A DNA stretch of 59,239 nt from Prevotellaceae bacterium (GTDB lineage: Bacteria; Bacteroidota; Bacteroidia; Bacteroidales; UBA932): NCBI GenBank assembly GCA_031267135.1, contig JAIRZQ010000165.1, positions 1 to 59,239 on the forward strand, read 5' to 3'. Every line of letters begins with the position of its first letter. Positions within the stretch are counted from its first letter, which is position 1. The notes under the pieces were generated by a model. The model was not told where the DNA came from, ran no database searches, and was given only the letters and a program-made list of their open reading frames with translations. This document shows, one piece after another, positions 1 to 59,239 of this stretch. The translations under genes were made by a program, and so were the position numbers.

Positions 1-1694
1 GTGGAAGATGCGGTGTCAACATCTCCGTTAAGTCCCAAAGCTACCAAATCAACAGTATGCACGCCGGGGCTTAATGAAGTCGTCCACCACGACAGCGAGT
101 CTCTCACCGCGGTTTGCTCGACATTGTCTATAAACCATTTAAGATACCCGGGCGCTGTACTCATTGCATACTGCACAACCGCGCTGAAATGGGCAACCGT
201 ATCACAAAAAACCATTCCTTCCAAATCCTGATGATGGATTGTATCGCTGATACCTGGGTTTGTATAATAAAATGCCAAATCCAAATCGCGTGCAGCTGCG
301 CCGGCAAAGTAATAATATGACTCGTACGAGCCGAATCCGTAACATAACAATACAAGTCCCGAAGGATTGTCAAACAGGTATTGCCACGCGGATGCTGCAC
401 TACTTCCATTAAAAGCGTAATTATAAAATGAGTAACCAGATGGATGATCGTACCAAATGCCGGGTAACGGTACAGGAGTTCCATTCAACTTCAGCGTAGT
501 CGAGCTTTTAGTTGCAGTAGGAGTTACTATTAATGCACGATGATAATCTATTGCAGAAACTCCGGTAGGAATAAAAGGAGCAGCCAATATTGATTTAACC
601 GCCTGCTCTATAGGCGGGATCCACACAATGGAAGGATCTCCTTTGTCGTTATCTCCTATCAGATCTTCACTTTCATTTCTTTCATCCCGTCCCATTATAT
701 ATGAACAGACTGCAACAGGCTTGTCGGCTTCAATGAAAGTTCCATTATCATATACCAGCGCGGTATGTATTTCGATAAACTCACCTGCGTCTAAAGTATA
801 TGGAGGAGGAGCAGGCAGTACGGATTTGGAATAGCCGCCATTATCTTCCACTACGGTTCCTCCGACAAAATTAACCGTTGTATTAGCTTGAGACGCCAAA
901 ACCCTCGTTCGTACCATGCCCCGATGCGTAACAGGCACCATAAACCTGCGCCCCCAGGTGTTTACGGGCATAAACTGCTGATACAGAATATCCGCTCCGT
1001 TATGTAAATAAGTAGGAATAAAAACCCCGCTGTTTGTTACAAAAAAGGCAACAGGTTTGTTTGATGTGATATGCAATCCGGTTTGGTCCTGGCTTCTAAA
1101 CTTTGCATTAGGCCAGCGGTAATATACCTGACCTCTGCTCATATTTGCAGCAATCAGTACACTATCTTCCCAAAAGTCAGTACCGTTTTCGGTTGCAACC
1201 AGGGTATAGCCGTCACGCCACGAACCGCTTGCCTCGTATGATATGTGGTAATAATCGGTTCCAAGACTGCTGACAGGCAAAATATTGGTAGCGTCTGTAG
1301 TTATGTCGCGCTGATTCAATACATACAGGTATATCGGCTTTGTAGATGTTACATGTACCGATTTATTTGTTATTCCATTCTTGTCATTATTGTTATTTGC
1401 AGGATAAATAGCCTGTTTACGTGCGTTATTGGGTTCATAGTTATACACGCCCGGCGCGGCTATGTTCATAGTATGATTATGTGTAGTGCTCTCTCTATAC
1501 TCAAATGTAACTACAGTATTAGGTTCTTCTGCAACAACTCTGTATTGCAGATTAACCGTATTGGCTTCATAAGTACGGTTTTGCCCGCACGAAAACCAGA
1601 AGTCAGTGCCTTTTGTTGATAACTGGGCATTAAGTTTTTCGGATAACAGGGAAAAACTTACGATAAGCGATACGATATATACAGTAACTTTCAT
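1..1694 (-). CDS. Secreted protein with IgGFc-binding-protein-N-terminal-like domain (C-terminus runs off the window)
   Basis: This ORF is not in the supplied track. Translating the minus strand by hand from the ATG at 1694 gives an uninterrupted frame to position 3. It begins MKVTVYIVSLIVSFSLLSEKLNAQ (signal peptide), then LSTKGTDFWF... and ...GDPSIVWIPPIEQ..., which are motifs typical of this Bacteroidota surface-protein domain. Confidence 0.6.
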   Translation of the reverse strand, partial: MKVTVYIVSLIVSFSLLSEKLNAQLSTKGTDFWFSCGQNRTYEANTVNLQYRVVAEEPNTVVTFEYRESTTHNHTMNIAAPGVYNYEPNNARKQAIYPANNNNDKNGITNKSVHVTSTKPIYLYVLNQRDITTDATNILPVSSLGTDYYHISYEASGSWRDGYTLVATENGTDFWEDSVLIAANMSRGQVYYRWPNAKFRSQDQTGLHITSNKPVAFFVTNSGVFIPTYLHNGADILYQQFMPVNTWGRRFMVPVTHRGMVRTRVLASQANTTVNFVGGTVVEDNGGYSKSVLPAPPPYTLDAGEFIEIHTALVYDNGTFIEADKPVAVCSYIMGRDERNESEDLIGDNDKGDPSIVWIPPIEQAVKSILAAPFIPTGVSAIDYHRALIVTPTATKSSTTLKLNGTPVPLPGIWYDHPSGYSFYNYAFNGSSAASAWQYLFDNPSGLVLLCYGFGSYESYYYFAGAAARDLDLAFYYTNPGISDTIHHQDLEGMVFCDTVAHFSAVVQYAMSTAPGYLKWFIDNVEQTAVRDSLSWWTTSLSPGVHTVDLVALGLNGDVDTASS

Positions 1695-2190
1695 TGGAAA
1701 AAAATTTTTTACAAAGTTAATATATTTATTTAACAATTTTGACATCCGCTCAAAATTAAATTATATTTTTAGCTACATTTTCAAAAATAAAATGTTAAAA
1801 ATACATGTAATACGCACTGAAAAGCATATTGAAAATGCAAAACTTAAACTTGTTGAATATCATGTAACAATCTTAAAATCAGCCATATTTAATTTGCCTT
1901 TTTCGCTGATTTTATATATCTTAATATGTGTACCATAAAGAAACTAGACAATTATAAAATTTAACACTTTTTAAAAAGCGGAGTGTTAAAATTTTGTTGT
2001 TTTCAATAATTACGGTAGCATTTTTACCGAACAAATGAATGATTTTTTCTTTTTTGTAACAGATTTTTTTAGAATATTATATTTAATTAATTGTATTCCA
2101 TGTAAACCCGGTTAGCAGGTTATTTATTCAATAAATATTGCATGTAAAAAAAAACTATTAAATTTGTAACTAATATTAAAATTCACAGGA

Positions 2191-3597
2191 ATGGCAAATT
2201 TACATAAACTATTGATAACAACTGTATTGCTTATTATTTTACAGACATATTCGCTTGCTCAGATTACTGCGATTGGCGCTGATTATTCAAAGCAGACTTC
2301 GTTTTTGCGAGGCAAACCCGACATGATTCATGTGTTTTTCTCGCCTTTAACGGGAACTTTGGAAGCGCGGCATCATTCAAATGAAAATTCCAGTTTCACA
2401 TGGGAAAAACTGGATGTTGCGGCTCAAACATTTTTGTCGGTTCATGCCGAAAGCGGCATTTCCGTGAGTTCGTTCGGCAATCTGTCTGATGGTGGTTATC
2501 GCATTACCGCCGATTCGGCAGGATCGGGAACCTCGATTGACACATTTGCAGTTTGGGTTATAATAGATACTTTCAGCCTCGAAGGCGAAATCAAATATTC
2601 ATCAACCTGCGAATGGCTTGATTTGGATGCAACCGTTCGTCCCGGACCCAATGTTCCTTACCGTATTTATCAATTTGAAAATTCATCGGGAACGCTTTAT
2701 GACTCCATAATATATAACAGGCTTACAACAGACTGGACTACATCCGCTGATATTTACGACGGCTTGCCCGATATTGACGACTCGTGGACAAAATGGAATA
2801 AAACAACCGTAAGCGAACCTGCGCCTTTGGCCGATGCTGTTTATACGGTTACCATAAAAGACATTTTCGGAAAAACGGTAACGGCATCAACGCCGCTAAT
2901 TTCCGCAATAGCTGTATATCCTGCATTTACGGTAGAATCAAGAGATGAAAACGGAAACTGGGCGAGTACATCCACATACGCCACCGACAACAACAGCGCT
3001 TTGTATCGGGTTCGTTTCAAACACAACGATTCTCGACATGCAACAAAATATACGTGGAAAGGTTACGGAGATATGAATGTGGAGCAAACTCGAAATGTAC
3101 TTATATGGTCGCAAACAACAACCGATTCAAACGAAACGATTTCTCCCACAGTGCCGCATCGCACAGGAAATCTTGAGGGCTACCCTACCGGAAAATACGG
3201 ATTTCAATTAATAGTGGAAAACACGTCAACAGGCTGCAGCGACTCATCGCTGCTATCATATATAAATGTTGCACCATCTGATTTGCCTTCTAAATCAATA
3301 CCTAATGCATTTACTCCAAACGGAGATGGGCAAAATGATATTTTTAAATTTATCAAAAGTCAGGAACCCAAGTCGATGCGTACAATCAGAATACAGATTT
3401 TCGACAGAGCAGGACATAATGTTTATTCGTACAGCGGAGACTACGAACAGTGGCAAGGCTGGAATGGAAAGTTAAACAACAGCGGAGTTCAGTGCGCATC
3501 GGGAGTTTATTATTATGTTGTAAGCGGAATAGGCTGGGATGATGCTTCGCATGATGGTAAAGAATACCGCAGCTTTCTGCATTTATTCACAGATTAA
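2191..3597 (+). CDS. T9SS type-B (gliding-motility-associated C-terminal domain, CHU_C-like) secreted protein
   Basis: N-terminal signal MANLHKLLITTVLLIILQTYSLAQ. The C-terminus reads NAFTPNGDGQNDIFKF...IQIFDRAGHNVYSY...WNGK...GVYYYVV, the hallmark of the type-B T9SS sorting domain. Confidence 0.75.
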   Translation: MANLHKLLITTVLLIILQTYSLAQITAIGADYSKQTSFLRGKPDMIHVFFSPLTGTLEARHHSNENSSFTWEKLDVAAQTFLSVHAESGISVSSFGNLSDGGYRITADSAGSGTSIDTFAVWVIIDTFSLEGEIKYSSTCEWLDLDATVRPGPNVPYRIYQFENSSGTLYDSIIYNRLTTDWTTSADIYDGLPDIDDSWTKWNKTTVSEPAPLADAVYTVTIKDIFGKTVTASTPLISAIAVYPAFTVESRDENGNWASTSTYATDNNSALYRVRFKHNDSRHATKYTWKGYGDMNVEQTRNVLIWSQTTTDSNETISPTVPHRTGNLEGYPTGKYGFQLIVENTSTGCSDSSLLSYINVAPSDLPSKSIPNAFTPNGDGQNDIFKFIKSQEPKSMRTIRIQIFDRAGHNVYSYSGDYEQWQGWNGKLNNSGVQCASGVYYYVVSGIGWDDASHDGKEYRSFLHLFTD

Positions 3598-3638
3598 GCA
3601 TAATATCAAATTCAGTTTAAGCAAATTTATATCTGTTA

Positions 3639-4853
3639 ATGAATATTTTCTACAATCTGGCGATACATGCTTACGGAAGATTAATTGCCATAGCGGCATG
3701 TTTTAACGAAAAGGCGAAAAAACGGCACAACGGAAGTCATAATACATGGAATATCCTCGAAAAACAGGCAGATAAAAAATCGAAATATGTTTGGTTTCAT
3801 GTGTCATCCCTCGGCGAGTTTGAACAGGGGCGTCCAGTGATGGAAAGGTTAAAAGAAAAGAGTCCTCAAACAAAAATTCTGCTTACATTTTTTTCGCCTT
3901 CAGGCTACGAGGTTCGTAAAAATTATTTATGCGCCGACATTGTGTGCTATCTTCCAACCGATACGATGAAAAATGTCAAAAAGTTTTTTTCGCTTGTAAA
4001 TATAGAAAAGGCAATATTTGTAAAATACGAATTCTGGGGAAATTTTTTGCACGAACTTAAAAATCATAACATTCCAACATACATTGTTTCAGCAATCTTC
4101 AGAAAAAAACAAGCATTTTTTAAAATTTACGGAGGGTTTTACCGCAACATGCTGAAATGTTTTACTCATCTCTTCGTGCAGGACGACAATTCACTGAAAC
4201 TGCTTAAAACAATAGATATTTACAAGGTTACGGTTGCCGGAGATACCCGTTTCGACAGAGTGTGTTACATCGCGAGTCAATCCAAAAGTCTTCCTCTGAT
4301 AGAAAAATTTATTGATGGGAAAAAGACTGTTGTTGCAGGCAGTACATGGGCAGCAGATGAAGAATTAATATTGAAGTATCTCAATGAAAACAAAAATGTG
4401 AAACTTGTAATAGCTCCGCACGAAATACACGAATCGCACATATCTGAAATATGCAGTAAGATTAAATGTTCGCATTTGCGCTATTCGCAGCTGACGGACG
4501 ATAACGCTGCAAGTGCGGATTGTGTAATTGTTGACTGTTTCGGAATATTATCGTCAATTTATCGTTATGCCGACATTGCATATATTGGCGGCGGTTTCGG
4601 CGCAGGAATACACAACACACTGGAAGCTGCCGTTTACGGAATACCTGTAGTGTGGGGAACAAATTACATGAAGTTCAGAGAAGCGCGTGAACTGATAGCC
4701 TGTGGTGGCGGCTTTTCGGTTTCCGATTATAAATCGCTGAAAAACACCTTTGATAATTTGCTTGTTGATTCTGCTGTCGGCAAAAAAGTAGCTGAATACG
4801 TAGAACAAAATATCGGAGCAACCGAAAAAATATTAAACGCGACAGGTTATTAA
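3639..4853 (+). CDS. waaA: 3-deoxy-D-manno-octulosonic acid (Kdo) transferase
   Basis: 404 aa. The N-terminal glycosyltransferase motif WFHVSSLGEFEQGRPV and the C-terminal ...IGGGFGAGIHNTLEAAVYGIPV... are typical of KdtA/WaaA. Confidence 0.85.
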   Translation: MNIFYNLAIHAYGRLIAIAACFNEKAKKRHNGSHNTWNILEKQADKKSKYVWFHVSSLGEFEQGRPVMERLKEKSPQTKILLTFFSPSGYEVRKNYLCADIVCYLPTDTMKNVKKFFSLVNIEKAIFVKYEFWGNFLHELKNHNIPTYIVSAIFRKKQAFFKIYGGFYRNMLKCFTHLFVQDDNSLKLLKTIDIYKVTVAGDTRFDRVCYIASQSKSLPLIEKFIDGKKTVVAGSTWAADEELILKYLNENKNVKLVIAPHEIHESHISEICSKIKCSHLRYSQLTDDNAASADCVIVDCFGILSSIYRYADIAYIGGGFGAGIHNTLEAAVYGIPVVWGTNYMKFREARELIACGGGFSVSDYKSLKNTFDNLLVDSAVGKKVAEYVEQNIGATEKILNATGY

Positions 4854-5072
4854 TCTCTGCAAAGAAAATTTACACACACAGTTGCTCTTTCTTTACAAAT
4901 AAAATTTATTAATAGACATCTTCGGAAAATAATCAGTAATTCCAAATGAACATGCTGAAAAACGGCATTGCAGGTATTCTTTTAAATTATTATTTATAAT
5001 TTTATGAAAATCAACATATTCTCCGTTACAGCAAAGTCTCTTTTCAAAGTTTTAACGAAACAGTTAAAAATA

Positions 5073-5858
5073 TTACATTTCAAAATTAACGCCTTTAATA
5101 ATGCCTCGTTTTGAGATGCGAATAAAATCAAGGATAATATCACGTTCTTCTGTTTGAGGAAAATCTATCTCGACTTTGTTACAGGCATCGGTTGTATTCA
5201 GATCCGACTGATAAATTATTTTATAAATCTCAAATATTTCGTTTATTTTTTCGTTAGAAAAATTGCGGCGGCGTAATCCTATGCGGTTTACTCCTCCAAA
5301 TGAAAGCGGCAAATGCCCTGCAATAATGTACGGCGGCACATCTTTCGGAACAAGCGAGCCTCCCGAAACCATTGCATGCGCTCCGATTCGGGTAAATTGA
5401 TGCGTTCCTGCTTTTCCTCCGATGATAGCCCAATCGTGAACATCTGTTTCGCCTGCAAGCCCTGCGAAACTTGAAAGTATCACGTTGTCCCCTATAACAC
5501 AATCGTGCGCTACATGTACATACGACATCAGCAGGCAGTTGTCTCCTACTTTTGTTTTAAACTTACCGCTTGCCGCTGTTCCTCTGTTTATGGTAACATA
5601 TTCGCGAACAATAACATTATCGCCGATGATGGCATAAGTTTCTTCTCCCTGAAATTTCAAATCCTGAGGGATGGCGCCAATTACTGCGCCGGGAAAAATC
5701 ACACAGTTTTTCCCTATTTTTACATTTTCCATTATGGTAACATTGTTACCGATTTTTGTTCCTTCGCCTATTTCTACGTTTTTTTCGATTACGGTAAATG
5801 GTCCTACGGTTACATTAGGAGCAAGTTTTACATTAGGATGAATTATTGAAAGTTTCAT
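5073..5858 (-). CDS. lpxA: Acyl-ACP--UDP-N-acetylglucosamine O-acyltransferase
   Basis: 261 aa with left-handed beta-helix hexapeptide repeats throughout and an LpxA-type C-terminal helical domain. It lies immediately downstream of lpxC/fabZ. Confidence 0.9.
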   Translation of the reverse strand: MKLSIIHPNVKLAPNVTVGPFTVIEKNVEIGEGTKIGNNVTIMENVKIGKNCVIFPGAVIGAIPQDLKFQGEETYAIIGDNVIVREYVTINRGTAASGKFKTKVGDNCLLMSYVHVAHDCVIGDNVILSSFAGLAGETDVHDWAIIGGKAGTHQFTRIGAHAMVSGGSLVPKDVPPYIIAGHLPLSFGGVNRIGLRRRNFSNEKINEIFEIYKIIYQSDLNTTDACNKVEIDFPQTEERDIILDFIRISKRGIIKGVNFEM

Positions 5859-5866
5859 ATATCAGT

Positions 5867-7261
5867 TTATTTATTTTTAATAACTTGTGCTGTCATTTCT
5901 CCTTCGGCTACCAAATTTTCGCCTACAAACGCCTGAGCCGACATAATGACAATTCCGCGACGGATTGGTTCTGTAAGAGTAAGCTTAAGTATCAGAGTAT
6001 CTCCGGGAACAACCTTATCTCTAAATTTCACTTTATCTATTTTCAAAAAGTATGTAGAATAAAGTTCCGGGTCTGCAACATTGCCGAGTACGAGCAATCC
6101 TCCGCATTGCGCCATTGCTTCTATAATTAAAACGCCCGGCATAACCGGTTCTTCGGGAAAATGTCCCACAAAAAACGGTTCGTTCATTGTTACATTTTTT
6201 ACACCTACGATTGTTGTTTCGTTACGGGTTAAAATCTTATCTACCAGCAGGAACGGCGGGCGATGCGGCAGCATTTTGCGTATTGCCTTAATATCAAAAA
6301 GAGGTTCTTCGCTCGGATCGTATACAGGTACGCTTGGTTTTGTCAATGATTTTTTTGCCGCTTTACGCAATATCTTTGCCATTTCGGTATTCGACGAATG
6401 TCCGGGCTTATCGGCATAGACTTTTCCTATTATCGGATATCCTACAAGCGACAAATCGCCAATCAAATCAAGCATTTTGTGCCGTGCAGGCTCGTTAAGA
6501 AAACGTAATTTCAAGTTGTTCAAATATCCTTCTTTTACCCTTTCTACGCTTTTTTTGTTAAATAATCCTGCTACTCTGTCCAAATCTTCCTGTGGAACAT
6601 CATTTTCGACAATCACAATAGCATTTTCCATGTCGCCGCCTTTTATAAGATTTCGTTTGAACAATATTTCCAGTTCGTGAAAAAAAACAAAAGTTCGACA
6701 GGGCGCTATTTCCTTTGCAAACTCATCGATTGATGTCAATCGTGCATATTGATTTCCAAGAACTTTTGATTTGAAATCTACGGTTACGTCAATACTGAAT
6801 TTACTGTCGGGAAGAATGATTATTTCTGTTCCATCTTCGTTTTTGTAAACAAATTTTTCTTTCACTTCAAAATACCATTTATCGGCATCCTGTTCTGCTA
6901 TTCCGGCTTTAAGAAGTTCTTCGACATGTACTTTTGCGCTTCCGTCCATAATAGGAACTTCGGGTGCGTTAATTTTTATCAAAGCGTTATCAATCCCCAA
7001 GCCGAAAAGCGCTGCCATTATGTGTTCTATTGTACTTATACGAATGTTTTTGTTTTCTATTGTCGTACCGCGCGAAGTGTCTGTAATATAATCGGCAAAA
7101 GCATCAATCACAGGCTGTTCGTCCAAATCAGTACGTTGAAATTTTATTCCGTGATTTGGTTCTGCCGGACAAATCGTCATTTCAACATCAAGCCCCGTAT
7201 GAAGACCTTTTCCTTTAAGAATAACTTCTTTGCTTAATGTTTGCTGTTTTTGTTGAATCAT
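5867..7261 (-). CDS. lpxC/fabZ: Bifunctional UDP-3-O-acyl-GlcNAc deacetylase / 3-hydroxyacyl-ACP dehydratase
   Basis: 464 aa. The N-terminal LpxC region contains GKGLHTG...TTIEN...IEHIMAAL. The C-terminal FabZ hot-dog region contains LPHRPPFLLVDKI...NEPFFVGHFPEEPVMPGVLIIEAMAQ. The fusion is characteristic of Bacteroidota. Confidence 0.92.
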   Translation of the reverse strand: MIQQKQQTLSKEVILKGKGLHTGLDVEMTICPAEPNHGIKFQRTDLDEQPVIDAFADYITDTSRGTTIENKNIRISTIEHIMAALFGLGIDNALIKINAPEVPIMDGSAKVHVEELLKAGIAEQDADKWYFEVKEKFVYKNEDGTEIIILPDSKFSIDVTVDFKSKVLGNQYARLTSIDEFAKEIAPCRTFVFFHELEILFKRNLIKGGDMENAIVIVENDVPQEDLDRVAGLFNKKSVERVKEGYLNNLKLRFLNEPARHKMLDLIGDLSLVGYPIIGKVYADKPGHSSNTEMAKILRKAAKKSLTKPSVPVYDPSEEPLFDIKAIRKMLPHRPPFLLVDKILTRNETTIVGVKNVTMNEPFFVGHFPEEPVMPGVLIIEAMAQCGGLLVLGNVADPELYSTYFLKIDKVKFRDKVVPGDTLILKLTLTEPIRRGIVIMSAQAFVGENLVAEGEMTAQVIKNK

Positions 7262-7410
7262 ATATTTATTAATATGTGTTTATTAAAAAAATCATAAATA
7301 ATCGACAAAAGTAAGAAAAAAAACCGAATTTTGAAAAAATTGATTAAGCCGGTTATCAAATTCGACTGCTGTTGAAGTCTGTTCATCATAAAATTATTGC
7401 AGCTTTTCGT

Positions 7411-7441
7411 AAAAAATAAAGCTGCTCAATTGTGAACAGCC
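7411..7441 (-). terminator. Putative rho-independent terminator after rpoC
   Basis: Hairpin gctgctc/gaacagc at 7421-7440 with one mismatch. On the minus strand it is followed by a T-rich run, the complement of 7411-7420 (aaaaaataaa). Confidence 0.4.
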
Positions 7442-7463
7442 TTATTTTTTTGTTGCATTGTTT

Positions 7464-10400
7464 TTATTTTGATAATTTTTCTTCGATTGTAAGTTTTCCC
7501 GACATCATTCTCTGATAGTCTGACATTGAGGCTACGGCAAGATTATCAAAGCGTTTCAAGCCTGTACCGGCAGGAAGCTGATGTCCGCAGATAACATTTT
7601 CTTTCAATCCTTCGAGTGTATCAATTTTTCCCCGTATAGCCGCTTCGTTCAATACTTTTGTGGTTTCCTGGAACGATGCAGCCGACATATAGCTTGTCGT
7701 TTGCAGAGCTGCACGTGTAATTCCCTGCAATACCTGGCTCGATGTTGCCGGCATTGCATCTCTTACGGCAACCTGTTTCTTGTCTTTACGCTTGAGCATA
7801 GAATTTTCGTCACGCAATGTGCGTGCAGTTATTATCTGTCCGGGTTTCAAGTCGATGGAATCACCGCTGTCTTCAACCACTTTCTTATCATAAATCCAAT
7901 CGTTTTCCTGCATAAATTCCCATTTATCGACAATTTGTTCGGGCAAGAATTTTGTGTCGCCCGGATCAATAATTTCTACTTTACGCATCATTTGACGGAC
8001 AATGACTTCAAAATGTTTGTCGTTGATTTTTACTCCCTGTAATCGGTAAACTTCCTGCACTTCGTTTACAATATATTCCTGAACCTTTGTAGGTCCCTGA
8101 ATTAACAGTATGTCTAAAGGCGTTATTGCCCCGTCGGAAAGCGGTGTTCCTGCTCGTACATAATCGTTTTCCTGTACGAGAATCTGTCGCGACAGCGGAA
8201 CGAGGTATTTTTTTTCTTCACCCGTTTTTGATGTTACGATAATTTCACGGTTACCGCGTTTTATTTTTCCTAACGAAACTTCGCCGTCTATTTCGGATAC
8301 AACTGCAGGATTTGACGGATTGCGCGCTTCAAACAATTCGGTAACACGCGGAAGACCTCCGGTAATGTCGCCTGCCTTGCCCAATGCACGAGGTATCTTT
8401 ACTAAAATATCGCCCGCCTTAACTTTTTGTCCTTCTTCAACAACAATGTGTGCGCCAACGGGCAGATTGTACTGTTTGATTTCAGTATTTTTCGAATCAA
8501 GAATCTGCACTATCGGATTAAGGTTTTTTTCACGCGATTCGATAATAACCTTTTCTTTGAAGCCTGTCTGCTCATCGGATTCTTCGCGATATGTCTTACC
8601 ATCAATAAGTCCATCAAATCCGATTTTTCCTGCATATTCCGAAATAATTACGGCGTTGTAGGGATCATAGTCGCAAATTACATCGCCTTTGTTGATTACT
8701 GTTCCGTTTTTGAAATATAAACTTGCTCCGTAGGGAACATTGTGTGTATACAGGGTAATTCCTGTATTTACGTCAACAATTCTTAATTCTGCCAAACGTC
8801 CTATAACCATGTCAATGCTTTTGCCATCGTCGCTTACTTTTGTAACGGTACGAAGTTCGTCAATTTCGAGACGTCCGCCATAACGTGCAATTATTTTATT
8901 ATCGGTAGCTGCCCCGCCTGCAACTCCGCCAACGTGGAAAGTACGAAGAGTCAACTGCGTACCCGGTTCTCCGATTGATTGCGCTGCTATAACTCCTACG
9001 GCTTCACCGCGCTGTACCATGCGTCCTGTTGCAAGGTTGCGTCCATAACATTTTGCACAAACGCCTTTGCGAGATTCGCAAGTAAGCACCGAACGAATTT
9101 CAACCTGCTCAATTGGCGATGAATCTATTTCATTCGCTATTTCTTCTGTAAATTCTTCGCCTGCAGCAATAATCATTTTACCTGTAAGCGGATGAAAAAT
9201 ATCATGTACGGATGTGCGTCCGAGTATTTTATCGTAAAGCGATTCTACAATTTCATCATTATTTTTGATTGCCGTAACCGTCAAACCGCGTAATGTTCCG
9301 CAATCATCTTCATTGATAATAACATCCTGCGAAACATCAACCAAGCGCCGCGTAAGATAACCGGCATCGGCAGTTTTAAGAGCCGTGTCAGCCAAACCCT
9401 TACGCGCGCCGTGAGTCGAAATAAAGTATTCGAGAACCGAAAGCCCTTCTTTGAAATTTGCAAGAATAGGATTTTCGATAATCTGTCCGCCTTCGGCGCC
9501 TGACTTTTGAGGCTTTGCCATCAATCCGCGCATGCCGCCAAGCTGACGAATCTGTTCTTTCGAACCGCGAGCTCCGGAATCAAGCATCATGTACACAGGA
9601 TTGAAACCCTGCTTGTCGCTTGCAAGTTGATTTAACAATATTTTTGTTATACGGGAATTGGTATGCGTCCAAATATCAATAATCTGATTATAACGTTCGT
9701 TGTTTGTGATGAATCCCATATTATAGTTATTCATTACTTCTTCTACCTGTGCATAACCTTCTTCTACAAGCCGGTTTTTTTCTTCGGGAACTATAACATC
9801 TCCGAGATTAAACGACAATCCGCCTTTAAATGCCATCTGATAACCCATGTTTTTAATATCGTCAAGAAATTCGGATGTGCGTGCAATTCCTGTTTTCTTC
9901 AATACTTTCCCTATAATGTCGCGCAATGATTTTTTTGTAAGAAGTTCGTTGATATAGCCTACTTCTTCCGGTACAACCTGATTGAATATTATACGACCTA
10001 TTGTGGTTTCGATGATTTCATTTTTTTCGATTTCATCGTCCTCGGATTTTGTATTTATGCGTACTTTAACTATTGCGTGCAAGTCTGCACGTTTTTCATT
10101 ATAGGCGATAATGGCTTCTTCCGTTCCATAAAAAACAAATCCTTCGCCTTTGGCATTTTTTCTTGGTTTTGTAATATAATACAAGCCAAGTACCATATCC
10201 TGTGATGGAACTGTGATTGGAGCGCCGTTGGCAGGATTAAGAATATTGTGTGAACCGAGCATTAATATTTGAGCTTCGAGAATTGCCGCATTGCCAAGAG
10301 GCAGATGTACAGCCATTTGGTCGCCATCAAAATCGGCATTGAAAGCCGTACATGCAAGCGGATGTAACTGTATAGCCTTTCCTTCAATAAGTTTTGGCTG

Positions 10401-11747
10401 AAATGCCTGAATCCCCAAACGGTGTAAAGTTGGCGCACGATTAAGCAAAACGGGATGTCCTTTCATTACATTTTCCAAAATATCATATACGACAGGATCT
10501 TTCCGGTCAACGATTTTCTTTGCAGATTTTACCGTTTTTACTATTCCGCGTTCTATAAGCTTGCGAATAACAAATGGCTTGTATAATTCGGCAGCCATAT
10601 CTTTTGGCAAACCACATTCGTGCATTTTAAGTTCCGGACCAACAACGATTACCGAACGGGCAGAATAATCTACACGCTTACCCAACAAGTTTTGGCGAAA
10701 ACGTCCCTGCTTTCCTTTCAGCGAATCGGAAAGTGATTTTAAAGCCCGGTTGGATTCTGTTTTTACCGCATTCGATTTACGCGAATTGTCAAACAGTGAA
10801 TCAACAGCCTCCTGTAACATGCGTTTTTCATTACGGAGAATTACGTCGGGAGCCTTTATTTCCAGCAATCGTTTAAGACGGTTATTGCGAATAATTACCC
10901 GACGATACAGGTCGTTCAAATCGGATGTGGCAAATCGTCCGCCGTCGAGCGGTACCAATGGACGAAGCTCCGGCGGAATGACCGGCAATACTTTCATAAT
11001 CATCCATTCTGGTTTATTTATGTCTTTTGCTTCGCGAAATGCTTCAACTACATTAAGGCGTTTAAGCGCATCCGCCTTACGCTGTTGAGATGTTTCGGTA
11101 TTTGCTTTATGTCGCAACGAGTATGAAAGTTCGTCCAAATCGAGTTCTGAAAGGAATTTATAAAGAACTTCCGCTCCCATTCCTGCTACAAACTTATTCG
11201 GATCTTCGTCGTCAAGCAATTGATTTTCTTTTGGCAGTGTAGCAATCAAATCGTCGTATTCATCGCCTGTGAGCAAATCGTATTTATTAATGCCATCGGC
11301 TTGTTTGATGCCCGGATTAACAACTATGTACTTTTCATAATAAATAATTGCCTCCAGCTTTTTTGCGGGAATACCGAGCAAGTATCCTATTTTATTGGGA
11401 TTTGAACGGAAATACCATATATGAGCTACCGGCACTATCAGCGATATGTGACCGACTCTTTCGCGCCGCACTTTTTTTTCGGTAACTTCAACGCCGCAAC
11501 GGTCGCAAACTATGCCTTTGTATCGTATGCGTTTATATTTGCCGCAATGACATTCGTAGTCTTTTACAGGTCCGAAAATACGTTCGCAAAACAAACCGTC
11601 GCGTTCGGGCTTGTATGTTCTGTAATTTATTGTTTCAGGCTTAAAAACTTCACCGCTCGAATATTCCAGAATTTCTTCGGGCGATGCCAAACCGATTTTA
11701 ATTTTATTAAAGTTGCTTTTAACTTTATTTTCTTTTTTTAAAGCCAT
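7464..11747 (-). CDS. rpoC: DNA-directed RNA polymerase subunit beta'
   Basis: 1427 aa with unmistakable RpoC motifs, including [12 protein letters not shown] and the zinc-binding CHCGKYK...CDRCGVEV. Confidence 0.98.
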
Positions 11748-11835
11748 TGTATTCTGTTTAATTATTAAGAATTTTTACTTTATAAATAAGTTTCAGACAG
11801 TAAGTATTTTAATACATACGATGAAACAATCTTTT

Positions 11836-14800
11836 CTATTCGAGTTTAATGCTTAAAGCCAAACCTCTCAATTCGTTTAACAATACATTCAACGATTCGG
11901 GTATTCCCGGTATTGGCATTGGATCGCCGCGGACAATTGCTTCATAAGCCTTTGCTCTGCCTACAACATCGTCTGATTTTATTGTTAATATTTCCTGCAA
12001 GATATTTGATGCGCCGAATGCTTCAAGCGCCCATACTTCCATTTCTCCAAAACGCTGTCCTCCGAATTGAGCTTTACCTCCAAGCGGCTGTTGTGTTATT
12101 AGCGAATACGGACCAATAGAACGTGCATGCATTTTATCATCAACCATGTGTCCAAGTTTTATATAATATATAACTCCCACTGTTGCAGGCTGGTCAAACA
12201 ATTCACCCGTACCTCCGTCCCTCAGATAGGTTTTTCCGTAACGCGGAAGTTCTGCCTTATCGGTATACTGGCAAATATTTTCGAGTGTCGCTCCGTCGAA
12301 GATAGGCGTTGCAAATTTAAGGTTCAATTCTTTGCCTGCCCAGCCGAGAACTGTTTCGTAAATTTGGCCAAGATTCATACGAGACGGCACGCCAAGAGGA
12401 TTCAACACCACATCTACAATGCTGCCATCTTCAAGAAAAGGCATATCGGCATCGCGAACAATACGGGCAACTATACCTTTGTTTCCGTGTCGACCTGCCA
12501 TTTTATCGCCTACGCGTATTTTACGTTTTTTGGCAATATAGACTTTTGCAAGCTGTACTATACCGGCAGGAAGTTCATCGCCTATTGTAATATTATATTT
12601 TTTGCGCTTGCTTTCTGCATCCAATTCCTTATATTTTATAAGATAATTGTTGATAACTTTCTTAATGACAGTATTCTTTTCTTTGTCTGTTGTCCATTTG
12701 TTGGGATTAATCAAAACAAAATCGATGTCTTCGAGAATTTTTTGTGTAAATTTAGTTCCTTTCGCAACAATTTCGACTCCATAATAGTCGACAATAGCCA
12801 GAGATGTTTTGCCATCAAGATGTTCTGTAAGTTTTCTTACAAGAATGTCTTTTAATTTGGATGCGCGTTTTTCAAAGTCGGTATCAACCTGTGTCAGTAA
12901 ATTTTTCTCGTTTTGTTTTGATGATTTTTTATTGTCTTTTATGACACGAGAGAATAGCATTTTATTGACAACCGTTCCCCGTAAAGATGGTGTAGCTTTG
13001 AGAGATGCATCTTTTACATCTCCTGCCGTATCGCCGAATATTGCGCGTAAAAGTTTTTCTTCCGGCGAAGGGTCAGATTCTCCTTTGGGAGTAATTTTAC
13101 CTATAAGGATATCGCCCGGTTCAACATTTGCGCCTATGCGTACGATTCCGTTTTCATCCAAATCTTTTGTTGCATCATCGCTTACGTTTGGAATATCGGA
13201 CGTGAGTTCTTCGAGTCCGCGTTTCGTTTCGCGTACTTCCATGATATATTCATCAATGTGTATTGATGTGTACATGTCGTCTCTAACCATTCGCTCCGAC
13301 AATACTACGGCATCTTCAAAGTTGTAACCCTGCCAAGGCATAAACGCAACTTTCAGGTTGCATCCCAAAGCAAGTTCTCCGCCTTGCGTGCAGTACCCTT
13401 CGGTAAGAATATCATCTTTTTTTACTCTTTCGCCTTTACTGACAATAGGACGAAGATTTATGCACATGCTTTGATTTGTTTTACGGTAAATGGGAATTTT
13501 ATAAACCGTAATTTCAGGATTAAAACTTATGAAACGTTCTGTTTCCGTTGCGTCGTATTTTATATGTATTTCGTTTGCATCAACATATACTATTTCGCCA
13601 TTGTCTTCGGCAGTGATTTGCGTACGTCCATCTACTACAATCTGACTTTCAAGTCCCGTACCGACTATCGGAGCTTCGGGCGAGATTAGCGGAACCGCCT
13701 GACGCATCATGTTTGAACCCATAAGCGCTCGATTTGCATCGTCGTGTTCAAGAAATGGAATTAGCGATGCTGCTATTGATGCTATTTGATTTGGAGCAAC
13801 ATCCATCAAATCTATCTTATCGTGTGCTGCCAGCGGAAAATCAGCTTCAACTCGGGATTTTACTCGATTTTCGGCAAACAGTCCATCTCCATTTAATTTT
13901 GCGTTGGCTTGTGCTATTGTCTTTGATTCTTCATCTTCGGCGCTATAGTATTTTACGTGTAAATTGTCCAAATCTACTTTGCCTTTAATTACATCCCGAT
14001 ATGGCGTTTCTATAAATCCGAGATTATTTATTTTTGCATAAACGCAAAGGGATGATATTAAGCCTATATTTGGACCTTCCGGAGTTTCGATTGGGCATAA
14101 ACGACCGTAATGCGTATAGTGTACGTCTCTTACCTCAAATCCTGCGCGTTCGCGTGAAAGACCGCCAGGACCAAGAGCCGACAAACGGCGTTTGTGTGTC
14201 ATTTCTGCCAGCGGATTTGTTTGATCCATGAATTGTGAAAGCTGGTTTGTTCCGAAAAAAGAATTGATAACCGACGAAAGGGTTTTTGCGTTTATCAGGT
14301 CTATAGGAGTAAACACTTCATTGTCGCGAACATTCATTCTCTCTCTGATTGTTCGAGCCATACGTGCCAAGCCAATACTAAACTGGTTTGCGAGCTGTTC
14401 GCCTACGGTACGTACTCTTCTATTGCTCAAATGGTCGATATCGTCAACATCCGCTTTGGAATTTATAAGCTGTATAAGATATTTTATGATGGCAATAATG
14501 TCTTCACGGGTAAGGACTCTGATTTCGGGCGATATGTTAAGATTTAGTTTTCTGTTTATGCGGAAACGTCCTACATCTCCCAAATCGTAACGCTTGTCGG
14601 AGAAAAATAATTTATCGATTACATCTCGAGCTGTTGCTTCATCGGGAGGCTCGGAACTTCGCAGCTGACGGTAAACATAAGTTACCGCATCTTTTTCCGA
14701 GTTGCACGGATCTTTCTGCAATGTATTGTGGATTATTGCATAATCGCTCGAATTTACGGTTTCTTTATGTATAAGTATTGATTTTGTTCCCGATTCGATA

Positions 14801-15651
14801 ATAGCATCCACATGTTTAGCGTCTATTATTGTTTCGCGGTCAATAACTACTTCGTTACGTTCGATAGACACAACTTCGCCCGTATCTTCGTCAACAAAAT
14901 CTTCTACCCACGACTTAAGCACTCGAGCAACAAGCCTTCGACCCACTACCTGTTCGATATTTGCATGCGTTACTTCTATTTCGTCGGCAAGGTCGAATAT
15001 TTCAAGAATATCCTTATCCGACTCGAAGCCTATGGCGCGTAGCAGAGTTGTTACCGGAAGTTTCTTTTTGCGGTCGATATACGCATACATCACATTGTTA
15101 ATATCGGTAGCAAATTCTATCCACGAACCTTTGAACGGGATAATTCTTGCCGAATATAATTTTGTTCCGTTTGCATGGATGCTTTGTCCGAAGAACATTC
15201 CCGGCGAACGGTGCAACTGAGATACAACAACACGTTCGGCGCCGTTTATCACAAATGTTCCCTGCGATGTCATGTAAGGAATCATTCCAAGGTATACGTC
15301 CTGTACTACCGTATCAAAATCTTCGTGTTCGGTATCGGTGCAGTAAAGTTTGAGCTTGGCTTTCAGCGGAACGCTGTAAGTTAATCCTCTGTCAAGACAT
15401 TCTTCGATTGTATAACGGGGAGGATCGATAAAGTAATCGATAAACTCCAGCACAAAGTTGTTACGAGTATCTGTTATTGGAAAATTATCTTGAAAGACTT
15501 TAAAAAGTCCTTCATTTCTCCTGTTTTCGGCTGTTGTTTCAAGTTGAAAAAAATCCTTGAAAGACTTTAATTGAATTTCCAGAAAATCAGGGTATGGAAA
15601 TTGAACTTTCGACGATGCGAAATTGATTCTGTTTGTTTTATTATGAGGCAT
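11836..15651 (-). CDS. rpoB: DNA-directed RNA polymerase subunit beta
   Basis: 1271 aa with RpoB motifs ([23 protein letters not shown]). Located upstream of rpoC. Confidence 0.98.
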
Positions 15652-15683
15652 TTTTTTGAAATTTTTTCAAAACTTTTTAATGA

Positions 15684-15717
15684 CAAAAAGGCTTAGAACC
15701 CTTTGCGAGGTTCTAAA
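15684..15717 (-). terminator. Putative rplL-rpoB intergenic attenuator hairpin
   Basis: Perfect 8-bp stem ttagaacc/ggttctaa (15693-15700 and 15709-15716). On the minus strand it is followed by CTTTTTG. Its position matches the partial terminator known between rplL and rpoB in other bacteria. Confidence 0.4.
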
Positions 15718-15750
15718 CCTAAAATAAAATCCGACAAGCGGAGGATAAGT

Positions 15751-16128
15751 TTATTTAATTTCAACTTCTCCGCCTGCTTCTTCCAGTTGACTTTTGATTT
15801 GTTCTGCATCGCCTTTGGCAATTTTTTCTTTAATTGCTTTTGGTGCGGCATCAACCAGTTCTTTGGCTTCTTTCAAACCAAGACCCGTAAGATCTTTTAC
15901 AAGTTTTACGATTTGAAGTTTTGCCTGTCCGGCTGATTTCAAAATTACGTCAAATTCTGTTTGTTCTGCAACAGGAGCAGCGTCACCTGCGGCAGCAGGT
16001 GCTGCAACTGCAATAGCAGCAGCAGCCGGTTCTATACCGTATTCTTCTTTCAAAATGTTTGCAAGTTCTTGAACTTCTTTAACAGATAGATTTACTAACT
16101 CTTCTGCAAATTTTTTAATATCTGCCAT
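15751..16128 (-). CDS. rplL: 50S ribosomal protein L7/L12
   Basis: 125 aa with an Ala-rich hinge ([18 protein letters not shown]) and the C-terminal LKEAKELVD... motif. Confidence 0.96.
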
Positions 16129-16169
16129 TTTAATTTTTTTTATAATTATTAATACTTTCTTTTTTGTTT

Positions 16170-16691
16170 TTATTCTGATTTTTCAGACAATGTTTTCACT
16201 ATGCCTGCCAATTTGCCGCCGGCTGACTGTAATGCCGAAATAACATTTCTCGCCGGAGATTGCAACATTCCAACAATCTCGCCAATAAGTTCTTCACGAG
16301 ATTTGATATGTATCAATGCATCAAGGTTATTTTCACCTATAAACAGACATTCTTGCACGTAAGCTCCTTTCAATACCGGCTTGCCATGCTTTTTGCCGAA
16401 TTTTTCAATCAATTTGGCAGGTGCGTTTGGCATTTCGGTTATCATTATTGATGTTGGACCTTGCAGTATCGAATACAGATCTGTTTCAGGAAAATCCTTT
16501 TGTTCCAAAGCTTTTTTAAGCAGTGTATTTTTTGTTACTATAAGTTTGATGTTTTTCTCAAAACACAATCTACGCAGTTTGGATGTATTTTCTGCATTCA
16601 AACCCGAAATATCCGTAACATAGAAATTAGGAGCTTTATTCAGCTCGCTAACCAATCCATCAACTAACGCGTTTTTTTCTTCTTTTCTCAT
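16170..16691 (-). CDS. rplJ: 50S ribosomal protein L10
   Basis: 173 aa. Assigned from its position between rplA and rplL and from an L10-like sequence. Confidence 0.93.
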
Positions 16692-16704
16692 AATCTGACA
16701 AGGT

Positions 16705-17412
16705 TTAATTTGCGTTACTTATTGCTTTAGGGTCAATAGCCAAACCACGGCTCATCGTTGATGAAAGATACACGCTTTTTACATACGTACCTTTTGTGGC
16801 TTGTGGTTTCAACTTTACTATGGTATCTAAAAGTTCTTTTGCATTTTCTGCTATAGCCTCAGGGCTGAAAGATACTTTTGCTACCGATGCATGGATGATA
16901 CCGAATTTATCAACCTTAAAATCAATTTTACCTGCTTTTACTTCGTTAATTGCCTTGCCTACTTCCATTGTTACCGTACCGGTTTTAGGATTAGGCATTA
17001 ATCCCCGTGGACCGAGAATGCGTCCGAGAGCTCCTACTTTTGCCATTACGCTTGGCGTACAAATAATAACATCGATATCTGTCCAACCGCCTTTAATCTT
17101 GTCGATATATTCGTCAAGACCTACATATTCGGCTCCTGCTTCTTTTGCTTCTGTTTCCTTATCGGGGGTAACAAGGGCAAGTACTCTCACCGTTTTTCCC
17201 GTACCATGCGGGAGTGTTACAACGCCTCTGACCATCTGATTTGCTTTACGAGGGTCAACGCCAAGACGAACATCCAAATCTATTGATGCATCAAATTTTG
17301 TATAAGATATTTCTTTCAACAATTTTGCGGCTTCGATTAATTTGTAGATTTTACCTGCTTCTATCTTAGCATCGGCTGTTTTTTGATTTTTTGTAAGCTT
17401 ACTCATTTCCAC
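16705..17412 (-). CDS. rplA: 50S ribosomal protein L1
   Basis: 235 aa with L1 motifs ([20 protein letters not shown]). The true start may be the second Met (MSKL...). Confidence 0.95.
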
Positions 17413-17421
17413 ACGAAATTT

Positions 17422-17868
17422 TTAGTTTAACTCGGCAGGGATATCGCCTGTTACGGTAATACCCATACTTCTTGCTGTTCCTGCTACCATTCTCATTGCC
17501 GATGCAATGGTGAATGCATTTAAATCAGGCATCTTACTCTCGGCAATCGCCTTCACTTGATCCCATGTGATTTTTGCAACTTTATTACGGTTGGGTTCGG
17601 CTGAACCCGACTGTATTTTTGCAGCTTCTTTTAATTGTACTGCAATCGGTGGCTGTTTTACAATAAAATCAAATGATTTATCGGTGTAAACTGTGATAAT
17701 CACAGGCAAAACCTTACCTGCCTTATCTTGAGTGCGCGCATTAAACTGTTTGCAAAACTCCATAATGTTTACGCCTTTGGAACCTAACGCAGGACCCACG
17801 GGGGGTGACGGATTTGCCGCGCCTCCTTTTATCTGTAATTTTATTAGTCCAGCAATTTCTTTTGCCAT
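17422..17868 (-). CDS. rplK: 50S ribosomal protein L11
   Basis: 148 aa with the L11 motif PPVGPALG...[12 protein letters not shown]. Confidence 0.96.
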
Positions 17869-17885
17869 TTCAAAATACTTTTAAT

Positions 17886-18425
17886 TTATTCTTTTTGCAC
17901 TTGTACGAAGTCTAACTGGAGTGGTGTTTGTCGTCCGAAGATTCTTACCATCACTACAAGTTTTTTCGTCTCTTCATTTACTTCTTCTATAGTACCCGAA
18001 AATCCGTTGAAAGCTCCATCTGTAACTTTAACAGGCTCGCCAACTACAAAAGGTATTATTATTTCTTCTCCATCCAAAGCCATTTCATCTACTCTGCCTA
18101 ATATTCTGTTAACTTCATTTTCACGCAACGGAACAGGATCGCCTCCTTTCTTTTCGGTAAGAAATCCCGAAACGTGCGGAATATTACGCAATATATGCTG
18201 TACTTCGCCGGTAAGAACAACCTCAACTAAAACATATCCGGGATAGAATACCCGTTCTTTCAGAATTTTTTTACCGTTTTTTATTTGATAAATTTTTTCT
18301 GTCGGAATGAGTACTTGCGAAACATATCCTTTCAAACGTTTTTCGTTTTCTATATATTCTTTCGCTTTCTTTTCTTTCCCGCCTGCAGCTCTAAGAACAT
18401 ACCATTTTTTTACAGGTTCGTTCAT
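17886..18425 (-). CDS. nusG: Transcription termination/antitermination factor NusG
   Basis: 179 aa. It has WYVLR at the N-terminus (NGN domain) and a C-terminal KOW region (GEPVKVTDGAFNGFSGTIEEV). Confidence 0.93.
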   Translation of the reverse strand: MNEPVKKWYVLRAAGGKEKKAKEYIENEKRLKGYVSQVLIPTEKIYQIKNGKKILKERVFYPGYVLVEVVLTGEVQHILRNIPHVSGFLTEKKGGDPVPLRENEVNRILGRVDEMALDGEEIIIPFVVGEPVKVTDGAFNGFSGTIEEVNEETKKLVVMVRIFGRQTPLQLDFVQVQKE

Positions 18426-18448
18426 ATCTATTTTCTCGTTTTATAAAA

Positions 18449-18649
18449 TTACAAATTTTTAATGCTGTAAATAAACTTCATAAAGTTTTCGAGAAAAATA
18501 TCCATCCCAAAAACAACAATAGCAAGGATTAATGAAGCAAGCATTACCAGTAATGCGCTACTTTGCAATTCTTTCCATGTTGGCCATGAGACTTTGTTCA
18601 CAAGCTCGGTATAGGCATTTTGCAGATATGTCTTAATTTTCTTTACCAT
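18449..18649 (-). CDS. secE: Preprotein translocase subunit SecE
   Basis: 66 aa with a single C-terminal transmembrane helix. It sits in the canonical position between tRNA-Trp and nusG. Confidence 0.85.
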   Translation of the reverse strand: MVKKIKTYLQNAYTELVNKVSWPTWKELQSSALLVMLASLILAIVVFGMDIFLENFMKFIYSIKNL

Positions 18650-18749
18650 TTTTAATAATTTTTGTTTGCAAACTTTTGGTGTGGAAGCCGCCGTAGTTTA
18701 CCTGTTATTAAATACAAAGCTGTTAAGTCGTAACTCTTAACAATTTTTG

Positions 18750-18820
18750 CAGGGGTGGAGAGATTCGAACTCCCATCAACGGTTTTGGAGACCGCTATTC
18801 TGCCCTTGAACTACACCCCT
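18750..18820 (-). tRNA. tRNA-Trp (CCA)
   Basis: The reverse complement reads AGGGGTGTAGTTCAAGGGCAGAATAGCGGTCTCCAAAACCGTTGATGGGAGTTCGAATCTCTCCACCCCTG. It has an acceptor stem AGGGGTG/CACCCCT, an anticodon loop CT-CCA-AA and a GTTCGAATC T-loop. Confidence 0.9.
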
Positions 18821-18862
18821 AAAACTTCGGCTATAAAACTCACAGCCGAATGTTTTGATTGA

Positions 18863-20050
18863 TTATTCCAGTATTTTTGTGATTTGACCTGCGCCAACAG
18901 TGCGTCCGCCTTCGCGAATAGCAAAGCGTAACCCCTGGTTTATAGCAACAGGATAAATCAGTTTGACATTAATGGTTACGTTATCTCCCGGCATTACCAT
19001 TTCTACTCCTGTAGGAAGTTGCACTTCGCCTGTTACGTCGAGCGTGCGCAAATAGAATTGTGGACGATACTTATTGTGGAACGGTGTGTGGCGTCCGCCT
19101 TCTTCTTTTTTCAACACGTAAATTTCCGCTTCAAACAGCGTATGAGGAGTAATTGAACCCGGTTTTGCAATAACCTGTCCGCGTTTTACTTCTTTCTTGT
19201 CGATACCGCGAAGCAACAAGCCTACGTTATCGCCTGCTTCGCCCGAATCAAGCAGCTTACGGAACATTTCAACGCCCGTACATGTTGTTTTTCTCGGTTT
19301 TTCGCCAAGACCGATGATTTCCATTTCATCGCCTATTTTAATAATACCTGTTTCGATACGACCTGTTGCAACTGTTCCGCGTCCTGTAATTGAGAATACG
19401 TCTTCAACAGGCATAAGGAATGGCTTTTCATTGTCGCGAACAGGAATAGGAATGTATGTATCAACTGCATCCATAAGTTCAATAACTTTTTCTTCCCATT
19501 GCGGTTCACCGTTTAATGCGCCGAGAGCCGAGCCGCGAATAACCGGAGCATTGTCGCCATCAAAGTTATTTCTGTTCAGCAAATCGCGAACTTCCATTTC
19601 TACAAGATCTAACATTTCAGGGTCATCTACCATGTCGCATTTGTTCAAAAATACAACTATTTTGGGAACGTTTACCTGACGTGCCAAAAGTACGTGTTCG
19701 TTTGTCTGAGGCATCGGACCATCTGTTGCTGCAACGACCAAAATAGCACCATCCATTTGAGCTGCGCCTGTAACCATGTTTTTTACATAGTCGGCGTGCC
19801 CCGGACAGTCTACGTGAGCATAGTGACGCGCTGCGGTTTGATATTCAACGTGAGCCGTATTGATTGTAATACCACGTTCTTTTTCTTCCGGGGCATTGTC
19901 AATTTGGTCGAATGTCATAATTGTCGAAAGACCTTTTTTTGCCAATACCATTGTAATAGCTGCGGTAAGTGTTGTTTTACCGTGGTCAACGTGACCGATC
20001 GTACCAACGTTAACGTGCGGTTTTGATCTGTCGAATTTTTCTTTTGCCAT
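18863..20050 (-). CDS. tuf: Elongation factor Tu
   Basis: 395 aa, beginning [33 protein letters not shown], with DCPGHADY and NKCD motifs. Confidence 0.98.
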
Positions 20051-20163
20051 AATTTTTTATTTTTTTTTAACGTTAAAAATATATTAATACTATTTTATTT
20101 TTACAGTTTGTGTTTAGTATTTTCATTTCCATATTACCAAACCCTAACTATTTTTTGAGCCAG

Positions 20164-20235
20164 AGCCGGCGGCGAGAATTGAACTCGCGACCCCTTCCTT
20201 ACCAAGGAAGTGCTCTACCCCTGAGCTACGCTGGC
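20164..20235 (-). tRNA. tRNA-Thr (GGT)
   Basis: The reverse complement reads GCCAGCGTAGCTCAGGGGTAGAGCACTTCCTTGGTAAGGAAGGGGTCGCGAGTTCAATTCTCGCCGCCGGCT. The anticodon loop is TT-GGT-AA. There is one A-C mismatch in the acceptor stem. Confidence 0.85.
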
Positions 20236-20341
20236 ATGTCACGTTCTTAAATTATATTTATCTTAACAAAAACAGCGACTTTGAAAATACAACAATAAAC
20301 TCCGACAATCATAATTTCAGATTCGGAACTTATTGATTTTG

Positions 20342-20414
20342 AGCGGAAGACGAGGTTCGAACTCGCGACCCTTAGCTTGGAAGGCTAATGCTCTACCAAC
20401 TGAGCTACTTCCGC
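20342..20414 (-). tRNA. tRNA-Gly (TCC)
   Basis: The reverse complement reads GCGGAAGTAGCTCAGTTGGTAGAGCATTAGCCTTCCAAGCTAAGGGTCGCGAGTTCGAACCTCGTCTTCCGCT. The anticodon loop is CT-TCC-AA. Confidence 0.9.
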
Positions 20415-20422
20415 AAAATGCG

Positions 20423-20505
20423 TGGGAGAAGATGGATTCGAACCACCGTAGGCGTACGCCAGCAGATTTACAGTCTGCCCCATTTGGCCACTCTGGTATT
20501 CTCCC
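20423..20505 (-). tRNA. tRNA-Tyr (GTA), long variable arm
   Basis: The reverse complement reads GGGAGAATACCAGAGTGGCCAAATGGGGCAGACTGTAAATCTGCTGGCGTACGCCTACGGTGGTTCGAATCCATCTTCTCCCA. The anticodon loop is CT-GTA-AA. Confidence 0.9.
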
Positions 20506-20568
20506 TTCGAAATTGGCAAACGAATTAGTTGAATCTTTTGATTCTTAATTCTCCATTTCCAATTTTTG

Positions 20569-20642
20569 AGCCTCTTGTCGGATTCGAACCAACGACCCCG
20601 AGATTACAAATCACGTGCTCTGGCCAGCTGAGCTAAAGAGGC
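20569..20642 (-). tRNA. tRNA-Thr (TGT)
   Basis: The reverse complement reads GCCTCTTTAGCTCAGCTGGCCAGAGCACGTGATTTGTAATCTCGGGGTCGTTGGTTCGAATCCGACAAGAGGCT. The anticodon loop is TT-TGT-AA. Confidence 0.9.
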
Positions 20643-20685
20643 TTGTTTCTGCAAAACTATTAGAGACCCTAAAATTTTGGAAGTG

Positions 20686-20715
20686 CAAAGATACAACTTT
20701 TTTCAAAATCACAAA
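20686..20715 (-). promoter_or_regulatory. Bacteroidota-type promoter candidate for the tRNA-tuf cluster
   Basis: On the minus strand there is a TTTG (complement of 20712-20715), an 18-nt spacer and TATCTTTG (complement of 20686-20693). This matches the TTTG / TAnnTTTG consensus and lies about 45 nt upstream of tRNA-Thr(TGT). Confidence 0.45.
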
Positions 20716-21073
20716 TATATTTTTATTTTTTTCACAAAATATTTTTAAAAATCAGTGATTGCAAATATCAACCTGTCTGTATTACTGCATTTTTTGTACG
20801 TAAATCAGCACTGATACGTATAACCATTAAATATGCCCATTAAAAATAAATTTATTACCTAATGTCACTCATCACTTAAAATCTTTTAATCGAATTCAAT
20901 AAATTTCTTTGCATCTCAATATTTATAAAGGCTACTATACTACTTTACCGGCTATTTTTTGCATGTATGCCATCTGCCGTATTCTATGATTTTGCACAAG
21001 TAAATGCCGGAAACAAAGTAATTTTACGCTTGCGACACGAAATTTATCCAAAATCTTCCTGTAACTATTTATC

Positions 21074-23662
21074 TTATTCTTTTTTCCTGTTTAACAGATT
21101 ATTCAGCAGGTTTGCCGCCTTATCCTTTACTTTTTCTTCAACCTTGTGTTTTGCAGAATCTATAACTGTTTCGAGTTTATCTTTTGCCTGATTTTTAAGA
21201 GAATCAACGGTTGCATTTATGCTTTCCTTGATATTGCCTGCTGCACCGTTGAGCAAAGATGAAGATGCGCTTCCGTATTTTGGTAATCCAAGACTGAATG
21301 CTGGATTTTTCATTGTTCCCTTGATTTTTACGCCCACTTTTATTTTGTTGCCTGCTCCCGAACTCGAAATTCCCAGCTTCGATAATGTATTATTAATATC
21401 GGAACCTATTTTTCCTGCCGGAATATCAACATCGGCATCATAGTTCAAATCGCTTGCAAGTCCGTGTTCTCCGCCGATTTTCATATCGAAGTTTCCTATT
21501 TTCACATCAAAGGGATTTATTTTTATCATGCCGTTTTTGACTGCAAAATGAAGATTTACGTTTTTTATTGATTTTATGCTGTCGATTTTCAGGAGATTTG
21601 CCAGCTTGTTGATACTTTCATTTGCAGACATCAACAAGTCTTTGGTTTTGAATGAGCCTTCGGCGTTCAGTGTCTTATAGTCGATGTTCATGTTTTTATC
21701 CAGTTCGGAACTGAAATCAAACAGTAAACTTACTTTGCCGCTGGCGTCTTCCAGTATCGGAGCAAATTTTCCAAATATGTCGAAGGTTTTTGCCGCATCG
21801 CCGATATTGACATCCGCGAGCGATAAATTTATTTTCACAGCAGCTTTATCGGCAGCCTGAGCAAAATACGAACCCGAAACGTTTATTTGTCCTCCTGCGG
21901 TATTGCTTGCTATTTTGTCAATATTCAGTTTTCCTTCTTTCAGGCTCATGGTACCTGAAAAGTTTGTCATCGTAATATTGTCGTAAACAAGCTTATCGGC
22001 GTTTGCGTTTATTGCAAAGTCGATGTTTGCGGGCAAAATTATTACTCCGGTGTCCGAAACGCTTGCAGATTGAGCTGCTTCGGAAGTGGGGCTTATCGTC
22101 AGAAAATCGTTGCAATCGAACAATGCCGATTTCAGATTAAGATTTCCCTTTAGCGGGCTGCCTTTAAACACATAAGGCAACATGTTTTCGAAATGTCCCG
22201 AAAGATGCAAATCGCTTTTACCCATTTTTGCGTCAAATGAATTGAGCTGGCAATATGCAGGCTTGAACATTAACGATGCATTTTCGATATCTATGTCCGA
22301 AGCCATACCGTCGAGTTTCATTTTAAAGTTACTCAGCGACAACGCTCCGCTGAGTATTATTTTCTCGTATTGCCTGTTTTCTATCTGCGACAGTAATCCC
22401 GCAAAAGCAATGTTTGCATTAAGCGTGCCGTCGAGTGAAATGTTTGTAAGAGGTAAGCATCTGCGTAATGATGTAAAATCTATCTTGCCGTTTGTCGTAA
22501 AATTCATTTCGGGGTCGGTAAACGGATACAATATTTTGCCTGAAATCGAAAACGGATTATTGATTATATCCAGACTGAATCTTGATAGATTAATAATGCT
22601 GCTTGCGTCCTTGTTTTTATTCAAAATCATATCAAGGTCGATGTTAAGATTTTTTATTGCATCCGAAAATCCCGAATATTTTACATAGCCATCTTTCACT
22701 TTCAGGGCAAGCGTTATGACAGGCATTGAGTTTTCGCTGAGCAATCCTTTCATTGTCGCATTCATCGACAGGTCGCCCTGCGTATCAATATCGTTCACTT
22801 CGGCTATAATCGAAGAAGGTATCAGCCCCAGCAGCGACTTCAACGATGTAACTTTTAATCCGTAAGTCAAGTCGAAATCGATGCCGTTGTCATTTGCCTT
22901 TATGACGCCATCGGCTTTCAGAGCCATTTTATTTATCTGTATTTCATTTTCTTTTAATGTGAATACGTTGTTGGTCAGGTCGGCATCGAAGTTTCCGTTT
23001 ACTGCAAGCGCAATACTTGACACAAGTGGCGATTTGTTGCTGTACACGCTCACATCATCTGACCGGATCGACAATGAAATAACATCATGAGCCGACGAAA
23101 GTTCGCCTTTTAAATTAAGATGCATGCCTCTTATATTGGCAAGCATCGCATCCGCTGCGTTATCATAAACAATATCGGCGTTTTTTATTTCAAGTTTTTC
23201 GAGATTCAATTTAAATTCCGATGATTTTTCTTCGGACACTTCGTCAACAGGCGTTTCGTCGGGTTTCATTATATCCCAGTTAGCGCTGCCATCGGCAAGC
23301 AAACGCGCTTTAATATAAGGATGATCAACCGACACCGACTTTATCACAAAATCACCCTTTATAAGCGCCCAAACATCAACAACTATCGAAATTGATTTAA
23401 TGTCGGCAAGCGTGTCGCCTTCGAAATTGCCGATACCCGTAATATTTATGTTTTCCAGCGATACGGTTACGTTTGGAAAGGTTTTTAAAACAGTTATGTT
23501 CAGATTGTTAAAATTGACATGCGCATTTACACTTTCGTTGATTGTATTCTTTGCAATCGTTTCTATTTTACCTCTAAACAGTGTTGGAACGCTGATAATA
23601 ATCAATATCAACAGTACGATTATAATTGCCAGCGATTTTAATATGATTTTTAATGCTTTCAT
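21074..23662 (-). CDS. AsmA-family outer-membrane biogenesis protein (large, N-terminally anchored)
   Basis: 862 aa with a single N-terminal transmembrane helix (LKSLAIIIVLLILIIISV). The rest is a long beta-rich, low-complexity body with a Lys-rich tail, as in AsmA-like proteins. The call rests on architecture only. Confidence 0.55.
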   Translation of the reverse strand: MKALKIILKSLAIIIVLLILIIISVPTLFRGKIETIAKNTINESVNAHVNFNNLNITVLKTFPNVTVSLENINITGIGNFEGDTLADIKSISIVVDVWALIKGDFVIKSVSVDHPYIKARLLADGSANWDIMKPDETPVDEVSEEKSSEFKLNLEKLEIKNADIVYDNAADAMLANIRGMHLNLKGELSSAHDVISLSIRSDDVSVYSNKSPLVSSIALAVNGNFDADLTNNVFTLKENEIQINKMALKADGVIKANDNGIDFDLTYGLKVTSLKSLLGLIPSSIIAEVNDIDTQGDLSMNATMKGLLSENSMPVITLALKVKDGYVKYSGFSDAIKNLNIDLDMILNKNKDASSIINLSRFSLDIINNPFSISGKILYPFTDPEMNFTTNGKIDFTSLRRCLPLTNISLDGTLNANIAFAGLLSQIENRQYEKIILSGALSLSNFKMKLDGMASDIDIENASLMFKPAYCQLNSFDAKMGKSDLHLSGHFENMLPYVFKGSPLKGNLNLKSALFDCNDFLTISPTSEAAQSASVSDTGVIILPANIDFAINANADKLVYDNITMTNFSGTMSLKEGKLNIDKIASNTAGGQINVSGSYFAQAADKAAVKINLSLADVNIGDAAKTFDIFGKFAPILEDASGKVSLLFDFSSELDKNMNIDYKTLNAEGSFKTKDLLMSANESINKLANLLKIDSIKSIKNVNLHFAVKNGMIKINPFDVKIGNFDMKIGGEHGLASDLNYDADVDIPAGKIGSDINNTLSKLGISSSGAGNKIKVGVKIKGTMKNPAFSLGLPKYGSASSSLLNGAAGNIKESINATVDSLKNQAKDKLETVIDSAKHKVEEKVKDKAANLLNNLLNRKKE

Positions 23663-24086
23663 TGTTTTATAAATTTAATATTTTACTTCCGCAAAAGTAA
23701 ATGAAATATTTTGAATAGCATATTTAATATATGTGAAAAATAGAATAAATTTTAAAGTTGCCGCGTATTATCATGTCCCGATATAGGTTGACATCTAAAA
23801 ACGGAGGATATATGACAAAAAGTATACAGCAATGATATGTACACTTTGCGTTTATTAATAAAGCGCTTATATACGATAGATAATTGTAAAAAGTGGGAAT
23901 ATTTGGTTGTTGTTTTAGTACATTGATTGCACAGTACAAAGATTTTGTTTGTCAATCAGAAAGCATTTAAGAGCGAAACGGGCAGATGTGTTACTCTTCT
24001 ACAAAATCCTCTTTACTTTCAAGCGTTACAGTTTTTTCGGGGAAAATTACCAACCATTTTTGGCATCATTACCATTTAAAATATAA

Positions 24087-24115
24087 GAACGGGACTGTTG
24101 CCTTTAATCCCGTTC
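24087..24115 (-). terminator. Putative terminator after ppiD
   Basis: Perfect 8-bp stem gaacggga/tcccgttc (24087-24094 and 24108-24115). On the minus strand it is followed by TTATATTTT. Confidence 0.4.
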
Positions 24116-24138
24116 CATAAAATTAATATTACGGCTGC

Positions 24139-26238
24139 TTAAAAAAAGTTTGGACGCAAATCTTTTACCTTTGCAGTTTTCAGCAGCGCATTATAAAACG
24201 ATTTACTCGCAGATGCGCGTACAATACGGTCTCGTTCCAGTTCTTCGGTGTAGCCTTCGTCAATTCTTTTTGTCGTAACGGAATAAGCATATACGCCAAT
24301 ATCGCCCGCAACAGGACCGTAAAGCCTGTTTTCGCTGCTGCCGCTTAATGCTGCCGCCAGCTTGGGTTCAACTCCCAAGCCCGAAATATACAGCGAACCA
24401 AAATTTGTTCCGTCCACCGATTGCTTAACATCAGTGCCAAGCTTGGCTGCAAGGTCTTCGAGCGTTGTTACGCCGTTCATTGCCTGTTTCATTTTTTCAG
24501 CTGCCGCCTGATGCTCTTTTTCCTGCCGCAACGTTGCTTCTATGCCTGCTTTTTCATCGCTAAGGGGAGAAAAGCCATCTTCTTTTATTTTTACAACAGA
24601 GGCAACTACAAGCTGCTGTCTGTTGTCGATTTCAATTACATCCGAAACATCGTTTATTTTGGCATTGTAAACCCAGCGAACCAGTTCTTTTGCATCATCA
24701 TAAGTTGCTATTCGCGTTGCCGAGCGCTGCAGCTGATTTTCCTTTTTCAGTTCAATGCCTTTTTCCTGTAAGTATTCGATAAACTTATCATGGGTTTTTC
24801 CGCTTGCAATTACCACATCATTAGCCATTGTGTAAATGTTGTTGAGCGTGGTTTTGCCGGGCAAAATTTCACGTTCGATGGTTGCAATCTGCACTTTTTT
24901 TATTTCTTTTCCACGTTCTGTTACCTGCAAAATATGAAATCCGTATTGGGTTTCAACCTGCATAATTTTGCCGGCGGGCTGAAGAAAGCACGAATCATTG
25001 AAAGGCTGAACCATTGATCCATCTTGAAACCAGCCAAGGTCGCCGCCGCTTTGAGCCGAGCCATCTGCGCTGTTTGTCAATGCAATCACAGGAAACAGCG
25101 AAAGATCTGCTTTCAGCATATTAAACAAGCTGTCGGCTTTGTATTTTGCCGCATCATAGCTTTCCTGCGTCTGTTCGTAGCGTATAAGAATATGGCGGGC
25201 GCGAACCGAGTCGGGAAGATTTTTAATATCGCTTATGCGGGCTGTTTTATATGAATAATTATCAAGATAAACGGGAAGAATATCTTCTTTTGTTGACGAA
25301 AATGCAAATTCCGCAAGGTCTGAACCCAATTCATCCTTTTTGTAATATTTTGCAGATGGCGTTACATCCGAATTTGCCGTAGCAAACAGACGGGCATCCG
25401 TTGTTGCTGCAAAATCGACTGCTATTGCATCCATTTTTTCTTTTGCCTTTACAAAATCTTCTTCGGATGGGAGAATGGAAAAAACAGTATATTCCACATC
25501 GCGCGATTCCGTCTGCTCGTAACGATTTTTATTCTCGTTGTAATATCGTGATATTTCTCTATCTGTTACAACAATTGAACTGTCGCGTTCAGCGCTGTAA
25601 TTCTGCACCACATAGTTAAATTCAACATTAGTCGAACGGTCGGCAACGCCGCTTTTGAGTTGCACGCTGTTGATATATTCCGACTTGCTGACCAGCGCGC
25701 TGTATTTTTCAAATTTCCGGTTTTTTATTATTTCATTTTCAAGGTAGCCTATCAGCATCTGTCTGTCGAGATTGCCGTCTGCATTTGCCCAGAAATAATT
25801 AATGTTTTCCCAGTTCGGTTGCCCTGTAGCAGGATCGGCAAAAAAATTCATGATAATAGGCGAAAGATTATCGCCTTTTGCCAAATCTATAAGTTCGATA
25901 TCCGAAACAGTCAAACCGATTTTAGCATATTCCCTTTCAAAAATATTTTGATTGATAAACGAAAACCATGCATTTTCCTTTGCGTTATCAGCCATTCCTT
26001 CAACCTGCTGACCCTGATAAAGAATTTGTTCTACCTGAGTATAATATTCCATTCGGCGTGAATAATCCTGGTACGAAATTACCGTACCGTTTATTTCCCC
26101 AACATTATTTTTCGACGAAAACATGTTGCTAACAGATTGCAACGATGTCGGGTCGATAATGAATGAAAGAAGGGCGATGCTAATAATAATTAAAATCAGC
26201 CAACCCGCTTTTGTTCTAATTTGCTCTAAAACAGCCAT
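24139..26238 (-). CDS. ppiD: Periplasmic chaperone / peptidyl-prolyl isomerase PpiD-like (SurA-N plus parvulin domain)
   Basis: 699 aa with an N-terminal membrane anchor (GWLILIIISIALLSFII). A central parvulin domain reads ARHILI...GGDLGWF...GFHILQV. Confidence 0.8.
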   Translation of the reverse strand: MAVLEQIRTKAGWLILIIISIALLSFIIDPTSLQSVSNMFSSKNNVGEINGTVISYQDYSRRMEYYTQVEQILYQGQQVEGMADNAKENAWFSFINQNIFEREYAKIGLTVSDIELIDLAKGDNLSPIIMNFFADPATGQPNWENINYFWANADGNLDRQMLIGYLENEIIKNRKFEKYSALVSKSEYINSVQLKSGVADRSTNVEFNYVVQNYSAERDSSIVVTDREISRYYNENKNRYEQTESRDVEYTVFSILPSEEDFVKAKEKMDAIAVDFAATTDARLFATANSDVTPSAKYYKKDELGSDLAEFAFSSTKEDILPVYLDNYSYKTARISDIKNLPDSVRARHILIRYEQTQESYDAAKYKADSLFNMLKADLSLFPVIALTNSADGSAQSGGDLGWFQDGSMVQPFNDSCFLQPAGKIMQVETQYGFHILQVTERGKEIKKVQIATIEREILPGKTTLNNIYTMANDVVIASGKTHDKFIEYLQEKGIELKKENQLQRSATRIATYDDAKELVRWVYNAKINDVSDVIEIDNRQQLVVASVVKIKEDGFSPLSDEKAGIEATLRQEKEHQAAAEKMKQAMNGVTTLEDLAAKLGTDVKQSVDGTNFGSLYISGLGVEPKLAAALSGSSENRLYGPVAGDIGVYAYSVTTKRIDEGYTEELERDRIVRASASKSFYNALLKTAKVKDLRPNFF

Positions 26239-26409
26239 TTTTATTTATATTTTCAATTTGTTTTGTAAAAATCATATTTTTTAGGATTGCAAAGGTATAA
26301 ATAATTTATGATGTACAAATGATATATGTTGAAAATATTTATATAAAATTTTGAATAATATTATTATTTTTGCAGGCGACAAATATTTTTACGGATAAAT
26401 TTTATTGAA

Positions 26410-27693
26410 ATGAATGTTTTATTATTAGGCTCGGGAGGGAGAGAGCATGCGTTTGCATGGAAAATCGCGCAAAGCAAAAAATTGAAAAATCTGTATATCG
26501 CACCCGGCAATCCGGGAACGGCATTAGTGGGACAAAACGTGAACATCGGCATAAATGATTTTGAGGAAATCAAAAAATTCTGTATTGCAAAAGAAATAAA
26601 TATGCTTGTTGTTGGTCCCGAAGAACCGCTGGTAAACGGCATTTACGATTTTTTTACAAACAGCGAACAGTTGAAAAGCATTGCCGTGATAGGAGCATCC
26701 AAAGAGGGAGCAATGCTCGAAGGCAGCAAGGATTTTGCAAAAAAGTTCATGCAAAAATACAACATCCCCACAGCCCGCCATAAAACATTTACAGTTGAAA
26801 ATATTAACAGCGGCTTTGAATTTCTCGAAACGCTCGATGCTCCTTATGTTCTCAAGGCGGATGGGCTTGCAGCAGGCAAGGGAGTTGTAATTTGCGAAAA
26901 TATTGATGAAGCAAAAGCAGCTCTCGCAGAAATGCTTAACGGGAAATTCGGAGCGGCAAGCCGTAAAGTGGTTATCGAAGAATTTTTGAAAGGCATTGAA
27001 GTTTCGATGTTTGTCGTAACCGATGGCATTTCATATAAATTGCTGCCCGAAGCCAAAGATTACAAGCGGGCGAGCGATGGCGACAAGGGCGCAAACACAG
27101 GAGGAATGGGCGCCGTATCGCCTGTTTATTTTGTCGACAGCATATTCAGGCAAAAAGTCTGTTCAAAAATTATTGAGCCAACGATTGCCGGGTTGCAAGC
27201 CGAAAAAATAGATTATCAGGGATTTATTTTCCTTGGACTTATGAATGACTGCGGCGAACCTTACGTGATTGAATACAACGTAAGAATGGGCGATCCGGAA
27301 ACGGAAGCCGTTCTCCCGCGACTTAATGCCGATTTGCTTGATTTGTTGGAAGGCGTTGCGACCAAAACTCTCAGCAGCAAAAAATGTGAAACTTATGCAC
27401 AGGCGGCGGTTACAGTGATTTGCGCTTCGGGCGGATATCCCGATGCGTACAAAAAAGGAATGGAAATTTCGGGCATCGAAACTGTTGATGAAAGTATTGT
27501 TTTTCAGGCGGGAACAACCGTATGCAATAACAGGCTGCAAACTTCGGGAGGCAGAGTTTTAGCTGTAACATCACTTGACGATACAGTTGAAAATGCTTTG
27601 AAAAAATCGTATTCAAGCATAGCCAAAATCGAATTTCGAGATATGTATTTTCGCAAGGATATCGGACAGGACATACTTAACGGCAAAAAATGA
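26410..27693 (+). CDS. purD: Phosphoribosylamine--glycine ligase
   Basis: 427 aa, beginning MNVLLLGSGGREHAFAWKIAQS, with an ATP-grasp core and a GGRVLAVT C-terminal motif. Confidence 0.95.
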   Translation: MNVLLLGSGGREHAFAWKIAQSKKLKNLYIAPGNPGTALVGQNVNIGINDFEEIKKFCIAKEINMLVVGPEEPLVNGIYDFFTNSEQLKSIAVIGASKEGAMLEGSKDFAKKFMQKYNIPTARHKTFTVENINSGFEFLETLDAPYVLKADGLAAGKGVVICENIDEAKAALAEMLNGKFGAASRKVVIEEFLKGIEVSMFVVTDGISYKLLPEAKDYKRASDGDKGANTGGMGAVSPVYFVDSIFRQKVCSKIIEPTIAGLQAEKIDYQGFIFLGLMNDCGEPYVIEYNVRMGDPETEAVLPRLNADLLDLLEGVATKTLSSKKCETYAQAAVTVICASGGYPDAYKKGMEISGIETVDESIVFQAGTTVCNNRLQTSGGRVLAVTSLDDTVENALKKSYSSIAKIEFRDMYFRKDIGQDILNGKK

Positions 27694-28673
27694 TTCTTGA
27701 TACTTTCCGGCATAGAGGCGTAAAACGGTTTGTTTTTATTTTGTTTTGCATTACTATTTTGTTTTGGCAAAAAATAACGGTTTTTCATGAAGCTAATCCT
27801 CTGCCGATTATTCCGGCAGACACGATTTTGGGTTTGCTGGCACAAACAAATATCTACCTGTCGGTATTCGCCGAAATATCGTTGTTGCTGATATGTTCAT
27901 ACTGTTTTATAATAGTGCTTTCGCTGTACGATATTTTGCCCGGCAGAAAATATCTTGCCGCAATACTGTTTTTGTGTACCGTAAGCGTTTTTACAGATGC
28001 TCAAACCATTGCCGGCAGCGTGTGTGCGCTGGTTTTTCAGATGTGTGCATTTTATAATCTTTTCCGCACATATCATAGCGGTCAAATAAAATCTCCGGTT
28101 TTTATTGCAGCGTTTTTTACAGGCATTTCCATTATGTTTTCATTTCCATTTATTATAGCCATAATAAATTTAACAGCAGGCATTTGGATTTTTGGCATAA
28201 TGACTTGGCGTACCATAATATCCATGATTTTAGGATTGCTTACGCCTTTCGTTTTTTTACTTTATTTTTTTCAGCTTGCACATCACGATATAAATTTGAT
28301 GCTGTATGCAGTCGAAAACAACTTTAATAATCTGTTCGCGGGTCTGTTTGATTTTGATAATTTTTCTGCGGCTTTTATGGGATTTGTTTTTGTTGTAACT
28401 TTGTTTTCAATGCTTAAAGTCAGTAAATACACAAAAACTATACAGCGAATGATTAACAACCTGTTTTATTTTATATTTGTTACATCGGCTGTCATTACCG
28501 TTTTTATACAGAGCATGCAGTCATACGGCATCATGCTGTTCGGCATTTCGACCGCTTACTTGCTTACAAGGTTTTCACAGCTCGTAAAGCACAAATGGAT
28601 TGCAGAATTTATTGTTTTTGCAATATTGATTGCCGCTGCAGCTTACAGCAACCGGACGCTTTTCTTTCATTAG
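27690..28673 (+). CDS. Polytopic integral membrane protein, unknown function
   Basis: 327 aa with at least eight hydrophobic segments. Its start overlaps the purD stop (ATGA), which suggests translational coupling. Confidence 0.6.
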   Translation: MILDTFRHRGVKRFVFILFCITILFWQKITVFHEANPLPIIPADTILGLLAQTNIYLSVFAEISLLLICSYCFIIVLSLYDILPGRKYLAAILFLCTVSVFTDAQTIAGSVCALVFQMCAFYNLFRTYHSGQIKSPVFIAAFFTGISIMFSFPFIIAIINLTAGIWIFGIMTWRTIISMILGLLTPFVFLLYFFQLAHHDINLMLYAVENNFNNLFAGLFDFDNFSAAFMGFVFVVTLFSMLKVSKYTKTIQRMINNLFYFIFVTSAVITVFIQSMQSYGIMLFGISTAYLLTRFSQLVKHKWIAEFIVFAILIAAAAYSNRTLFFH

Positions 28674-28896
28674 CCATCTTCGGAAAATGATCAGCAATAT
28701 GGATTAAGATTATACAAAGCGCAATCAAGTTGAATTTGGGCGCATAATGTCTTTATTGTAAACCCGTCAGGTTAGAGTTTGTTTCTTTTTCTACCAATAT
28801 TCTGCCCTTGACAGAATGTTTTTTATTTACTGTTGTTGTATTTACCATTGACGATTGAATATCCAAATTTTTAGATCATTAAATTGTGAATTTTAA

Positions 28897-29028
28897 ACAT
28901 CGCCATCTTGCATTCGCAAGACCACCGTCTTTAAATGTCAACATCGCCATCTTTAAACCACAAGACCGCCGTCTTCAAACAATAAGATCGCCATCTTTAA
29001 GCATCAAGACCACCGTGTTGTGAAAACG
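28897..29028. repeat. Array of six tandem units of about 21-23 bp, each containing a 14-bp 5-4-5 palindrome
   Basis: The units start at 28897, 28918, 28941, 28962, 28984 and 29006. They alternate between the (A)AGATCGCCATCTT type and the AAGACCRCCGTCTT type. The last unit is degenerate (AAGACCACCGTGTT). Confidence 0.8.
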
Positions 29029-29320
29029 AGACGGGCACGCCTGAATTTTACTTGCCCGTCAGTGTTACAAAGGTATAAATATTTTTTTTAACTTTACATG
29101 CAAATGAATAAAATATTAACTGTTTTTTATTGTACCGCCCCAAGCCGCATCTGTGCCGTCAATTTAAGGTTAAACCTTATTTATTTGCCGCTTTTATTCT
29201 ACATGCTATTGAAATATGTAAGAGCCGGCATCGAAAAGCGTCAAATTCAGCTGCAAATTCTTCAACTATTGTCTGTCAACTATTTTAATTATCTTTGCGC
29301 AAAATATCAAGATACAATAA

Positions 29321-31108
29321 ATGAATAACATTCGTAATTTCTGCATAATTGCCCATATCGACCACGGGAAAAGCACGCTCGCCGACCGTTTGCTGCAAAC
29401 GACAAATACGCTGTCGGAACGCGATTTCCAGGATCAGGTGCTTGATGACATGGATTTGGAGCGCGAAAAGGGCATTACCATAAAAAGCCATGCAATACAA
29501 ATGGAATATATATACAACGGTGAGAAATATATTCTAAACCTGATTGATACTCCGGGTCATGTTGATTTTTCGTATGAAGTGTCGCGGGCAATTGCTTCGT
29601 GCGAAGGCGCGCTGCTTGTTGTAGATGCCACTCAAGGCATTCAGGCGCAAACAATATCAAATCTTTATCTGGCGCTCGAAAACGATTTGGAAATCATCCC
29701 GGTGCTTAATAAAATCGATATGGCGGCGGCAATGATTGAAGAAGTAAGCGACCAGATAGTTGATTTGACAGGATGTCCCCGGCAGGATATAATCCTTGCC
29801 AGCGGAAGAACAGGCGAAGGCGTACCGCAAATTCTGGAAGCAATCATCAACCGCATAAAACCTCCGCAAGGCGATATAAATGCTCCGCTGCAGGCATTGA
29901 TTTTCGATTCGGTTTTCAATTCGTTTCGAGGAATAATTGCATATTTCAAAGTAAAAAACGGAATTATCCGCAAGGGTGACAAGGTAAAGTTTTTTGCGAC
30001 AGGCAAAGAATACGAAGCCGATGAAGTCGGAGTGCTTAAACTTGCGCTGCTGCCGCGAAGCGAAATCAGAGCCGGAGATGTGGGATACATAATATCGGGC
30101 ATAAAAACAGCAACCGAAGTAAAGGTGGGCGATACCATAACGCATGTCGAAAATCCATGCAATGCTAATATAGACGGATTTGAAGACGTAAAGCCAATGC
30201 TGTTTGCAGGAGTTTATCCGGTGTCAACCGACGAATATGAAGAGCTACGCGCTGCAATGGAAAAATTAAAGCTCAACGATGCATCGCTCACCTTTGAACC
30301 CGAATCGTCAATGGCTTTGGGTTTCGGGTTTCGCTGCGGCTTTCTCGGACTGCTGCACCTCGAAATCATTCAGGAGCGCCTGTATCGCGAATTCGACATG
30401 GACGTGATTACAACCGTGCCAAACGTATCTTTTGATGTTTACACAACAGGCGGCGAAAAAACCGTTGTTCATAATCCTTCGGGGCTGCCGGCGCAAACCG
30501 CTATCGACCGTATCGAAGAACCGTATATTTCGGCGCAGATAATAACAAAAAGCGAATACCTCGGCGCAGTTGTCAAGCTGTGTCTCGACAGACGCGGCAC
30601 ATTGAAGAACCAGTCGTTCCTGACAACCGACAGAGTAGAGCTTACTTTCGATATGCCGTTATCGGAAATAGTTTTCGACTTTTACGACAAGCTTAAAAGC
30701 ATTTCCCGCGGATATGCTTCGTTCGACTATTCACTTACCAATTATCAATCAGCCGATTTGATTAAGCTGGATATTCTTCTGAACGGCGAGCAGGTAGATG
30801 CGCTTTCAAGCCTCACGCACCGCAGTCATGCATACGATTTCGGCAGAAAAATGTGCGAGAAATTAAAAGAGCTAATCCCGCGGCAACAGTTCGACATAGC
30901 TATTCAGGCTGCAATAGGCGCAAAAATAATTGCCCGCGAAACAGTGAAAGCCGTGCGCAAGGATGTTACCGCAAAATGTTATGGCGGCGACATTACGCGC
31001 AAACGCAAACTTTTGGAAAAACAGAAAAAAGGCAAAAAACGCATGCGTCAAATAGGCAGCGTTGAAGTTCCGCAAGAAGCGTTTTTAGCAGTCTTGAAAA
31101 TGGAATGA
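29321..31108 (+). CDS. lepA: Translation elongation factor 4
   Basis: 595 aa, beginning [23 protein letters not shown], with the LepA-specific C-terminal region. Confidence 0.97.
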
Positions 31109-31119
31109 TGAAATAAAAA

Positions 31120-31154
31120 CCCCGGCAGTCTTTCAAATTTCTGTCGGGGTTTTT
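31120..31154. terminator. Bidirectional rho-independent terminator between lepA and aspS
   Basis: Stem ccccggcag/ctgtcgggg (31120-31128 and 31141-31149, with one G-U pair). It is flanked by an A-run upstream and ttttt downstream. Confidence 0.7.
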
Positions 31155-31208
31155 AATTTACGGTTTTAATGCAAGCGTATACTGTTTTTGAAAAAACCGT
31201 CGTTGTCT

Positions 31209-32972
31209 TTATTTTTGTTTTATATCAACCTTTATCGACAATTCTTCCAGTTGAGAGTCGTCAACAGGCGAAGGAGAATCAATCATAACATCTCTGCCGC
31301 TGTTGTTTTTTGGGAAAGCAATATAGTCGCGTATCGAATCGCTTCCGCCAAACATTGCGCAAAAGCGGTCGAAGCCAAAAGCAATTCCGCCATGCGGAGG
31401 CGCTCCGTACTTAAATGCATTCATCAAAAATCCAAATTGAGCTTCGGCAGCTTCGGGCGTAAATCCAAGTATCTCAAACATTCGCTGCTGTAGTTTTCTG
31501 TCGAAAATACGAATTGAGCCGCCTCCAAGCTCAACGCCATTCACAACAAAGTCGTAGGCATTTGCATTCACATTGCCTATATCTTCGTTTTTGTTGCTGT
31601 AAAACCTGTCAACATCTTCGGGCTTGGGCGATGTAAACGGGTGATGCATTGCATAAAACCGCTGCGTTTCGTCGTCCCATTCAAACAGAGGAAAATCAAC
31701 AACCCACAGCGGAGCAAATTTGTTTACGTTACGCAATCCCAATCTGTTACCCATTTCCAGCCGCAAAGTTCCCAATTGTCCCTGCGCTTTTTTCTTCGTT
31801 CCGCAAAGTATCAGAATCAAATCACCCTGCTGCGCTTCTGTTTTGTCGGCAATTTTCTGCAACTGTTCGGCTGTAAAATATTTGTCGATACTCGATTTTA
31901 TTCCATCTTCTCCAATCCTGACATAAATCAATCCCGATGCTCCTATTTGCGGGCGTTTTACCCATTCGGCAAGCTCGTCCGTTTGTCTGCGTGTATATGA
32001 GCTGCAACCTTTTGCACAAATTGCGCCGACATATTCCGAACTGTCGAATATCGAAAATCCGCTGTTTTTAACAAGTTCCGTAATTTCGCTTATTTTCATG
32101 TCAAAACGAATATCAGGCTTGTCGCTGCCGTAATATTTCATTGCATCGGCATACGGCATTTGCGGTACTTTATCTAACTCAACATTCAACACATTTTTGA
32201 AAAGATGCTTTGCCAGACCTTCGAACATCAATAAAACATCTTTCTGTTCGACAAACGACATTTCGCAGTCAATCTGCGTAAATTCCGGCTGACGGTCGGC
32301 ACGCAAATCCTCATCGCGGAAACAGCGAACAATTTGAAAGTAACGGTCGTAGCCTGCAACCATAAGTATTTGTTTGAATGTTTGCGGCGATTGCGGGAGC
32401 GCATAAAATTCGCCTGCATTTACACGCGAAGGCACAACAAAGTCGCGAGCGCCTTCGGGCGTGGATTTTATAAGGCAGGGCGTTTCTATTTCGAGAAAAT
32501 TTTGCGAATCCAGATATTTCCGCACTTCCTGAGCCATTTTATGCCGCAACGACAATGCGCGTTTCAGCGGATTACGCCGCAAATCCAAATACCTGTACTT
32601 CATTCGCAAATCGTCTCCGCCATCCGAATTGTCCTCTATGGTAAACGGAGGCACTTCGGACTTGTTCAAAACAGTGATTTTGTCAACTGCAATTTCAATG
32701 TCGCCGGTATCTATTTTTGCGTTTTTTGCAGAGCGTTCCTTTACTTCGCCTTCAGCCTGAATTACAAATTCGCGACCAAGCCCGGCGGTTATTTGTTTTA
32801 CTTCATCCGTCGATTTGTCAGCAACAACAAGTTGCGTAATTCCGTAACGGTCGCGCAGGTCGATAAAGGTCATGGCTCCGAGTTCGCGTATTCGCTGTAC
32901 CCAGCCGGAAAGTATTACTTTGTCTGATTTGTTTTGTATGCGAAGCTCGCCGCAAGTATGTGTTCTGTACAT
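31209..32972 (-). CDS. aspS: Aspartate--tRNA ligase
   Basis: 587 aa, beginning [11 protein letters not shown], with class II motifs ([18 protein letters not shown] and GGIAFGFDR). Confidence 0.96.
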
Positions 32973-33222
32973 TTTTACTGTTTATGATTTAAAGTTACAA
33001 AGTGTAAAATTAATCAGATTTTGGGAAATAGAATAAATTATCAAGTTTTTTTTGTTTTTCGCCGGCTCAAATAATCAGCCATTCCTTTTAGACAGAGTTT
33101 TAACCCGACGCAATGAAACGCATCTTATATTGCCGGCTAATCTGAATCAATATAAATTGACAAACAAAACAATCTTTATAATAAGGCTATATTATTATTT
33201 ACAGCGAATACACCCTGTAATG

Positions 33223-35679
33223 TTATCGCAATGCGGCTCCTGCATGTGCAGCAAAGGCATTAAGAAGATTTTGCATTATTCGCTCGATTTGCGTATCGGC
33301 AAGAGTTTTATCTTCATCCTGCAATACAAAGCTCAAAGCGTACTGTTTTTTGCCATCGGGTAAGCTATCGCCTTCATAAACATCAAACAGAGTAACGTTT
33401 TTGAGAAATTTTTTTTCTGTTGTAAAAGCAATCTCGTAAAGCTGCCTGTAAGTTACGTTCTTATCAATTACAAGGGCAAAATCTCTGCGAACTTCGGGAT
33501 ATTTGGGCAGTTCCTTATATGTTACCGAATAATTTTTGAGATGTTTCATTAATTGCGCCCAATAAATTTCCGCAACAAAAACATCCTGTTTTACATCGCA
33601 TCTTTCTCTAATATTCCTGTCAACAATGCTGATGGCTGCAATGGTTTTACCGTTTTTAAGCATATAAGTCAATTCTTCACCCGAAAACGGACAGGTTTTT
33701 ATTGCCGTCTGTAATTCGTTAATATTTATGCCTAACCGTAAAAACAGGCGTTCAACCGTTTTCTTCAGTGTGAAAAATGTAGATTTCTCAAACTGAACGT
33801 TCCACGAAAGCTGTGTGTTTGCACCTGTTACAAAAATCGAGAGACGATAATCTTCGGTATAACTTTTTAACGTTCCATCAGCAATATCGTGACTGTACGA
33901 ATAAATATTTCCAAATTCGTAAAGTTTCAAATCGCTGTTTTTTCGGTTTGCGTTATGAGCAATAGCCTCAAGCCCGTTGAACAAAAGCGTTTGGCGCATT
34001 ACATTCAATTCGCTGCTCAGAGGATTTAATATTTTTACCAGAGTTTTTGTATCGAAATTTCTTAAATTTTCATAATACGAGCTTGATGTCAGCGAGTTCG
34101 ACATTATTTCGGTAAAACCATTGTTCGATAAAAAATCGGCAACAATATTTACTGTTTCCTCACTGTCTGGTTTTGGCTGATACGACAGTGAGGAACGCAA
34201 TTCCGAAGGCACATCGACATTGTTGTAACTGTAAATTCTGAGAATTTCTTCAATCACATCGCACTCGCGTGTAACATCTACCCTGTATGACGGAACTTGT
34301 ACTAAAAGCGTATCTTCATTTTCGCCGGTTATTTTTATTTCAAGAGATTCGAGTATTGTTTTTATTTTATCGTGGTCGATTTTTTTTCCTGTAAGTCTGT
34401 CAATATTTTTGTACGATAATTTTACAGTGCAAGGTTCGAATGTTTTAGCAGAAATATCCTTGATTTCAGACGAAATTTTGCCTTTTGCAATTTCCTTGAA
34501 TAGCAATGCCGCACGGCGAATTGCGTAAGGAATAATGTTCGGATCTGTTCCGCGCTCGTAAAGAAACGAGGCATCGGTATGCAGTCCGTGCCGCCGCGCT
34601 GTTTTTCTAATCCACACAGGATTGAAACAGGCACATTCGAGAAATATATTCCTTGTTTCGTTTGAGATTCCCGAATCCAGTCCGCCGAATACGCCGGCAA
34701 TACACATCGGACGCGTTGCGCTGCAAATCATCAGGTCGTTGCTGTCGAGCTTGCGTTCAATGCCGTCGAGAGTTATGAAGGATGTACCTTCGGCGCAGGT
34801 TCTTATTACAGCCTTTTTGCCGTCTATCCTGTCGGCATCAAAAGCGTGTAAAGGCTGTCCGAGTTCGTGGATGATGAAGTTCGTAATATCTACCGCATTG
34901 TTTTTGGGATTTATGCCAATTGCTTTCAGCCGTTTTTGCAGCCAGTCGGGCGAAGGCGCAATCTGAATATCGGAAATGGTAATTCCGGCATAGCGAGGAC
35001 ATGCATCGGCGTTTTCAACAAGTATTTCATAAGCGTTGTCGGTACTGTCGATTTTGAAACCGTCAATTTCGGGAAGTTTCAGTGTTACATTTCCGCCGTT
35101 TGATTTCATATAAGCCGCCAGGTCGCGGGCAACGCCATAATGCGAAGCGGCGTCAATACGGTTTGGAGTCAATCCTATTTCAAATACATAATCGTTTTCA
35201 AGCTCTAAAATTTTATTAATCGGCGTTCCTTCGCAGGCATTTGTATCAATTACCATAATGCCCGAATGGTCGCTGCCTGTGCCAAGTTCGTCTTCGGCGC
35301 AAATCATTCCGAACGATTCAACGCCGCGGATTTTCGACCGTTTGATTTTCACTTCATCGCCCGACAAAAAATAAAGCGTAGAGCCGATCGTAGCAACAGC
35401 AACCTTTTGTCCTGCGGCAACGTTAGGCGCTCCGCAAACAATTTGCAAAGGCTGTTCGTCGCCAATATTTACGGTTGTTATATGCAAATGGTCGGAATTG
35501 GGATGATTTTCGCATGTAAGCACGCGTCCGAGAACTATGCCCGCAAGTCCGCCTTTAATGGTTTCGCGTACTTCTACCGATTCTACTTCAAGACCGATAT
35601 TTGTAAGTATTTCGGCTATCTGCTCGTGCGTTTCGCTGAAATTCAGATAATCTTTCAGCCAGTTATAAGAAATTGTCAT
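33223..35679 (-). CDS. pheT: Phenylalanine--tRNA ligase beta subunit
   Basis: Begins MTISYNWLKDYL and contains tRNA-binding, B3/B4, B5 and FDX-ACB regions. The track ORF starts 12 codons earlier, at 35715. I prefer the Met at 35679 as the start. Confidence 0.93.
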   Translation of the reverse strand: MTISYNWLKDYLNFSETHEQIAEILTNIGLEVESVEVRETIKGGLAGIVLGRVLTCENHPNSDHLHITTVNIGDEQPLQIVCGAPNVAAGQKVAVATIGSTLYFLSGDEVKIKRSKIRGVESFGMICAEDELGTGSDHSGIMVIDTNACEGTPINKILELENDYVFEIGLTPNRIDAASHYGVARDLAAYMKSNGGNVTLKLPEIDGFKIDSTDNAYEILVENADACPRYAGITISDIQIAPSPDWLQKRLKAIGINPKNNAVDITNFIIHELGQPLHAFDADRIDGKKAVIRTCAEGTSFITLDGIERKLDSNDLMICSATRPMCIAGVFGGLDSGISNETRNIFLECACFNPVWIRKTARRHGLHTDASFLYERGTDPNIIPYAIRRAALLFKEIAKGKISSEIKDISAKTFEPCTVKLSYKNIDRLTGKKIDHDKIKTILESLEIKITGENEDTLLVQVPSYRVDVTRECDVIEEILRIYSYNNVDVPSELRSSLSYQPKPDSEETVNIVADFLSNNGFTEIMSNSLTSSSYYENLRNFDTKTLVKILNPLSSELNVMRQTLLFNGLEAIAHNANRKNSDLKLYEFGNIYSYSHDIADGTLKSYTEDYRLSIFVTGANTQLSWNVQFEKSTFFTLKKTVERLFLRLGININELQTAIKTCPFSGEELTYMLKNGKTIAAISIVDRNIRERCDVKQDVFVAEIYWAQLMKHLKNYSVTYKELPKYPEVRRDFALVIDKNVTYRQLYEIAFTTEKKFLKNVTLFDVYEGDSLPDGKKQYALSFVLQDEDKTLADTQIERIMQNLLNAFAAHAGAALR

Positions 35680-36062
35680 AATACAGTAATTTCGTTTTGT
35701 AAAAAATATCTGCAAAGATAGTGCAATTTTGTAAACGCGTAAAGTTTATTTTCATGCTTCAAGCAGTCGTTACTTAATAACTACTTTGTTAAAAAATAGA
35801 AAAACGCCTTGATATATAAAATACTGTTAACATGGTATTTATTTATATTATGATGCAAATGATATTTATAAATGTAAGAATTTTATTCAAAAAACCGATA
35901 AAAATAAACCAAAAATCCATTCATTTATAAAGAATGCATGTATTTATATAATAAATCCGGTTTCAATTTTAAACTTAAGCAGTTAAAATGAAATATCTTA
36001 TTAAAAATTTTGGTAATTATAAAATAAGATTATTAAATTTGCGGTATGTAAAATAAATAAAA

Positions 36063-36341
36063 ATGAACAAAAATGAAGTTCATATAGGTAATATCATACG
36101 GCAAAAGGTAAGCCAAAGTTCGCTTACTGTTACTGAATTTGCAAATCAAATAAATAAAACGCGCGAAAATGTATATGACATTTTTAAGCGTTCAAGTATT
36201 GACTCTGCATTACTGCTGCAAATATCAAAGGTATTGCATTATAACTTCTTTAAACATTTTAAAGAAAAGGAAGAATCTTCTGAATTATCCGAAATATCAG
36301 AATTCTCTGACTATTATGACTATTATGATATAGTTAAATAA
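36063..36341 (+). CDS. Small XRE-like helix-turn-helix protein with an acidic, Tyr-rich tail
   Basis: 92 aa. IGNIIRQKVSQSSLTVTEFANQINKTRENVYDIFKRSSIDSALLLQISKVL fits the XRE HTH pattern. The tail reads EESSELSEISEFSDYYDYYDIVK. It is the first gene of cassette 1. Confidence 0.6.
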   Translation: MNKNEVHIGNIIRQKVSQSSLTVTEFANQINKTRENVYDIFKRSSIDSALLLQISKVLHYNFFKHFKEKEESSELSEISEFSDYYDYYDIVK

Positions 36342-36357
36342 CAAGCACTTATCTTAA

Positions 36358-36439
36358 AGTGTGAAATAAAATTATACACAGTGTGAAATTTTATTTACGC
36401 AAAAAGCATTTTCTTTTAAAAAACATGTTTGTACTTTTG
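36358..36439 (+). promoter_or_regulatory. Direct-repeat operator candidate plus -7 box upstream of precursor 1
   Basis: AGTGTGAAAT occurs twice (36358-36367 and 36380-36389), 22 bp apart. TACTTTTG at 36432-36439 matches TAnnTTTG. The whole segment is conserved in cassette 2. Confidence 0.35.
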
Positions 36440-36504
36440 TGAAAAATTAAAAAAGGCAAAAATGTTACGCCTGAAAGATAACATAAATTAGAAATTTTAT
36501 AATT

Positions 36505-36693
36505 ATGAAAAAGGTAAAATTAACACTGGATGAATTAAGAAAAAACTCCAAAGAAATTTCCAAAGCATTAGATAAAAGATCTTTAGGTAAGATTAAAGGA
36601 GGAACGAGTAACTCGGGAAATTTAACAGGTGACTCATCACAGTTGATGGCTCAAGATAATGCCTATTACAGGAATATTCCGCCCATATCGTGA
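36505..36693 (+). CDS. Candidate RiPP precursor peptide 1 (Gly-Gly leader)
   Basis: The 62-aa peptide is MKKVKLTLDELRKNSKEISKALDKRSLGKIKGG followed by TSNSGNLTGDSSQLMAQDNAYYRNIPPIS. It has a Lys-rich leader ending in IKGG and a Ser/Thr-rich core with no Cys. It lies directly upstream of the rSAM and YcaO genes. Confidence 0.65.
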   Translation: MKKVKLTLDELRKNSKEISKALDKRSLGKIKGGTSNSGNLTGDSSQLMAQDNAYYRNIPPIS

Positions 36694-36721
36694 TGTTTAT
36701 TAACGTATCTATGTTTAAAGT

Positions 36722-36781
36722 TACCTGAAATATTTTATCCAATAATGTAATTTAAGTATATTATATTTCAGGTACTTTTTT
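36722..36781 (+). terminator. Hairpin plus T-tract between precursor 1 and rSAM-1 (attenuator-like)
   Basis: Perfect 12-bp stem tacctgaaatat/atatttcaggta (36722-36733 and 36763-36774), followed by c+tttttt (36776-36781). Confidence 0.5.
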
Positions 36782-36793
36782 CTGTAATCAAAT

Positions 36794-37975
36794 ATGTTTA
36801 TAATGCTTATAAAATGCGTAATACTAAAGGTAACAAGTATATGCAATCTTTCATGCAAATATTGTTATGTTTATAATAAAACAGATAAATCATACCTGAA
36901 TGAACCTGATATTATAGATTTTGTTACAGTAAAACAATTATTACAAAAGATAGAACAATACTGCAAAAAAAATAAATTAAACTCATTTCTCATTATATTC
37001 CACGGAGGAGAACCGCTTATAGCAGGAAAATCATTTTACGAAGAATTTATTAAATTGGCAGAGAAAATAGTTATATCTGCAAAATTATATTATTCTATTC
37101 AAACAAATGGAACTCTATTAACAGAAACGTTCTGTAAATTATTTAAAAAGCACAATATACATGTATGTATAAGCATTGATGGTAACGAGACAGCATCAAA
37201 TAATAGAATTTTTAAAACCACTGGACATGCAGCATATAATAACATCATAGCTGGTTACAACATTGCAACAAAGTATGTAACACCATCCGTTTTATCTGTT
37301 ATTAATACCAGCACAGATATTGATGAGTATTATACTTTTTTTAAAGATATATCTGTATCATATATGGATTGCCTTCCTCCTGATTCTACTTATGAAAAGT
37401 TTGATATGAATGCTAATCAACTTGGTTTGTGGCTAATAAAATTATTTGATGTATGGTATTTTGACAAAAGCAAACATAAACCAAGAATACGAATGTTTGA
37501 AGATACCATCAATTTGTTTTTTGGAAATGAAAATTATGCAGGAGGAGAATTATTTGGCAGAAATTTTAACGGAGCTATTGATATAAGAACTAATGGCAAT
37601 ATTGATATTGTTGACACATTACGAATTTGCGAAAATAATTTCTTAGTAGGTAAATATAATATTATGAATAATGAATTAGATGATATAATTAAGGAAGACA
37701 TTTTTTATAAATTCTATAATGCCCATCAGGATGATGTGTTATGTGAAAAATGCAGAAATTGTATTGTAAAAGATGTTTGTGGAGGTGGATTGTTGACATA
37801 TAGATTTTCTGCTAAAAATAGTTTTAATAATCCTTCTGTATATTGTTTCGATATCTTTTTATTGCTTATGTATATACAAAATACGTTAATTGAATATACC
37901 TCACCTAAATTATTGCAACAAGTAAATTTAACAAAGATTTCCATGCAAGATTACATTAGAACTATTTTATATTAA
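36794..37975 (+). CDS. Radical SAM enzyme with C-terminal SPASM-type auxiliary cluster domain (peptide maturase candidate)
   Basis: 393 aa. The CxxxCxxC motif is at residues 17-24 (CNLSCKYC). There is a GGEP motif (FHGGEPLI). The C-terminus reads CEKCRNCIVKDVCGGG...NPSVYC. Confidence 0.8.
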   Translation: MFIMLIKCVILKVTSICNLSCKYCYVYNKTDKSYLNEPDIIDFVTVKQLLQKIEQYCKKNKLNSFLIIFHGGEPLIAGKSFYEEFIKLAEKIVISAKLYYSIQTNGTLLTETFCKLFKKHNIHVCISIDGNETASNNRIFKTTGHAAYNNIIAGYNIATKYVTPSVLSVINTSTDIDEYYTFFKDISVSYMDCLPPDSTYEKFDMNANQLGLWLIKLFDVWYFDKSKHKPRIRMFEDTINLFFGNENYAGGELFGRNFNGAIDIRTNGNIDIVDTLRICENNFLVGKYNIMNNELDDIIKEDIFYKFYNAHQDDVLCEKCRNCIVKDVCGGGLLTYRFSAKNSFNNPSVYCFDIFLLLMYIQNTLIEYTSPKLLQQVNLTKISMQDYIRTILY

Positions 37976-37998
37976 CAAAATAAATACATTTTACAAAT

Positions 37999-39855
37999 AT
38001 GAAAAATTATAAGAAATATAAAAGCCATTTACCGGAACAGACAATACACAATATTCAGTCCATTCTTGCAGGCGTTGGCATATTATTAAAAGACCGGCAC
38101 AGGGAAACAAATAAAATGCATTCCTGTCGTATTATAATAGGTAATCATAATCTGGATAAATCAGATATAGGCACAAATGGCAAAGGAATATCATTTGAAT
38201 ATTCAATGGCAAGTGGTTATGCCGAATTTATGGAAAGAATTCAGAACAGGATATTATTCAGTGACCATCGACTTGTTTATGCCGCTGATAATTATATTAA
38301 GACTTTACCGCAAAATTCTTTGTATGTAAAAAAACTTAAACAAAACAATTCTTCTTTAGATTTTATGTACGACCCAAAAGAAGAAGTTTGGAGTATTGAT
38401 AAAATTATTGAACATTGGGGCAAAGAATTAATGAAGCTTTATGATATAAAGGATGAATCATATTTACATACTTTTTTCATTGATAAACTGCAAATAAACG
38501 AAAGTTTAATGATACCGTCCTATTCCGTATCGGATAATAAAGAAATATTAATTCCTGTTCGCCTGATTTTATATGCAACAGGCTCAAATGGTATGGCAGC
38601 AGGCAATACGGAAGAAGAAGCAATTTTACAGGGAATTTGCGAAATATTTGAACGTTACGCTGCATCGGAAATATATTACAGTAAACTTACACCTCCGACT
38701 ATTCCGTTAGAAATATTTAAAGGAACAAATGTGTATGAAAAAATTGACCACATAAAAAGAAAAACAGGCTATGAAATCGTTGTAAAAGACTGTTCTTTGG
38801 GAAAAGGAATACCTGTCATTGGAGTAATTTTTACAGATAAACAAAATTTGTTATATAATTTTAAACTCGGATCTGATTTCGTTCCTCATATCGCACTGGA
38901 AAGATGTATAACAGAAGCCTATCAAGGACACCATTTCAGAGGATTACCGTTGAAATTCTGCTTGGAAGATGATATACTGTCCGATGTTGCAATTGATATC
39001 AATTTCAATAAAATAATTAAAAACAGTACCGGATTTTGGCACAGATCTATTTTACATAGCGCATCGTCATACAGCTTTACGGGGTTTAATCCTGAATTTG
39101 GATTATCGAATAAGGGTGATATTCAATACAGTATTGAATTAATACAAAAAATGGGATATAATGTTTATATAAGAAATAATTCAATATTAGGATTTCCTGC
39201 GTATTATATTATCATTCCGGGCATGAGCCAAACAACTAAGTATAATCGCCGTTATGAATTGTTCCATACACATGATTTCGGTTCGCTTTCCAACATGAAA
39301 CAGCTTGGAAAAATAACTAAACAGGAAGCGCTGGCGCTTGCCAGTGCAATTGAGCATGTTAGAAATGTCGGCATTCATGAAAAAACATCAAATTATTTAT
39401 GTGATTATGTTTTATATAATGATGATGAAGATATACAAAATATTGATGACAATCTGCTGTTATTCAAACTTTTTTATTTTTCAAATCAGTATGATAAGGC
39501 AAAACAATATATGGATGAATTTTTATCAGACAAGAATGAGGCATATTCTTATTATTTTGCCGTGTCCGATTATGTTTATCTTAAACATATAAAAAACTAT
39601 TCATGCAGCGAAATTGAAAACATGCTAAGTTATACGCATGGAAGCGATATTGCAAAAGAAGTTGTATCAGACATGTCAGACCCTGATAAAATATTTCAGT
39701 ATCATGAACTTCCTGAATGTTTCGATTGTGAAGCATGTAAAGTATCGAATACCTGTCGTTTTTTCGATGTTGTCCATATACAAAAAACAGTAAATGACAT
39801 TGCAAAAAATAATTATATAAAGCAAATTGATACATGTAAATTATTTGATAAATAA
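37999..39855 (+). CDS. YcaO-domain protein with long helical C-terminal extension and terminal Cys cluster
   Basis: 618 aa. YcaO signatures are GTNGKGISFEYSMASGYAEFMERIQN and ATGSNGMAAGNTEEEAILQGICEIFERYA. A Tyr/Leu/Lys-rich extension of about 200 aa follows, ending in CFDCEACKVSNTC. Confidence 0.8.
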   Translation: MKNYKKYKSHLPEQTIHNIQSILAGVGILLKDRHRETNKMHSCRIIIGNHNLDKSDIGTNGKGISFEYSMASGYAEFMERIQNRILFSDHRLVYAADNYIKTLPQNSLYVKKLKQNNSSLDFMYDPKEEVWSIDKIIEHWGKELMKLYDIKDESYLHTFFIDKLQINESLMIPSYSVSDNKEILIPVRLILYATGSNGMAAGNTEEEAILQGICEIFERYAASEIYYSKLTPPTIPLEIFKGTNVYEKIDHIKRKTGYEIVVKDCSLGKGIPVIGVIFTDKQNLLYNFKLGSDFVPHIALERCITEAYQGHHFRGLPLKFCLEDDILSDVAIDINFNKIIKNSTGFWHRSILHSASSYSFTGFNPEFGLSNKGDIQYSIELIQKMGYNVYIRNNSILGFPAYYIIIPGMSQTTKYNRRYELFHTHDFGSLSNMKQLGKITKQEALALASAIEHVRNVGIHEKTSNYLCDYVLYNDDEDIQNIDDNLLLFKLFYFSNQYDKAKQYMDEFLSDKNEAYSYYFAVSDYVYLKHIKNYSCSEIENMLSYTHGSDIAKEVVSDMSDPDKIFQYHELPECFDCEACKVSNTCRFFDVVHIQKTVNDIAKNNYIKQIDTCKLFDK

Positions 39856-39892
39856 AAAACTAATCTGTTTCTGTAATTAAAATTAAAATATC

Positions 39893-42250
39893 ATGAAAAA
39901 AACATATCCGATTTTTATCTTTCTGTTGCTGATAAATTCGTTTGCCGGAAAGGCTCAAAACGCACTGGAACTTACGGGAAAAGTAGTTGATAATGAAAAT
40001 ATTCCCATAGAAAACGTGTCGGTTGTTATGCAAACCGCCGATTCGGTTTTTGTGAAAATAGCATTGACGGACACGCTGGGCGTTTTTCGCTTTGCGCAGT
40101 ATCCTTCCGATAAAGTGCAATTAATTTTTCATCACATTTCTTATAATCCCGAGTCGGCAGAAATAGAAACAGGCATTACCGATGCAGGAACATTCAGGCT
40201 GACTTCGAAATATCAAATCATAGACGAATCAAAAGTTACAGCCGACCGTCCGCAGTTAATGGTTGATGGGTTGACAATATCATACAATGCCGGCTCGCTG
40301 ACAAAAAACAAGCCCGTATCGACAGCATTTGATGTTGTTAAAGAAACGCCCGGAGTAACAGGTTCCGAAAACAGTATTGAACTGCTTGGAGCGAATCGGC
40401 TAAGTGTCATCATAAACGGCAAAACAACAACAATGCCTGTGTCGCAAATATATGCCATGCTGAAAAATATTCCTGCATCGCGTGTCAAAAGTGTTGACAT
40501 AATGTATAATGCGCCTGCAAGGTATAATTTTCGCGGCTCGCTGATAAATGTTGTCCTTGCAACGGATGGCGATAAAAAAATTATTGGAGAAATAAGCGCG
40601 GGGTACCGTCAATCTCATTATGCATCTGAAAATATTAACGGTAATATTTTGTTTACGGGCAAAAATTTAACATTGGATTTTTTAGTAAATGCATCAACAG
40701 GGAAAAATTGGAGTGAACGCAATACTTTTTCACGCCATACGCTTGGAAATGAAATTTTTGAAATCAATCAGTATTCACATGCATCGTCCGAATTCGATAA
40801 ATTGAATTTCCGCTTCGGAGCCGATTATTTATTTGAAAATGAAAACCAGCTGTCTTTTTCGTATTATGCTAGCCTGAACAAATCGAAGTCAAATACTTTT
40901 GCCGATAATCATTTTGAGGAAACAGCAGTGTACGACATAAACAGCGTAAATAAAAGCAATGAAAAAAACAGGCTGCACAACTTGCACTTACAATACGATA
41001 CAAAAGGCAATTTCACTGCAGGCGTTGATTTTACAGGCTATAACGCTCCAATCGACAATCATTTTAACAGCATCATGAACAATGTCGCTAATGATTTTCT
41101 TAATAACTCTAAACAAAATATTGCGCAATGGAAGATTTTTGCAGGTAAAAAGCAGAATATTTCACAAAAATGGACGCTGGAATTTGGCGCAAGCAGCGGA
41201 TTCAACAGTTCAAGAACTCATGTCGAATATTTGTATCCGCAAAACGGCAGTTATATAGAAGACATTACAAAGCGCTCGGATAATAGTCAAAAAGAATATA
41301 CAGGCAGAATCTTTATCGAATCAGCTCATAAAATAAGCAGCCGAATATCGGCAACCGTTGGCATCGAAACAGAGTATTTCCGTTCCGATTACAGTCGCAA
41401 TGCAACGAAAACAATACTTTGGAACGATTGGGTTTTATATCCGAAAGTGATGTTCAATTATATGATTTCGCCAAAACACATTTTGCAGTTCAACATTTCC
41501 ACAAATAAAAATTATCCATCATACTGGGCGGTAAATCCACAAACAACTTATATTGATTCGTACATGGAAATTGTCGGAAATCCTGCGCTTAAGCCATATA
41601 ACGAATATACAGGGCAATTGATTTACATATTCAAACAAAAATATGTTTTTATTCTTGCGGCTTCATATATGCCCGATTATTTTGCACAAATTCCACATCA
41701 GGATGAAAATTTATTGAAAACGGTTTATCGTTACGAAAATTACGATTTTTCGCTGTTTACAAACATAAGCATAGTCGTTCCCGTACAAATAGGCGACCGG
41801 TTTAATACGCGCATATCCGTTCACGGGCTTAGAATGCAGGACAAAAAAGATGATTTTTATAATTCGCCGTTCAATAGAAACCACTATGTAGGGGCAATAG
41901 CAATGAATAATACTTTCACTGTTTCGAAAGAAAAACCGAATTTATCGTTGCAAATAAACGGACGCTGGCAATCGCGCGCAATTCAAGGCGTATATGATCT
42001 TAACAGCAGCTTCGACCTGTCATCGGCGTTGAAATGGACAATGAAAAATCAGTCATATATTACAGTTCAGTATGGAAACATTTTGCGTCGACAAATGCCT
42101 GATTTAATGATTGTTGATTTTGGCGGGCAATACAGCCGAAGAAAAAACATCGATACAGCTTATATATCGTTTCAAATGGCTTGGAAAATAGGAAACTACA
42201 AAACAAAATCATATTCACAGCCAAACCGATCGAGATTTGAGCGAAATTAA
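39893..42250 (+). CDS. TonB-dependent-receptor-like outer-membrane beta-barrel protein (carboxypeptidase-regulatory-like N-domain plus plug-like region plus barrel)
   Basis: 785 aa with signal MKKTYPIFIFLLLINSFAGKAQN. LTGKVVDNENIPIENVSVVM is the CarbopepD_reg-like region. VKETPGVTG...IINGK...IPASRVKSVDIMYNAPARY is plug-like. The rest is Tyr/Asn/Ser-rich beta-barrel sequence. Confidence 0.7.
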   Translation: MKKTYPIFIFLLLINSFAGKAQNALELTGKVVDNENIPIENVSVVMQTADSVFVKIALTDTLGVFRFAQYPSDKVQLIFHHISYNPESAEIETGITDAGTFRLTSKYQIIDESKVTADRPQLMVDGLTISYNAGSLTKNKPVSTAFDVVKETPGVTGSENSIELLGANRLSVIINGKTTTMPVSQIYAMLKNIPASRVKSVDIMYNAPARYNFRGSLINVVLATDGDKKIIGEISAGYRQSHYASENINGNILFTGKNLTLDFLVNASTGKNWSERNTFSRHTLGNEIFEINQYSHASSEFDKLNFRFGADYLFENENQLSFSYYASLNKSKSNTFADNHFEETAVYDINSVNKSNEKNRLHNLHLQYDTKGNFTAGVDFTGYNAPIDNHFNSIMNNVANDFLNNSKQNIAQWKIFAGKKQNISQKWTLEFGASSGFNSSRTHVEYLYPQNGSYIEDITKRSDNSQKEYTGRIFIESAHKISSRISATVGIETEYFRSDYSRNATKTILWNDWVLYPKVMFNYMISPKHILQFNISTNKNYPSYWAVNPQTTYIDSYMEIVGNPALKPYNEYTGQLIYIFKQKYVFILAASYMPDYFAQIPHQDENLLKTVYRYENYDFSLFTNISIVVPVQIGDRFNTRISVHGLRMQDKKDDFYNSPFNRNHYVGAIAMNNTFTVSKEKPNLSLQINGRWQSRAIQGVYDLNSSFDLSSALKWTMKNQSYITVQYGNILRRQMPDLMIVDFGGQYSRRKNIDTAYISFQMAWKIGNYKTKSYSQPNRSRFERN

Positions 42251-42300
42251 ATCTGAATAAAATTTTAGTTATTAAATTTGGAGCATGAAAATCAATTAAA

Positions 42301-42569
42301 ATGAAAAAATGAAGTTCATATAAGCAAACATTATACGGCAAAAGGTATGCCAAAGTTCGCTTACTGTTACTGAATTTGCAAATCAAATAAATAAAACGTG
42401 CGAAAATGTATATGACATTTTTAAGCGTTCAAGTATTGACTCTGCATTACTGTTGCAAATATCAAAGGTATTGCATTATAACTTCTTTAAACATTTTAAA
42501 GAAAAAGAAGAAACATCCGAATTCTCTGAATTTTCTGATTATTATGACTATTATGATATAGCTAAATAA
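42301..42569 (+). pseudogene. Disrupted paralog of the XRE-like HTH gene (cassette 2)
   Basis: It is nearly identical in nucleotide sequence to 36063-36341. It has a 2-nt deletion after the ATG (atgaaaaaatgaagtt versus atgaacaaaaatgaagtt) and a 1-nt insertion near 42325-42332. The HTH-encoding frame therefore opens after a TAA at 42321 with no start codon. Confidence 0.6.
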
Positions 42570-42585
42570 CAAGCACTTATCTTAA

Positions 42586-42667
42586 AGTGTGAAATAAAAT
42601 TATACACAGTGTGAAATTTTATTTACGCAAAAAGCATTTTCTTTAAAAAAACATGTTTATACTTTTG
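42586..42667 (+). promoter_or_regulatory. Second copy of the direct-repeat operator candidate plus -7 box (upstream of precursor 2)
   Basis: AGTGTGAAAT at 42586-42595 and 42608-42617. TACTTTTG at 42660-42667. Confidence 0.35.
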
Positions 42668-42730
42668 TGAAAAATAAAAAAGGAGAATTGTTACGCCCGA
42701 AAGATAACATAAATTAAAAATTTTATAATT

Positions 42731-42919
42731 ATGAAAAAGGTATCTAAAAAGGTACAAAGCACCAAGTTAAATGAAAGCAAGTACTTTTCTTTAAATGGCA
42801 ATATGCTAAAAATTAAAGGAGGTCATAATGGCGACGACCTAGTCAGCAACACTGACCGTACTTGTAATGGTGGTTGTGGTGCAACTTCAGCATTTGTTAA
42901 TGGTGGTATAGTAAATTAA
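42731..42919 (+). CDS. Candidate RiPP precursor peptide 2 (Gly-Gly leader)
   Basis: The 62-aa peptide is MKKVSKKVQSTKLNESKYFSLNGNMLKIKGG followed by HNGDDLVSNTDRTCNGGCGATSAFVNGGIVN. It has the same ATGAAAAAGGTA start and 5' leader as precursor 1, but a Gly-rich core containing two Cys. Confidence 0.65.
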   Translation: MKKVSKKVQSTKLNESKYFSLNGNMLKIKGGHNGDDLVSNTDRTCNGGCGATSAFVNGGIVN

Positions 42920-42942
42920 CTAAATGATGTAACCTCATTATT

Positions 42943-42995
42943 GTTTCCTCAATAAATTAAATTTATCTTTAATTAAGTTGATTTTTTGAGGAAAC
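42943..42995 (+). terminator. Hairpin after precursor 2 (attenuator-like, analogous to 36722-36781)
   Basis: Perfect 10-bp stem gtttcctcaa/ttgaggaaac (42943-42952 and 42986-42995), followed by tttcttt. Confidence 0.4.
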
Positions 42996-43071
42996 TTTCT
43001 TTAATGATTTTACATTAAGTAATAACTTTGCTTTATAATATTTTTAAACAAAATTAATTTATTGAATAAAA

Positions 43072-44377
43072 ATGAACTCGGCATATAAACAGTTTAATAT
43101 TGATAATTCAGCATACGTATTTTATATTGAAGATTTTGAAATTTTCAAAATACTTCAAGGTAAAAATATTGAAAATGTATTGCAGGAAATAAAAAATGAA
43201 AAAGAAAAGTATAATCCAAACATAGAGAAAACAGAAAAGAAAAGTATAAAAGATGACTTTATTTTTAACAGTAAAATCATCAATACTATTGGACTTGATA
43301 TAGCGCATGGTTGTACTTTGGATTGCACATATTGTTATGTTTCTGCATCTAAAAAGCCATGACAATTATTAAATACAGAAAAGTTTTTAGATATATTAAA
43401 GTTTCTAAAGAATGTAAAAGACAATCATATTACTTTCTATTTTACAGGATATGGAGAACCTGTTTTAAATTTTAATTTATTAAAACAAGTACCTTATCTA
43501 TGCAAAAAAAATGGGTTTAATAAATGTGATTTTGATCTAACGACAAATGGAACAATATTAACGAAAGAAATGATTGATTTTTTCAAATTGAATAAGTTTA
43601 CAATATATATAAGTTTGGATGGCAATGATAAAATTAACGATGAATCTCGCGTATACCACAACGGTAAGGGAAGTTTTAATGATGTATTTAATAATATGAA
43701 TTTGTTAAAAAAATAATATTAAATTTTCATGTAAAACAGTGGTGTTGCCGAATAATAAGAACCTTGCAGAAGCATTTTTATTTTTTGAAGAAAACAAAAT
43801 TCATTTTATTTTTTCTATTGCTACAAATTCATTTGATAATCATTTTTCACCAAATATCGAAGATCTTAAAACTTTTGAAGAACAATTGGATATAGTTATT
43901 GACAATTACAGAAAATTGATTGAAGGCAATAACAAAATATACGCAGCTAAAATAATAAATGATTTAAAAAGAATTCATTATGGTGCGGTTAATAAAAACG
44001 GATGTGTAGCCTCAAAAGAAGGTTATTTTATAGATATTGACGGAAACATATTTTCTTGCTCTTATCATTCTAGTTCTAAAGATTTATCTATTGGTAATAT
44101 CTATACAGGAATTGATTATGAAAAAATAATCAAAAACAGCTATTATGCTAAACCTGTAGATAATTATCCAGCATGTAAAGTTTGCTGGATGAAATATTTA
44201 TGTTCCGGATCTTATTTTGCCATAAAATGGTTAGAGAATAAAAATACGGATGATCCATCTGAATATCTGTGTAAAACTTACAATATTTATTGGCGTGCAA
44301 TAATTAAATTGTATATCCAGCTTTACCCTGTTATAATTAGTGGTAATAATATTAATTTTTGTGACAGGAAAAACTAA
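43072..44377 (+). pseudogene. Radical SAM/SPASM enzyme of cassette 2, interrupted by an in-frame TGA and a homopolymer frameshift
   Basis: The CxxxCxxC motif (CTLDCTYC) is at residues 81-88. There is an in-frame TGA at 43360-43362. The frame then continues as QLLNTEKF...ITFYFTGYGEPVLN...YISLDGN... to a TAA at 43714. A 7-A run at 43707-43713 separates it from the frame encoding KNNIKFSCKTVVLPNN... and the SPASM-like C-terminus (CKVCWMKYLCSGS). Confidence 0.7.
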
Positions 44378-46775
44378 TCATATTATATTCAAGCTGTTTA
44401 AGTTACTGCTTGTTACAATATTTGTATCAGGCGTAAATGAGTTGCACTCTCAAACGTTCATTATCAAAGGAAATATAAAAAATTCAATTGGAGAACCTGT
44501 TGAATTCGCTAATGTTGAACTGTTATTTGAATCTGTTTATCATCAATACGCATTAAGCGATTCTACAGGAAATTATTACTTAAAGGCAACAAAAACGGGT
44601 GATTGTGAATTATTAATAAATATTTTAGGATATTCTACTGTTCGTAAAAAAGTTACTTTGAAAAATGACACAACCATCAATTTTGTTTTACAGCCTAATC
44701 CGCTTATTATTAATGAAGCAACAGTAATTGGACAAAAAGGCTTAATTCAGGCTATGTCAGGCAGATATGTGATAAATATTGGCGGTAACATCGAAACCAA
44801 AGGTAAAGGAATCACTGATATTTTGAAACAGCTACCAACTGTAAATATATCCGAAGAACGTTTAAGCATCTTCGGAAAATCATCCGTTATTGTGTATATT
44901 AACGACCGGATTGTACGATTAGAAGGACAATCTTTATTAAACTATCTTAATTCCTTGCCACCTGATATTATCAACAGTGTAGAAATAATATCTTCGCCTC
45001 CTGCTCAATATGATGCAGAAGGTAATACGGGAATTATTAAAATAGTAACGAAAAAAAATATTCTTCCGGGATGGAAAGAGTATTTTAGAGCACTTTATGC
45101 TCAAAGCGCTTACTCATCTTACATGGTTTCTACATTTGTAAATTATACCGGAGGGAAAATGTTTTTTGAGGGAAGTATAATCAATTTTAATTCTTCTATC
45201 TTAAGTCGAGTTAATTATTATGGTTATTTTCCCAATGAAATAACAACTACATTTAATCCAAGAAAGTGGAACTCTATTGGTTATGAGGCACAAACAAGCC
45301 TGGGATATAATTTCAATAAAAACTCAAATATTATTGTTAATTTGCAAATACCATTATATGGTAAAGTAACTATGACGGATATTGAAAATACAACCAGTTT
45401 TATTAACTCTGCTAATAATCAAACCGATTCAAGCATAAATTCTAACGGTACAATGATAACGAATAATTATACATTTAATTCAGAAGTGTTTTTTAAACAT
45501 TTGTTTTCAAACCGGGAATCATACTTTACGGCAAGTATGGCTTATCTCAATAATTACACGAAAAATAGAAGAGGCTTTTCTTCTTTAATGCAAATTAACA
45601 ATATAAATTCGACAACTGATAATTTTTATACAGAAGGAGGGTTGAATTATAATATTTTAACTCCCAAGTTAGATTTTAATTTTCCATTATTCAGTTGTAC
45701 AGTTAATACGGGTCTTAAACTGTCATTTATTGAAACTTCCTCTGATAATACATTTTTTAACATCATTAATTACAATCACATATTGGATCCTGCTCTGTCA
45801 AATAAATACAAATATACAGAGAATGTACAATCAGTGTATTACAGCATGGAAAAAACTGTTTCAAAATGGTCGTTTAAAGCGGGAATACGTGCCGAAACAA
45901 CAAAAACTGTCGGCAATTCACTGATTACAGATGAACAGTACAAAGATAATTATGCAGATTTTTTTTCATCAATTTATATATCTCATAAATTGAATAATAA
46001 AAGCAATATTTCAATTAGTTATGCTGAGCGAATTGAAAGACCTCCGTACCAATACTTAAACCCATTTAGATGGTACATCAGCAAATATAATTATGGTATG
46101 GGAAATCCTTTTCTAAAACCTTCTTATATAAAAAATCTCGAATTAGCTTATGTACTTAATAATACGTTCAGTATTAAAACATATTATACTCGTCAAAATA
46201 ACAAAATTGGACAATATGTTGTGCTTGATTCACTCAATATTTTGGAATCAATACAGCAAACGGACAATTTTTTTAATGTGAATATTTATGGAATCAATGT
46301 CTATAAATTATTGAAACTGTTTGACTGGCAGGAAACTGTTTTACAGGCTGATTTTTCTTATTCTGAATATAAATCAAATGAAAAAGAGTTTGCTAATATG
46401 TCCGGCATAAGTAGTACAGTCATTATGAATAATACAATTTTTATCAATAAAAAGTTTCAACTGATTTTTAATTTGGAAGAAAGGCTTCCCGGTTTATATA
46501 ATTACAGATCAATGAATAATTTTTTCAAAATAGATAGTGGACTTAATTACGTACACAGTAAAAAAGGAATTGAAGTGAGGCTTTTGATCAGCGATATTTT
46601 TAAAACAGCAAATCCTGAATATTCTTATATAAGTAGCGGTATTAAACAAATTTACCGAAATTATAATGATACCCGAATGGTTAGATTAGTATTGTCGTGG
46701 AGACTTGGCAACTGGTATAACAGAACACCACAAATATCTTCCCCTTCTAACTTAGATGAAAAACAAAGATTATAA
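44361..46775 (+). CDS. Second TonB-dependent-receptor-like outer-membrane beta-barrel protein
   Basis: Paralog of 39893-42250. IKGNIKNSIGEPVEFANVEL is the CarbopepD_reg-like region, and ILKQLPTVNISE...YINDR...LPPDIINSVEIISSPPAQY is plug-like. There is no ATG start. GTG at 44361 (or 44340) precedes the signal-like KLFKLLLVTIFVSG. Confidence 0.65.
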   Translation: MTGKTNHIIFKLFKLLLVTIFVSGVNELHSQTFIIKGNIKNSIGEPVEFANVELLFESVYHQYALSDSTGNYYLKATKTGDCELLINILGYSTVRKKVTLKNDTTINFVLQPNPLIINEATVIGQKGLIQAMSGRYVINIGGNIETKGKGITDILKQLPTVNISEERLSIFGKSSVIVYINDRIVRLEGQSLLNYLNSLPPDIINSVEIISSPPAQYDAEGNTGIIKIVTKKNILPGWKEYFRALYAQSAYSSYMVSTFVNYTGGKMFFEGSIINFNSSILSRVNYYGYFPNEITTTFNPRKWNSIGYEAQTSLGYNFNKNSNIIVNLQIPLYGKVTMTDIENTTSFINSANNQTDSSINSNGTMITNNYTFNSEVFFKHLFSNRESYFTASMAYLNNYTKNRRGFSSLMQINNINSTTDNFYTEGGLNYNILTPKLDFNFPLFSCTVNTGLKLSFIETSSDNTFFNIINYNHILDPALSNKYKYTENVQSVYYSMEKTVSKWSFKAGIRAETTKTVGNSLITDEQYKDNYADFFSSIYISHKLNNKSNISISYAERIERPPYQYLNPFRWYISKYNYGMGNPFLKPSYIKNLELAYVLNNTFSIKTYYTRQNNKIGQYVVLDSLNILESIQQTDNFFNVNIYGINVYKLLKLFDWQETVLQADFSYSEYKSNEKEFANMSGISSTVIMNNTIFINKKFQLIFNLEERLPGLYNYRSMNNFFKIDSGLNYVHSKKGIEVRLLISDIFKTANPEYSYISSGIKQIYRNYNDTRMVRLVLSWRLGNWYNRTPQISSPSNLDEKQRL

Positions 46776-48645
46776 AAATAAATTTAAATATAATGTTATG
46801 CATAAAATGTTAAAACCGTATAAAGAAGAAAAGCCATTAATTACTATTAACAGAATTCGTTCTATATTGAATGATGTTGGGATATTTGTTTCCGAAAAGT
46901 TTATACAAGATGGTGATTATTTTACCTGTAGAATTGTAATAGCTAATGATAACTTAATGGAATTTAATATAGGCACTAATGGCAAGGGAACGAGCATAGA
47001 ATATGCTTATGCCAGTGCCTATGCTGAGTTTATGGAAAGACTTCAAAATAATGTATTAATAAAAGCATCTTTCTTTTTTTCAAAATATTATAATAGAGAT
47101 TGTGTTTTTAAGAAACAATTAAAATTAGAAAACAAGGAATTGGATTTCTTATTTTGCCCTGATGAAAAAATGATAGAAATGACTAAAATAATTGATGAAA
47201 ATTACGAAATATTAAGAAAGTCATTCTCAATCAACGATAAAGATGAATTAACGGATTTTATTATTAATACATTTAAATATGCTAAAGCAATTTGTATTCC
47301 TTTTTATAATCAAAAAAATAATACAACAGATTATTTGCCAATAGATCTTCTTTTTTACGGTACAGGTTCAAATGGAATGTGTGCAGGAAATACTCCCGAA
47401 GAAGCTTTAATTCAAGGTGTATCTGAAATTTTGGAAAGATATGCCGCTATGGAAATATATATCAATGAAATTACTCCACCAACAATACCTCATGATTATT
47501 TTAAAGAATATCCAATATATAATTCACTAAAAAAACTTGAGGAAAAAGGATTAGAATTGATTATTAAAGATTTTTCATTAAGTAAAGGGCTACCTGTTAT
47601 AGGTGTTATTGTAATTGATAAAAATTCGAGGAAATATAATGTTAAAATCGGCTCGGATCCATGGCCTATAATTGCATTAGAAAGATGTTTAACGGAATTG
47701 CATCAGAGTTTTTTTGGAATTAGATTAATAGACAAATGTGATTATGGTGATTTTATAGAAAAAGAAAAATATAATGGATTAAATAGTGTAGAGGCTGAAC
47801 ATATTAATTTAACAAAAATTATTAACAATGCAACAGGACAATGGCCGGATTCTATATTTAGTGATGATTTTACTTACGAATTTACGGGTCTAAACTTTAA
47901 CTTAGGTAAAAGTAATAAATCTGATTTAAAATACTTATTACAATTAATAGATGAATTAGGGTCACAAATTTACATTAGAGATGTTTCATATTTAGGATTT
48001 AATTCGTATTACATTGTAGCTCCCGGCTTAAGTCAAGATAAAAGGAATAAATCTGCTTATGCCCTTTTTAATAAACTGCATGTTTTAATTAGGAATATTA
48101 ATAATACTTCAACATTAACAAAAGATGAATTAACCTCTCTCGTGTCGTTATTAGAAGAAAACTATATTGCAATTAAAGAAAACTATATAGAGTTTGAAAA
48201 AATATTTTTTTATAATACAGATAAAGAAGCTACCGATTTAACCATTGATTTATTTTTAAGTATGGCAAGCTATAAATTAGGGAAAATTGACAAAGCGTAT
48301 TCATATTTAAAAAATTATTTAAAAAATAAAGATGTGCAAGATTATTTATATTTTTATGCATGTAAAGATTATTTAGCGTTATTGCAAAATGAAAAAAGCA
48401 CATATGAAGTCCAATCATATATGACTAAAATATACGATATTGATTTGGCAAAAGAAGTTATTGAAGACATGCAAGATGCTAATAATATTTTTAAATCATA
48501 TAATTTACAGTCGTATTTTGAATGCAATAATTGTGATATCAAAGAATTTAAGTATTTTAAAGTCGCATCCATATTGAAAAACATTGAAAATAAACATAAA
48601 GCCCAAACTATTGACCAAATGAACTTATCAAAAATATTTTATTAA
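46756..48645 (+). CDS. Second YcaO-domain protein with long C-terminal extension
   Basis: YcaO signatures are GTNGKGTSIEYAYASAYAEFMERLQN and GTGSNGMCAGNTPEEALIQGVSEILERYA. The terminal motif is reduced to CNNC. The start more likely lies at ATG 46798 or 46807, after the stop of the preceding gene. Confidence 0.8.
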   Translation: MKNKDYKNKFKYNVMHKMLKPYKEEKPLITINRIRSILNDVGIFVSEKFIQDGDYFTCRIVIANDNLMEFNIGTNGKGTSIEYAYASAYAEFMERLQNNVLIKASFFFSKYYNRDCVFKKQLKLENKELDFLFCPDEKMIEMTKIIDENYEILRKSFSINDKDELTDFIINTFKYAKAICIPFYNQKNNTTDYLPIDLLFYGTGSNGMCAGNTPEEALIQGVSEILERYAAMEIYINEITPPTIPHDYFKEYPIYNSLKKLEEKGLELIIKDFSLSKGLPVIGVIVIDKNSRKYNVKIGSDPWPIIALERCLTELHQSFFGIRLIDKCDYGDFIEKEKYNGLNSVEAEHINLTKIINNATGQWPDSIFSDDFTYEFTGLNFNLGKSNKSDLKYLLQLIDELGSQIYIRDVSYLGFNSYYIVAPGLSQDKRNKSAYALFNKLHVLIRNINNTSTLTKDELTSLVSLLEENYIAIKENYIEFEKIFFYNTDKEATDLTIDLFLSMASYKLGKIDKAYSYLKNYLKNKDVQDYLYFYACKDYLALLQNEKSTYEVQSYMTKIYDIDLAKEVIEDMQDANNIFKSYNLQSYFECNNCDIKEFKYFKVASILKNIENKHKAQTIDQMNLSKIFY

Positions 48646-48660
48646 AACTAATGATTCATT

Positions 48661-48932
48661 AATTAGGGATATTCAGAAAAGGAGTAACATATTGATAGTA
48701 ACCTTATAACAAACTATCATTTCCTGAAAATTACTACGATTTTTGCCCCAAATATGGTGAAATCGGGGTAATTGTAATATTAATTTGTTTACCACATCAA
48801 ATCATTTGTCAAAGTATGATATAGAAACAGAGATTTTTCCAACAAATTATCGCAAAAAATCACGTCAAGAGCAATATTTTACTGCCAAAACGTAAAACTC
48901 TTTTTTTCTGCATTTCCTGAATTTCCCTAATT
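48661..48932. mobile_element. Noncoding segment of about 272 bp bounded by imperfect 16-17-bp inverted repeats (MITE-like or recombination scar)
   Basis: The left repeat is AATTAGGGATATTCAG (48661-48676). The right end at 48913-48932 has reverse complement AATTAGGGAAATTCAGGAAA. A third partial copy, CATTTCCTGAA, is at 48718-48728. No ORF is present. Confidence 0.35.
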
Positions 48933-48976
48933 ATATAAAGCAAATTGATACATGTAAATTATTTGATAAATAAAAA
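48929..48976 (+). repeat. 48-bp relic identical to the 3' end of ycaO-1 (39811-39858)
   Basis: aattatataaagcaaattgatacatgtaaattatttgataaataaaaa occurs at both positions. At 48929 it has no upstream reading frame. Confidence 0.8.
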
Positions 48977-49125
48977 TCAGCTCTTTTTCATATTACGCGA
49001 ACCTGAACAAAAAAGTGCCGCAATAATCATATCCGAATGCAGGCAAAGTATATAAAAAAACTCTTGGAAAATTCTGTTTTCAAATCGTTATAGCCTAAAA
49101 ATAAGGAAAATATGCGCTAATAAAA

Positions 49126-50517
49126 TTATTTCTCCATAAATTTCAATACTTTTCCGCTTATTTGCAAAAGCGATATTTCGCAAAGTTTTGTATCGTATTG
49201 CGCCGATAATATGCGTTCTTCGGCATCGAGAAGATTTTTTTGAGCTTCGCGCATTTCAATTCCCGAAAGGTCGCCAAGCATGTATCTGTCCATCGCTATT
49301 TCGTGATTTTGCTTTGCTGCAACAAGATTTTCGCGTTCGAGCTTCAACATTTTAATATTGTTTATGTATGCCTGCCACAAATTGGTAATATCAGCCCTTA
49401 ACGACTGCTCAATCTGCATACGCTGCAAACGTGCATTTTCTATTTCGATACGCGCATTTTTTTGCTGGCTTCGGCGAGTGCCGTCAAAAATGTTTATTCC
49501 CAGAGCAAGTCCGAAATCCAAGCCTGCAACCTGACGCCGACGATAAGCATTTGTTTCGTAAGTATTTAACGTATATCCATAACTCGAACTTAACCGTAAA
49601 TACGGATATTTGCGCGAATTTACGGATTTCAGGTTTAGCTGTGAAAGCGTTACGTTTTGTTCGGATTTCAACAATTCTGCATTTGTATGCAATGTAGATT
49701 CCAGTAAATCGTCGAAAACCAGTAATTCATCAACATCTATCACAGAATCAACAATTTCAATATTCATGTCAACATTGTCATTTGCCATTAATTCGTTTAT
49801 GCGGATACGCGAGGTATTCAACAGTTCGTGCTGTTTTACATATTTTGAACTGTCGGCGTTGAAATCAACGCGAGCCTGCTGCAAGTCAAGCCGCGACATG
49901 TTGCCTATCAGGTAACGCGCTTCGACAATACGCAACCGCTCCTTTGAAAGCGAAACGGCATAAAGAAAATTATTTATGCGTATTTTTTGTTGAATGTAAT
50001 TGTAATATTCGGCTGTAAAGTTTGCTATAAAATCTTCGATTGCAATGCGTGTATTTACTTCGCCTGCAGCTTCAAGTTCTTTCAGGCGTTTATAATTTGT
50101 TGTTATATTAAATCCATCGAATATTGTCCAGTTCAGCGATAATCCTGCATTAAAGGTATTATCGAGAACACCTGTGCTTTTTTCTATTTCGTTTGTTGTT
50201 CTGATGGTTGACTTCGTATCGTTCAGAGTTCCCGAATACCTGCCCGACAAATCTACTGTGGGATAATACCCCGCATTTGCTTTTGTTGCATTATTTTTAC
50301 TTATTTGCTGTTCGTTTTTCGAAATACGCACCGAATAATTATTTTCCAAGCCCGATTCCAGGCATGATTTTAATGTATAAATGCCTTGAGCGTTCAATGT
50401 CCATGACATTGTGAAAATTGCTGCTATTGTTAATATTTTTTTTGTAGTACTGCCTATTAGTATTTTCCTGCAATGTGAAACAGGAATTTTGATATTCAAT
50501 TTTAGTCTATTGTTCAT
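49126..50517 (-). CDS. TolC-family outer-membrane efflux protein
   Basis: 463 aa with two repeated helical/beta OEP-type halves. It is the last gene of the adaptor-pump-OMF operon and overlaps the pump gene by 11 nt. Confidence 0.85.
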   Translation of the reverse strand: MNNRLKLNIKIPVSHCRKILIGSTTKKILTIAAIFTMSWTLNAQGIYTLKSCLESGLENNYSVRISKNEQQISKNNATKANAGYYPTVDLSGRYSGTLNDTKSTIRTTNEIEKSTGVLDNTFNAGLSLNWTIFDGFNITTNYKRLKELEAAGEVNTRIAIEDFIANFTAEYYNYIQQKIRINNFLYAVSLSKERLRIVEARYLIGNMSRLDLQQARVDFNADSSKYVKQHELLNTSRIRINELMANDNVDMNIEIVDSVIDVDELLVFDDLLESTLHTNAELLKSEQNVTLSQLNLKSVNSRKYPYLRLSSSYGYTLNTYETNAYRRRQVAGLDFGLALGINIFDGTRRSQQKNARIEIENARLQRMQIEQSLRADITNLWQAYINNIKMLKLERENLVAAKQNHEIAMDRYMLGDLSGIEMREAQKNLLDAEERILSAQYDTKLCEISLLQISGKVLKFMEK

Positions 50518-53500
50518 TTTCTTTATTTTTTACCTTATTTCGATTAGTAGAAATATAACTGTACATCACGGGAACTATGTACATTGTAAGCAAAGTGGAC
50601 ACCAACATTCCGCCTACAACCGAAACTCCCATTGCAATCTGACCGTTACAGCCTTCGCCCGTTGCAAACGCTAATGGAATAAGTCCTAGAATTGTAGATG
50701 CGCTTGTCATAAGAATAGGTCGCAAACGCTGAAGCGAAGCGTCGCGAATGGCTGTTGCCTTGTCGATTCCCGCTTCCTGCTTTTGATTGGCAAACTCAAC
50801 AATGAGAATACCGTTTTTGGCAACCAGCCCTATCAGCATTATTATTCCTATCTGGCTGTATATGTTCATTGTTATATTGTTGAAATACATGAATGCCAGT
50901 GCGCCTGCAACAGCCAAAGGAACTGTAAACATAATTATCAGCGGGTCTTTGAAACTTTCGAACTGTGCAGCCAAAACAAGGTAAATGAAAATTATGGCAA
51001 GAAGAAATGCAAACATCAGACTCGAAGAACTTTCTTTGAAATCTTTCGAATCGCCTGATAATGCCGTACGGAAGGTATCGTCAAGAGTTTCTTTCGCTAT
51101 TTTATCCATTTCGTCGAGACCCTCTCCTATTGTGCGTCCGGGCGCAAGCCCCGACGAAACTGTTGCCGATACGAAACGGTTATATCTGAACAAGCGCGGC
51201 GGTGCAATTCCTTCCGACAGCTCAACAAGATTGTCAAGCTGAATCATTTCGCCCTTATCGCTGCGGACATATATTGATTTCAAGTCGGCCGGCTTGTTGC
51301 GCTGCTGTCGGTTTATTTCGCCGAGAATCTCATATTGCTTGCCGTTCATATAAAAATATCCCATGCGCTGCCCGCTGAGCGCATATTGCAGCGTTTGCGC
51401 AATATTGCGGGTACTGACTCCCATAACGCTTGCTTTTTCCCGATTAATATTTATGCGCGTTTCAGGTTTGTTGAATTTCAGGTTTACATCTGCCATTTGA
51501 AATATCGGATTATCCTGAATTTTTGCCAAAAGTTCGGGAATGACACTTTGTAATTTATCAATATTTGTTGCCTGAATAACATATTGAACAGGCATTGCGC
51601 CTCTTCTTCCGCCAAATGTTGTTTGCTGTTGCACAAACGAACGCGCTTTGGTTTTTGTTCTTACTGCCTGCGAAAGTTTTTCGGCTATTTCCATTTGCGT
51701 ATAACTGCGTTTTTTAATATCGTCCAAAACGATTCTCACATTTCCGCTTCCGCTGTTTACACGCGCTTGCACAGAACTTGCCTGAGGAAAAACGGAATCA
51801 ACCAAAGCGGATATATCTTCGGTATAGTCGCGAATATATTCGTATGTTATGCCTTCGGCTCCGCGTGTATTTATGCTTATTTGCGAACGGTCTTCCATTG
51901 GCGCCATTTCTGCCGGGATTTTATTCCATAAAAATACTATGGCAAACATCGTAAGCATAATTATTGAAACGGATATTAAGCGGTTTTTAAGAAACGATGT
52001 AAGCGATTTCCTGTAAAAGCTGTTCAGTCCTTCAAAAAACGGCTCTGTTTTTACATACAGCCAGTTTTTCCTTTCGCGCCTTACAAGAAGTTTTGTTGCT
52101 ATCATGGGCGTAAATGTCAAAGCTACAAATGCAGATATGATGACCGATCCTGAAACTACTATGCTGAATTCGCGGAACAGTCGCCCTGTCATGCCTTCCA
52201 TAAATACAATGGGAAAAAATACCGACACAAGGGTTATTGTTGTTGAAACAATGGCAAAAAATATTTCTTTCGCTCCCTGTACTCCCGCCTCAAACGGCGT
52301 CATTCCTTTTTCAACCCGTATGTATATGTTTTCGGTCATAACTATGGCATCATCAACAACAAGCCCTATTGCAAGCACAATAGCAAGCATCGATAACACA
52401 TTTATCGAAAATCCTGCAAGATACATCACGAAGAAAGCTCCTACAAGCGATACGGGTATTACAACGCATGGTATTAATGTTACGCGCCAGTCGCGAAGAA
52501 AAACAAATATTATGCATATTACCAGAATAAATGCAATATATATCGTTTCTTCCACTCCGGCGATTGAAGCTCTGATAAATCTTGTACTGTCGAATCCGTA
52601 AGTATAGGTAATATCTTCGGGAAGATCTTTCTCCATCATCTTCATCCTGTCGTAAACGGCATCTGCTATTTCGATATGATTTGCTCCGGGTTGAGGCGTA
52701 ACGGCAACTCCAACCATAGGAATACCATCCATTTTCATGTAACTGCGAATATCCTGAGGTCCGAGTTCGGCGCGACCGATGTCGCGAAACCGAACAATGT
52801 TCGACTTGTCTTCCTTGACAATCAAGTTGTTAAATTCTTCTGCAGTATGCATCAAACCCAGCGTGCGAATAGTAAGTTCGGTGGTATTGCCTTCGATACT
52901 TCCCGAAGGTAACTCCACATTTTCGCGTTCTATCGCACTCCGTACATCAAGAGGCGTAATGCCATATCCCGACATTTTTATAGGGTCAAGCCAAAGACGC
53001 ATCGAATAGCGTTTTTCTCCCCAAATCGAAACGCTGCTTACATCCGAAATGGTTTGCAACTGTTCTTTAACAGTAAGGTCGGCTATTTCGCTCAATTCGA
53101 GCAGCGAACGCTTATCGCTTTTTAGTGCAATCATCAAAATGGGCATGGCATCGGCATCGGCTTTGGTAACTATAGGCGGGTCACAGTCGCGCGGAAGAAA
53201 GCGTTGAGCGCGCGAAACCTTGTCGCGTACATCGTTAGCCGCTGTTTCCAAATCTACCGACAGTTCAAATTCCACGGTAATATTGCTATATCCCTGACTG
53301 CTAACGCTCGAAAGCGAACGTATTCCGGGAATACCGTTGATGTTTTGTTCAAGCGGTTCGGTGATTTGATTTTCGATAACATCGGCATTTGCGCCGGGAT
53401 ATGATGCCGATACCGAGATAATCGGATTGTCAACCGAAGGATATTCGCGTACACCCAAATAAGTATAGCCAATTACGCCAAAAAGAATAATGGCAAGTGT

Positions 53501-53551
53501 TAATACTGTTGACAGTACAGGACGACGAATGCTGATTTCTGATATGTTCAT
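50507..53551 (-). CDS. RND (AcrB/HAE1-type) efflux pump permease
   Basis: 1014 aa, beginning MNISEISIRRPVLSTVLTLAIILFG, with 12-TM RND topology and two large periplasmic loops. Confidence 0.93.
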   Translation of the reverse strand: MNISEISIRRPVLSTVLTLAIILFGVIGYTYLGVREYPSVDNPIISVSASYPGANADVIENQITEPLEQNINGIPGIRSLSSVSSQGYSNITVEFELSVDLETAANDVRDKVSRAQRFLPRDCDPPIVTKADADAMPILMIALKSDKRSLLELSEIADLTVKEQLQTISDVSSVSIWGEKRYSMRLWLDPIKMSGYGITPLDVRSAIERENVELPSGSIEGNTTELTIRTLGLMHTAEEFNNLIVKEDKSNIVRFRDIGRAELGPQDIRSYMKMDGIPMVGVAVTPQPGANHIEIADAVYDRMKMMEKDLPEDITYTYGFDSTRFIRASIAGVEETIYIAFILVICIIFVFLRDWRVTLIPCVVIPVSLVGAFFVMYLAGFSINVLSMLAIVLAIGLVVDDAIVMTENIYIRVEKGMTPFEAGVQGAKEIFFAIVSTTITLVSVFFPIVFMEGMTGRLFREFSIVVSGSVIISAFVALTFTPMIATKLLVRRERKNWLYVKTEPFFEGLNSFYRKSLTSFLKNRLISVSIIMLTMFAIVFLWNKIPAEMAPMEDRSQISINTRGAEGITYEYIRDYTEDISALVDSVFPQASSVQARVNSGSGNVRIVLDDIKKRSYTQMEIAEKLSQAVRTKTKARSFVQQQTTFGGRRGAMPVQYVIQATNIDKLQSVIPELLAKIQDNPIFQMADVNLKFNKPETRININREKASVMGVSTRNIAQTLQYALSGQRMGYFYMNGKQYEILGEINRQQRNKPADLKSIYVRSDKGEMIQLDNLVELSEGIAPPRLFRYNRFVSATVSSGLAPGRTIGEGLDEMDKIAKETLDDTFRTALSGDSKDFKESSSSLMFAFLLAIIFIYLVLAAQFESFKDPLIIMFTVPLAVAGALAFMYFNNITMNIYSQIGIIMLIGLVAKNGILIVEFANQKQEAGIDKATAIRDASLQRLRPILMTSASTILGLIPLAFATGEGCNGQIAMGVSVVGGMLVSTLLTMYIVPVMYSYISTNRNKVKNKENEQ

Positions 53552-53594
53552 GGTGCTGTTTGGTTATAAAAATCAAACTGAATTTTAATTGTTG

Positions 53595-54743
53595 TTAATT
53601 TATAAATTTTCCGAGTCGGTTATCTGTTTTCAACGAATCGATATTGTCGAGTTTCACCGACAGTCCTGTGCGCAACTGTAACGTTCCCGATATGATAAGC
53701 GTGTCTCCTATAGTTAATCCGCTTAATATCTGTACATTTGCATCAGTACGCAAGCCTTTTTGCACTTCTACGGGTTGAGATTTTCCCGATTTATACAAAA
53801 ATACCTTATCAACTCCCATTTCAGGAACTATGGATTCCGTAGGAATGACTATTGCATTTTGAATTTCCTTTTGTTGCAACTGTATTCTTACAAATCGTCC
53901 GGGCGACAGCTCGTGTCGCAGGTTAGGATAAAGCGCGCGCGCCTTGAGCGAAAATGTTTCCGCATCAACCTGCGATTCGGTTGCATAAATCGAAGCATTA
54001 TACATTTCCATGCTTCCATCTACGGTAAAATTAAGTCGAGCGCCTTTATGTATATCGGAAGCATATCTTTCGTTTACCGAAAATTCAATTTTTAGCGGCG
54101 ACAGTTTGGTTAATTTTGCAATCACAGTGCTTGGCGATGCATAAGAACCCTCGCTTATTTGCCGCAGTCCGATAATACCATCAAACGGAGCGCGAAGCTC
54201 GGTTTGCCGGATGTTTGCCTTTACAAGTTCTATATCTGCATTCAGCGTGGCAAGTTCGGTTTTTACCTGTTCGAGCGCTTCCTTGCTTACGGCATCTTTT
54301 TCAAGCAATGCGCTTTGCCTCGACACGCGATCTTCGGCAAGCTGAACCTGCGCTTCGAGTTTTTTCAATTGCGCCTGAAGCGGTTCATCGTTTACCTTTG
54401 CCAGCAGCTGACCTTTTATGACCGACGTGCCTTCTATAAAATGAATCTTCACAATTTTACCCGAAGTTTCAAACGACAGGCTAACTTCTTCGTCGGGAAT
54501 AAGCCGTCCGTTGATAAATATATCATCGCTCAACGACTGTTCCTTAATTATAAGTCCGTTAATATTCAAAGGTTTCCCTCCGTCTAACATTCTCTGTGTA
54601 ACGACATTTCCGTTATTATCTTTTTCACCGATACTTATCGCCAGTATTTTAAAAATACCCAAAAAAGCAACCAAACAAACAGGAATAATAATTATCCTTT
54701 TTTTTATCTTATTCATAGCGCACAAAAAATTTAAACAAATCAT
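53595..54743 (-). CDS. RND efflux periplasmic adaptor (membrane fusion protein)
   Basis: 382 aa with lipoyl, coiled-coil hairpin and beta-barrel regions, including the motif IRAPFDGIIG. The start is possibly the internal Met (MNKIKK..., 54716). Confidence 0.88.
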   Translation of the reverse strand: MICLNFLCAMNKIKKRIIIIPVCLVAFLGIFKILAISIGEKDNNGNVVTQRMLDGGKPLNINGLIIKEQSLSDDIFINGRLIPDEEVSLSFETSGKIVKIHFIEGTSVIKGQLLAKVNDEPLQAQLKKLEAQVQLAEDRVSRQSALLEKDAVSKEALEQVKTELATLNADIELVKANIRQTELRAPFDGIIGLRQISEGSYASPSTVIAKLTKLSPLKIEFSVNERYASDIHKGARLNFTVDGSMEMYNASIYATESQVDAETFSLKARALYPNLRHELSPGRFVRIQLQQKEIQNAIVIPTESIVPEMGVDKVFLYKSGKSQPVEVQKGLRTDANVQILSGLTIGDTLIISGTLQLRTGLSVKLDNIDSLKTDNRLGKFIN

Positions 54744-54900
54744 ATTTCTTATTTGATTATATTTATATCAAAAGGTTTAAATGTGCGGTAAAATAAATTA
54801 AACAGCCGTTCCTTGAGAAATTAAAATTGTTATACCCATTCATTTGTCTTTTCGCTTCGGTCGTCCCTCCCTCGCTTTTTGGCAAAGCCTCTCCTCATGC

Positions 54901-56067
54901 CTACTCTGAGCTGCAAGCCAAGCGGAAGCCAAGAAAGTCGTTGCTAAAGCTGGGCGAAAAGCTACTGCGGTTCGCCACACGGCAGTATCCCGCAGCGTCG
55001 TCCCAGCAGCCGCCCCGACGCACACGGAGGGAGCCCGACGAAGCGCCTGTGGGATTATTCTGCGTTGAAGCAGAATAGTAGCCATACCAGTCGTAACACC
55101 ACTCCCAGACATTCCCGCTCATATCGTATATACCCAGTTTATTTGCCATTTTCGTACCTGCAGGATGCGTGGCGTTGTCGCTGTTTGTCGCCATCCATGC
55201 TGCATTTTTAACAAAACTGCTGCCCGAATACTGGTTGCCCTTGCTTTTATTGCCACCCCGCGCTGCATATTCCCACTCCGCTTCGGTGGGCAGACGGTAC
55301 TGCTTGCCGGTGGCGGCATTCAGGCGTTCGATAAACATTTGGACGTCGTTCCAGTTTACATTTCCTACCGGAAGATTACCTCCCTTAAAGTGCGACGGAT
55401 TACTGCCCATTAACGCTTCCCACTGCGCCTGAGTCACCTCGTATTTGCCCATATAAAAACTGCTCACAGTCACTTCGTGAACCGGGTTTTCGTCATTCTC
55501 GCAACTGCCCTGTTCGCTGGTGCAGCCCATCCAAAACGTACCACCTTGTACAAATACCATTTCAGGCTCGGCAAGATGACGTTGCGTACTAACGCGATTA
55601 TTACCCGAAGCGGAAGAACCGCCGCTGCCTGAACTGTTGCCAAACATTTTTGTTACTAATCCGGCACAGCCTTGATATATGGCGATTTCATCTTTTTCCA
55701 TCAACTGATTGGCGGTATGAACAATTTCTCCTGTTTCCACATCTACAAGCGAACTTTTAATAAGAATATTCGTTCCTGCGGTAAGTTGAGAAATACAGAT
55801 AAGCGAAGCGCCGGACATTGCACCAATTCTTTTACGCTGCTCGTCATCTACCATACCGCTCCGTTGAAACGACAGTTCCTTTGCAATTTGATTTACATCC
55901 AATCGCGTAAATGCTCTATAGCCTGGAATATTGGTAATAGCCTCTTCCAGTGCAGCAAGGATAATCTCCTTTTCAATCTGCGTTACAGAACCGCCTTTAA
56001 CAACAGGTTCAAGCATGGCGACCTTTTTGTCCTGTCCCCAAGCCATGCCGACGCTCAAGTACAGCAA
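54901..56067 (-). CDS. Fusion protein: LpoB/CsgG-like N-domain plus FGE-sulfatase (SUMF1/EgtB/PvdO-type) C-domain
   Basis: The C-terminal domain reads MVFVQGGTFWMGC...NPVHEVTVSSFYMGKYEVTQAQW...YRLPTEAEWEYAARGG...MSGNVWEWCYDWY...RVRRGGCW...LGFRLA. The track ORF begins at a TTG. An ATG at 56092 in another frame encodes the signal-like MKKILILM (see findings). Confidence 0.75.
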   Translation of the reverse strand: MLYLSVGMAWGQDKKVAMLEPVVKGGSVTQIEKEIILAALEEAITNIPGYRAFTRLDVNQIAKELSFQRSGMVDDEQRKRIGAMSGASLICISQLTAGTNILIKSSLVDVETGEIVHTANQLMEKDEIAIYQGCAGLVTKMFGNSSGSGGSSASGNNRVSTQRHLAEPEMVFVQGGTFWMGCTSEQGSCENDENPVHEVTVSSFYMGKYEVTQAQWEALMGSNPSHFKGGNLPVGNVNWNDVQMFIERLNAATGKQYRLPTEAEWEYAARGGNKSKGNQYSGSSFVKNAAWMATNSDNATHPAGTKMANKLGIYDMSGNVWEWCYDWYGYYSASTQNNPTGASSGSLRVRRGGCWDDAAGYCRVANRSSFSPSFSNDFLGFRLACSSE

Positions 56068-56101
56068 GCATTAAAATCAGTATCTTCTTCATCTTTTAAA
56101 A

Positions 56102-56626
56102 TTATCGTTCTACTTTTTTCGGCTTCTCGAAAGATCGCGCCATCGCGCTGCCAAATAACTGCTTTGTGATCTCTTCGCAGGCATCCGACAGATCATCTAC
56201 GGTAAAAGTCAACGGTTTGGCGCTTCTGACCACCGTCGCCGTTTCCACATCAATTACCCGCGCCGACAGGTAATACGCTTTGTCCATGCCGCCCAGCTTG
56301 ACCACGCAGACCAGCGACACGCCAAACTGTTTGCCCAGCTTTGAAATCTGCTCGTCCACGCTTCCCGTGCGCTGGTATTCGTGTTCGCTGTCCAATTCTT
56401 TCAGGAAATCGTATGTGCGTTCAACGGCTGTATATTTTCCGCTGCGAACAATGGCGTCCACTAAATAATCGCCTGCAAAACCGCCGAATTTTATTGTATC
56501 TTCGCCGGCGACATACACGGCAACTTTGAGCGGTTTCGGCGTCTCCGTCTTTTTTGCAGGCTTTCCGCTTTGTCCCTGCGCCGTTACGGTGCAAAGGATT
56601 AAAAATAAGACTAAATTTTTTTTCAT
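56102..56626 (-). CDS. Secreted LpoB/CsgG-like domain protein
   Basis: 174 aa with signal MKKNLVLFLILCTVTAQGQ. The body (KVAVYVAGED...DAIVRSGKYTAVER...GVSLVCVVKLGG...YLSARVIDVETATVV) is homologous to the N-domain of the downstream FGE fusion. Confidence 0.65.
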   Translation of the reverse strand: MKKNLVLFLILCTVTAQGQSGKPAKKTETPKPLKVAVYVAGEDTIKFGGFAGDYLVDAIVRSGKYTAVERTYDFLKELDSEHEYQRTGSVDEQISKLGKQFGVSLVCVVKLGGMDKAYYLSARVIDVETATVVRSAKPLTFTVDDLSDACEEITKQLFGSAMARSFEKPKKVER

Positions 56627-56750
56627 ATATCTGCTGTTTTTTCAATTCTTCATCATCGGTACAATCTTTTCGGCAATCTTTTTAGCCAGTTCGTCGAATG
56701 CTTCCTCGCCGGCTTTGGTGTAGTTTTTGCCCGTCCACCCGCCTTTTGCT

Positions 56751-57722
56751 TCATCGATTTTGGGTTTCACCGTTTTTTTGCGTGCGCGCATAGTAGAGGC
56801 TCACCGCAGCATTGGCATAGCAGAACACCGTACCGCCCACCGAATCGGTGCACCGGGCAAGGTATGCATTTACCCTGATCACATAGTCGGCATCCTCTTC
56901 CGATTCGATAAAACTGCACCCACAGTCACTTTCGGTCAGCAGTTCGGGCAGTTTGTCGGCAATGTACACCACTTCTTCATTCTCGACCGTCTCCTTACAT
57001 TCCACATACACAAAAATGCTGTTTTCCAAATCGGTCAACGTCTGTACAAGCGTATTGTACAGACGTTCGCTGCGGTTTTGCTGCAAAGCGCTGTCGTCTG
57101 CAGCTTCGTCAATGGCGGTAAGCAAATCCTGCGCATAAGCCGTCATCGCAAAGGCGTCCACAACGCTTTCGCAGAGTTTGCGCGCCCTTGCCTTGTAACC
57201 TTTTTCCGCCAGTTCGCCGGCTGTTTGCAGAGCGCCGTCCACCTTGTTGAAGTAAAGCGAAATCTGTTTGCGGTAATAGCTTGCCAGTTCCGCCTTCGAG
57301 ACAAACGCAATGGCGTACACCTCGCCTTTGGTCCGGTCATAATGCGTTTTCAGGTTGCTGCCCACCACTTCGGTTTGCGAAGCGGTTCCTACGGTCGAGA
57401 CAGACTGCGAGCGTATCTGCTCTTCGATGTCGCTGCCTCCAATGCTTATATCCGTGGACGTCTTTTTACTGCTTACCATCACCCGTACCCGCTCCGACAG
57501 TTCGCCCAGCGCAACCTGTTTAGCCCGGTTCAGGACTTTTTCCTGTCCTTCATTCGCGCTTATGGACTCTGTGCCCGTGTAATAAGTCTCAGCCGGATAA
57601 AGCATGCCTCGCACGTCCGAATCCGTCCAGTCGGAAGCGCTTCCCTGTGCAGCGAGGGCGCAGGGAAGCAGCAACCAGCCGGTAAGAATCGGAATAATGA
57701 AACTATTTCCGGGATTTTTCAT
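56751..57722 (-). CDS. LPP20-like secreted/lipoprotein-type protein (probably extends to 56642 across a homopolymer frameshift)
   Basis: 323 aa with a signal-like IIPILTGWLLLPCALAAQG. The LPP20-like pattern is NRAKQVALGELSERVRVMVSS...GEVYAIAFVSK. A plausible C-terminus (KPKIDEAKGGWTGKNYTKAGEEAFDELAKKIAEKIVPMMKN) continues in another frame after the T7 run at 56773-56779. Confidence 0.65.
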   Translation of the reverse strand: MKNPGNSFIIPILTGWLLLPCALAAQGSASDWTDSDVRGMLYPAETYYTGTESISANEGQEKVLNRAKQVALGELSERVRVMVSSKKTSTDISIGGSDIEEQIRSQSVSTVGTASQTEVVGSNLKTHYDRTKGEVYAIAFVSKAELASYYRKQISLYFNKVDGALQTAGELAEKGYKARARKLCESVVDAFAMTAYAQDLLTAIDEAADDSALQQNRSERLYNTLVQTLTDLENSIFVYVECKETVENEEVVYIADKLPELLTESDCGCSFIESEEDADYVIRVNAYLARCTDSVGGTVFCYANAAVSLYYARTQKNGETQNR

Positions 57723-58317
57723 ATTCCTTTAAATCTTCGTCGAATTCTTTCATGTAACGGTCGAAATCATAATCGGCTTTCAGTAACTTTTCTCTATTCA
57801 AAGCATAATAAAGCTGTTTTACCATTTTTTGCTTGCCAAATTCTATAGTTACATAGCAATTGTATGAAGGGTCACCCGGAGTTTGCGTATATTTTTCGCA
57901 AGTTGTACGGTAACCGGATACATTGGCATTAGCTGTAAGTTTCGACGCAGCGACCACTTTGTTATGAAATTCTTCGCCATCAGCATTTGTTGAGACTCCC
58001 AATCTTCGATTTATCATAGCCGCAACACTTTCCAGTTTTGAAGCAAGATTTGCCAGCGCTCCCAGATAAGCGCGGTCTTTTGCCATTGTACGGTCTTTGC
58101 TTTTACCCATACCGTTTACACGAAAAAAATTCTCGTCGGAATCTATCCCCGAACAGGGGAAGGTAATTTCCACTTCTGCAGGCACATCGAACTGCCTGGG
58201 CATTTCCTTTTTATCGGTTACCGAAACCGAAGATGCAGTTCCTTTCGACGATCTGCAAGCTGTGATTGCCAGAAGCGTCATTGCTGCCATTAAGGCTGTC
58301 ATTAAATATCTTTTCAT
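57703..58317 (-). CDS. Lipoprotein, LPP20-like
   Basis: 204 aa with a lipobox (MTLLAITAC). The pattern AKDRAYLGALANLASKLESVAAMI...YNCYVTIEFGK is LPP20-like. It is the first gene of the GC-rich operon and overlaps the next gene by 20 nt. Confidence 0.65.
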   Translation of the reverse strand: MKRYLMTALMAAMTLLAITACRSSKGTASSVSVTDKKEMPRQFDVPAEVEITFPCSGIDSDENFFRVNGMGKSKDRTMAKDRAYLGALANLASKLESVAAMINRRLGVSTNADGEEFHNKVVAASKLTANANVSGYRTTCEKYTQTPGDPSYNCYVTIEFGKQKMVKQLYYALNREKLLKADYDFDRYMKEFDEDLKEYEKSRK

Positions 58318-58428
58318 AATACTGCTTTTTATTAATTTATACTGAAAATTTTTTATTCTTTACTTAATTTTTTACTTCCCTACTCTGTTCCGGCTTTTCG
58401 GGTTTCGCCGTTTGTTTAATTATTTGTT

Positions 58429-58665
58429 CGTCATTGCGAGCTTGACTCGCAATCTCATCATTCAATAGATTCTGACTTTCGTCAAAATGACGAGTTTTTG
58501 CGCCGGAATTTACTTTGTCCGTCATTGCGAACTGCGAGATAAAAAGCAGGAAGCAATCCATAAAGAGTTTTATCTGTATTTTTCCTGGATTGCTTCGGCG
58601 TTCCGCCTCGCAATGACGTTGCTTTATTATTACTGTCCGCTAAAACTTTTAGCGGACAGTAATAA
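58429..58665. repeat. Cluster of nested palindromic repeats (GTCATTGCGA / GAAGCAATCCA family) plus a 19-bp-arm perfect palindrome
   Basis: - attgcgag/ctcgcaat at 58433-58453.
- cgtcattgcga (58520-58530) paired with tcgcaatgacg (58608-58618). This pair encloses gaagcaatcca (58550-58560) paired with tggattgcttc (58586-58596).
- ttattactgtccgctaaaa (58627-58645) paired with ttttagcggacagtaataa (58647-58665). Confidence 0.8.
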
Positions 58666-58743
58666 AAATAAATATTTAATTAAACAAACGGCATAACCCA
58701 AAAAGCCAGAACAGAGTAGGGGAATAATAAAAACCGGATAAAT

Positions 58744-59239
58744 GTGAAGCGAATTTTAACATCTATAACCCTTGCCGACAGCAAAAAAGACGAACATGCC
58801 GCTGCATTATCCGGAATTACCGGCGGCTGCACATGGATGATTACCGGTACGCACGATAATTACACTCTCGCAATAAGCGGCAATGGCGTCATGGAAGACC
58901 ATACTCACAACAATCTCGCGCATGGCATGAAAAATGCTGCCGCGGACTCAAAACACTTTATACACAACGGGGTAACTGCTATTGGCAATTATGCTTTTTA
59001 CGGTTGCAGCGGACTGAATGGCGTTATCATTGGCAAGTCGGTAACTGCTATCGGCGACCTGTCTTTTGCATATTGCAGGAGCTTAACCGCCGTAACCAAC
59101 TTAAACCCGAAGCCGCAAAGCATAAACAGTTCTGTTTTTGAGTATGTTGACACAGGCAACATTGTTTTAATCGTACCGGCAGGCGCAGTGGATGATTACA
59201 AAGCTGCACCTGTATGGAGTGGATTTGGAAACATAGAAG
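58744..59239 (+). CDS. BspA-type leucine-rich-repeat protein (partial, runs off the window; no signal peptide visible)
   Basis: This ORF is not in the track. Hand translation from GTG 58744 gives ...GITGGCTWMITGTHDNYTLAISGNGVMEDH...VTAIGNYAFYGCSGLNGVIIGKSVTAIGDLSFAYCRSLTAV...VPAGAVDDYKAAPVWSGF. The frame opens after a TAG at 58717. Confidence 0.6.
   Translation, partial: MKRILTSITLADSKKDEHAAALSGITGGCTWMITGTHDNYTLAISGNGVMEDHTHNNLAHGMKNAAADSKHFIHNGVTAIGNYAFYGCSGLNGVIIGKSVTAIGDLSFAYCRSLTAVTNLNPKPQSINSSVFEYVDTGNIVLIVPAGAVDDYKAAPVWSGFGNIE

Follow-up and report, generated by a model that had tools for sequence, protein, structure and literature searches.

Triceptide synthases acting on Tyr-x-Arg have already been described. 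Triceptides are defined by a link from an aromatic residue to a Cβ on aromatic-X2-X3 motifs, and the native motif of the radical SAM (rSAM) enzyme ChlB is YDR (PMC11499958). YhhB links Tyr-C3 to Arg-Cβ and His-C2 to Arg-Cβ (PMC11002830). The Bacteroidales architecture of a GG-leader peptide with an rSAM, a YcaO, an OMP and a C39-peptidase ABC exporter (PCAT) is likewise on record (PMC10352776). Clusters of the Porphyromonas gulae BGC8 type encode a YcaO, a ranthipeptide-like rSAM, an OMP and a PCAT (PMC10352776).

Among characterized systems, the itf cluster of Bacteroides thetaiotaomicron comes nearest in architecture. It was reported by Clark and Seyedsayamdost in 2022 and is taken here from later summaries, in which ItfA is the precursor, ItfB the YcaO, ItfD the rSAM, ItfE the PCAT and ItfF a TonB-dependent transporter (PMC11002830, PMC10352776). 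ItfB is described there as using ammonia to turn the final backbone amide into an amidine, and ItfD as making a three-residue Trp(i)–Ile(i+2) cross-link adjoining the amidine (PMC11002830, PMC10352776).

The locus considered here lies in a window of 59,239 nucleotides, which is the whole stretch of DNA that was analysed. Four genes, precursor 1, rSAM-1, YcaO-1 and OMP-1, follow one another on the same strand. The main reading, to which a probability of roughly 70% is given, is that precursor 1 is the substrate of the rSAM-1/YcaO-1/OMP-1 module and a member of a small RiPP family of Bacteroidales, in which a Tyr–Arg cross-link would be followed by a YcaO-dependent change. The features are as follows.

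36063..36341, forward strand: upstream ORF of 92 aa, possible small HTH regulator (HTH_3 E = 0.083, HigA-type E = 0.017, both weak)
36432..36439, forward strand: TACTTTTG, a TAnnTTTG match 66 nt before the precursor 1 ATG
36505..36693, forward strand: precursor 1 gene, 62 aa plus stop, with homologs found through synteny and profile search
36505..36603, forward strand: leader, residues 1–33, MKKVKLTLDELRKNSKEISKALDKRSLGKIKGG, with an end of the double-glycine type
36604..36651, forward strand: variable spacer, residues 34–49, TSNSGNLTGDSSQLMA
36652..36690, forward strand: conserved core block, residues 50–62, QDNAYYRNIPPIS
36664-36672, forward strand: Tyr54-x-Arg56 codons, within the core block
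36717..36786, forward strand: hairpin and U-run between precursor 1 and rSAM-1, candidate intrinsic terminator or attenuator
36794..37975, forward strand: rSAM-1, radical SAM/SPASM enzyme of the three-residue cyclophane synthase type (Pfam Radical_SAM, Fer4_12)
37999..39855, forward strand: YcaO-1, stand-alone protein of 618 aa, E. coli YcaO-like (Pfam YcaO E = 4.9e-53)
39893..42250, forward strand: OMP-1, OMP_b-brl_3 beta-barrel with a CarboxypepD_reg N-terminal domain, TonB-dependent receptor-like
42731-42919: precursor 2, with a Cys-containing core

Precursor 1 is a real gene and a real RiPP precursor. Its translation, MKKVKLTLDELRKNSKEISKALDKRSLGKIKGGTSNSGNLTGDSSQLMAQDNAYYRNIPPIS*, runs from an ATG start to a TGA stop and divides after the double glycine into MKKVKLTLDELRKNSKEISKALDKRSLGKIKGG and TSNSGNLTGDSSQLMAQDNAYYRNIPPIS. 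The sequence-only reading had placed the ORF here, split it at G32–G33 and called the core Cys-free; the translation agrees throughout, and the proposal that the peptide is a RiPP precursor whose leader is of the GG type is borne out. Seven Ser/Thr residues and no Cys follow the GG, and the core, which contains neither Trp nor Phe, ends in ...AYYRNIPPIS. The surrounding intergenic stretch (35717-36793, 1.08 kb) has a GC content of 25%. Two ATG-ORFs of at least 62 aa are observed in it, against a mean of 0.11 in mononucleotide shuffles of the same stretch, and two such ORFs were reached in 0.8% of shuffles. This rarity, taken together with syntenic homologs 5' of rSAM genes and with profile matches, places the ORF above chance. 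An untranslated open frame that arose by chance in AT-rich intergenic DNA would fit the shortness of the ORF, the absence of a Pfam match in a scan of the peptide, the lack of a recognizable Shine–Dalgarno sequence before the ATG, and the labels of its relatives in the source databases (unnamed or hypothetical protein). Such an origin is effectively refuted by the comparative data: D-x-x-Y-x-R is kept across loci whose rSAM genes are merely 43–51% identical, the position of the ORF is conserved, its length is unlikely in DNA of 25% GC, and codon changes relative to the closest relative, L001, are biased to synonymous ones (11 of 18 changed codons overall; 5 synonymous to 1 non-synonymous in the post-GG part).

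Relatives were located by tracing rSAM-1 homologs to their contigs. A small ORF lies directly 5' of these homologs in more than 15 independent loci (L001, L003, L005, L008, L009, L018, L088, L090, L091, L092 and L094, and further L096, L097, L098, L111 and L173), so that the small ORF looked for at the equivalent position of related loci is present. Every related Bacteroidota locus with sufficient flank has an MKK... leader ending in GG directly upstream of the rSAM gene. A profile of six subfamily-A peptides matched about 50 clusters in a 90%-identity protein database, with E-values down to 1e-22. One of the matched clusters is present on 335 contigs, and the matches include peptides that NCBI names as coming from Prevotella jejuni and Bacteroidales bacterium 43_36. 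An exhaustive HMMER profile search of 1.84 billion protein representatives returned 22 relatives only, peptides with the Prevotella jejuni name among them, and the family is therefore narrow. A metagenome scan with the rSAM alignment yielded mainly distant FxsB-like loci; only L092, L093, L094 and L097 were at least 42% identical to rSAM-1, and L093 had no convincing precursor ORF. Genome-scan matches in Actinomycetota, Cyanobacteria and Acidobacteriota were mostly distant, had unrelated upstream peptides and were left out.

The family layout consists of an MKKV...L..I.GG leader, a variable spacer and a C-terminal [KQ][QN]-D-x-x-Y-x-R block. Invariant in 14 members are M1, K2, K3, L27, G32, D51, Y54 and R56; in the same set, conservation of G33 and of Y55 is 90% or higher, and P59 is invariant only in a smaller six-member alignment. 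Between the GG and the QD..Y.R block, the spacer ranges in length from some 4 to some 30 residues without a single conserved column, and the residues past the motif are not conserved either. Conservation is highest in the C-terminal core motif; the signature of a conserved leader with a variable core, which had been anticipated, is not what the family displays. Position 55 is Y, V, F or S, with YVR, YFR and YSR as existing variants. Because Y54 and R56 are invariant and position 55 varies, the motif is Y-x-R and not YY. The YY pair singled out as a possible cross-linking site thus does lie within the conserved target motif, but only its first residue, Y54, is conserved (with R56 and D51). Tyr55-Arg56-Asn57 was also considered as the motif and rejected, as positions 55 and 57 vary. 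Subfamily A has the gene order rSAM, YcaO, OMP, with a PCAT in some loci. The ends of its cores are listed here.

Window: ...MAQDNAYYRNIPPIS
L090: ...AAKQDNAYYRAIVPSMK
L091: ...AAKQDNAYVRNIVVPPTR
L094: ...AAKQDSAYYRAIIPPVKQK
L088: ...QQQDSCYYRACRTVETTPDFQ
L008 and L173: ...EKNDSIYYRRV[VI]PT...

Subfamily B (L003, L009, L092, L096, L097, L098 and L111) is without YcaO; in L097 and L098 the contig stops at or just past the rSAM gene, so that downstream genes are unseen. Its peptides end in NY[AS]ESTY[VN]R-type motifs and keep [DE]-x-x-Y-x-R as NYAESTYVR, the acidic residue at −3 being common to A and B. Where sequence is available downstream, it encodes a 344-aa protein that weakly resembles alpha/beta-hydrolases, and PCAT and HlyD genes often come next.

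The rSAM-1 enzyme (393 aa) has its CX3CX2C motif at C17, C21 and C24, further C-terminal Cys residues at 279, 317, 320, 323, 329 and 351, and no N-terminal RRE. Its top NCBIfam models, YhhB, FxsB and XyeB, all represent cyclophane-forming enzymes. The scores stay below the curated cutoffs (YhhB 272 bits versus 445, FxsB 228 versus 370, XyeB 168 versus 450, GrrM 112 versus 310, AmcB 100 versus 425), and rSAM-1 is outside every named cyclophane-synthase subfamily. Thioether models (PapB 87 bits, SCIFF 50 bits) and epimerase models score far lower, and TIGR04148, the maturase model cognate to TIGR04149, gives 64 bits against a cutoff of 300. The best PDB sequence match is the radical SAM domain of ChlB (9gm3/9gmc; E = 4.6e-45, full length). 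In a Foldseek comparison of the AlphaFold2 model (mean pLDDT 93.3), the top four matches are all ChlB (TM 0.86/0.89, rmsd 2.1 Å, 27% identity); anSME comes next (TM 0.77–0.82), and CteB and SuiB are well behind. Identity to characterized cyclophane homologs is 27–30% only.

The view that the SPASM partner does not form sactionine- or ranthionine-type thioethers agrees with these rankings, in which ChlB is the best PDB match and YhhB, FxsB and XyeB are the best NCBIfam models. Sactisynthase and ranthisynthase readings are rejected on the ranking of models and of folds; the core has no Cys, and thioether-synthase models score far below cyclophane models. Epimerization, offered earlier as another option, is dropped: rSAM-1 is not PoyD-like, PoyD is absent from the best 25 model matches listed, and the epimerase reading is rejected on model and fold ranking together. 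The suggestion of C–C cross-linking has gained from the same comparisons, which place rSAM-1 in a cyclophane-forming clade. The locus combines a SPASM rSAM homologous to characterized synthases with a precursor that carries a conserved aromatic-X2-X3 motif. Since the invariant Y54-x-R56 matches the triceptide definition and rSAM-1 is closest to ChlB and YhhB, the best reading of sequence and model is that rSAM-1 would form a triceptide-type cross-link from Tyr54-C3 to Arg56-Cβ.

A genuine rSAM substrate at Y-x-R could also undergo other chemistry, namely a link to Arg Cγ or Cδ (as with WprB and RrrB), a C–O ether (as in daropeptides) or a reaction that is not a cross-link. At just 27% identity to ChlB, and under all curated family cutoffs, rSAM-1 leaves room for such outcomes. 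WprB makes a Trp-C5 to Arg-Cγ link (PMC11851443), ItfD a Trp-C7 to Ile-Cδ link (PMC11002830), and DarE makes ethers (PMC9055067). The nearest characterized enzymes, YhhB and ChlB, nevertheless both link an aromatic residue to Cβ on aromatic-X-Arg (PMC11002830; PMC11499958), and the invariant Tyr and Arg stand at i and i+2, as in triceptides. Other chemistry at Y-x-R is judged unlikely on this balance, and the Tyr54–Arg56 cyclophane is preferred.

Among solved structures, YcaO-1 comes closest to the stand-alone YcaO of E. coli (4q84, E = 6e-25), and LynD and TruD are distant (about 1e-8). The ATP/Mg-binding motifs SxxxExxER, EIFERY and ALER are intact in YcaO-1 and conserved in all 20 aligned relatives. 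A C-terminal CX2CX2CX5C occurs in YcaO-1 and its nearest relatives and is missing in YcaO-2 and in the enzymes of L008, L094 and L173. A YcaO-1 homolog is co-located with this type of rSAM in 8 loci (those listed are L001, L088, L090, L091, L094, L008 and L173). In L172, a 42%-identical YcaO has a small RRE-like protein and a peptide with a TQTQTQTQ core as neighbours and no rSAM, and the YcaO family of YcaO-1 is therefore not tied to one chemistry. YcaO-2, which is 38% identical to YcaO-1, sits in a Cys-type module.

Were YcaO-1 a cyclodehydratase, the Ser/Thr residues of TSNSGNLTGDSS or the C-terminal Ser would become oxazolines. The seven Ser/Thr residues after the GG of the window peptide, the L172 pairing, and the weak similarity of YcaO-1 to SagD-type models and to LynD/TruD all point that way. 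The family cores, however, share no conserved position with Ser, Thr or Cys; the core of L091, YEAAKQDNAYVRNIVVPPTR, contains a single Thr and L094 has none after the motif, so that a fixed azoline site is unlikely. The stretch TSNSGNLTGDSS belongs to the spacer, whose length and composition change between family members and which in one of them is without any Ser, Thr or Cys; this lends no support to the earlier idea that YcaO acts on conserved Ser/Thr residues. Further points against cyclodehydration are the SagD-type model TIGR03604, at 69 bits below its cutoff of 219, the absence of an E1-like/RRE partner or a dehydrogenase among the scanned neighbouring ORFs, and the stand-alone E. coli YcaO as best structural relative. 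Oxazoline formation is accordingly regarded as quite improbable. Action of YcaO-1 on a backbone amide of precursor 1 is plausible by analogy, and since the cores keep no Ser, Thr or Cys position, a backbone amidine of the kind made by ItfB would be likelier than an azoline.

The pathway proposed under the main reading can be set out in stages. (i) Translation would yield a peptide with a leader (residues 1–33) ending in GG, a variable spacer (34–49) and the C-terminal block QDNAYYRNIPPIS. (ii) Judging from the sequence comparisons, rSAM-1 would abstract a hydrogen from Arg56 Cβ and couple this carbon to ring C3 of Tyr54. (iii) The product would be a strained Tyr-x-Arg cyclophane, lighter by 2 Da. 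(iv) YcaO-1 might then activate a backbone amide at the expense of ATP, the site probably lying close to the cyclophane or to the C-terminus. If it works like ItfB of the itf pathway in Bacteroides, conversion to an amidine would be the most likely outcome. (v) A C39-peptidase ABC exporter would remove the leader after the GG. Such genes are present in related loci (L088, L091, L094, L008 and L173) and none is encoded anywhere in the 59-kb window, so that the exporter would act in trans. (vi) The beta-barrel OMP would handle passage of the outer membrane, by export or by re-uptake. The hairpin and U-run after the precursor gene may, in addition, provide for more precursor than enzyme transcript.

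Excess precursor transcript is usually obtained by a hairpin placed behind the precursor gene. The one at 36717..36786 has a folding energy of −17.1 kcal/mol (z = −2.65) and appears on folding only, a simple terminator scan giving no call there. Its stem arms and T-run are kept in L001, where the loop differs, and a stronger hairpin follows precursor 2. The sequence TAnnTTTG, the consensus of the Bacteroides-type −7 promoter element, is matched before precursor 1 by the octamer listed above, and the identical octamer recurs at 42660-42667, 64 nt ahead of precursor 2. Because matches to this consensus are frequent throughout the window (97 observed versus 80 expected, not clearly enriched), the promoter evidence is weak. 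A sigma-70 promoter scan, whose model does not apply to Bacteroidota promoters, gave no enrichment over shuffles, and an Rfam scan detected no RNA family in or near the locus. A block of about 570 bp upstream of each of the two precursors is nearly identical; it contains the 92-aa ORF and runs to ATGAAAAAGGT.

Module 1 is part of a low-GC island at 36–49 kb (mostly 23–33%, and up to 39% across OMP-1), flanked by housekeeping genes of 38–48% GC. OMP-1 (785 aa) has homologs after the YcaO gene in L001, L088, L090, L091 and L094. Module 2 consists of precursor 2, a PapB/SCIFF-like rSAM-2, OMP-2 and YcaO-2; an in-frame TGA together with a frameshift disrupts the rSAM-2 gene. In L001, whose rSAM is 83% identical to rSAM-1 over the aligned segment, a single-base deletion after codon 54 shifts the frame of the precursor, which with the base restored reads AYYRNIPHIS, and the rSAM gene is split. 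The L001 copy is either decaying or mis-assembled, an assembly error in a MAG being possible. The frame in the window agrees with the rest of the family and is for this reason taken as authentic. Given the disrupted precursor and rSAM of L001 and the broken rSAM-2 of the window, the lineage may be losing these clusters.

These observations bear on whether module 1 itself is a decaying remnant, the precursor ORF intact by descent, that gives no mature peptide because processing and export functions are missing. The absence of a C39 PCAT within 59 kb, the lesions in L001 and in the adjacent rSAM-2, and the position of module 1 in a low-GC island without synteny to L001 would all suit a remnant. 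The precursor, rSAM-1, YcaO-1 and OMP-1 are nonetheless full length in comparison with their homologs, their catalytic motifs are intact and the codon changes in the core are mainly synonymous; a PCAT could sit elsewhere in the genome, and the L001 defects could be MAG assembly errors. A non-productive remnant is held to be very unlikely.

A more far-reaching proposal, put forward tentatively and with the odds against it, is a hybrid RiPP class of Bacteroidales not described before, the peptides with the Prevotella jejuni name included. Its members would combine a triceptide-type Tyr-x-Arg cyclophane with a YcaO-dependent change of the backbone on or next to the strained ring, and would be handled by a dedicated OMP; the four-Cys motif of the YcaO might bind a metal or Fe–S cluster, and the YcaO reaction could perhaps be new to the superfamily and no repeat of the one catalysed by ItfB. 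If the main reading is true, a three-residue cyclophane synthase works together with a YcaO. In the literature searched, no report of a ChlB/YhhB-like synthase paired with a YcaO was found, nor any description of a D-x-x-Y-x-R precursor family. A substrate with the single motif D-x-x-Y-x-R would offer a simple model for peptide recognition by ChlB-like enzymes, and with Prevotella jejuni as a named species among the carriers, the product could be directly testable by mass spectrometry.

The locus resembles triceptide systems in that rSAM-1 has ChlB as its best match in sequence and fold and YhhB as its best curated model, and in the invariant aromatic-X-Arg near the C-terminus of precursor 1. 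It differs in that rSAM-1 is under every family cutoff and about 27% identical to ChlB, in the Bacteroidota GG leader, in the PCAT and beta-barrel OMP of related loci, and in the YcaO co-encoded with rSAM-1. Each peptide here has one motif, whereas the title of a reference cited in PMC12636437 calls ChlB a multiple cyclophane synthase. Over residues 1–35, the leader of precursor 1 resembles the model TIGR04149 (GG_sam_targ_CFB, Bacteroidota GG-leader peptides modified by rSAM). Its score is below the cutoff (13.4 bits versus 25, E = 0.054), rSAM-1 is distant from TIGR04148, and 3 of 14 family members match TIGR04149 at E up to 1, the best E being 6.7e-5. The P. gulae BGC8-type clusters have the same architecture, and module 2 of the window resembles them; precursor 1, in contrast, is Cys-free, and rSAM-1 is of the cyclophane clade and not a thioether former.

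The similarity to itf extends to the GG precursor, the SPASM rSAM, the stand-alone YcaO of about 600 aa, the beta-barrel OMP, the PCAT (in relatives only) and the order to which the hosts belong. Four of the five itf components are found in the window, the PCAT being missing within 59 kb. Precursor 1 is without Trp and the C-termini of its family are not conserved, in both of which it departs from itf as described. In each system the target of the rSAM, here a predicted one, is an i/i+2 aromatic-to-aliphatic pair near the C-terminus. The locus would be a second example, after itf, of a set that recurs in Bacteroidales and joins a GG leader to an rSAM, a YcaO and a beta-barrel OMP.

Positions 36000–49000 of the window form a low-GC island, at 23–33% GC over most of its length and up to 39% across OMP-1, the outer-membrane protein gene of module 1. 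The flanks, pheT/aspS on one side and an RND efflux operon on the other, are at 38–48% GC. Farther out, tuf and the rpoBC ribosomal-protein region adjoin a match to the cis-regulatory RNA DUF805b (47.9 bits, 58377–58411, minus strand) and five tRNA genes (18750–20642, minus strand). In L001, the closest related locus, other genes surround the same module and an integrase gene adjoins it. Together with the base composition of the island, this suggests that the module was acquired by horizontal transfer. The features of the window discussed here are as follows.

Features of the window
35950–36520 and 42250–42740: duplicated upstream block, two near-identical copies
39715–39765: C-terminal CX2CX2CX5C motif of YcaO-1 (CFDCEACKVSNTC), residues ~573–590
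42731–42919: precursor 2, MKKVSKKVQSTKLNESKYFSLNGNMLKIKGG before and HNGDDLVSNTDRTCNGGCGATSAFVNGGIVN after the leader/core split
43072–44377: rSAM-2, PapB/SCIFF-like partner of precursor 2, disrupted

Near-identity upstream of the two precursors extends over ~570 bp, through to and including ATGAAAAAGGT. The first copy of this block holds a 92-aa ORF (36063–36341) with weak HTH/HigA-like similarity. The second carries a 9-bp deletion and small indels upstream, and no intact counterpart of the ORF was found in it. The block looks like a regulator-plus-promoter cassette that was copied and drives two different RiPP modules. The precursors themselves have nothing in common beyond their start and their KIKGG end; precursor 2 contains two Cys and is followed by a strong hairpin (z = −5.2). 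Its partner rSAM-2 is broken into pieces of 96, 48 and 212 aa by an in-frame TGA (43360–43362) and a frameshift close to an A-run at ~43707–43716.

The CX2CX2CX5C motif, a possible site for a metal or an Fe-S cluster, is conserved between YcaO-1 and the YcaOs nearest to it. L008, L094 and L173 have YcaOs without the motif, and YcaO-2 likewise lacks it.

Features of related loci
L003, 9151–10185: 344-aa protein 3' of the rSAM, weak alpha/beta-hydrolase (DLH/S9-like) similarity
L173, 1–11475: locus of precursor P0261, named by NCBI from Prevotella jejuni
L172, 6610–15223 (Bacteroides sp. 51): cluster with a YcaO 42% identical to YcaO-1

The 344-aa protein, a candidate processing protease or esterase, has equivalents in L009, L018, L092, L096 and L111. 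These loci and L003 belong to the sister subfamily, which lacks YcaO; their precursors carry two Tyr motifs each (NYAESTYVR). In L173 the cognate rSAM is shorter (342 aa); a second rSAM (428 aa), distinct from it, lies with two OMP genes 5' of the PCAT exporter gene, and a 66-aa ORF follows YcaO. The L172 cluster has no rSAM: its YcaO is accompanied by an OMP, a 93-aa Lant_dehydr_C (RRE-like) protein, a PCAT and HlyD, and its precursor reads ...NEIVGG/KRGDTQTQTQTQISDEEVPL (slash, leader/core split). Here the YcaO family of YcaO-1 is put to a different use.

Follow-up and report, generated by a model that had tools for sequence, protein, structure and literature searches.

A double-glycine-leader RiPP precursor of an itf-like Bacteroidales cassette, probably orphaned by the recent death of its rSAM enzyme

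The window analysed here, the whole stretch of 59,239 nucleotides, holds two small precursor genes that share their start and the end of their leader and differ in their cores. The locus raises the question of what the second of them, precursor 2, is: a frame open by chance, a copy of precursor 1 that has diversified or a precursor in its own right, and what may become of its product beside an rSAM gene that appears broken. We consider it likely, at a probability of roughly 0.75, that precursor 2 is a true RiPP precursor with a double-glycine leader, belonging to a Bacteroidales cassette of the itf kind and recently orphaned by the death of its enzyme, rSAM-2.

The precursor 2 gene lies at 42731-42919 on the forward strand. 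Re-reading returned an open frame of 62 residues ending in TAA, and exactly the peptide first reported, MKKVSKKVQSTKLNESKYFSLNGNMLKIKGGHNGDDLVSNTDRTCNGGCGATSAFVNGGIVN. Its leader, residues 1-31 (42731-42823, +; MKKVSKKVQSTKLNESKYFSLNGNMLKIKGG), ends in GG and is followed by a core of residues 32-62 (42824-42916, +; HNGDDLVSNTDRTCNGGCGATSAFVNGGIVN). The C-x3-C pair described from the sequence is present as C45 and C49, within a conserved core motif, TDRTCNGGCGATSAF (42851-42895, +), that was delimited from the family alignment and the motif table. The frame is short, and the peptide (P0001) matched zero NCBIfam models, even at E ≤ 10, and likewise none in Pfam, both of which would suit non-coding, AT-rich DNA in which a frame happens to stay open. 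Such a frame would not, however, account for 18 other distinct homologs that keep the leader and the motif and always have the same enzyme gene downstream. Nor would it account for the comparison with the closest relative, locus L004 (83-85% identity), in which about 13 synonymous stand against about 9 non-synonymous changes and two indels are in frame. The dN/dS of 0.14 obtained from this pair is low and reflects purifying selection on precursor 2. Homologs, neighbourhood and dN/dS thus already refute the chance-frame reading, to which we assign a negligible probability.

A protein search gathered five relatives, and scans of genomes and metagenomes together with the neighbourhoods of rSAM homologs enlarged the family to 19 distinct sequences at 21 loci; they stem from metagenomes, MAGs and two named species, and the window peptide is one of them. 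The leader is strongly conserved, with the consensus MKKVSKKVQSTK(LN)E.KY.SLNG..LKKIKGG across the 19 sequences; nearly every relative of precursor 2 closes it with K[IVL][KGE]GG, and the GG, at residues 30-31 of the window peptide, is invariant. Behind it follows a linker of 6-18 residues, free in both length and sequence, and then the core motif [ST]-D-[RNH]-x-C-x(2-3)-C, in which D42, C45 and C49 (window numbering) are invariant. The tail usually reads [GS]-[AS]-T-x-A-[FWY], with an aromatic residue common at the position of F55; in the Marinifilum and Culturomica peptides the Phe of this tail is the terminal residue. The window peptide satisfies every invariant position. Core 2 had been called hypervariable, which the alignment contradicts: with Asp and both Cys invariant and the ATxAF tail common, only the linker varies freely. 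The named hosts, from which intact gene sets are obtainable, are Marinifilum sp. and the human-gut species Culturomica massiliensis. Absence or disruption of the frame in relatives that keep the enzymes would have spoken against a functional gene; it is intact in every such relative.

In one respect the window peptide stands alone: its leader is a single Lys short, reading LK-IKGG where relatives read LKKIKGG. Because of this missing Lys, the spacer between SLNG and GG measures six residues (seven in 16 of the 19 sequences). The shorter spacer could mean that recognition is already impaired, or it could be neutral.

The family resembles the peptides described by TIGR04149 (GG_sam_targ_CFB) and TIGR04148 in being short, starting with MKK, ending the leader in GG and lying beside an rSAM gene in Bacteroidota. 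Comparison of the leaders with such a model had been proposed as a check, and it gave little: P0001 is unmatched by TIGR04149 at E ≤ 10, three of eight family members match weakly (best E 0.0017) below the curated cut-off of 25 bits, and precursor 1 reaches 13.4 bits. TIGR04148 is absent among the best 25 models for an intact rSAM-2 ortholog. As far as we found in the literature, precursor family 2 has been neither defined nor characterised before. The expectation of a RiPP-type precursor with a double-glycine leader is borne out by the GG, the conserved family and the rSAM neighbour; with a C39 transporter available in the genome, precursor 2 can be classed by sequence as a leader peptide of the PCAT-cleaved type.

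Precursor 1 (36505-36693) encodes MKKVKLTLDELRKNSKEISKALDKRSLGKIKGGTSNSGNLTGDSSQLMAQDNAYYRNIPPIS and stops at TGA. The DNA in front of the two genes is a direct repeat of about 480 bp, 36030-36516 against 42269-42742, with about 92-94% identity. Its end falls precisely on nucleotide 12 of each reading frame (ATGAAAAAGGTA), beyond which likeness falls to chance level, so the 5' UTR and first four codons (MKKV) are indeed shared, as had been noted. Both leaders do close in KIKGG, GKIKGG in precursor 1 and LKIKGG in precursor 2. The original prediction would have been undermined if the likeness of the leaders had ended with the duplicated 5' segment. It does not: KIKGG lies outside the recently duplicated DNA and is therefore an independently conserved motif; GKIKGG also occurs in P0010, the one relative of precursor 1. 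Homology of the leaders as a whole was considered and rejected. BLASTP of the two peptides gave E=1.7 with KIKGG as the sole aligned part, and P0001 searched against its own genome at E ≤ 10 found only its own gene.

The idea of a single diversifying family therefore survives in part. The terminal motif is conserved independently, whereas the shared leader falls away, since residues 5-26 are unrelated. The cores are also unrelated, as originally stated, core 1 being rich in Tyr and free of Cys and core 2 carrying two Cys and the invariant Asp. The best models of the two enzymes differ, so the precursors stand next to different rSAM classes, which fits their unrelated leaders and cores. Precursors 1 and 2 thus belong to two families, each paired with a different rSAM class, and precursor 2 is no diversified copy of precursor 1.

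The shared upstream DNA is best regarded as a regulatory module. Copy 2 (42269-42742, +; about 92-94% identical to 36030-36516) comprises what is left of the HTH gene, the promoter region and the 5' UTR, and it reaches 12 nt into the precursor. Its HTH regulator (42300-42569, +) is disrupted at the 5' end, where it has lost 2 nt and gained 1 nt in comparison with copy 1, with stops within the first 10 codons; the longest canonical reading frame in the HTH frame has 38 aa. A 51-aa frame at 42406-42561 was considered as a gene and dismissed as spurious, since its frame is not that of the HTH remnant. Downstream, two direct repeats of AGTGTGAAAT, at 42586-42595 and 42608-42617 (span 42586-42617, +; 22 nt from start to start), form a candidate operator and are kept in both window copies and in loci L002, L004 and L028. 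The Bacteroidota -7 promoter consensus is TAnnTTTG, and a putative promoter box that fits it, TACTTTTG, lies at 42660-42667 (+), its counterpart in L002 and L004 being TACCTTTG.

In L002 and L004 the module likewise precedes the family-2 precursor, and in L028 it precedes the family-1 precursor; the version ahead of the family-1 precursor in a sister genome, G007, has kept nothing of the HTH gene but its 3' end. Because it occurs upstream of both families, the module is an old companion of both cassette types that is kept near-identical within its own genome. With promoter and operator about 94% identical to those of cassette 1, precursor 2 is most likely still transcribed, and the intact HTH-1 makes continued joint expression with precursor 1 probable. 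A search for RNA-seq runs containing the region listed none.

Cassette 1 runs in the order HTH (36063-36341), precursor 1, rSAM-1 (36794-37975), YcaO-1 and OMP-1, and cassette 2 in the order broken HTH copy, precursor 2, rSAM-2, OMP-2 and YcaO-2. Between precursor 2 and the rSAM-2 gene lies a long RNA hairpin (42925-43017, +; MFE -29.3 kcal/mol, z -7.55) with the inner stem GTTTCCTCA(A)/(T)TGAGGAAAC at 42943-42952 and 42986-42995 (+); the stem is invariant in six loci, so there is no covariation to count. OMP-2 (44340-46775, +) is a TonB-dependent-receptor-like barrel with CarboxypepD_reg and OMP_b-brl_3 domains, intact and full length against its orthologs. YcaO-2 (46756-48645, +) is likewise intact and full length, 74-79% identical to the YcaO of L012 and L013. 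The arrangement recurs across the family: in 16 of 16 tabulated loci, the gene directly after the precursor is an rSAM-2 ortholog with 57-100% identity to P0009, an intact ortholog of 436 aa, and every family-2 locus with downstream sequence has an rSAM/SPASM gene next and then, wherever the sequence extends, an OMP_b-brl_3 barrel. A YcaO-2 ortholog is found in L012, L013, L030 and L031. L013 and L030 also carry a C39 peptidase ABC transporter (PCAT) within the cassette, to which L030 adds an AprE-like membrane-fusion protein. In the genome of the window, three C39 reading frames of PCAT size lie on other contigs and none inside the cassette.

The suspicion that the cognate rSAM is broken proved correct, since the gene (43072-44377, +; PapB/CteB/QhpD-like rSAM/SPASM) carries three lesions and is a pseudogene. 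A TGA at 43360-43362 (+) replaces a codon that is CGA (Arg) in L004 and Arg or Leu in others, and an A7 tract at 43707-43713 (+), A9 in L004 and AAAAGAAAA in others, shifts the frame. At 44213-44215 (+), TAT (Tyr) takes the place of the last Cys of the SPASM motif CX2CX5CX3C, a cluster ligand in L002, L003 and L012, so that CSGSCF in these three orthologs reads CSGSYF in the window. Orthologs combine the complete SPASM motif with a precursor core containing the two invariant Cys; the window enzyme is truncated and has lost the last of its motif Cys. Recoding of TGA as Trp, Gly or Sec was rejected: orthologs have Arg or Leu at this position, with CGA in L004, and precursor 1 ends in TGA, which is therefore an ordinary stop in this genome. 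Another candidate, P0048 (239 aa), looked like a second truncated rSAM and is simply cut by the end of its own contig.

Could the lesions be errors, or could the poly-A tract be phase-variable and caught here in one of its states, with the gene still working in at least part of the population? The frameshift does lie in a homopolymer that is A9 and in frame in L004, A8 and out of frame in L018 and A7 here, and rare variants are dropped from contigs. A Logan contig from the same run, X1 (termite gut metagenome, depth 15), has 0 differences from the window over 42615-44500; as the product of another assembler on the same reads as the MAG, it excludes assembler error and leaves room for a minority intact strain. 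The lesions therefore lie in the consensus of the reads, and an assembly artefact is largely rejected. Moreover, the TGA and the SPASM Cys-to-Tyr change are independent of the tract and inactivating in any tract state. With two assemblers in agreement at depth 15, we regard a still-working gene as very improbable.

The loss of rSAM-2 is recent. Its dN/dS against L002 is still 0.19, within the 0.17-0.23 of intact pairs, and a search for relaxed selection in rSAM-2 saw none, with 13 against 11 lineage-specific replacements (28 against 38 lineage-specific changes in OMP-2). Since the maturase is dead and its loss recent, precursor 2 is in our reading a recently orphaned precursor. Along the cassette, four lesions fall in rSAM-2 and HTH-2 (1.6 kb) and zero in OMP-2 and YcaO-2 (4.3 kb).

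The class of the lost enzyme can be judged from P0009. Its best NCBIfam model is PapB (NF047865), matched over the whole profile at 185.4 bits against a cut-off of 340, followed by nif11, QhpD, CcpM and SCIFF maturases; TIGR03974 gives 112.6 bits against a cut-off of 425, and the closest solved structure is CteB (5wgg). For YcaO-2, the closest structure is E. coli YcaO (4q84), and NF040716 gives 189 bits against a cut-off of 700. All curated equivalog cut-offs are thus missed by the rSAM-2 ortholog and by YcaO-2 (185<340; 189<700), and the similarity is distant. About 70 N-terminal residues precede the CX3CX2C motif in rSAM-2 orthologs; a Pfam search of this extension for an RRE returned nothing meaningful. 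In rSAM-1, the N-terminal extension is absent and the best models are the cyclophane formers YhhB, FxsB and XyeB. Taken together, rSAM-2 looks PapB/CteB/QhpD-like, of the thioether type, and rSAM-1 YhhB/FxsB-like, of the cyclophane type.

These assignments bear on whether another rSAM might mature precursor 2 in trans, as the original prediction had allowed for rSAM-1. That enzyme is intact and stands under a near-identical promoter, and in several cores of family 2 the Cys motif is followed by an aromatic-x-Asn triplet (FVN, WTN), so that F55-V56-N57 could be its site. The triplet is, however, unconserved across the family, the two leaders are unrelated in their recognition parts, and rSAM-1 has no counterpart of the extension found in all rSAM-2 orthologs. 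The second possible donor is a PapB-like rSAM on contig C23 (477 aa, 226 bits to the PapB model), but it shares just 28% identity with rSAM-2 and comes with a GG precursor of its own, P0011, whose leader differs. Most of the family-2 loci seen have no second rSAM nearby, although L031 starts inside one. The intact state of YcaO-2 and OMP-2 would agree with continued maturation. On balance, we consider maturation in trans distinctly unlikely and retain the reading of an orphaned precursor.

Precursor, rSAM/SPASM enzyme (here a pseudogene), YcaO and TonB-receptor-like barrel together can be classed as an itf-like Bacteroidales cassette. PMC11002830 and PMC10352776 summarise the itf cluster of Bacteroides thetaiotaomicron (Clark & Seyedsayamdost, JACS 2022): the GG precursor ItfA has ITF at its end, the YcaO ItfB places an amidine in the backbone, the rSAM ItfD joins Trp to Ile, ItfE is a PCAT and ItfF a TonB-dependent transporter. 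One of these papers sets ItfD apart from CteB-like enzymes at a higher alignment score. The two systems share the order Bacteroidales and a parts list of GG-leader precursor, rSAM/SPASM enzyme, standalone YcaO, TonB-dependent barrel and C39 ABC transporter, as well as an aromatic residue at or near the C-terminus after Thr (...WTITF in ItfA, ...ATSAF in precursor 2). In contrast, leader and core of ItfA, taken from the supplement, are unrelated to precursor 2, and core 2 has neither Trp nor ITF, with an internal ATSAF instead. The link formed by ItfD is a C-C bond between Trp and Ile; rSAM-2, by contrast, resembles thioether formers, and its substrate has two invariant Cys and no Trp/Ile motif. 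The PCAT is absent inside the window cassette, and ItfB and ItfD are likened to YcaO-2 and rSAM-2 by description only.

A closer parallel is BGC8 of Porphyromonas gulae COT-052 OH1451, a bioinformatic prediction for which thioether and amidine were proposed (PMC10352776, 2023). As described there, its precursor has 61 aa, a GG leader, a core containing Thr and two Cys, and Phe as its last residue. Its rSAM/SPASM enzyme is CteB/QhpD-like, carries an RRE-like extension at the N-terminus and reads CTLNCKYC at residues 80-87; a YcaO, an OMP and a PCAT are also present. In P0009, residues 82-89 read CTLDCTYC, and L012 has CTLNCTYC there; the BGC8 leader is given as 27 residues, against 31 in precursor 2. 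Cassette 2 closely fits what was published on BGC8, the comparison being one of descriptions. Among our named protein matches and rSAM-2 homolog clusters there is no P. gulae entry. Since cassette 2 fits the itf parts list and the BGC8 description, the kind of cassette is already known.

With PapB as the best model for the intact ortholog and CteB as the best structure, the thioether enzymes offer a further comparison. PapB and QhpD join Cys to Asp, and the family-2 substrate likewise has Cys close to an invariant Asp. Its motif is D-x2-C, however, and not C-x3-D, the rSAM-2 score lies far below the equivalog cut-off (185 against 340 bits), and the family-2 cassette adds a YcaO and an outer-membrane barrel.

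We propose a pathway in which the N-terminal extension of rSAM-2 would bind the family-specific leader (KY.SLNG..LKK) and the enzyme, judged by its distant relatives, would form at least one thioether from Cys45 or Cys49 to a carbon in a side chain. The most likely acceptor is Asp42, in view of its invariance and of the Cys-to-Asp links that PapB and QhpD make; Thr41 or Thr44 would be alternatives, as with CteB. YcaO-2 would activate a backbone amide, giving an amidine near A-T-x-A-F by analogy with ItfB or, alternatively, a thiazoline at Cys. A C39 transporter, for which the three reading frames elsewhere in the genome are candidates, would cut after G31 and export the peptide, and the barrel would serve outer-membrane passage or re-uptake. 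In the genome of the window, rSAM-2 and the HTH copy are broken, so that precursor 2 cannot get its cognate cross-link here; its product would be unmodified or modified by the YcaO only, and the gene is probably heading for loss.

Because the lesion-free OMP-2 and YcaO-2 hint that part of the cassette is useful, "decaying relic" may be too strong a term. A strain might dispense with rSAM-2 altogether, either by modifying the peptide with YcaO-2 alone (amidine or azoline) and using OMP-2, or by taking up or handling the peptide of its neighbours. Confinement of all four lesions to 1.6 of the 6.1 kb of coding sequence, the 0.19-kb precursor included, would have a probability of about 0.005 under a uniform rate, (1.6/6.1)^4, a post hoc figure; dN/dS is 0.22 in OMP-2 and 0.14 in YcaO-2, and ItfB is described as a separate step of the itf pathway (PMC11002830). 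The rSAM loss is so recent, however, with no excess of lineage-specific changes, that lesion-free neighbours may be due to chance. Furthermore, a sister species shows the reverse, with YcaO-2 reduced to about 90 aa and rSAM-2 intact, which argues for general erosion and not for a stable mode. We therefore hold a lasting rSAM-independent mode to be unlikely, if somewhat less so than maturation in trans, and prefer recent orphaning.

That sister species, the Prevotellaceae MAG G007 (JAISOH01, termite gut), is the only one of ten congeneric genomes with the cassette. Beside its intact rSAM-2 and the YcaO-2 fragment, a third, distant YcaO lies further on, and in its cassette 1 the rSAM-1 is split over three frames and precursor 1 is frameshifted near its end. 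An integrase gene flanks the cassette island in G007, and the island is patchy within the genus. The decay in G007 mirrors that in the window, so each sister species keeps one working rSAM.

A more far-reaching reading, which we think unlikely, is that the cassette is modular and erodes piecewise while precursor 2 is still used, through YcaO-only modification or uptake from neighbours, as a shared signal or a metal-binding public good, with the A tract as a switch. If this were true, the sisters would be keeping different halves: YcaO-2 and the barrel without rSAM-2 here, rSAM-2 and the barrel without YcaO-2 in G007. The barrel would then take up the fully modified peptide of neighbours, precursor 2 would be no private bacteriocin, and the A9 tract of rSAM-2, seen as A9, A8 and A7 in three lineages, would be a hypermutable on/off switch of production.

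What had been a lone small reading frame is now a defined, testable precursor family with a leader and the core motif ..TD[RNH]xC(x2-3)C[GS][AS]T.A[FWY]. Its invariant Asp and two Cys lead to the concrete prediction of a thioether-plus-YcaO product, a combination that has been predicted for BGC8 and never shown, and the reciprocal decay of the two cassettes in sister species provides a natural experiment on cassette dispensability.

Direct repeats of AGTGTGAAAT with a spacing of 22 nt lie 5' of both precursor genes, at 36358-36389 in cassette 1 and 42586-42617 in cassette 2. Direct repeats of 9-10 bp with a periodicity of 21-22 nt are typical of LytTR regulators. A LytTR-domain gene is located directly 5' of the precursor in the Marinifilum locus L031 (8106-8441), whereas the corresponding regulator in the window is a small HTH protein. 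LytTR fragments are also present in L002, the cassette 2 locus of the sister-species genome G007. Both HTH copies of the window carry an acidic, Tyr-rich C-terminal tail, SEFSDYYDYYDI (36282-36341 and 42510-42569), which is kept in L002; 5' of precursor 1 in G007, the tail-coding DNA persists and the remainder of the HTH gene is lost.

A long hairpin is found between precursor 2 and rSAM-2 (42925-43017; -29.3 kcal/mol, z -7.55). Its inner stem of 9-10 bp, GTTTCCTCA/TGAGGAAAC, is invariant across six loci with a variable loop. The element may act as an attenuator, stabilise the transcript or serve as a palindromic binding site for a protein. By eye, a hairpin followed by a T-run, TACCTGAAATAT...ATATTTCAGGTA, was also recognized 3' of precursor 1 (about 36729-36783), but it is unrelated to that of cassette 2.

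The genome of the window encodes a third GG-leader precursor on another contig, C23 (locus L010, 984-2655). This peptide, P0011, reads MKNKIEKKKFNFLTLENASEIQGG|KHVVKICAATEIYKCARIEGTYCGTGAAIEIIGPVDPFG, contains three Cys residues and lies directly upstream of a 477-aa PapB-like rSAM/SPASM protein that scores 226 bits against the PapB model, a ranthipeptide-maturase profile.

The sister species exhibits reciprocal decay of the two cassettes, which are located on one contig of G007 (cassette 1 locus L028, 10001-11450; L002, 14058-17199). Precursor 1 has a 1-nt deletion close to the end of the gene and rSAM-1 is broken into three frames, while rSAM-2 is intact and YcaO-2 is shortened to about 90 aa. 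Downstream of the YcaO-2 remnant, the contig carries LytTR fragments, a third YcaO (31% identical), an M48 peptidase and ABC transporter genes. Where the two-cassette island of G007 ends, a tyrosine-integrase-like gene is located directly 3' of OMP-1 (L028, 16305-17525); no integrase-like gene was seen adjoining the island in the window.

Compared with 16 of the other 18 members of the family, the leader of precursor 2 in the window lacks three nucleotides (AAA) of an A-run at 42806-42811; the two exceptions are P0007, which is ambiguous, and the Culturomica sequence, which has a longer spacer. The deletion leaves six instead of seven residues between the SLNG motif and the double glycine and could indicate that constraint is beginning to relax. 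Within rSAM-2, a poly-A tract is A7 and frameshifted in the window (43707-43713), A8 and likewise frameshifted in the unrelated metagenome contig L018 (about 1463-1471), and A9 and in frame in L004, the locus with the closest relative of precursor 2 (about 1390-1400). In most other rSAM-2 orthologs, the A-run is interrupted by a G (AAAAGAAAA). The tract is a hot spot of recurrent slippage; alternatively, it may serve as a switch.
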